DNA from: a virus | Taxonomy: Duplodnaviria; Caudoviricetes | IMG/VR virus record: IMGVR_UViG_3300008085_000084 | Coordinates: 1-32,644 of that record | Length of the DNA stretch: 32,644 nt | Reading direction: 5' to 3' (one strand) | In this document: positions 1-32,644 of the stretch, piece by piece | Layout: every line of letters starts with the position of its first letter | Numbering within the stretch: the first letter of the stretch is position 1 | The notes under the pieces: model-generated | The model's database searches: none | Seen by the model: the letters and a program-made list of their open reading frames with translations, nothing else | Told to the model about the DNA's origin: nothing | Program-made: the position numbers and the translations under genes

Positions 1-171
1 AAGTTTGTAAGTTTTTATGGAGTAGATTCAGAAAAAAGATTAAAGGATTACACAATTTTTTCCTCATGGGAATACTGCAAACCACTTCCAGAGCAATTAA
101 CGAAAGCGCAAATTGCTCAATTATTAAATAAAGAAATTGACAGCTTTGAAATAGTCGATGAGGAATTATGA
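1..171 (+). CDS. 3' end of a small hypothetical protein (partial, begins before window)
   Basis: Frame 1 is open from base 1 (KFVSFYG...SWEYCKPLPEQLTKAQIAQLLNKEIDSFEIVDEEL) to TGA at 169-171; read manually. Confidence 0.6.
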   Translation, partial: KFVSFYGVDSEKRLKDYTIFSSWEYCKPLPEQLTKAQIAQLLNKEIDSFEIVDEEL

Positions 172-347
172 AAAATAAATTTGAAATAATAGAAGAAAAA
201 ATGAATGAAGAATTAATTAAATTGAAAAATGTTGAAAAGCAATGACCGCTAACTTGTTAATATAAGAAACTAATGTGTAACATTTATGATTAAACAATTA
301 CATCCCAAATGTTTAAAGTTACACTTTAAAAATAATAAAATAATATT

Positions 348-695
348 ATGAAAAAACAACAACTTAGTAAAACAGAACCTGATCATTATATAATTGATTG
401 GGAAAATGATGTTCCTGATTTTCATTTATTTATTGAAGAACATCATAATTTTATATTTCATCAATTTGTATTTACACAAAAAGAAAGTGATACATTATTA
501 CATAGTCAAGTATTGTTCTTAATAGAAGATGCAGAATACATATATAAAGATTTTAATGGTACTTGGTATCATGGTAATATCTTAAAATTAAAAGAATCCA
601 GACGTGAAATGTATAAAGCATATATGGAATATTCTAAATGGCATCAACAACAAAAAACTGAAATTAAAAAGTTATTTGAAAAATATGATAGATAA
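348..695 (+). CDS. hypothetical protein
   Basis: 115-aa ORF after an AT-rich leader, same strand as neighbours; no motif recognised. Confidence 0.6.
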   Translation: MKKQQLSKTEPDHYIIDWENDVPDFHLFIEEHHNFIFHQFVFTQKESDTLLHSQVLFLIEDAEYIYKDFNGTWYHGNILKLKESRREMYKAYMEYSKWHQQQKTEIKKLFEKYDR

Positions 696-915
696 ACAAT
701 TAAAGAAACCTAAAAAATATAGGTATGTATATGTATTACATCTAGATGTATTAGAAGACGATGAATTAGTTATCAATAAAGCATTATTCATTAAATATCA
801 TAATATAATTCAAGAATATACTATTGAACAATTTGTTGAATTAATGAATCAATCTTATGGTGGTATTGAAGCTAGTTCTTATTTCTTAGCAACTAAAAAA
901 CGATTAATGATATGA
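685..915 (+). CDS. hypothetical protein
   Basis: ORF track 604..915. ATG at 685 (MIDKQLKK) is the more plausible start, giving a short overlap with the previous gene; ATGA overlap with the next gene. Confidence 0.55.
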   Translation: MIDKQLKKPKKYRYVYVLHLDVLEDDELVINKALFIKYHNIIQEYTIEQFVELMNQSYGGIEASSYFLATKKRLMI

Positions 916-1232
916 GATTAAAATTTAATTATACTTGTTCTACAATAGATAAAAACATTACTGATTTTAAAGAGATTATCAAAGATAAATTTGATAAAAT
1001 GCTTGATGAATCATCTCCTTTATTTAAAGGAGATATGAAAGTTGATTTTATTGATAAATATGTTAAATCTATATATGATGAATGTGAATATATATTTGAA
1101 GAAGTTAGAAATACTAATGAACGTATGCGTGAAGTTGCAGATGAGCAACTTTCTAATCTCGAAGAAATAATTGAAGAATTAAAATCAGATATAAAAGATT
1201 TAAATAATGAAATAGATAATTTGAATGAATAA
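912..1232 (+). CDS. hypothetical coiled-coil protein
   Basis: 106 aa; heptad-like acidic C-terminus (LSNLEEIIEELKSDIKDLNNEIDNL). Confidence 0.65.
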   Translation: MRLKFNYTCSTIDKNITDFKEIIKDKFDKMLDESSPLFKGDMKVDFIDKYVKSIYDECEYIFEEVRNTNERMREVADEQLSNLEEIIEELKSDIKDLNNEIDNLNE

Positions 1233-1246
1233 ATTGAAAAAAAGAT

Positions 1247-1963
1247 ATGATACTAGCGATACATGGTAAAGCAAGTTCTGGTAAAGATACCGTAGGATCT
1301 ATAATACAATATTTAATTAAAAAGAAAGAAATAGGACTTTCTAAAAAGATTAAAGACAACGAATATGATTTTAATGATTACTTAAAAAGTGAACATTCTA
1401 AATCATCATCTTGGAAAATCAAAAAGTTCGCAGGTAAACTTAAAGAAATAGCTTCTATTTTATTAGGAATACCTGTTGAACAGTTTGAATTAGAATATAT
1501 TAAGAATCAATTATTACCTAGAGAATGGCAAAATGAATCTAATACATTAACAATACGTTTATTTCTTCAAAGATTAGGTACAGATGCTATTAGAGATGTT
1601 ATTCATCCAAATACTTGGGTAAATGCTTTAATGAGTGAATATAAACCTTATTGTGAAAAATTATCTAGTGATGATAATGTTAATTTATTAAAATATCATA
1701 AGTATCCTAATTGGATTATTACAGATACTCGTTTTTTTAATGAATTAAGAGCTGTTAAATCTAAAATGGGTATTACTATTAGAGTTAATAGACCTCTTTT
1801 AAATGAAACTTCTTATGAAAAAGCGTATAGAGAAACTCATGAACATGAATCTGAAAAAAGTCTTGATAATGAAGTATTTGATTATTACATAGATAATTCT
1901 AGTACAATTGATGATTTGATTGTACAAGTAAAAGAAATCTTAATTAAAGAAAGAATACTATAA
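1247..1963 (+). CDS. deoxynucleoside monophosphate (dNMP) kinase
   Basis: N-terminal P-loop GKASSGKDT, plus FAGKLKE, R..LQ.LGTD and ITDTRFFNE motifs typical of phage dNMP kinases. Confidence 0.88.
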   Translation: MILAIHGKASSGKDTVGSIIQYLIKKKEIGLSKKIKDNEYDFNDYLKSEHSKSSSWKIKKFAGKLKEIASILLGIPVEQFELEYIKNQLLPREWQNESNTLTIRLFLQRLGTDAIRDVIHPNTWVNALMSEYKPYCEKLSSDDNVNLLKYHKYPNWIITDTRFFNELRAVKSKMGITIRVNRPLLNETSYEKAYRETHEHESEKSLDNEVFDYYIDNSSTIDDLIVQVKEILIKERIL

Positions 1964-2223
1964 TGAATGAACAAGAACGTGAAACATCTGAATTACCGTT
2001 TGAAATAATAAGTGTATGTAAAGATGATTTAAGACATTTTATGGCTGAAGAAGATGTTGATTTATTAACATCTGATGATATAAAGATAATTGCTAATAAA
2101 TTAGCAGATGATTATTGTGAACAATTGTTTTGGGATAGTTTAAAAATTATTTCTGAAAACATATTAGAACAAAAAAAGCAACAATTAAATAAATTATATA
2201 ATGGAAGAAAAAAAAATTATTAA
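1963..2223 (+). CDS. hypothetical protein
   Basis: 86-aa ORF translationally coupled (TAATG) to the kinase. Confidence 0.65.
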   Translation: MNEQERETSELPFEIISVCKDDLRHFMAEEDVDLLTSDDIKIIANKLADDYCEQLFWDSLKIISENILEQKKQQLNKLYNGRKKNY

Positions 2224-2623
2224 ACATCAATTAGAAAAAATAACTATTAGAGTTATACTAGATATATCTAAAGGATTATTTGAAGTAATAAATAAAAGTG
2301 CTTATTCATTAAAAATAAAATTAACAAAATTAGATTATGAATTAATGTTATGGATAGCTAATATTGATTACTATATAGGAATGTATGAAGCTGATTGTCC
2401 ATCCTTATCTAATCAAGATAATTCTATTAATTATGGTATTACTTTTAGATGTTATTCTAATAAAGTAGATGACGTTGAAACTAATGAGTATTACTCATTA
2501 TTAATTAAAGGTTTAGCACCTTATGTTTCTAATAATACTGAAGAAATAGAAAGATTAGAATTAGAACTTGAAGCATTAAAACATCAACAAGCATTAATTC
2601 AAGTTAATGAAAATATATACTGA
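2201..2623 (+). CDS. hypothetical protein
   Basis: 140-aa ORF overlapping both neighbours in the operon. Confidence 0.6.
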   Translation: MEEKKIIKHQLEKITIRVILDISKGLFEVINKSAYSLKIKLTKLDYELMLWIANIDYYIGMYEADCPSLSNQDNSINYGITFRCYSNKVDDVETNEYYSLLIKGLAPYVSNNTEEIERLELELEALKHQQALIQVNENIY

Positions 2624-3059
2624 TGGTGGATGCAAACCTAATCCAGGATTAGGTGCTTGTGCTATTGTTGTAGTAAACGAAGATGATATTGTATTTGAAA
2701 AAGCATTTTATAAAAGAGATACGACTAATAATCGTATGGAATTATCAGCAGTTATTTTAGCTGCTGAATATGCTTTAAAATATCCAGATAATTATCTAAC
2801 AATTATCTGTGATTCACAATATGTTCAAAAAGGTATTACACAATGGATACACAATTGGAAGAAAAATAATTGGAAAACAACTTCTAAAACAGATGTTCTT
2901 AATAAAGACTTATGGATTAGCTTAGATTTATTAATTGAAAAATTAAGAATTAAGTATAGTTATGTTGATTTTCAATGGATTAAAGGACACGATGATAATG
3001 TATATAATAATAGAGTTGATTCATTGTGTACACAAATGATTAATAAATATATATTATGA
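2607..3059 (+). CDS. rnhA: ribonuclease HI
   Basis: YTDGG, TTNNRMEL, CDSQYV, WKKNNWK, NKDLW, WIKGH and NNRVD motifs; all RNase HI catalytic acidic residues are present. Confidence 0.95.
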   Translation: MKIYTDGGCKPNPGLGACAIVVVNEDDIVFEKAFYKRDTTNNRMELSAVILAAEYALKYPDNYLTIICDSQYVQKGITQWIHNWKKNNWKTTSKTDVLNKDLWISLDLLIEKLRIKYSYVDFQWIKGHDDNVYNNRVDSLCTQMINKYIL

Positions 3060-4966
3060 TTGTAATATATGATGTAGAAGTATTCCCTAATTTATTTTCT
3101 CTATCTTATTCTCCTAAACATAGTGATGAAATACATTTTTTATGTGTTTCTACTATACATGAGAATCCTATTGTTCAAATGAAGGAGTTTGTTGAACACT
3201 TATCTAAAATAACTAAAATGGTTGGTTATAATAATGTAAGTTTTGATGCTCCTTTAACAAAGTATGCAGAACGTTTAATGATAGAAATGATTCGTCAATA
3301 TGATAATAAAATAAATTATGATAAATATGAGTTAGAATTAAATGTATCTAAAATGTTGACTTTTATTTACTTAGAAGCACAACGATTGATAGGAGAGAGA
3401 TGGATAAAGTATGATAAATCATGGAAACCACAATGTGATGTATATAGGATTTCACATTTTGACAATCCTGCAAAATCAACTTCGTTAAAATCCTTATCTA
3501 TTAATTTGAAATGGTCTAACGTAATTGAAATGCCGTTTGAACATAATCATTATGTTCGTACCATGGATGAGATAGAACAGATTAAAGAATATAACTTTAA
3601 TGATGTATTAGTTACTAAACACTTTTATGAATTATCTAAAGACAAGATAAAAATGAGAGATGTATTAGGTAGAAAATACGATTTATCATTAATGAATTAT
3701 TCTGATTCTAAGATGGGTGAAGAGATTATTCTTTCTTATTTAGCTAAAGAAATGAATACTACTGTTACATCTCTTAGATATAAAAAATCAACTTATATTA
3801 CTATTCCTGGTAAAGATATTGTATTTGATTATGTTTCATTTACTAATCCTATACTTAATTCTATTAAAGAAAAAATAATTAATACACAATTTAATGGTGA
3901 AGAACCTTCTTTTGAAGAAGAAAAACTATTAAAAGGAATTAAGTTTAAATTAGGTATAGGTGGTATTCATGGTGCTACTAAACAAGGTATATATGAATCT
4001 GATAAAGAACATATTATATTATCGATCGATGTCCAGAGTTATTATCCAAATTTAGCTATTAAGAATGAATTTTATCCTGCACAATTTGGTAAATCATTTT
4101 GTACAGTATTAGATCAATTATTTCAAGATAGAATATCTTATCCTAAAGGTTCAGATGAAAATACTGGATTAAAATTAAGTATTAATTCACTTTACGGTAA
4201 GACTGGTGATAAATACTCACCTTTAAGAGACATTCAATATATGCTTAAAACAACAATTAATGGTCAATTATTACTGTTAATGTTATTTGAGAAATTAATG
4301 TCTTTAGGTCAAGTACTATTAATAAATACGGATGGATTAGAGATAAGAATTAAACGTAGTGATTATCTTACTGTATTAAACATATGTAAAGAATGGGAAA
4401 CTTTAACTAAATTAAAATTAGAGTATGATGAATACGATAAAATGATTATAGCTAATGTAAATAACTATTCTTGTATAAATACTAAAGGTAAAATTAAACG
4501 TAAAGGTTTATTTGAAATAGATAAAGATTTACATAAAGATAATTCTATGAGAATTGTTCCTATAGCTTTAGAACAATACTTTTATCATGGAATCCCTATT
4601 AAAGAAACTGTTCAATTAAATAAAATAGTATCTATAAGTGGTGTAGAAGAAACTACATCTATTTTTGATTTTTGTTTAAAAATAAAAGCTAAAGGTGAAA
4701 CTAAATATGAATATCATGTATTAGAAAACAATAAGCTTGCTATTAAACCTACTCAAAAAAATATACGTTATTATATATCTAATCACACAGGTACTTTAAT
4801 AAAACGATATGAAACTAATAAATCTGAGTTTGTTAATATTGGAGTAAATCAAACTCTATTTAATAAATATATAGATGGTCCATATAATCTCAATTATAAT
4901 TTTTATCATAAAGAATGTAATAAAATTATAGAGAATATAGAACCTTCTCAATTAACATTGTTTTAA
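3056..4966 (+). CDS. family B DNA polymerase with 3'-5' exonuclease domain
   Basis: Exo motifs YDVEV, GYNNVSFD, YNFNDV; polymerase motifs DVQSYYPN, KLSINSLYGK, NTDG. Confidence 0.93.
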   Translation: MIVIYDVEVFPNLFSLSYSPKHSDEIHFLCVSTIHENPIVQMKEFVEHLSKITKMVGYNNVSFDAPLTKYAERLMIEMIRQYDNKINYDKYELELNVSKMLTFIYLEAQRLIGERWIKYDKSWKPQCDVYRISHFDNPAKSTSLKSLSINLKWSNVIEMPFEHNHYVRTMDEIEQIKEYNFNDVLVTKHFYELSKDKIKMRDVLGRKYDLSLMNYSDSKMGEEIILSYLAKEMNTTVTSLRYKKSTYITIPGKDIVFDYVSFTNPILNSIKEKIINTQFNGEEPSFEEEKLLKGIKFKLGIGGIHGATKQGIYESDKEHIILSIDVQSYYPNLAIKNEFYPAQFGKSFCTVLDQLFQDRISYPKGSDENTGLKLSINSLYGKTGDKYSPLRDIQYMLKTTINGQLLLLMLFEKLMSLGQVLLINTDGLEIRIKRSDYLTVLNICKEWETLTKLKLEYDEYDKMIIANVNNYSCINTKGKIKRKGLFEIDKDLHKDNSMRIVPIALEQYFYHGIPIKETVQLNKIVSISGVEETTSIFDFCLKIKAKGETKYEYHVLENNKLAIKPTQKNIRYYISNHTGTLIKRYETNKSEFVNIGVNQTLFNKYIDGPYNLNYNFYHKECNKIIENIEPSQLTLF

Positions 4967-6337
4967 ATGATACCATTAGAACAAATCAATTTTGAACCTA
5001 CTCGTTTAAAAAGACAAATAGGAATAATTCATAAATGGGAAGAATTAGGAAGTAAAAATACTTTGCTTGCATCAACTGGCTTTGGAAAAACTGTAACAGG
5101 TATTCTAGCTATTAGACGTAATGTTAAAACTAATCCTACTTATAAAAATACTATTGTGATTGTTCCTACTGTCTATTTAGAAGAACAATGGAATCAAAAA
5201 ATAGCAGAACATGGTTTGGAAGATCATGTTAGAGTTATTATAATTAACTCGCTTTTGATAGAAACAACTCATCAAAAGTTATCAGCAACATTACTTATTT
5301 TAGATGAGATACATAAATATGTAGCTACTGAATTTAAAAAAGTATATGATTGCGTTATATATAATAAAATACTAGGTTTAACAGCAACCTTAGATTTTGA
5401 AGATGATCGTTTTCGTATTATTCAAGATAGATGTCCTGTTTTTGAGACAGTTACTATACAAGAATGTTTAACAAATAAATGGGTAAATAATTTTACTATT
5501 TATACACTTCCTGTAGAACTAACTAAAAAAGAAAAAGAAGTCTATCGTAAATTCACATCAAGTTTTAATAATTCAATGGCTTTTTTTGGTTATAATTTTG
5601 ATATGATGATGAAATGTTTAAATCATAATTTGGCTAAAGCATATGCAACATCTATTAATAAAGACCCTAAAGTTGTATTTATTACTGCTTTGAATGGTAC
5701 TAAAGCGGTTAAAGAAAGAAAAAATGTATTATACAATGCTGAAAATAAATTTGAGATAATAAAAGAATTAGATAAGAAATTTCTTGATTCTAAAACAATA
5801 TTCTTTTCTCAAACAAGTGAATCAGCAGATCGTATAGCACAAGATACTTTTTCTTGTAAATCTTATCATACAAACATATCTACTATAATACTGGATAAAA
5901 AAACTCATCTTAAAGTTGGTGAATCAGTAAAAGTAAATAAAAAAACTATGTATTATGTGCATGGTATCCCCCAATCTAAAATAGACTCCAAATTATATTA
6001 TAAAGTATCTGGAGATAAACAAAGAGAATCTGTAATGACAGAATTTATGTCAGGTAAGATTTTAAAATTATCTACAGCTATGATGTTAGATGTTGGAGCA
6101 GATATACCTGATATAGAAAATACTATTATAGTAGCAGGTACTTCTAAAGCATTGCAAGATGTTCAAAGGAGAGGGAGAGGGATCAGATATGTTGAAAATA
6201 AAATAGCAAGAAATATTCAATTGTATGTTCAAGATGAAGCTAATGATTTCAAATCACAAGAAAAGAAATGGTTGACTCAACGTCTTGAAAATATTCCTAA
6301 TGTTGTTGATGTAACATCTGTATCTGAGATTATATAA
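4967..6337 (+). CDS. superfamily 2 (DExH) helicase
   Basis: Walker A STGFGKT, VIVPT, DEIH, TAT and motif VI QRRGRGIR. Confidence 0.9.
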   Translation: MIPLEQINFEPTRLKRQIGIIHKWEELGSKNTLLASTGFGKTVTGILAIRRNVKTNPTYKNTIVIVPTVYLEEQWNQKIAEHGLEDHVRVIIINSLLIETTHQKLSATLLILDEIHKYVATEFKKVYDCVIYNKILGLTATLDFEDDRFRIIQDRCPVFETVTIQECLTNKWVNNFTIYTLPVELTKKEKEVYRKFTSSFNNSMAFFGYNFDMMMKCLNHNLAKAYATSINKDPKVVFITALNGTKAVKERKNVLYNAENKFEIIKELDKKFLDSKTIFFSQTSESADRIAQDTFSCKSYHTNISTIILDKKTHLKVGESVKVNKKTMYYVHGIPQSKIDSKLYYKVSGDKQRESVMTEFMSGKILKLSTAMMLDVGADIPDIENTIIVAGTSKALQDVQRRGRGIRYVENKIARNIQLYVQDEANDFKSQEKKWLTQRLENIPNVVDVTSVSEII

Positions 6338-6340
6338 CGT

Positions 6341-7012
6341 ATGAACTCAATTATAGACAACATGATTATTGATATAGATGAATACTGTCAATACTTAATG
6401 AAACACAATATTACACCTAATCAGTTTTTGTTGTGTTTTTTATTGTATTCAGATGCTTATGATACTCTTCCTTCAGGTAAGAGATTGTATCATAAAAAAT
6501 CTAATGAGAATCATCCTATTGCAAATATGTATAAGATGATAGAACATTGGAAAAAACAAAATAAAGTTATATGGAATAAATCAGATTTAGATTATTTAGA
6601 AAAAACAGGTTTTATAGAAGTATTAAACCCTACTATACCTAAACAATATATACCTGATACCTATAAAATTACAATTAAATATATAGATTCCTTATTTGCT
6701 ACATTAACTGAATTTGAACAATTTTATGAATTGTATCCTACCTGGATAACTAATTTTAGTGGTCCACATCTTCCTAAGATTAATCTTAAAATGGTTGATA
6801 AAGAAGAGTTACAAACATTGTTCAATAAAAAAATTCTTACTAAACTAGTATTTGATAGAATGATGATAGCTCTTAATTGGGCTGTTCAAAACAATCAAAT
6901 AAATATGAATATTCAAAAATATTTAACTAGTGAAATTTGGAAAGAACATCAAAAATTAGCAGAGGAATATAATGGATCAGAAACACCAAATTTCTTACGA
7001 AGAAGTTCTTAA
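6341..7012 (+). CDS. putative replication initiator / helicase-loader-like protein
   Basis: Possible N-terminal winged-helix region; C-terminal FEQFYELYP...KYLTSEIW resembles phage replisome-organizer C-terminal domains; directly upstream of and overlapping dnaB. Confidence 0.5.
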   Translation: MNSIIDNMIIDIDEYCQYLMKHNITPNQFLLCFLLYSDAYDTLPSGKRLYHKKSNENHPIANMYKMIEHWKKQNKVIWNKSDLDYLEKTGFIEVLNPTIPKQYIPDTYKITIKYIDSLFATLTEFEQFYELYPTWITNFSGPHLPKINLKMVDKEELQTLFNKKILTKLVFDRMMIALNWAVQNNQINMNIQKYLTSEIWKEHQKLAEEYNGSETPNFLRRSS

Positions 7013-7940
7013 CAATTATGGTTTTGAACATATTACTACATCGTATGATAATACAATAGTAGAAATAGAGAAGCGTAAAGATGGTTTAATTAAACCATTA
7101 AAAACTGAATGGTTTACATTTGATGAAACATTAGGTGGTGGAATACAAGAATCTACTCAATATATCATTGGTGGTCGACCTTCGGTTGGTAAAAGTGCTT
7201 TTTCTTCTGCGCTGTTATTTAATATTTGTGATTATAATGATTTATCTAAATTTATTATTTTGTTTTGGAATTTAGAAATGAGAAATACTCAACAAGTAAC
7301 TCGTTTTATATCTTCTAAAACAGGTAAAACTGTTGGTGAAATTAATTCAGCAAAAGAAATATTAGATGAAACAGATTTCAATATTATTAAACAGATGAAA
7401 TCGTATGTTACAGAATATCCATTTTATTTTTTTAATAAAAATGTTACTCCTGAACGAATTAAAATTGTAAATAAAGAGTTACGTCAGAAATATCCTGATA
7501 TACACATTATAAATTTATTTGATCATACTCGTTTAATAACATCGAGTAACGAAAAAACAGAAGAACAAAAAATAACTAAGCTTGCTGCTACATTTCAAGA
7601 ACTTACAGTATCTGATAGAATAAGTGCTATCTTATTATCTCAGTTAAATCGTAATATTGAAGACATGATTCGTCAAACAAATCCTTATCCTTTAGCAAGT
7701 GATTTATTTGGTAGTGATGCATTAGCACAGTTTGCAAATGTTATTATTATTCTTCAAAGACCTGAGTTATACCCTAATGTGAAGAAGTATTTGGATTGGG
7801 ATAGAGAATTAAAAAGTCTCTTAGCTGTTCATATACTTAAAAACAGAGATGGTGAAGTAACTTGGATTCCCTTCAAACATTTACTTCAACATAATTCTAT
7901 GATGGAGTATAAACAATACTTACAATCAATAAATGGCTAA
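6972..7940 (+). CDS. dnaB: DnaB-like replicative helicase (C-terminal RecA-fold domain only)
   Basis: GGRPSVGKS, NLEM, LFDH, LLSQLNR, SDLFGSDALAQ and KNRDG motifs. Confidence 0.9.
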   Translation: MDQKHQISYEEVLNNYGFEHITTSYDNTIVEIEKRKDGLIKPLKTEWFTFDETLGGGIQESTQYIIGGRPSVGKSAFSSALLFNICDYNDLSKFIILFWNLEMRNTQQVTRFISSKTGKTVGEINSAKEILDETDFNIIKQMKSYVTEYPFYFFNKNVTPERIKIVNKELRQKYPDIHIINLFDHTRLITSSNEKTEEQKITKLAATFQELTVSDRISAILLSQLNRNIEDMIRQTNPYPLASDLFGSDALAQFANVIIILQRPELYPNVKKYLDWDRELKSLLAVHILKNRDGEVTWIPFKHLLQHNSMMEYKQYLQSING

Positions 7941-8625
7941 AAGTATATTAATTATTGGAGAAAGTGGTTCTGGTAAATCACGTTCTTTAATTAATCTTGA
8001 TCCAAAAGAAACAGTTCTTATTAATGTTGCTAATAAAGCACTTCCTTTTAGAGGTTGGGTTAATAAATTTAGTATTGAAAATAAGAATTATAAGTTTACA
8101 ATGGATCATTCAGAAATAGCTGTATCTATTACAAATATTTCTAATAAAAGACCAGAAATCAAAACTATTATAGTAGATGACTTCCAATATACGCTAGTAG
8201 ATGAGTTTGTGGAGAGAGCTAAAGAAATTGGATTTACTAAATTCAATGAAATGGCTAAACATATTTATGATCTTACTGGTCCTAAATTTATTGCTCCACT
8301 ACGTTCAGATTTAACTATTGTATTTTTAGCTCATAATGAGATTAAAGATGATGGTAAATCTGATATGAAAACTATTGGTAAAATATTAGATGGTCACATT
8401 AAAGTAGCAGGTTTGTTTACTGTAATGCTTCATACTGAAATAGTATTTGGTAGCGGTACTCCTTCATTCTATTTTAGAACTATTACTGATGGTTCAAAAG
8501 TATGTAAATCTCCAGAAGGAATGTTTCCAGATAAGCTAATTCCTAATGATTTAGATTATGTACTCAAATGTATCTCTGCTTATGATAAAGGTTTAGATAC
8601 ACCTGATCTTCCTTCTAAAGAATAA
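7933..8625 (+). CDS. AAA-type ATPase (Sak4/AAA_24-like recombination-associated)
   Basis: Walker A GESGSGKS, Walker B IIVDD, FLAH and KSPEGMF motifs. Confidence 0.8.
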   Translation: MAKSILIIGESGSGKSRSLINLDPKETVLINVANKALPFRGWVNKFSIENKNYKFTMDHSEIAVSITNISNKRPEIKTIIVDDFQYTLVDEFVERAKEIGFTKFNEMAKHIYDLTGPKFIAPLRSDLTIVFLAHNEIKDDGKSDMKTIGKILDGHIKVAGLFTVMLHTEIVFGSGTPSFYFRTITDGSKVCKSPEGMFPDKLIPNDLDYVLKCISAYDKGLDTPDLPSKE

Positions 8626-8712
8626 ATTTATCATTTAATTTATCATTGATATAGTATAGTACAAATCATATCAATTCAAACAAAACAATCATTTAATTTA
8701 ATTATTACAATT

Positions 8713-9147
8713 ATGGCATTTGACATTACTTCCTTAGTTACTGTTTCCAGAGCTAACACTCGTAAAGTAGTTTATAATTACGACTTAATGTACTCTAATA
8801 AAACACAACGTTTTAATGTATCTCCTGTTACTCAAGAAAAATATAACTTGAAAGAAAACGGATTAACATTGAGTTATAACCCTGTTAACAAAGATGAAAT
8901 TTTCTTGATTATTCAAGCTAATGATAAATCTGTTATGTTAAAAGGTGAAGGTCGTATCTTTACTTCATCAGAATTTCGTAAATTCTTAGATGATGCTAAC
9001 ATTAAAACAGTAGAAATGAAATTAGAAGAAGTTTACAATAAAGACGGTGTCGTTGTTGTAAAAGTTATTGCTTCTGGTGAAGATCTATATGAGAATGACT
9101 TGAGTGAAGAAGAAGCTCCTGAAGTAACTGAAGAATTAGCAGATTAA
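8713..9147 (+). CDS. hypothetical protein with acidic C-terminal tail (possible nucleic-acid-binding protein)
   Basis: 144 aa ending EEEAPEVTEELAD; has its own intergenic leader and a downstream hairpin. Confidence 0.65.
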   Translation: MAFDITSLVTVSRANTRKVVYNYDLMYSNKTQRFNVSPVTQEKYNLKENGLTLSYNPVNKDEIFLIIQANDKSVMLKGEGRIFTSSEFRKFLDDANIKTVEMKLEEVYNKDGVVVVKVIASGEDLYENDLSEEEAPEVTEELAD

Positions 9148-9157
9148 TCTAATTTTA

Positions 9158-9190
9158 AGAGTAGTAATACTATGTTACTACTCTATTTTT
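9158..9190 (+). terminator. stem-loop, likely intrinsic terminator or processing site
   Basis: AGAGTAGTAA (9158-9167) pairs perfectly with TTACTACTCT (9175-9184), followed by ATTTTT. Confidence 0.7.
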
Positions 9191-9213
9191 AATAACATTT
9201 AATAAATATTTAT

Positions 9214-10059
9214 ATGTCTTTTATTCAAAGTAATAATCAAGAAGAAGTAGTAGTACAACAAATAGAACAGTTTTGGGGGTTAAGAGATATAACTCCTATT
9301 GCTTTCAATCCTACAAAAAAAGAATTACAAAAATTAGGTGTAAATTCCGAAAAAGAGCCAGAGTATATTAAACTCAAAGAAAATATTACAGTAGCTACAT
9401 TTCGTTTTTGGGTTACTTATAAAAACTTAAAAAACGAAGTTCTTAAATCATTTGTTTCTTTTGATGTAAGAAATCAAGAGTTTGAATCTACTACTGGTAA
9501 ACGTCAATATATAGATTTAGCAGGTAATACTGCTTGGGCTGTAGATTTACAATCTGTTAGTGAAACATCTATTCAATATGGTTTTAAAGTAGATACTGCT
9601 AGACCAGCATATATTGGTGAAGAAGCATTAGTAAACTTCTTAAAAACTTGGTTTAATGTTAAACCTGGTGATGCTTGTAGACCTGATAATTATAAAAAAG
9701 AATTTGAAGGTGATTTTGTAGATTTCAAATCTATATTTAAAGATCCTAATTCTAAAAATGAATTAAGAGCTTTGTTTGTTGTTTCAGCAAGTAAAGGTAA
9801 TGTATATCAAAACCTATACAATGGTTATTTTCAACGTAAATCTAATACTGGATTAAACAATTGGATTAAACATTTTGCTGCTCAACAAAAATATATGAGT
9901 TCTAAAGGTAAGTCTATGACTATTCTTTACCCTACAGACTTTGTTTTTGCTAAAATACCTGATGAAATTATTAATCAATTGATTACTAGTTCGTTAGGAA
10001 CAGCAGAAGAAACAACACCTAAAACCAATAGTTTTTCTGAAGAACAAGCAGGGTTTTAA
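9214..10059 (+). CDS. putative single-stranded DNA-binding protein (crAss-type)
   Basis: Position between AAA ATPase and primase, acidic/aromatic C-terminal tip (FSEEQAGF), AFNPTKKEL N-terminal motif. Inferred mainly from synteny. Confidence 0.55.
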   Translation: MSFIQSNNQEEVVVQQIEQFWGLRDITPIAFNPTKKELQKLGVNSEKEPEYIKLKENITVATFRFWVTYKNLKNEVLKSFVSFDVRNQEFESTTGKRQYIDLAGNTAWAVDLQSVSETSIQYGFKVDTARPAYIGEEALVNFLKTWFNVKPGDACRPDNYKKEFEGDFVDFKSIFKDPNSKNELRALFVVSASKGNVYQNLYNGYFQRKSNTGLNNWIKHFAAQQKYMSSKGKSMTILYPTDFVFAKIPDEIINQLITSSLGTAEETTPKTNSFSEEQAGF

Positions 10060-10072
10060 TTAATAATTATAA

Positions 10073-10112
10073 AGTATAGATAGTAGTATTGCTATCTATA
10101 CTCTTTTTATTT
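10073..10112 (+). terminator. intrinsic terminator-like hairpin
   Basis: 13-bp stem AGTATAGATAGTA / TGCTATCTATACT (one G-T pair), GTAT loop, followed by CTTTTTATTTT. Confidence 0.75.
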
Positions 10113-10113
10113 T

Positions 10114-11088
10114 ATGATTAAATCAAGACCATTATTAAATAGAGAAACACTATTTCAACATATTGATCAAAAAGCAATATTTGAGCATTATGGTCAACCT
10201 TATACTACTAAACAATTTTCATCTACTGTAAGAAAAGATGCTCATCCAAGTTGTAAATTTCTTGTACATTCTGATAACACATTATTAATATATGATTATG
10301 CTTTAAAAGAAGCATATAATGCTATAGGTTATGTAGCTAAGAAATTTAATATTTCTTATAATGATGCTATGTATCAAATACATGATGATTTTAAGTTATC
10401 TGTTAATTATGTTGAAACAAAACAAATAGTTACAGAAATAACTAAATCAAATAAATCAATAATTGGTGTTAGTAAACAAGAATTTACTACAACAGATATT
10501 ACTTATTTAAAACAGTTTGGAATTACACGCAAACAATGTGATTTTTATAACGTATTTTCAATTAAGTATTTATTTCTTAATAGTAAACTATTTCATGTGT
10601 ATAATAGTAGTGATCCTATGATAGGATATTATTTTGGTACAGATGAATATGGTAATGAACGATGGAAAATTTATTTTTATAAACGTAAAAAAGACACTAT
10701 TCGATTTATATGTAATACAAATAGAATAGCAGGTTGGATTCAAATACCTAAAGAAGGTGATTTATTAATTTTAACAAAATCTCTTAAAGATGTAATGGTA
10801 TTACATCGTATGAATTATCATGCTATAGCAGGTCAAAGTGAAAACTTTCATTTTTATCAATCTATTATAGATGAATTAAAACAACGATTTAAACAAATTG
10901 TTGTTATCTATGATAATGATGAAAAAGGAATATTATTTTCTAATGCTATTTGTTCTGAATTTAATTTAGAACAACGATTTATGCTTCATAAAGATATAAG
11001 TGATCAAGTTAAATTAACTAATTATCAATCTACTTTAGAGTATATACAAAAATTATTAACTAATGATTCAAACAATAACACAAGATGA
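10114..11088 (+). CDS. DNA primase (TOPRIM, crAss-type)
   Basis: N-terminal R.D..PSC...YD domain; TOPRIM motifs ILTKSLKDVM and YDNDEKG. Confidence 0.85.
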   Translation: MIKSRPLLNRETLFQHIDQKAIFEHYGQPYTTKQFSSTVRKDAHPSCKFLVHSDNTLLIYDYALKEAYNAIGYVAKKFNISYNDAMYQIHDDFKLSVNYVETKQIVTEITKSNKSIIGVSKQEFTTTDITYLKQFGITRKQCDFYNVFSIKYLFLNSKLFHVYNSSDPMIGYYFGTDEYGNERWKIYFYKRKKDTIRFICNTNRIAGWIQIPKEGDLLILTKSLKDVMVLHRMNYHAIAGQSENFHFYQSIIDELKQRFKQIVVIYDNDEKGILFSNAICSEFNLEQRFMLHKDISDQVKLTNYQSTLEYIQKLLTNDSNNNTR

Positions 11089-11722
11089 TTACCTTAATCA
11101 TTTTCAAATTACTAATTTAGAACCTATATGTAAACTCATTATTCCTGAGTTTCCAACACAAATATTATTATCAAAAGCTAGAAGAGCTACTTACTACACT
11201 AAAGAAAATAGAGATAGTTTACCTAAATATTTATTAGCTAAAGTACATTCTAAAGAGTATTCCTTTATTAACAAAGGAACAAAAAAGAATAGTAAGCTTA
11301 TTTTATGTGATAATCATGGTACTCCTATTATAAAAAATAAACTTAGTGTTGGTAAACCTCGATATGCAACAATGTCTGGTAACGATTTTATGTCAGGTAT
11401 GCATCCTGGTGTAAGAAGTAAAATGGTTCATACTCTAAAAAACTTTTATAAACCATTTATTAAAGATTTACCTGTATTTGATCCTTCAAAACAATTACGA
11501 GTATTTTGGAAATTATCTACTGTACTTAGTGGTGAATGGGATCCTTCAAATTTATTCTTTTATTATAAATACTTTGAAGATACATTAGTAGATGAACATA
11601 AATTACAAAATGATACTTATCAATTTGTAAAACAACCAGGAAATGCACCATTTATCTCACCTGTAGAAAAATGGGAAGAACGTAAATTTGAATTTTATTT
11701 TTATTATAATGGCACAACTTAA
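11063..11722 (+). CDS. putative RusA-like Holliday junction resolvase (divergent)
   Basis: C-terminal WDPSNL....KYFEDTL....LQND resembles RusA DxDN..K...D.L......DD, but the second Asp is replaced. Confidence 0.5.
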   Translation: MIQTITQDDYLNHFQITNLEPICKLIIPEFPTQILLSKARRATYYTKENRDSLPKYLLAKVHSKEYSFINKGTKKNSKLILCDNHGTPIIKNKLSVGKPRYATMSGNDFMSGMHPGVRSKMVHTLKNFYKPFIKDLPVFDPSKQLRVFWKLSTVLSGEWDPSNLFFYYKYFEDTLVDEHKLQNDTYQFVKQPGNAPFISPVEKWEERKFEFYFYYNGTT

Positions 11723-12698
11723 TTATCAACTATTGGAAGGTATTTCTCAATCACGATTAAAATTAATTGAGAAAAATCCTAGTGAATACAATAGTTTTAC
11801 ATACAATGATGAGAACAAAAGTAAAGCTATGATTCGTGGTTCTTTTGTTGATGAAATACTATTAACAAAAGATATTGATGCTTCTATGAGCAAATTTTTC
11901 AATCAAAATATTGTTTTAAATCGAGTTCCTAGTGATAAGGTACAATTGATTCTTAAAACATACGCTGATAGAGTAAATTTAGGACAAGAAGAATCAGATG
12001 ATGTATTATATGATATATCACAAGAAATAGGCTATCAATCTAATTGGAAGAAACAAACTGTATTAGATGCATTAATGAAAGATGGTGGAGATCAATATTA
12101 TATGAATCTATCATCAGGTAAATCTATTATATCAAGAGAAGAAAAAGAAAAGATATTTAATATAATTAGATATTTTCAATCTTCTAATGATATGATTCAA
12201 GATATACTATGTGATAGTTTATCTCAGTTTCATGTTCCTTATTTATCTGATTTTAAACATAATACAGGTAACTATAAGATTAAAGCTGAATTAGATATTC
12301 AATTAAATGATGCTATTTTTGATTTTAAAATCATTAATCAATCTCTTACAACATTCTTTTGGTCATACTTTATAGGCTTTAAATATTATGTACAAGCTGT
12401 ACATTATTTACAAGCAAGTAAAGCTGAAACATTTACTTTTGTTGTTTATTCAACAGTAGAACAACGTCATGCTTGTTTTACAGTAAGTAAAGTATGGATA
12501 CAAAGATGTATAGGTATATATGGTTTAGAACCTTTTGCTCAAGATGATAATTACTTTACTATAAAAAGTAGAGAATATATTACTTATAATGGTTTATTTA
12601 ATCGTTTAGCTAATCACATTGATATAGATAAATGGGATATGCCTTATGAGTATTATCTCAATGAATACAACATATTACCAATAGATACATGGATGTAA
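11709..12698 (+). CDS. PD-(D/E)xK exonuclease (exonuclease VIII / DUF3799-like)
   Basis: ISQSRLK, GSFVDEILL, KAELD...IFDFK and YYVQAVHY motifs; ATG at 11709 preferred over TTG at 11688. Confidence 0.75.
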   Translation: MAQLNYQLLEGISQSRLKLIEKNPSEYNSFTYNDENKSKAMIRGSFVDEILLTKDIDASMSKFFNQNIVLNRVPSDKVQLILKTYADRVNLGQEESDDVLYDISQEIGYQSNWKKQTVLDALMKDGGDQYYMNLSSGKSIISREEKEKIFNIIRYFQSSNDMIQDILCDSLSQFHVPYLSDFKHNTGNYKIKAELDIQLNDAIFDFKIINQSLTTFFWSYFIGFKYYVQAVHYLQASKAETFTFVVYSTVEQRHACFTVSKVWIQRCIGIYGLEPFAQDDNYFTIKSREYITYNGLFNRLANHIDIDKWDMPYEYYLNEYNILPIDTWM

Positions 12699-13363
12699 CT
12701 TCTTTAGTAGGTTCTTCTTGGAATAGTATATTACATGATGAATTTGATAAAGATTATATAAAAAGTTTAATGCAGTTTATTACTGAACAACGTAAAAAAG
12801 ATATAGTATATCCTTCTCGTAATGAAGTATTTACTGCATTTAAACTTACTCCTTATAATCAAGTTAAAGTAATTTTATTAGGTGAAGAACCCTATCACAA
12901 AGAAGGTTTATCACATGGTTTAGCTTATTCTTGTAAAGAAGAACTTGAAATATATCCTGCTACATTAAGAAATATCTTAATAGAAATTGAAAATGACTAT
13001 GAATGTTTTTTATATGATACGCATGATTTATCTTATTTAGCAAAACAAGGTGTATTATTACTTAATAGAATACTTACTGTAACTAATGGTCTTCCACTAT
13101 CTCATAAGGACAGAGGATGGGAGAGATTAATTATTAAAGTTGTTCAATTATTAAATAAAAAGAACAATCTTGTATTTTTATTGTGGGGTGAAAACAATTG
13201 GTTTTTAGAATCCTACATAGATCAAACTCGTCATTTAATACTAAAAACTTCTTCTCCCTCCCCTGCTTATATAGAACAAGGGTTTAAAGGAAATGGACAT
13301 TTTTGGAAAACAAATGATTATTTACTTAGTAACAATATAGAAGCTATACAATGGATACCATAA
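12689..13363 (+). CDS. ung: family 1 uracil-DNA glycosylase homologue with altered catalytic motifs
   Basis: VKVILLGEEPYH, HGLAYS, QGVLLLN..LTV, SHKDRGW, VFLLWG, SPSP and GF.G..HF..TN.YL motifs. Confidence 0.9.
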   Translation: MDVTSLVGSSWNSILHDEFDKDYIKSLMQFITEQRKKDIVYPSRNEVFTAFKLTPYNQVKVILLGEEPYHKEGLSHGLAYSCKEELEIYPATLRNILIEIENDYECFLYDTHDLSYLAKQGVLLLNRILTVTNGLPLSHKDRGWERLIIKVVQLLNKKNNLVFLLWGENNWFLESYIDQTRHLILKTSSPSPAYIEQGFKGNGHFWKTNDYLLSNNIEAIQWIP

Positions 13364-13617
13364 AATCACCTTATAGTTTAATAGATCAAGTTCTTCATAA
13401 AAAAGAAAAAGAATCTTCTCGATTAAGAAAATATGATGCTTGGACTATACCAGCAGAATATATAAGTGTATGTGATAAAATTGTTTATGTAACTGAAAAA
13501 GATACTTATACTATTTCATCTAAACTTGCTATGGAAGTAGGTTTAACACAAACTTTAAACAATGAACTTAAAATAATTATTCCAGTATTTTATTGGGATT
13601 TAAAGTCTGCACAATGA
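13351..13617 (+). CDS. hypothetical protein
   Basis: 88-aa ORF coupled to ung and rIIA. Confidence 0.65.
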   Translation: MDTIKSPYSLIDQVLHKKEKESSRLRKYDAWTIPAEYISVCDKIVYVTEKDTYTISSKLAMEVGLTQTLNNELKIIIPVFYWDLKSAQ

Positions 13618-15662
13618 AATTTGAAGTAGAAGAATTAGATATTGAATCTTCAAAACCTATAGAATCAAATGCTTATGCGTTTGATATTAAAGATATAGGT
13701 ATGGCTTTTCATGCATTTGTTAATTATAGTAATCCATTAGGCTCTTTTATTAGAGAAATAGCATCTAATGCATGGGATGCTAATGTTGAAAATGAGAAAT
13801 ATGATGAACCTATTATTATATCATATAAAGATAACCAATTACATTTTCAAGATAAAGGTATTGGTATATCTCCAGATAGAATGAGTAGTGTATTTCAATA
13901 TTTCTTTAAATCAACTAAAAGAAATACAAATGGTCAAATCGGAGCCTGGGGATTAGGAAGCAAAAGTCCGTTAGGTTATGTAGATACATCTTTTTCTTTA
14001 ATTACTGTATATGATAATAAAGAATATCATTATGTAATTACTAAAAAAGCAAGTGGTCCTACTATTGATTTAGTAGATACTATTGATGTACTAGATAAAC
14101 CTACAGGTACTACTGTAATTGTACCTATGAAACATGAACCACATGATGTAACTAATGAAATAAGAAAACAACTTATTTATTTTCATAATGTTTACTATAA
14201 TGGTTTAGGTTTAAATAATGAATATAAAATTGAAGAAGCAAATACATTTTTATATTCTAAAGAAGTAGGTTTACAAACATTACATTTAGCTTATGGACCA
14301 GTTATTTATCCTATTGATAGACAATTGTACATGAGTATAATTAAAGATGATTTTAATCATAATAATAAGATAAATGATGAAGAAACTAACTTATTAGAAA
14401 ATTTATTTAATATACCTATAGGATTAAAATTCGATATTGGTGAATTAGATGTTACTTGGAATAGAGAATCTGTTCAATTTAATGATAAATCAATAAATGC
14501 TATTAAATATAAATTGTTGTTATTGTTAAGTGAAATAAAATCTTATATTCCTACATTAACACCTGATTATTTAGAATCATTTTTAAATAATTCTTTAGAT
14601 AATAGTAATGAGTTTTATATTAAAAATCATATTATTAATAAATTGAATTTATATCCTTGTTTAACAACAAGATATTTTAGTTCTAATATCAATAATATTA
14701 ATAATTATAAAGACTATACTTATTCTGTATTTAGAAAAGGTAAAAATCATACTTATAAAGTAATTAAAGATATTGAATTAAAAGAATATCAAATAAAATA
14801 CTTTATTAATTATCATGGTAGTTTAATTAATATATTGAGTTATGAAGAATTTATTAAAAATTTAGAACGAAATATATATGCTAAAATATCTATTGAAAAA
14901 GTAGATAGTCAACAAGAAGTATATTTAAAAATAATATATAATTATTATATATGTACATTTAAATTAGCTAGTTCTTATGATTATCCTAAAACATCTCTTA
15001 AAACAGAAAGTGATGGTAGTTTAGCTTATGCTACTATTTCTTATAATGGACTTCATAGAAATAAAATAAACTCTCATAAATTAGTAGAAGATAAAATAAA
15101 AAGTATTATTCCTATTAATCAAAGATGGATTGTTTCAACTTATGCTAATAAAAAAGTAGCTATAGATTTTAATAATGAATTTAGCACTTCAAAATATAAA
15201 TATCAATTAGTATTTGTATCTCAAGAGAATTATGATTTCTTTTGTTCTTTACCAAGAGCAATTTCATTTGTAGAATTTATAGATAAGTTTATTCCACGTT
15301 TGATAAAACGAGAAACAGAAATATATGTATTAAGCCATTTTAATTATTCAGATTGGAATATGCTTAAATTTTTAGCTGATAAATTTGCTTATTTTAAAAT
15401 AATGCAAAATAAACTAAATTTAATTTCAAAATCTAAATATGATTTAAGATTAAAGCTTAGTTATAGTAGTTTAGATGAATCTATTTTAGATGAGTTTAAA
15501 TTATTAAAAAACACAATAGAAGAATTTAAAGAAAATGGTTCTTCTATTTTTAAACATATAAGAGATTTAACTGAATTTCTAAAAGATCCTATATCAATAG
15601 ATTATGTTAAAAATCTTAAAAATCCTTTATTAACATATAAACTTAATCTTAAAAAAGAATGA
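13614..15662 (+). CDS. rIIA: rIIA-like protein (N-terminal GHKL/HATPase domain)
   Basis: YSNP..SFIREIASNAWDA, D.GIGIS, STKR, GAWGLGSKSP, GTTV and FDIGELDVTWNRE motifs; start at ATG 13614 (ATGA overlap). Confidence 0.85.
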   Translation: MKFEVEELDIESSKPIESNAYAFDIKDIGMAFHAFVNYSNPLGSFIREIASNAWDANVENEKYDEPIIISYKDNQLHFQDKGIGISPDRMSSVFQYFFKSTKRNTNGQIGAWGLGSKSPLGYVDTSFSLITVYDNKEYHYVITKKASGPTIDLVDTIDVLDKPTGTTVIVPMKHEPHDVTNEIRKQLIYFHNVYYNGLGLNNEYKIEEANTFLYSKEVGLQTLHLAYGPVIYPIDRQLYMSIIKDDFNHNNKINDEETNLLENLFNIPIGLKFDIGELDVTWNRESVQFNDKSINAIKYKLLLLLSEIKSYIPTLTPDYLESFLNNSLDNSNEFYIKNHIINKLNLYPCLTTRYFSSNINNINNYKDYTYSVFRKGKNHTYKVIKDIELKEYQIKYFINYHGSLINILSYEEFIKNLERNIYAKISIEKVDSQQEVYLKIIYNYYICTFKLASSYDYPKTSLKTESDGSLAYATISYNGLHRNKINSHKLVEDKIKSIIPINQRWIVSTYANKKVAIDFNNEFSTSKYKYQLVFVSQENYDFFCSLPRAISFVEFIDKFIPRLIKRETEIYVLSHFNYSDWNMLKFLADKFAYFKIMQNKLNLISKSKYDLRLKLSYSSLDESILDEFKLLKNTIEEFKENGSSIFKHIRDLTEFLKDPISIDYVKNLKNPLLTYKLNLKKE

Positions 15663-16855
15663 GTGTATTTTATCAATATAATAAAAATCTTCTTACTGTA
15701 ATTATTAATGGTAAACATCATAGATATGAAGAAGAAGAAAAAGTTAGTGTACTTCTTCCTTATTGTAGAGAATACGATAATGAAAAAGATGTAGCTAAAA
15801 AGAAAGAATTAGAAAAACAATTACAATTAGTTCTTAATTATGGAGATCAAATGCATCTTCATGGTGTAGAAGGCTTAATTGTTAAAAACGGTTCTTTTTA
15901 TTTAGAAAATGTACCTGTACCTATCCCTAAACAATTAGTTCGTAAACTAAATGATTTAGTAGAATTTCCTAATCGTATTGAATCATTAAAACGATTTTGG
16001 TTATTGTGTATGGCTAATCCAGACCCTATTGCTAGATATGGATTCTATAATTATGTAGAAACATTTGGTGTACCTATTAGTGAAAATGGTTATGCTATTA
16101 TGTATAAACAAGTTGAAAGAGTTCAAAAGAAACATTTCTTTGATGAATTAGATTCTGAAATTCAAGAAATGGTTGATTTTAAATTACAACAATATGGTAT
16201 CATTGAATCACCTAAATCTATTGTAGATAAAGATGTATTAAAACCATTATTACATACTTGTATTTATAGTGATCCAAATGGTGTATTAGAATTTGGTGAT
16301 ATTCAACAAGTAAAAAGTTCTACTAATTTAACAGCTGGATTTAATTTTCAACGTTTATTAGATAGAAATATTACTATTGCTGAATCACCTGATTATAAAC
16401 CATTTTATAAAGGTGGTGTATATGGTAATGATATTTATTTAGGTAAACCTGTTATAATGCCTAGAGGTGAAGCAGATTCTAATTCTAAAAATGATTGTTC
16501 TGTTGGGTTACACGTTGGTTCAAATTCCTATGTGAAAAAATTCTATAATGATTCACCCAATTCTGTTGTATTAGCTTGTTTAATTAATCCAATGAATGTT
16601 GTTGCTATTCCTGATTATGATCATTCTAAAATGAGAGTATCAGAATATTATCCTTATGCTGAAATAGCTAAAGATGAAAACAATAATTGGTTTGAAATTG
16701 AATCTGCTTATACAGAGAACAATTATTTGAATTATGAAGTAGATTTATTAGAAACTACTAAAAAGCAATTGAAGAAAACTCATATTGCTATGGATACAAA
16801 TAACGATGAGTTTATTGATTTATTAATAAAATCTCGTAAACAATTAATTAGTTAA
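15659..16855 (+). CDS. rIIB: rIIB-like protein
   Basis: Follows rIIA; FW..CMANP, I.ENG....YK, MPR...D......CSVGLHVGS..Y, INPMNVVAIP.YD.SKMRV motifs. Confidence 0.88.
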   Translation: MSVFYQYNKNLLTVIINGKHHRYEEEEKVSVLLPYCREYDNEKDVAKKKELEKQLQLVLNYGDQMHLHGVEGLIVKNGSFYLENVPVPIPKQLVRKLNDLVEFPNRIESLKRFWLLCMANPDPIARYGFYNYVETFGVPISENGYAIMYKQVERVQKKHFFDELDSEIQEMVDFKLQQYGIIESPKSIVDKDVLKPLLHTCIYSDPNGVLEFGDIQQVKSSTNLTAGFNFQRLLDRNITIAESPDYKPFYKGGVYGNDIYLGKPVIMPRGEADSNSKNDCSVGLHVGSNSYVKKFYNDSPNSVVLACLINPMNVVAIPDYDHSKMRVSEYYPYAEIAKDENNNWFEIESAYTENNYLNYEVDLLETTKKQLKKTHIAMDTNNDEFIDLLIKSRKQLIS

Positions 16856-16861
16856 TTAATT

Positions 16862-16898
16862 AATCTCTCTCTATTAATTTAGAGAGAGATTTTTATTT
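16862..16898 (+). terminator. intrinsic terminator
   Basis: 12-bp perfect stem AATCTCTCTCTA / TAGAGAGAGATT followed by a T-rich tract, right after the rIIB stop. Confidence 0.8.
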
Positions 16899-16910
16899 AT
16901 ATATAAGTTT

Positions 16911-17186
16911 ATGAATACAATAAAACGTATTGATTATAAAATTACTACTTGGGTAAGAGTATCAATAAATGATGAGAGTTTTAAAGAAGATAAATCTTTA
17001 AAACAAAAAATATTAAATGAAATAAATAATGGATTACATCCTGTTGATTTACCTAGCGTTTTTCCAGAAGTTAATTTTAATTTTGAAACAATGTTAGATT
17101 GTGAAGAAAACTTAACTACTGAAGAAAATGGTTATCCTGTTATTGAAGTATATGATAATGAAAATAATATAATTTTATCAAAATGA
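16911..17186 (+). CDS. hypothetical protein
   Basis: 91-aa ORF, ATGA-coupled to the next gene. Confidence 0.65.
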   Translation: MNTIKRIDYKITTWVRVSINDESFKEDKSLKQKILNEINNGLHPVDLPSVFPEVNFNFETMLDCEENLTTEENGYPVIEVYDNENNIILSK

Positions 17187-17383
17187 AAAAAACAGCAGAA
17201 ATAGGTATAGCATTATTAGCTTTATGTAATTTAATAATACTTTTAACAAAAGTATGGATTATAGTAGAATTTATATTATATGTATTTAAAGATAACCCTT
17301 TTAATTGGTTGAGTATTACTACACTTGTAATATTTATATTACTAAGTTTTATTATTAAAAAATTTATAGAAAATAATTTATGA
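17183..17383 (+). CDS. small membrane protein (two predicted TM helices)
   Basis: 66 aa with two long hydrophobic stretches. Confidence 0.6.
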   Translation: MKKTAEIGIALLALCNLIILLTKVWIIVEFILYVFKDNPFNWLSITTLVIFILLSFIIKKFIENNL

Positions 17384-17907
17384 TACTAAGTGATAAACAA
17401 ATATTAGAAAGAATAGAAAAAGGTGATATTGTATTATCACCTTTTGATAAAGATAGCTTAGGTTCTAATTCGTATGATGTTAGACTAAGTGAATATGTTA
17501 GTGAATACAATAATGATTTATTAGATGCTAAAAAAGATAATACTATACATACTCGTAAATTTAATGAGTTGATACTATTACCTAATAAATTATATTTAAT
17601 GTCAACATTAGAATATACTGAATCAAGAAATGTAGTTCCTGTTATCTCAGGTAAATCATCTATTGGTAGATTAGGTATTAATGTTCATGTTACAGCAGGT
17701 TTTGGAGACAATGGATTTTGTGGTCATTGGACATTAGAAATTTTTGTATTACAACCTGTTAGAGTATATGCTGGTATGAAAATAGGTCAATTATATTGGT
17801 ATGAGACAGGAGAATGTGAACAATCTTATGATAAAAAAGAAACTTCTAAATATAATGATCAACCTGAATTACCACAAGGTAGCAGAATGTTTAAGAATTT
17901 TATTTAA
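17380..17907 (+). CDS. dcd: dCTP deaminase
   Basis: MILSD, NSYDVRL, GKSSIGRLG, TAGFGDNGFCGHWTLE, GMKIGQL and KY..Q motifs. Confidence 0.92.
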   Translation: MILSDKQILERIEKGDIVLSPFDKDSLGSNSYDVRLSEYVSEYNNDLLDAKKDNTIHTRKFNELILLPNKLYLMSTLEYTESRNVVPVISGKSSIGRLGINVHVTAGFGDNGFCGHWTLEIFVLQPVRVYAGMKIGQLYWYETGECEQSYDKKETSKYNDQPELPQGSRMFKNFI

Positions 17908-17912
17908 TAATT

Positions 17913-18092
17913 ATGGAAAACCCTGAATATATAATAATACTAGATTATGAATCTGGTATTACTCATATAAGACGATATAAAGAGTTTGTTAAAGAAAATG
18001 ATATAAAAGATATTATATCTTATATGGAAGAAAATTATCCTAATAAAAATGTTAGCTGGATGATTAGTAATAATTTATTGATGTCAATATAA
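17913..18092 (+). CDS. small hypothetical protein (59 aa, not in ORF track)
   Basis: MENPEYIIILDYESGITHIRRY...VSWMISNNLLMSI*; fills the gap after dcd exactly. Confidence 0.6.
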   Translation: MENPEYIIILDYESGITHIRRYKEFVKENDIKDIISYMEENYPNKNVSWMISNNLLMSI

Positions 18093-18098
18093 ACTAAT

Positions 18099-18170
18099 AA
18101 AGAAGGACTCAATACTACAAAGCGCATTACTAGTTGAATAACATGGAGATACACTCCAGAGTCCTTCTTT
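18099..18170 (+). ncRNA. candidate structured RNA element (multi-stem)
   Basis: Perfect 12-bp closing stem AAAGAAGGACTC / GAGTCCTTCTTT enclosing 48 nt that include the hairpin TGGAG-ATACA-CTCCA; intergenic if the next gene starts at 18188. Confidence 0.4.
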
Positions 18171-18187
18171 TATTTAAAATAAACAAT

Positions 18188-18502
18188 ATGAATAAGAATA
18201 TACACATACTACCAGATGAAAATGGTTGTCAAAATAGAAAACGTATTTTGGTAGAATTAAAAAAAACACTTGAAGAAGCCTCTGAAAATTACTTTCGTTC
18301 AAAAGAATGGATGCAAAATAGTGCATCAGAATGGGTTCAAACAACCTTTAAAGCAGGTGCAAAATATCAAGCTGAACTAATGTATAGTGAAGAAGAAGTT
18401 AAAGAAATAGCTATTAAGTTTTTTCATCATTGGTACAATGTTAAAGGAAACACCCCCGAAGAAGCTTTTGATAAATGGTTTGAACAATTTAAAAAGAAAT
18501 AA
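18188..18502 (+). CDS. hypothetical protein
   Basis: ATG at 18188 (MNKNIHILP) preferred over TTG at 18134; TLEEAS...FKAGAKYQAELMYSEEEV...KWFEQFKKK. Confidence 0.65.
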   Translation: MNKNIHILPDENGCQNRKRILVELKKTLEEASENYFRSKEWMQNSASEWVQTTFKAGAKYQAELMYSEEEVKEIAIKFFHHWYNVKGNTPEEAFDKWFEQFKKK

Positions 18503-18504
18503 TT

Positions 18505-18726
18505 ATGAAATTATATACCGAAGAACAACTGTTTGACATCTGTCAATCGGTAGCAGAGAAGATGTGTGCTAATGCTCTACCAGAAGAAGTTATAATCGAG
18601 AATTGTAAATATTACGGACATTCAAAAATTAAAATAGACATTGAAACCATTAATTCTTTAATGGATGACGATAACATTGATGTTATAAACGTAGCATTAT
18701 GTTCATATAAAATACATCATACTTAA
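18505..18726 (+). CDS. hypothetical protein
   Basis: 73-aa ORF starting MKLYTEEQL. Confidence 0.55.
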   Translation: MKLYTEEQLFDICQSVAEKMCANALPEEVIIENCKYYGHSKIKIDIETINSLMDDDNIDVINVALCSYKIHHT

Positions 18727-18754
18727 CTTAGACAAAAAATAAACTTAATGATAT

Positions 18755-18811
18755 GAAAAATGTTGATTTGAAAAAACGTCACCCCTGCATCTTGCTAAAC
18801 CGCTGTTATGT
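18755..18811 (+). repeat. attC-like element, right half only (E0)
   Basis: TTGCTAAACCGCTGTTAT (18792-18809) is 16/18 identical to TTGCCAAACTGCTGTTAT (20132-20149); ends in core GTTATGT at 18805. Left boundary approximate. Confidence 0.6.
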
Positions 18812-18852
18812 GCTGGGCGGGTTATCAGCACTAAATTTAATTTAAAAACGAA

Positions 18853-19023
18853 ATGAATACAGAAACTTGCAAAAGATGTAAAGGTAACGGCTACTATGAA
18901 GCATTAGTTAGCCAACACGATGATGAAAAAGAAACCGTTAAATGCGAAAAGTGTAATGGTAAAGGAACTGTTTGTCAAATGACCGAAAAAGAAGAAAATG
19001 ATTATTGGGAGGACTATCGGTAG
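18853..19023 (+). CDS. small zinc-finger protein with two DnaJ-type CxxCxGxG repeats (56 aa, not in ORF track)
   Basis: MNTETCKRCKGNGYYEALVSQHDDEKETVKCEKCNGKGTVCQMTEKEENDYWEDYR*; stop lies directly before the cassette end. Confidence 0.8.
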   Translation: MNTETCKRCKGNGYYEALVSQHDDEKETVKCEKCNGKGTVCQMTEKEENDYWEDYR

Positions 19024-19029
19024 TCTTGT

Positions 19030-19162
19030 ACATAAGATTTTGCATTTTGCAGAAGTGCGAAATTACGAAGAACAAATTTTCAATTTAACAACAAAATTAT
19101 GAGCGAAGAACAGAACATCAATAAACCACAAGACCCCTCATTTTTGCAAGGTGCCGCTAGGC
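19030..19162 (+). repeat. complete attC-like element (E1, 133 bp)
   Basis: ACATAAG ... GCTAGGC (degenerate versions of RYYYAAC/GTTRRRY); 16-bp arms 19042-19057 and 19139-19154 pair fully on the top strand with four G-T pairs. Confidence 0.7.
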
Positions 19163-19308
19163 GTAGTTTTAATTGGTTAAGCGACCTTATGACTGCCCAA
19201 TGCCCAAGATGCGAATTAGGTAGAGTTTCGCACGACCGTTCAGAACCGCATGGTTGGACAACAATTGAAGTTTATAAATGCAATAGATGTAATACGGAGT
19301 TTGTATAA
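19099..19308 (+). CDS. small zinc-ribbon protein (CPRC...CNRC)
   Basis: Two CxxC pairs; start codon and first ~19 codons lie inside element E1; stop directly before TTACGCCTAAC. Confidence 0.7.
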   Translation: MSEEQNINKPQDPSFLQGAARRSFNWLSDLMTAQCPRCELGRVSHDRSEPHGWTTIEVYKCNRCNTEFV

Positions 19309-19314
19309 AATTAC

Positions 19315-19447
19315 GCCTAACGTGTTTTCGCTTGCCGTCAGGTGGGGCAATCGAAGCACTAAGCTGCCGATAACCACCGAACTTTAATAGAATTACAAAC
19401 CTTGAAGCTACCATCGAACCTGCCATTACGCAAAATGGCTGTTATCG
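19315..19447 (+). repeat. attC-like element (E2, 133 bp, arms apparently chimeric)
   Basis: Starts with a perfect RYYYAAC (GCCTAAC) and ends GCT-GTTATCG; same length and internal ~18-nt periodicity as E1. Confidence 0.7.
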
Positions 19448-19473
19448 GTAGTGCTTCTACAAATCTTAAAAAT

Positions 19474-19698
19474 ATGTGGTCTTTAAAACCAACAAACAAA
19501 AAACCAATCGAAGTGAAGCAAATTGTATTTGATAAGGTTGCTGGGGTATTTGATTACCCAAAAAATATTAGAGTGCCAAACGTTGGCGAATATGTTTGGT
19601 TTAGTATGGAGAAACAAGGAAATGTTCTTTCAGTTAAAAATAAACTTGAAAAGGGTTTTTTTGTAACGACAATTCGTGTAGGTGAAATCAATTCATAA
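19474..19698 (+). CDS. hypothetical protein (cassette payload)
   Basis: MWSLKPTNKK...IRVPNVGEYVWF...; the frame is also open upstream into E2 (ATG 19435, TTG 19402). Confidence 0.65.
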   Translation: MWSLKPTNKKPIEVKQIVFDKVAGVFDYPKNIRVPNVGEYVWFSMEKQGNVLSVKNKLEKGFFVTTIRVGEINS

Positions 19699-19755
19699 TG
19701 GTGTTATAGAAACTTATGATGGTAAAAAATACATTATAAAATTAGAAAAAATAAA

Positions 19756-20073
19756 ATGAATAGACATTATGTAAGTTTTGAACAAAGTGAATTACTTAAA
19801 GAAAAAGGTTGTCCTTATGATAAAAAAGAATATCTTGAAAGACCTAAAGTATATGAAGTAATTGAATGGATTTTTCAAAAGTATAATTATTCTATTGAAG
19901 TGGAATTAAATATACCAGAATCAAGAAAATATGACGATTGTTATGTTTTTAACAGTATGGTGAAAGGTTTTGAGAACTATAAGTTAGCAATACTTTATAA
20001 GTCTAAAGATTTCCCTAATAGGCAAAAAGCTTATTTAGACGCAATAAACTATGTATTAGAGAAGTTAGTATGA
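19756..20073 (+). CDS. hypothetical protein
   Basis: 105 aa; YVSFEQSELLKEKG...P..YEVIEW...KYN motif pattern. Confidence 0.7.
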   Translation: MNRHYVSFEQSELLKEKGCPYDKKEYLERPKVYEVIEWIFQKYNYSIEVELNIPESRKYDDCYVFNSMVKGFENYKLAILYKSKDFPNRQKAYLDAINYVLEKLV

Positions 20074-20381
20074 AACAAAAATTTCTACCTGCACAAATTT
20101 AATTATTAACCGAGAAGTATCTGTAGCTATTTTGCCAAACTGCTGTTATAACCAGTGCTTTACCTTGCCCTTTTTGTGGGGAAAAACCGAAAGTAGATAA
20201 AAGCTATATGCCATCTGAGGTCGAAATAAGTTGTGTAAACCCTAATTGCCATGCAAAACCAAGTGTTTATGAAAGCGTACAATGTGTCGAAAATAAAGGC
20301 GATACTGTAACTTATTCTCCAATGTTTGAGTGACATTGGCAAAGTATCCTTGATAAGTGGAATACTTGGCATTGTTTATAA
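20070..20381 (+). pseudogene. Lar-like (restriction alleviation) zinc-finger pseudogene
   Basis: Single frame MKQKFLPAQI*LLTEKYL*LFCQTAVITSALPCPFCGEKP...ISCVNPNC...MFE*HWQSILDKWNTWHCL*; LPCPFCG and terminal KWN match the Lar family; internal stops at 20100, 20124 and 20331. Confidence 0.72.
20085..20151 (+). repeat. attC-like element, right half (E3)
   Basis: TTGCCAAACTGCT-GTTATAA with core GTT at 20145; matches the E0 and E2 right ends. Left boundary approximate. Confidence 0.6.
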
Positions 20382-20465
20382 CGTTCCTCGTGTATGCGTA
20401 GGGCGAATAATTAACAAAAAATTTAATTTAAAAACAAACATTAATAAAATAACAGAAGATTTAAA
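20376..20465 (+). repeat. attC-like element, left half (E4)
   Basis: TTATAAC-GTTCCTCGTGTATGCGTAGGGCG followed by periodic A-rich units; no right arm found. Right boundary approximate. Confidence 0.55.
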
Positions 20466-20479
20466 TATGGAGTAATAGT

Positions 20480-20779
20480 ATGATTAAAACAGAAAACTTA
20501 AAAGAACTTGCACGTTTGCAAGAAATCACTAAAGTAAATTTAAAAGATGGCATAATACATAAATGTAAGTTATATTCAAATGTATTAGAATTTTATTTGT
20601 CAACAGACAAAGAAGGATACTTTCTAAATCACAAAATGAAAGATGATGTATTTCAAGATAACTCGTTAAAGCAAATACTTTCTTTTATTGAAGAAAGATA
20701 TAATGAAGATTTAGAAAAGCGTGTAGAAGCAGCTAAAAAAGCAGTATGGAATGATATAGCAGAAAATAGTGGTATATAA
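20480..20779 (+). CDS. hypothetical protein
   Basis: 99-aa ORF. Confidence 0.6.
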   Translation: MIKTENLKELARLQEITKVNLKDGIIHKCKLYSNVLEFYLSTDKEGYFLNHKMKDDVFQDNSLKQILSFIEERYNEDLEKRVEAAKKAVWNDIAENSGI

Positions 20780-20782
20780 ATT

Positions 20783-21595
20783 ATGAGTCGTTATTTTATA
20801 GATACTGAATTTTTAGAAGGTTCTCAAAAAGAACCTTTTCCTATTTCTTTATTCAGAAAAAAAACAAAACCAACTATTGATTTAATATCCATCGCTTTGG
20901 TTTCAGAAGATAATCGTGAATATTATGCTATTTCTAAAGACTTCAATTTAAAAGAAGCTTGGAATAGACATGATATTAAACGAACAAAAACAGAAAACAA
21001 CCCATACAAAGATTATTGGATTCGTGAAAATGTTCTTAAATCTATATGGAGAGAGTTAAGAGTAAAGGAAGTAGAAGAGTACAATATAGCTAAAAATAGG
21101 AATGTTGTATTAGATTTTCCAACGTATATTTTTACCTATGAATCACTTAAAAGATTAATTAATAAATACGGTAAAACCAATAAACAAATAGTTCAAGAAA
21201 TTAAAGACTTTGTAGCGGAAAAAGATAGAACATCTACAACTATTTTTAAATATAAAACAGAATACAAATTTAAAGACGTTCAATTTTACGGTTATTATGC
21301 CGATTATGATTGGGTAGCTTTTTGTTGGTTATTTGGTAAAATGATTGACTTGCCTAATGGTTTTCCTATGTTTGCTTTTGATTTAAAACAAACTATGGAT
21401 GAAAAAGTAATGCTATTAATGGAAAAAGAAAATCAATCAAGAATATTCCATAAAATAAAATTATTTTCTTTTGATGAAGCATTAGAATCTTTTAAAACAA
21501 GAAAAGATTATCCTAAACAAACTAACGAACACAATGCACTTAGTGATAGTAGATTTGTAAGAGATTTGTATTATTTTTTAAATAATAAAACATAG
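20783..21595 (+). CDS. DEDDh 3'-5' exonuclease (Rv2179c/DUF5051-like exoribonuclease)
   Basis: YFIDTEF, LISIALV, YADYDWV, DLKQ and HNALSD motifs. Confidence 0.85.
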   Translation: MSRYFIDTEFLEGSQKEPFPISLFRKKTKPTIDLISIALVSEDNREYYAISKDFNLKEAWNRHDIKRTKTENNPYKDYWIRENVLKSIWRELRVKEVEEYNIAKNRNVVLDFPTYIFTYESLKRLINKYGKTNKQIVQEIKDFVAEKDRTSTTIFKYKTEYKFKDVQFYGYYADYDWVAFCWLFGKMIDLPNGFPMFAFDLKQTMDEKVMLLMEKENQSRIFHKIKLFSFDEALESFKTRKDYPKQTNEHNALSDSRFVRDLYYFLNNKT

Positions 21596-21658
21596 AAAAA
21601 CTAGAAACCAATGTCTGTTGGAATAAACAATTACATGAATTTTAAAAAAAACTGTAAT

Positions 21659-22015
21659 ATGAAACTACAAATAATTGAAACACCTGAATATTACTTAGCT
21701 GTTTCTGATGAAAAGATTGAAGATGGTAAAACGTTTGTTACAAAAGATGGTGTAGTTCATACTCTTTATGGTTATAATTATGGAGATAAAGTAGTTGTAA
21801 CCTACAAACTAAAAGACAATTCAAATGATATTATCCAAACTCTCAAACAACCTAAAACACCTAAATGGTTTATTGCTGAAATGGAACTTTGTAATAATTG
21901 TATAAATCATCAAGGACAACATTTAAGTTCTGATTGCTGTCATAATTATAAACTTAAAACCACAACAAACTCAGAAGGTAAAGAAGTCTTAGTAGGAGAA
22001 TATATATATGAGTAA
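21659..22015 (+). CDS. hypothetical protein with a Cys/His cluster
   Basis: ORF track 21611..22015; ATG at 21659 (MKLQIIETPEY) is plausible; contains CNNC...H...CCH. Confidence 0.6.
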   Translation: MKLQIIETPEYYLAVSDEKIEDGKTFVTKDGVVHTLYGYNYGDKVVVTYKLKDNSNDIIQTLKQPKTPKWFIAEMELCNNCINHQGQHLSSDCCHNYKLKTTTNSEGKEVLVGEYIYE

Positions 22016-23789
22016 AGTACCAAAAAAAATATTTATGAACAATAAAATTGAATTATTAGGATGGTATGGAGGAGATGAAGCAATTGCTTGTTCAGCTTGG
22101 ACAAGTACAAATCGTGATTTGACTCCAGAAAAACGTGAACGTATTCCAAGTTTATTAAAACAATTATGGAGTGCAGAACCTGTACCTCATGGTAGTCCAT
22201 TTGAAAAAGGTATTGTACACTTTCTAGTAGATACTGATATAGCTAGTCATATACATCTTCTAAAACACAGAATTAGCTCTATTAATGCCGAATGTATTAC
22301 TGGAGATACTAAAATAACATTTGTTAATACTAATAATGTAGCATCAGCAAAATTAGCAAAAACTGTAAAAGAGCTTTATGATAGTTGGAATAATGGTAGA
22401 AAACATCAAAACACCGAAGCTGATAAATTATATAATCAAAAAAGAATAAAAAATATGAAGCTTAGGGTTCTTGATGAAAAAACAGGATTATTTACAACTT
22501 CTCATATAAAAGATGTTTGGTATAAAGGTAAACAAGATATTTACCAAATTACATTATGTAACGGCAAGAAAATAAAATGTACTGATAATCATTTTATTTG
22601 GACTAAAGATGGGTATAAAACCATTTCAAACGGATTGTCTTTAAATTCATTAGTTGGTTGTAATGGGATTAGTATTGAAGTACCTAATAAACCATGGACT
22701 TTTGAGTCTTTTTATTCAGAATCTTTAAATTATACTAGAAAAGAATTTGCAATAAAGTATAATCTTAAATATGAACTCGTTAAAAAATGGGGTTATATTT
22801 TTGATATATCATTTAAAAAAGATGAAAATAAAGATTTTAAAAAAGGATTGCAACCATGGAATAAAAATATTACAGGGTATAAAATTAATATAAAAAAAAG
22901 AAAACATAATCCTTTAAAAGGAGATAAATCACATTTTTGGAGAGGTGGAATTTCATCCGAAAGAGAATTGATAGGAACATGGGCTACTCAAAATGCTTTT
23001 AAAGTACACCAGAAATATAACTTTACTTGCCAAAAATGCGGATTATCATCAAAAAATCTACATGCTCATCACATAATTCCAGTTACTGCAGATATAACAA
23101 AAGCTTATGATTTTGAAAATTTAATCACAGTTTGTAAAAACTGTCATTATAAAATACATGAAACAGTAGAAAGTGAAATTGAGTTTGCTAAAGAAGTATT
23201 ATCTCAAAATTACGAAATAAAAATAATTGATTGGTATAATAATCCTAAAAGATTAAAGGGTAAATTAGCAGTTCATTATTCTCCTATAATTGATATTTCT
23301 TTTCTTGGTAAAGAAGATACATACGATATAGAAGTAGAAGGAAATAATAACAATTTTATAGCCAACGGAATAGTTGTTCATAACTCAGCTAGATATAAAG
23401 AGTTAAAAGAAGATAAGTTTTACCTTCCTGAAGATTGGAATGAAATTTATCCATCAGGTGATGGGTTTAAACTTGGTTTAGATTGGAAAGAAATTCTTGA
23501 AGATTATACTATTCAAGGTAATATTTTATATCATCAATGTTTAGAAGATTTAACACCTATTCTTGGTAGAAAAAGAGCTAAAGAATCAGCTAGATTCTTT
23601 AAAACTTATAATTCCCAAATACAAGCAGATATACTATTTAATATGAGATCATTTCATAATTTCTTAACTCAAAGAATGGATGAATATGCTCAATTAGAAA
23701 TAAGAATTATTGCTAAAGAGATGCTCGAACTTGTTAAAAATATTGAAGGTAATCCTTTTAAATATACACTTGAAGCATGGAGTTTTTAA
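22008..23789 (+). CDS. thyX: flavin-dependent thymidylate synthase ThyX, intein-containing precursor
   Basis: HGSPFE, split motif KHRISSINAE|SARY, ESARF and N.RSF.NF..QR....AQLEIR motifs. Confidence 0.92.
   Translation: MSKVPKKIFMNNKIELLGWYGGDEAIACSAWTSTNRDLTPEKRERIPSLLKQLWSAEPVPHGSPFEKGIVHFLVDTDIASHIHLLKHRISSINAECITGDTKITFVNTNNVASAKLAKTVKELYDSWNNGRKHQNTEADKLYNQKRIKNMKLRVLDEKTGLFTTSHIKDVWYKGKQDIYQITLCNGKKIKCTDNHFIWTKDGYKTISNGLSLNSLVGCNGISIEVPNKPWTFESFYSESLNYTRKEFAIKYNLKYELVKKWGYIFDISFKKDENKDFKKGLQPWNKNITGYKINIKKRKHNPLKGDKSHFWRGGISSERELIGTWATQNAFKVHQKYNFTCQKCGLSSKNLHAHHIIPVTADITKAYDFENLITVCKNCHYKIHETVESEIEFAKEVLSQNYEIKIIDWYNNPKRLKGKLAVHYSPIIDISFLGKEDTYDIEVEGNNNNFIANGIVVHNSARYKELKEDKFYLPEDWNEIYPSGDGFKLGLDWKEILEDYTIQGNILYHQCLEDLTPILGRKRAKESARFFKTYNSQIQADILFNMRSFHNFLTQRMDEYAQLEIRIIAKEMLELVKNIEGNPFKYTLEAWSF
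22293..23384 (+). mobile_element. intein (364 aa) with HNH homing endonuclease
   Basis: Block A CITGDTKI, block B CTDNHFIWT, block F DTYDIEV, block G VVHN followed by +1 Ser; internal CQKC...HAHHI...NLITVCKNCH..IH. Confidence 0.93.
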
Positions 23790-23790
23790 A

Positions 23791-24033
23791 ATGAATAGAG
23801 ATTATTATTTCTTTAGTAATGATATTTTATTTGAACAATATATAGATGAAACAATTTCATTAGAAGAATTAATTAAAAAACTAAATGAATCTACTGATTG
23901 GGAAGTTTATTGTGATTTAGATAAAGATAAAGTTAAAAGTTTAATGAAATTAACAGAACAATATAATCGTATTTATACTATAAATTTACAATTGTATATG
24001 TTATTTAACACTATTAAACGTAAACAAAAATAA
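23791..24033 (+). CDS. hypothetical protein
   Basis: ATG at 23791 (MNRDYYF), 1 nt after the thyX stop, preferred over the start at 23710. Confidence 0.6.
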   Translation: MNRDYYFFSNDILFEQYIDETISLEELIKKLNESTDWEVYCDLDKDKVKSLMKLTEQYNRIYTINLQLYMLFNTIKRKQK

Positions 24034-24041
24034 ATAATAAA

Positions 24042-24073
24042 TAAAAAAGGTAGCTTTCAAACTACCTTTTTTA
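24042..24073. terminator. bidirectional intrinsic terminator between convergent modules
   Basis: TAAAAAAGGTAG / CTACCTTTTTTA perfect inverted repeat with A/T tracts on both sides. Confidence 0.85.
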
Positions 24074-24108
24074 ATAATGACATATATAATAAAATAATAT
24101 AAGAATTT

Positions 24109-27100
24109 TTACTCTCTTTGTTTATAACTCATTCTAACTAATTTGTTATACTGAGCAGTACCTGGAATTAAATCAAAAATATTTCTAACAGTTCTTGATG
24201 TTTCTTTAAATGGTCCTGATTGTAATTCATCTTCCATATCACCAAAGGTAATATTATATACATCACTAGTAAATCTAACTATTTTTTCATAAAAACCAAA
24301 TAAAATAGTAGGATTTTGAACAAGTGTCATAAACTCAGTAGGATTACTATAAAACAAAATATCTGTTTTTAATCGTAATCCTTCATTATATATAAAGTTA
24401 ATGAAAAATGAATCATCTTCATCATCATCATCTTTACCTAATAATACTAATAATAACATTGTAGTAATTAATATTTCTAATTCATTAATACTTTTTCTTA
24501 ATCCTATAATATCTAGTTCTGATAAACCTGTATTTGTTTCAGCTTCATTCATAGTCATACTACCAAACTTTAATTTATAAGCTACACTAAATAAATTAAT
24601 TAAATGTTTAGCATGACCACCAATATCATTTTTAGGCATACTAGCAAATATATCTTTCATACTTCTATAATGACCTTTTACTCTATATCCTAAAGCAGGA
24701 TCAAAATGTTCTATTTCCATTCTTATAGCAAAACCTTCAAACATCCATTTTCTAAATTGAGAAACTGAACGACCTATAAAAGTATTTGTTATTTGAATAA
24801 CACTATCTGGATCGTAGTTACCATGAACATTTTTTATTTTTTGATCCAATGCTATTTTAAATCTATCAAATTCATTAGCTTGATTAGTATCAATCCATTC
24901 TTGTTCTATGTCTTTATGTTCTTGTTTAATATTACCAGATTCATCTAAAGCTTCCCACAATGAAATACCAGATTTAACTTCTTTATTCATCATCATAGCA
25001 ATCATAACAGGAGCTTGGTTAAGATATTCTCCACCATTTTGTAAAGCATAAGGAGATAAAAATTTAAGTTTTCTACTTAATTCTCCCATACCAACACGAT
25101 TAAAAAATTCTCCTGTAGTATCTTTAAATAATTCTTCAGATGATTTTTTAAGAACATCTAGTTCTTTCATTAACTTTGTTATTTTAGTTCTTAAATCTTT
25201 GTCTTTTAAAGATTTAAAAATAATTATCTCAGCATCTTTTAATTGTGTTTGACTATATGCTCTTTCATCTGCTGAATGAACATAATTAGCTACTTTACCA
25301 AACATTACGTTAGCAACTCCAGCAGCAGTATTCCAACCCATAGTCAACCATCTTAAATATTTTAAGCTAAAATCACCTATTTTAGAACCAGTAATATTAG
25401 AACCTAAATTATCTATTAAAGATAGTATCTCAAGTTTATTTTTTTCATATAAATCTTTACCTAATTTTCTTTTGTTTAATTCTAATTGAACAAGCATATC
25501 TTCATATTCAATTTTCTTTTGTTTATTTTCAGTAGACAATACTTTAGATTTACTTACTGCTTCTTGTTTATATGATTCATCATAAAATGTTTTATTTAAA
25601 AAGAAATCTAATGCTTCATTAATACGAGTTAATGTATCTTTATCTAATTGAATACCATTAGAAGTATTTACTTGACCAATAACATTAGTATCTAATTCTC
25701 TAACACGTTGAAATTGATCTACAGCAATACGAATATCAGTTTCTATTTTAGATTTATATTTATACATCATTGTATTTAAAGCTAAAATCTTAGTTATTTG
25801 AGATAAATCAAAAGATTGTTTACCTAAAACTTCTTTTTTAGCTCTATTTAATAAGTTTTCTCTTATCAATTTATTATTAGGATACTCTTCAGGATTATAT
25901 AAAGGATTTAATAATTTGTGTTCTTTTTCTAAATTATACAAATGAATTTCTATCATTTGATTAATACTTACTGTTTTACTAGATAACTTTTTAGTAATAG
26001 CATCAGTAGCAATATTTACTTTATTACCTACTTCTGTTGAAGGAGAAGGGGTGGAGAATGCTTTAATCCATTCATCGTATAAAACATCTGAAGAAGGAGT
26101 ATCTTTAAACTTCTCAAGAAAATCTTTTTCCATAAAAGGAATAGAAAAACTATCTGTATGATCTCTTTCCTCATAAGGAATCATATATTTAAGTTGATTA
26201 ATTTGTTTTCTAATAAATGTAAAGTAATCAAATAATTCTTTGTTATTTAATATGGTTTCATAATTAGCATTATAAAAACCAGTAGATACTTTATTTACTT
26301 CTCGTTTAGGAATACGATGTATATAATGATATGCTTCAGAAGTTTTATCTTTATTCTTTTGTTTTAGTTTTTCATAAGGAGAGTTTTTACTAATCCAATG
26401 TTTAAACAATCTAGCTTTAGCTTTATCATCTAATTTATCATTACTATTTATGTTTTCCCATTCAATACTTCTTTTATCAATATAGTTTCTTATTTTCTTT
26501 TTAGCAGAACTTAATTCTTTATCTAATATATATTTGTTACCAGTTACTTTTAATAACCTATTATATATAGCTAATTTAGCTTGATCACTTATGTTTACAT
26601 TCTCTATAAATTCTTGTGGTATATTTTCATCTACATCATCAAAATAAGTTACATCTATTGTTGTAGTTTTATCTTCTAATTCAGTCCAATTTCTAGTTTG
26701 TACCATTTCTGATAACCACTTGTAATAAGAATCATTTACATAGTGTAATAATCTACCTGTAAAATTACCAGCACTATCTTTACTAAAAAATATAGATTGA
26801 TCTAATCCTAATTCTTTAAGTTTTCTATTACTTGCAACAGATAAAGCATCTATTTGTTCAGCTATTTTAATAGCTTCTTTTCGTGCTTTAATACGCATTA
26901 ATTTAACAGCATTAAATATAGCACCTACAATTTTGTTATCTGTCAATCGAGATATATCTAATGTTTTAGCAGCAACTAATCCTACATCTTTAATAGCTTT
27001 AATTAAATCACTAATAGATTCAAATACACCAGTTTGTTTTTCAACAAATTGTTCTAATTTACTTTCATTTTGTAAAACTAATTCATTTTTTAATGTATAA

Positions 27101-27858
27101 GCTTTAATTTGAATGTTAGTTAATGTTTGTTTTATATCTTCATTTTTTAATTGTTTAGCATTAAAAAATTTATTCTTAGTGTAATCTAATGTGGATACAT
27201 TTAACCAAAAATTAATTAGTTGTGTTATATACTCATAAGCATATTTACCAGATTCAAGTAACTCTTCAGCTTCACTTAAATCTTTATTTGCTTCTATGAT
27301 TACATTTTCAAAATTGTATTCATCTTCTGTAGAAGGTATGCTATCAATTAAAGCCTGTTTTCTTTTTTTTAGAGACTCGATTTCATTAACTAATCTACCA
27401 CGTTTAATAGACTCTGTTTCATTAGCTAATTTATCATACAATTGAGAAATATATTTACTCAAACCAGCTATTTTAAATTGATAATTAGAATGAATTAGTT
27501 TAGATGCTATTACTATATCTTTAATATCATCCATATATGGAGATGTTAAAGGATTACTTTGTAACGTATCTTTATTCTTATAAAAATACAATACATCTTT
27601 TACAGATGGTTTCTTAAATTTCTTTTTACCAATTTCTATGATTTTAAACTCTTTCCCTTCACCTCTCTCCCCTAACAGCCAATTACCAAACCATTTAATA
27701 AAATCGTTTGTTTTAATGATGTTATAGGTTTCTACTAACATCTCTCTTTGTTCATCTTTACTAAGATTAGGATATTCTTTTAATATTTCATTTTGAAGAG
27801 TTACCCAATATTGTAATTCTTCAGGTTTTTCAGGATATAGTGTACATTTATTAGCCAT
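24109..27858 (-). CDS. large virion (ejection/cargo) protein of the crAss-type RNAP block
   Basis: 1249 aa, helical-looking, last gene downstream of the vRNAP; F.KWFG.W near the N-terminus, HGNY...QFRKW, and a hydrophobic segment followed by DDDDEDD near the C-terminus. Confidence 0.7.
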   Translation of the reverse strand: MANKCTLYPEKPEELQYWVTLQNEILKEYPNLSKDEQREMLVETYNIIKTNDFIKWFGNWLLGERGEGKEFKIIEIGKKKFKKPSVKDVLYFYKNKDTLQSNPLTSPYMDDIKDIVIASKLIHSNYQFKIAGLSKYISQLYDKLANETESIKRGRLVNEIESLKKRKQALIDSIPSTEDEYNFENVIIEANKDLSEAEELLESGKYAYEYITQLINFWLNVSTLDYTKNKFFNAKQLKNEDIKQTLTNIQIKAYTLKNELVLQNESKLEQFVEKQTGVFESISDLIKAIKDVGLVAAKTLDISRLTDNKIVGAIFNAVKLMRIKARKEAIKIAEQIDALSVASNRKLKELGLDQSIFFSKDSAGNFTGRLLHYVNDSYYKWLSEMVQTRNWTELEDKTTTIDVTYFDDVDENIPQEFIENVNISDQAKLAIYNRLLKVTGNKYILDKELSSAKKKIRNYIDKRSIEWENINSNDKLDDKAKARLFKHWISKNSPYEKLKQKNKDKTSEAYHYIHRIPKREVNKVSTGFYNANYETILNNKELFDYFTFIRKQINQLKYMIPYEERDHTDSFSIPFMEKDFLEKFKDTPSSDVLYDEWIKAFSTPSPSTEVGNKVNIATDAITKKLSSKTVSINQMIEIHLYNLEKEHKLLNPLYNPEEYPNNKLIRENLLNRAKKEVLGKQSFDLSQITKILALNTMMYKYKSKIETDIRIAVDQFQRVRELDTNVIGQVNTSNGIQLDKDTLTRINEALDFFLNKTFYDESYKQEAVSKSKVLSTENKQKKIEYEDMLVQLELNKRKLGKDLYEKNKLEILSLIDNLGSNITGSKIGDFSLKYLRWLTMGWNTAAGVANVMFGKVANYVHSADERAYSQTQLKDAEIIIFKSLKDKDLRTKITKLMKELDVLKKSSEELFKDTTGEFFNRVGMGELSRKLKFLSPYALQNGGEYLNQAPVMIAMMMNKEVKSGISLWEALDESGNIKQEHKDIEQEWIDTNQANEFDRFKIALDQKIKNVHGNYDPDSVIQITNTFIGRSVSQFRKWMFEGFAIRMEIEHFDPALGYRVKGHYRSMKDIFASMPKNDIGGHAKHLINLFSVAYKLKFGSMTMNEAETNTGLSELDIIGLRKSINELEILITTMLLLVLLGKDDDDEDDSFFINFIYNEGLRLKTDILFYSNPTEFMTLVQNPTILFGFYEKIVRFTSDVYNITFGDMEDELQSGPFKETSRTVRNIFDLIPGTAQYNKLVRMSYKQRE

Positions 27859-27862
27859 AATG

Positions 27863-28306
27863 TTATTTACAAATTATTTCTTGAGGTTCATCAGTTAGTT
27901 TACCAGTAAACCAATCTTGTTCATGTAATTTTTTCATATTGTTATCATAGAATTTAATTCTTGGTGCTTTTTGATACAACGCTTTAATATCAATTATAGC
28001 ACCTATATCATAAGATTCATATTTAGCATTTAATTGTTTAGCAATTCTTTCTACAGTAGCTAAATTATTGTTATTACTTAAATCCATTAACTTACCCATT
28101 TTAATAGGTATAGTAGATTCTGCTTGAATATATCTATAAATCATACTTCTAAATGGATTTTCATCTATAGTTTTACCTATTTGTTCTTCTTGAAATTGAG
28201 AATTATATAATTCTTGACTTAAATTATTATATTCATTAGCCATAAAATTGAGTAATTCTTGTTTAGTTTTAAACTGTTGATTTTTATATTGATATATACA
28301 AGCCAT
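27863..28306 (-). CDS. small putative virion protein with N- and C-terminal cysteines
   Basis: 147 aa, MACIYQYKNQQF ... QEIICK; tightly packed in the operon. Confidence 0.7.
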   Translation of the reverse strand: MACIYQYKNQQFKTKQELLNFMANEYNNLSQELYNSQFQEEQIGKTIDENPFRSMIYRYIQAESTIPIKMGKLMDLSNNNNLATVERIAKQLNAKYESYDIGAIIDIKALYQKAPRIKFYDNNMKKLHEQDWFTGKLTDEPQEIICK

Positions 28307-28307
28307 G

Positions 28308-28508
28308 TTAATTCATCTCCTCAGATTCAGCATAATCACTCATTGTAGGTAACGATTCAACTAATGAATCAATACAAGTATGACAACCTTCATTTAATTT
28401 TTGTTTAACCCATTCACGTTTATTAGCTGGAATAATAACATGGTCTCCATGATTATTCTTAAGTATGAGTTCGTTTTTTTCAGCTTCTATATTTAATTGT
28501 TTATTCAT
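28308..28508 (-). CDS. small CxxC (CHTC) protein
   Basis: 66 aa; overlaps the vRNAP stop; IEAEKNELIL and GCHTCIDSLV. Confidence 0.65.
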   Translation of the reverse strand: MNKQLNIEAEKNELILKNNHGDHVIIPANKREWVKQKLNEGCHTCIDSLVESLPTMSDYAESEEMN

Positions 28509-31500
28509 TTGTATTAATTCCTGTAATTACTAATCCTTTTTCAGCTTTAATTATACTATCTCCATTTTTAATAGAAACACCATTAGTACCAATAGATACA
28601 TCTACTCCACCTTTTTCATGTGTAGGAAAATTCTTTAGGTCTTTTACTAATTCCCATTTACCACCACGATGAAAATTAGTTTTACCACCAAACTTAGCAC
28701 ATAGTTTACCTGTTTCTTCATCTACATATTGAATTTCACCATCTTTAATCAATTCATTGAACATTCTTTCAAATATAGATTCTTCTTCAAAAGAAGGAGA
28801 TAAATAAAATCCATCTTCATTTGCTTCTCCTAAATCTTGTTTTTGTAATTCTTTTATTTTATCAATAAAATTATCAAGAGATTGATTTCCAATAACTTTA
28901 CCTTCATCTTCTTCATAATTAACAGTTGAATCATCAAATTCTTTTTCTTCAATTTTAGATGTTTTTTCATTTAAAAAAACATTATTAAAATCTTGATCCC
29001 CTTCTCCATTTGGTATATCATTTTCTCCAGTATAATCAGGAAGAGGTTCATTACTTACATATTCTTCAATATCAATATCTGGTTCTTTATGTGAATTTTC
29101 ATCTACTTCATACGCTTCTGTATAACCAAATGGAGACTCTTGTAAAACACCAAATATAGATTCTATGTAAGCAGAATAAAGTTTATTATCAAATTTAAAT
29201 CCCATTGCAGAAAGAATATCTTTAATAACTTGTTTAAATCTACTAAATAAAGATAGTTTTCTATAAGTAGTTTCTTTCATTATTCGAATTAATTTATCAT
29301 GTGCTGCTTGATTTGAATCATCAGTACGAAATAATCTAAATAATTCTTTTGGATTACCTACTGTATGGTTTAATACTTTTATATCTTGTTCAGTAAAGAC
29401 ATTATCTTTGTTTTGTTGAACAATATCTTTTAATATACTTTGTATAGTAAGTAATTGTTTTACATAAATAGATGCGTTATCACCAAGATTAATTTGTTCA
29501 GTTATATATTTAGAAGTAACATAATGTAATGTTTCTTCTAATAAAACTTGAATCAATTTATTAATGTCTTTTGTTAATTCTTTATCAATTTTTATAATAT
29601 TACTCTTAGGATAATAAGCTCCTTCAGCTCTTTTTTCTTCTCCTTCTTTATTTTTTACTATTAAATTATCTACAAATTCAATTTTAATTTTAGATAGATT
29701 TAATGTAGCTAATGTACTAACTAATCCTTTTTGTAATTTATCATTACTATTATTAAGTATATAAGCAAATGCATTATGAATAGAATCATCAATAAACTCT
29801 TCTTTATCATTCATTATACCTACAAGTTGTGCAGGATGTCCGTACTGAGTAGCTCTTTGGTCAATTATTCTTTCTTGTGTATTTTTAGCATTATTAGCAA
29901 ATAAATAAGAAAATTCATTATCTCTTGTTTTATTGTATTCAGAATAATGTTTAGAACCAGCAGTAGATATTCTTCTATAAACAAAACTTTCACTCTTTTT
30001 ATTAGGGTTTTCATCAGAAAGAAGTTTAACAAACTCATATAATCTTGTACGAGAAGGAGCTTTTCTATCATATTCATAGATATATTTGTTTGTTATAACA
30101 GTATTTTGTTTATCATAACTGTGATATGTACCAACATCTTCACCATCTCTATTATCAATTGGAGATATTAAAACAATATAATCTTCTTCAGATAAAGGGT
30201 TTTCTAAATTATTATAAACACCTCTTGTTATAGAACCTTTATGTTTACTATTAATAGATGTTGCTAGACTAGCATTATTTCTAAGTAATTGTTTAAAGAA
30301 TATTTCTTGTTCTTTTTTAAAATCACCAGATTTTAAATCTTTAAATGCTTTTTTAAGAACATTATTTATACCTAACATATTATATATTTCCATAGGTATA
30401 TGTTTATGATAACTTATTCCACCACCAGGATTACCTCTTAATAATTCTGTTTTGATTAAATCTAACATTAACATCTTAGGAGTATATTGTTCAGATTTAG
30501 TTTTAAATTCTCCTTTTTCTACAACTTGATGATTAAATGTACCTATGATAGTTTCATCATCCATTAACAACTCTATAATTGAAGAAACATAATTCATTTC
30601 TGAACCTGTTGTTTGACGTAATCCTCTAAATGTTACATTTGCAGGTTTTTCACCCATTTGCATATTAGCATTTAGTTCAGATAAGAAAGTATTGTTTTTA
30701 ATACTAGGATGTTTTTGTGCTTCTAAAACAATAGCAGCAATAGAATGTTGTTTAACACCAGTTTTTGTTACAATATCTTTAAATAATTTATTACGTTCTT
30801 TTGTTGGATTTTCAATAAAACCAGGTATGTAGGACAGGTGATAAGCGTATAATTCTTTAACAACTAGTTTACGAAGATTAGATTTTTTTTGTGTGCTATT
30901 AGGTTTAATAGTATCAAAAATAACTTTCATTAAATCATTTAATTCATCATAAGGAAAGAAATCTTTATAAATCTCTGTTGAAAAATCAACACTATGGTGA
31001 GAAGCTAATCCTTTTAATCCTTCATTTAATTTTTCAATACCATCAATAGTAAAGAATGGTTTTTCAGTAGTTAAAAATTCTTCTTTTAATGCATTAATTT
31101 CAATAGAATCAGTAATAGTTAATCCAGAACCTTTAGAATCAGCATTAAATGCTTTAGCTAAATTCATTATTTGTGTACCAATTTCATTCAATTCTGAAAT
31201 CCATTGTAGCAATACTACATCAACTACATCTGGTTTAACTTTTTGATTACTGTATTTACCTCTTTGTGTAAGAGGATCTATAGTTGATAATTCAAATAAA
31301 TTGTTTTCATCAAATTCATCATTAATGATTTGTTTAGCTTCTTTTAATTTTTCACTAGTAAATTCAGTTTTACTAAGTCCACTTTTATCTTTAATGTCTT
31401 CTATTAGTTGTTTAGCTACATAATTAAGATATTTACCATCACCAAACTCACCTTTAGATTTAGCTGTTAATTCAAATAACTCTTTAATTCTAGGATGATT

Positions 31501-32644
31501 AATTAAATAAATGATTGTTTCAACATTTGCTCCCATAGCAGTTAATGCTTGTATAGTAGCAAAAGATTCATTAGATATATTGAATGTATCTAATAATTGA
31601 TCGTTAGCATTATCTACAGAAGCATTTTGAAACTCACCATTTACTCTAAGTTTTAAATCATTATTATAATTACGAGGATTAGAAATATCATTAGATAATT
31701 TAAGATGTTTAAATCCAATATTATATGTTTTATTTAATTGAGTACCAGTTCCTTCTAATTGAGCTAACAATACTGAAAATGCACTAAATGCACCAATTCC
31801 AGTCTTACCGTCTTTCCCACCAAGATATTTGTCTTTTTGGTACATATCACTAATAAATATATCTTCGTATACTTTTTTATCAGGAAGAATAAATTCTGTT
31901 TTAACATTAGAATCAGTTATAGAATTTCTCATTCTTTTAAGTACAGTAGCATCAGTAGGTTTAATCATCTCTTTTACTACTTCTTTATGAGATAAAACTG
32001 TAAAGTAAATTTGATTTAACTCATTTTGTAAATAAGCTTTCTTTTCTTTACGGAATTTATATTTAACTGAAGCAAGTTCTTTATTATATGTTGTAGCTTT
32101 ATAAGGTTTTTCAGTATAATCAGGATTATTCTTTTTTCTTTTTGTTATACGTTCTTGTTGATTAGCAATTGCTATTTGATTATCAATAAATTTCTTTCTT
32201 GCTATTTTATCAAATAATGCTAATTCATCATTATAACCTAAATTAAAATCACTTATTTCAAACGTAGGTTTAAATTTAACTAAAGCTTTTTTGTAGTATT
32301 TATCATTTTTATAAATAACACCTTGTGATTTTAATCTTTCATGATATTGTTTTTTAGTTAAAGGTTGCAAGTCATTAAATTCTTCATAATAATCTTTAAA
32401 CTCTTGTTCTGATTTATTATCTACTATTAATTCAGTTTGATACTCATTAAGAACAGAATATAATTTATCAATATCAAAGTCAGAACCCATTTGCATAATA
32501 AAAGCTGAAGCAGCATATACAATATCTCCTTCTGTTTCAGGTAAAAATCCTACAATTTCAACCATGGACATCGAAGAATGTAATTGAGTAGGAATACGTA
32601 CTGAGTAACCTTTAAGCAATTCTGAGTCAAATCTGGAAGTATCT
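28501..32644 (-). CDS. virion-packaged DNA-dependent RNA polymerase (crAss-type, C-terminal part; gene begins beyond window)
   Basis: RIPTQ..SSM and GSDFDIDKL (DFDID at 32467-32481), plus ASVDNA.D; frame stays open to base 32643; zincin-like region near 29.5 kb. Confidence 0.9.
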   Translation of the reverse strand, partial: DTSRFDSELLKGYSVRIPTQLHSSMSMVEIVGFLPETEGDIVYAASAFIMQMGSDFDIDKLYSVLNEYQTELIVDNKSEQEFKDYYEEFNDLQPLTKKQYHERLKSQGVIYKNDKYYKKALVKFKPTFEISDFNLGYNDELALFDKIARKKFIDNQIAIANQQERITKRKKNNPDYTEKPYKATTYNKELASVKYKFRKEKKAYLQNELNQIYFTVLSHKEVVKEMIKPTDATVLKRMRNSITDSNVKTEFILPDKKVYEDIFISDMYQKDKYLGGKDGKTGIGAFSAFSVLLAQLEGTGTQLNKTYNIGFKHLKLSNDISNPRNYNNDLKLRVNGEFQNASVDNANDQLLDTFNISNESFATIQALTAMGANVETIIYLINHPRIKELFELTAKSKGEFGDGKYLNYVAKQLIEDIKDKSGLSKTEFTSEKLKEAKQIINDEFDENNLFELSTIDPLTQRGKYSNQKVKPDVVDVVLLQWISELNEIGTQIMNLAKAFNADSKGSGLTITDSIEINALKEEFLTTEKPFFTIDGIEKLNEGLKGLASHHSVDFSTEIYKDFFPYDELNDLMKVIFDTIKPNSTQKKSNLRKLVVKELYAYHLSYIPGFIENPTKERNKLFKDIVTKTGVKQHSIAAIVLEAQKHPSIKNNTFLSELNANMQMGEKPANVTFRGLRQTTGSEMNYVSSIIELLMDDETIIGTFNHQVVEKGEFKTKSEQYTPKMLMLDLIKTELLRGNPGGGISYHKHIPMEIYNMLGINNVLKKAFKDLKSGDFKKEQEIFFKQLLRNNASLATSINSKHKGSITRGVYNNLENPLSEEDYIVLISPIDNRDGEDVGTYHSYDKQNTVITNKYIYEYDRKAPSRTRLYEFVKLLSDENPNKKSESFVYRRISTAGSKHYSEYNKTRDNEFSYLFANNAKNTQERIIDQRATQYGHPAQLVGIMNDKEEFIDDSIHNAFAYILNNSNDKLQKGLVSTLATLNLSKIKIEFVDNLIVKNKEGEEKRAEGAYYPKSNIIKIDKELTKDINKLIQVLLEETLHYVTSKYITEQINLGDNASIYVKQLLTIQSILKDIVQQNKDNVFTEQDIKVLNHTVGNPKELFRLFRTDDSNQAAHDKLIRIMKETTYRKLSLFSRFKQVIKDILSAMGFKFDNKLYSAYIESIFGVLQESPFGYTEAYEVDENSHKEPDIDIEEYVSNEPLPDYTGENDIPNGEGDQDFNNVFLNEKTSKIEEKEFDDSTVNYEEDEGKVIGNQSLDNFIDKIKELQKQDLGEANEDGFYLSPSFEEESIFERMFNELIKDGEIQYVDEETGKLCAKFGGKTNFHRGGKWELVKDLKNFPTHEKGGVDVSIGTNGVSIKNGDSIIKAEKGLVITGINTNE

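Follow-up and report, generated by a model that had tools for sequence, protein, structure and literature searches.

The DNA analysed here (the window, 32,644 nt at its full length) is a contig estimated to represent 25% of a complete phage genome. The crAss-like label that an earlier note had attached to it is supported by a 1372-aa ORF that matches the virion RNA polymerase subunit gp66 of phage phi14:2 (tblastn E 2e-16, 28% of the ORF). The 88 records matching this ORF belong chiefly to Bacteroides and Flavobacterium phages, with FpV-group proteins among them, and a second large ORF matches cr4_1. No terminase, portal or major capsid protein gene was identified in this partial contig. As the earlier note had it, no tyrosine recombinase is found in the 32.6 kb, and no IntI integrase with the integron-specific insertion; since the contig is about 25% complete, the phage may encode a recombinase elsewhere. 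A Sak4-like annealing protein is encoded at 7933–8625. Rfam gave 0 matches in the window, a promoter scan stayed at chance level (11 vs. 11.7), and repeat finding over 16000–24000 returned weak pairs only.

A block of small genes separated by hairpin-type recombination sites, or parts of them, occupies positions 18753–20450, with all features on the plus strand. It opens with the right half of a site (18753–18804), consisting of a loop that carries an ATG at 18753 and a right arm (right-arm profile 28.7 bits) whose nearest intact counterpart is in another phage locus, L155 (20/24 positions); no profile match to a left arm occurs upstream. Cassette body 1 (18805–19036) comprises a non-coding leader and a 56-aa CxxC zinc-finger ORF (18853–19023) with a DnaJ-type CXXCXGXG match under the cut-off; its 3′ core is mutated from AAC to AAG. 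There follows the decayed site E1 (19037–19155), complete in length at 119 nt and without fold signal (z 0.2/−0.02); it folds at −7.8 kcal/mol, vs. −22.3 to −10.0 kcal/mol for the 5th to 95th percentile of intact sites of its length. Gene 2 (ORF 19099–19308) takes its ATG (19099) and its first 19 codons from E1. Cassette body 2 (19156–19321), with ends complementary at 9 of 11 positions, holds this small zinc-ribbon-type ORF, whose look-alikes in the Atlas are hypothetical proteins, mainly viral; its 5′ core is mutated from GTT to GCT.

The next site, E2 (19322–19440, 119 nt), is a chimera by arm comparison, with non-pairing arms of different site types. Its left arm is identical to that of locus L076 (24/24), and the complementary right arm that accompanies such a left arm in four of five other phage loci is not present in E2; the fold z of about −2 stems from internal pairing, not from the cores. 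Cassette body 3 (19441–19686; ORF to 19698) is truncated at the 3′ side and lacks its AAC end, and its protein has no family match. Non-cassette DNA follows (19687–20073; GC 0.244; no site-profile match above the null), in which an open frame at 19682–19759 is likely the 3′ remnant of a gene and 19756–20073 encodes an AT-rich, 105-aa phage-type gene. A second right half-site (20070–20144; right-arm profile 24.5 bits), from which the reading frame into gene 4 is blocked by stops, precedes cassette body 4 (20145–20382). The latter carries a Lar-like restriction-alleviation gene that passes the family cut-off (PF14354, 28.9 bits; cut-off 28.6), although the copy is shortened by a premature TGA at 20331–20333, about 15 codons early, and has no in-frame upstream start in this arrangement, the longer of two alleles described below. 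The block closes with a left half-site (20383–20450; left arm and A-rich loop; left-arm profile 25.0 bits), with no profile match to a right arm downstream, which runs into a phage gene at 20480–20779.

Much of what had been read from the letters holds. Every motif quoted in the earlier note sits at its coordinate, with unit starts at 18805, 19156, 19441 and 20145 and unit ends at 19036, 19321 and 20382, and the end complementarities of 9/14, 9/11 and 12/14 were confirmed. The GTT/AAC ends are present at most sites, the exceptions being 19156 (GCT) and 19036 (AAG). Both complete spacers are indeed equal, at 119 nt or 133 nt counting the 7-nt cores, a length that is unremarkable in the site family (median 115 nt, 75th percentile 118). 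The claimed GC enrichment applies to 18753–19700 (0.369) and 20070–20440 (0.345), compared to 0.258 for the window, and not to 19701–20069 (0.244). Likewise, the shared right-end motif fits well at 18793 and 20132, partially at 19441 and poorly at 19156. Two details had to be corrected: the unit-1 end departs from an intact homologue by one C>G and two C>T changes where three C>T had been counted, and the AAC ends do not lie right at stop codons, as units 1 and 2 stop 13 nt ahead of the end and unit 4 carries its premature TGA.

Complementarity of the ends is weak evidence when taken alone: GTT and AAC ends matching at 12 or more of 14 positions within 100–400 nt occur as four pairs window-wide, one of them in the block. 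Membership in a site family carries the claim instead. From 313 hairpin sites in other phages we derived site profiles (position-weight matrices) and compared scores with a null of 60 shuffled strands. The four highest right-arm scores in the window fall at 19441 (30.8 bits), 18805 (28.7), 20145 (24.5) and 19156 (15.4), with a null maximum of 17.4 bits; the top two left-arm scores are at 20382 (25.0 bits) and 19321 (21.1), with a null maximum of 14.8, under which the left arm at 19036 (rank 4, 9.8 bits) remains. Five of the seven sites first noticed thus score above the best of the 60 shuffled strands, and membership of the window's ends in the site family beats chance. By these trained profiles the window contains two full-length sites and three half-sites. 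The arms score on the coding strand, which is the polarity of phage arrays in this family, and the array is therefore of the phage type.

The sites in the window are nevertheless not those of a working shuffling platform, as the earlier note had supposed: no hairpin is intact, half-sites stand at three of the outer joints, and a non-cassette gene lies inside the block. The hairpin test that intact family members pass is passed by none of the window's sites, and folding these sites themselves gave no end-to-end hairpin. The array in the window is a decayed remnant without a recombinase. An integrase that inserted the array would be expected to leave an entire hairpin in front of it and host DNA right behind the final AAC; here the joints fall inside the hairpin loops, and this favours homologous or microhomology recombination as their source.

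Cassettes 1, 3 and 4 recur in other phages at 82–90% identity, with homology stopping at the cores. One search gave 54 loci, of which 48 were unrelated contexts, one was a near-identical contig and five were used; another gave 43 loci, of which only L019 and L020 were taken as cassette homologues; and of a further eight, L285–L286 are the window phage, L287–L288 repeat L067 and L291–L292 are unrelated. Cassette 1 is 89–90% identical to copies in L067 and L289, whose ends are intact and complementary, and homology ends at both cores; the four copies with a visible 3′ flank (window, L067, L289 and L290) are followed by four different downstream hairpins. Cassette 3 shares 88% identity with L062 over 19473–19686, and L062 retains the complementary AAC end. 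The Lar-like cassette 4 is 82% identical to a copy in L019, a 73-kb phage, precisely from GTT to AAC and with both flanks different; the L019 copy is an intact 96-aa ORF that starts inside its upstream hairpin. Its 75% identical relative in Cellulophaga phage phi10:1 (gp107) is a decayed copy. For cassette 2, no second full copy was found in viral contigs. It is in viral records that the nearest copies of the cassettes were found. The recurrence expected of mobile units, against unrelated surroundings and with homology breaking at the cores, is thus observed in L067, L289, L290, L019 and L062, and together with the site family it bears out the description of integron-like cassette units in Bacteroidota and phages. 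Chimeric sites occur in both the window and L084, and leaders are common to different genes in L003.

The suggestion that a recombinase is encoded elsewhere is borne out by intact arrays in other phages. In a 210-kb record that contains a copy of cassette 1, 19 hairpins in a row are followed on the same strand by a 266-aa tyrosine recombinase. We examined the best 80 of 93 viral and the best 80 of 247 prokaryotic loci with homologues of this enzyme. Among the best 80 viral loci, two or more hairpins lie upstream on the recombinase strand in 57 of the 59 with at least 1.5 kb of upstream sequence, compared to 1/59 for the other strand and 0/76 downstream. The prokaryotic loci (again the best 80) have hairpins downstream on the other strand in 11/44 cases and upstream in 1/71. 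A motif that forms no hairpin, AAC followed by TATTATATATA, is located 39–56 nt before the recombinase start and directly adjoins the AAC with which a variable last gene ends (45 motif versions and 52 gene ends in 67 distinct loci), as a docking site would. Its best score in the window is 11.3, below the weakest training score of 12.0. This neighbourhood suggests that the 266-aa recombinase acts on the hairpin sites. For this one protein, the score against the integron integrase profile TIGR02249 is 169.7 (cut-off 265), and about 48 residues are missing where VchIntI4 carries its insertion, so that the alignment to PDB 2a3v breaks into two pieces (171→209 vs. 174→260). Its best profile is NF040815 (190.3 vs. 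a cut-off of 220), it falls under every Xer cut-off, and its best structure match is 4a8e.

The site family itself bears on which hairpin travels with which gene. Its cores read RYYYAAC and GTTRRRY, two of which are mutated in the window. Complementarity of the gene-specific ends is 0.75–1.0 at positions 1–10 and 0.69–0.83 at positions 12–15 in units pre-selected for at least 5/7 at positions 4–10; without selection, at least 6/7 is reached by 215 of 313 sites vs. 181 of 5000 control pairs. The ends of a unit are presumably complementary because they are paired in a circular form. The earlier note placed the crossover at G^TT of the cassette start; we place the main crossover at the AAC end, 3′ of the gene, so that a hairpin belongs to the gene downstream of it. 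Where flanks are at least 95% identical, the hairpin is shared in 8/8 pairs with a common downstream gene vs. 1/7 with a common upstream gene (Fisher p 0.0014; 2.3% for random pairs), counts from few pairs that are not phylogenetically independent and that leave out one artefactual same-site pair as well as any pair with both flanks in common. The tie to the upstream hairpin weakens with divergence, as 2/10 pairs at 85–95% identity and 16/61 below 85% share it, and cassette 1 in L067 and L289 has different upstream hairpins at 95% identity; a slower exchange at the GTT side therefore also occurs.

Strand stability agrees with this polarity. In 174 of 187 sites the better-folding strand is the one that reads AAC-5-stem, the mean difference being 2.3 kcal/mol, with mismatches of G·T in 275 cases and C·A in 25. 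Among 192 viral units, 170 are coded on this strand. In integrons, the recombining bottom strand is more stable by 2.12 kcal/mol (PMC5027507). Three independent lines, namely the docking motif, the gene–hairpin linkage and the strand skew, thus place the crossover at the 3′ end of the gene. Linkage of a gene to the hairpin before it makes biological sense, because that hairpin often supplies the start codon: an ORF starts inside the upstream hairpin in 61 of 215 units, 43 of these 61 reading GTT as Val, and gene 2 of the window and the Lar-like gene of L019 are both examples. Arrays of the same site family in host chromosomes have the classical polarity, with genes pointing away from the docking site (15/19 units). 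A host as the source, as had been suggested, is less likely than another phage, since phages encode the nearest recombinases and the gene polarity is opposite in host arrays of this site family.

The block also varies in nature. In two of the four runs examined, contigs contain a short allele that joins 18775 to 20132 with 15 other letters and lacks 1,356 bp; it is the minor form in run X5 (depth 3.3 vs. 7.96) and the major form in X20 (9.62 vs. about 4). An RNA run, X23 (0.05 of words), was left out of this comparison. The arm in the short allele is identical over 22 nt to the intact arm of L155, and ATG 18753 is brought into the reading frame of gene 4 (by hand count 51 nt, no stop). This in-frame start and the matching arm suggest that the short allele may be the older state. 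The breakpoint falls within an 18-bp near-repeat or right beside it and cannot be placed further; since the near-repeat includes G^TT, site-specific action could have been involved. We rank homologous recombination ahead of it, because both ends of the indel lie in matching half-site arms and the removed block holds non-cassette DNA. The one natural gain or loss found in the window phage is thus no demonstration of the site-specific shuffling proposed for it. A further joint in run X20 (18740→20418, side of 33 nt) was considered as a cassette-free allele and left unused, as it may come from another organism. When the polymerase and the nuclease gene that flanks the block served as queries, only near-identical contigs or relatives of at most 46% identity came back, and among these no close relative with an empty site. 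G001 and G002 were rejected as relatives of the window phage, since the RNA polymerase does not match, and their missing recombinase was left unused.

Taken together, we consider it probable that the block is a decayed, recombinase-less remnant of a phage array built hairpin-then-gene, of a kind into which a short tyrosine recombinase encoded elsewhere likely inserts units at AAC ends, and that exchange between arms, by homologous or microhomology recombination, likely reshaped it in this phage. In other phages, the short recombinase likely inserts units at the gene's 3′ AAC end; the coding strand would fold and be cut at AA^C, units would pass through circular intermediates, and exchange at the GTT side would be slower. 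The block likely entered the window phage in the same manner, through recombination at hairpin arms, and arm recombination may have given rise to half-sites, chimera and indel alike, with the phage's own Sak4-like protein as a possible agent. The cargo (the Lar-like gene and the zinc fingers) may be accessory or serve in counter-defence. That all of this is chance motifs or an assembly artefact is very improbable: the four occurrences of 12/14 complementarity in the window would suit it, but not profile scores above all 60 null strands, nor the same arrangement in both the near-identical contig L004 (4 differences in 7.7 kb) and a 3,420-nt contig of run X2 that spans the array.

Of the other explanations, the one we rate highest, while still unlikely, is that the block is live and that a recombinase acting in trans, from the host, a co-infecting phage or the missing 75% of the genome, moved the 1,356 bp site-specifically with a half-site as secondary docking site. 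The indel ends directly 5′ of two GTT cores, leaving cassette 4 a complete arm, cassettes 1 and 4 have homology breaks at the GTT side, and homologues of the recombinase are common in phages and Bacteroidota. Yet neither indel end can form a hairpin, the block includes a cassette cut short, the likely remnant of a gene and a non-cassette gene rich in AT, and the main crossover of the site family is at the AAC side. We find it rather improbable that the block is a CALIN (a cluster of attC-like sites without integrase) of classical polarity from a Bacteroidota host, gene-then-attC and opened at G^TT, as first modelled. The classical polarity of host arrays of the same site family and the published CALINs of lytic phages (PMC9892861) speak for such an origin, which is at odds with arms that score on the coding strand, four downstream hairpins for four cassette 1 copies, closest cassette copies in viral records and a linked enzyme that fails the IntI profile. 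Marginally less probable still, the hairpins could be translation-start or regulatory repeats independent of any recombinase, with genes shuffled by homologous recombination and the recombinase nearby incidental. The start codons inside hairpins, the chimeric sites of the window and L084, the leaders shared by different genes and the Sak4-like protein would all fit; breaks at a 3–4-nt core with unrelated sequence on one side, the gene-specific complementarity of ends and the fixed docking motif before the recombinase would go unexplained.

Set beside known systems, the phage system probably works like an integron, and by the defining features tested it is outside the classical integron family. 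Integrons (class 1 and the sedentary integrons of Vibrio) and the phage system have in common AAC/GTT cores, hairpins that are more stable on one strand, one-gene cassettes with complementary ends, and a non-hairpin docking site by a tyrosine recombinase transcribed away from the array. Unlike in integrons, the docking site is what the genes point to, each hairpin stands ahead of its gene and often supplies the start codon, and the integron recombinase (VchIntI4, PDB 2a3v) has an insertion where the phage 266-aa enzyme is without about 48 residues. The unpaired spacers also differ, being about 5 and 6 nt in the classical integron attC and 4–6 nt on one side and 0–2 nt on the other in the phage sites, an asymmetry that our hairpin detector presupposes. 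Xer recombinases act at dif; the Xer-like and archaeal XerA proteins are nearest to the phage enzyme (NF040815 and 4a8e), but the phage enzyme sits beside variable hairpin arrays. According to one report, no cassettes that face the promoter had ever been seen in integrons (PMC5027507). CALINs have been described in lytic phages, including Polaribacter phage P12002L, and homologous or illegitimate recombination has been suggested for their uptake (Qi et al., 2023; PMC9892861). The portion of that paper available to us treats the sites as ordinary attC and names neither a cognate recombinase nor reversed polarity; it reports P12002L_attC1 as the sole site of six that IntI1 failed to recombine. 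This site is a 40-nt hairpin of the 40-nt class of our phage site family, and its loop is found in 49 of our 402 sites. In an open-access library of papers, without subscription journals and bioRxiv supplements, no account turned up of a recombinase lacking the insertion, of its docking motif or of a polarity reversal.

The window is a poor specimen of the machinery and a good specimen of how an orphan array decays, and its segregating 1,356-bp allele indicates that orphan arrays still vary in natural populations. More broadly, we lean toward the view that Bacteroidota phages run a mirror-image integron, in which a recombinase without the insertion would cut coding-strand hairpins at AA^C and the hairpin would double as translation start, lytic phages lacking the enzyme would trade pieces of arrays through the arms, counter-defence genes would travel by two routes, and the arrays of the hosts would be reversed. 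One preprint reports integrons to be almost absent from Bacteroidetes (10.1101/2022.02.28.482270), and another source calls the IntI insertion essential to the functioning of integrons (PMC8138268). A hairpin-cassette system run by an enzyme without this insertion, reversed in phages and classical in hosts, would open to direct testing both how integrons arose and what the insertion does, and it may explain much of the turnover of accessory genes in Bacteroidota phages.

Among 215 cassette units with complementary ends from other records, preselected for at least 5/7 pairing at positions 4-10, end complementarity falls to 0.04 at position 11 and returns to about 0.8 at positions 12-14. The outer stem has a conserved mismatch here, which may serve in recognition. 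Cassette 1 of the window has a non-coding leader (18805-18855) that is 95% identical to positions 2001-2056 of a locus in a 635-kb phage (L003), where the shared leader is followed by a gene other than that of cassette 1. Leaders also show a likeness to hairpin loops (repeat D2). These features may hint at how new cassettes originate.

The attC sites of Polaribacter phage P12002L (L284) were published as part of phage CALINs (Qi et al., 2023; PMC9892861). On the coding strand, its published attC2 reads as the end of a cassette and, directly after it, a motif that forms no hairpin; this motif occurs in two minus-strand copies (37259 and 29233), each preceded by a different gene end. Judged by this arrangement, attC2 appears more like the docking site of the cassette system than like an attC.

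Upstream of the array, a 38-nt junction (window 18473-18510) spans the end of one small gene and the start of the next. Two copies lie 343 nt apart in contigs from sequencing runs X5 and X20, and the flanks differ in contigs from run X2. The junction is possibly a second repeat, unrelated to the cassette sites, for shuffling small phage genes. Runs X19 and X20 also contain a second haplotype, recognizable by four neighboring substitutions (18654-18657) just 5' of the array.

Elsewhere, the crAss-like genome of the window combines a Sak4-like annealing protein (7933-8625), uracil-DNA glycosylase (12689-13363), a RIIA/RIIB-like pair (13593-16855), and dCTP deaminase (17380-17907); it also encodes a ThyX thymidylate synthase split by an intein that carries an HNH endonuclease (22008-23789).

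The recombinase is present together with the cassette-end footprint at three loci (L205, L220, and L224), in records titled Nitrospirae, Leptospira, and unclassified bacterium. Going by these titles, the range of the cassette system extends beyond Bacteroidota.
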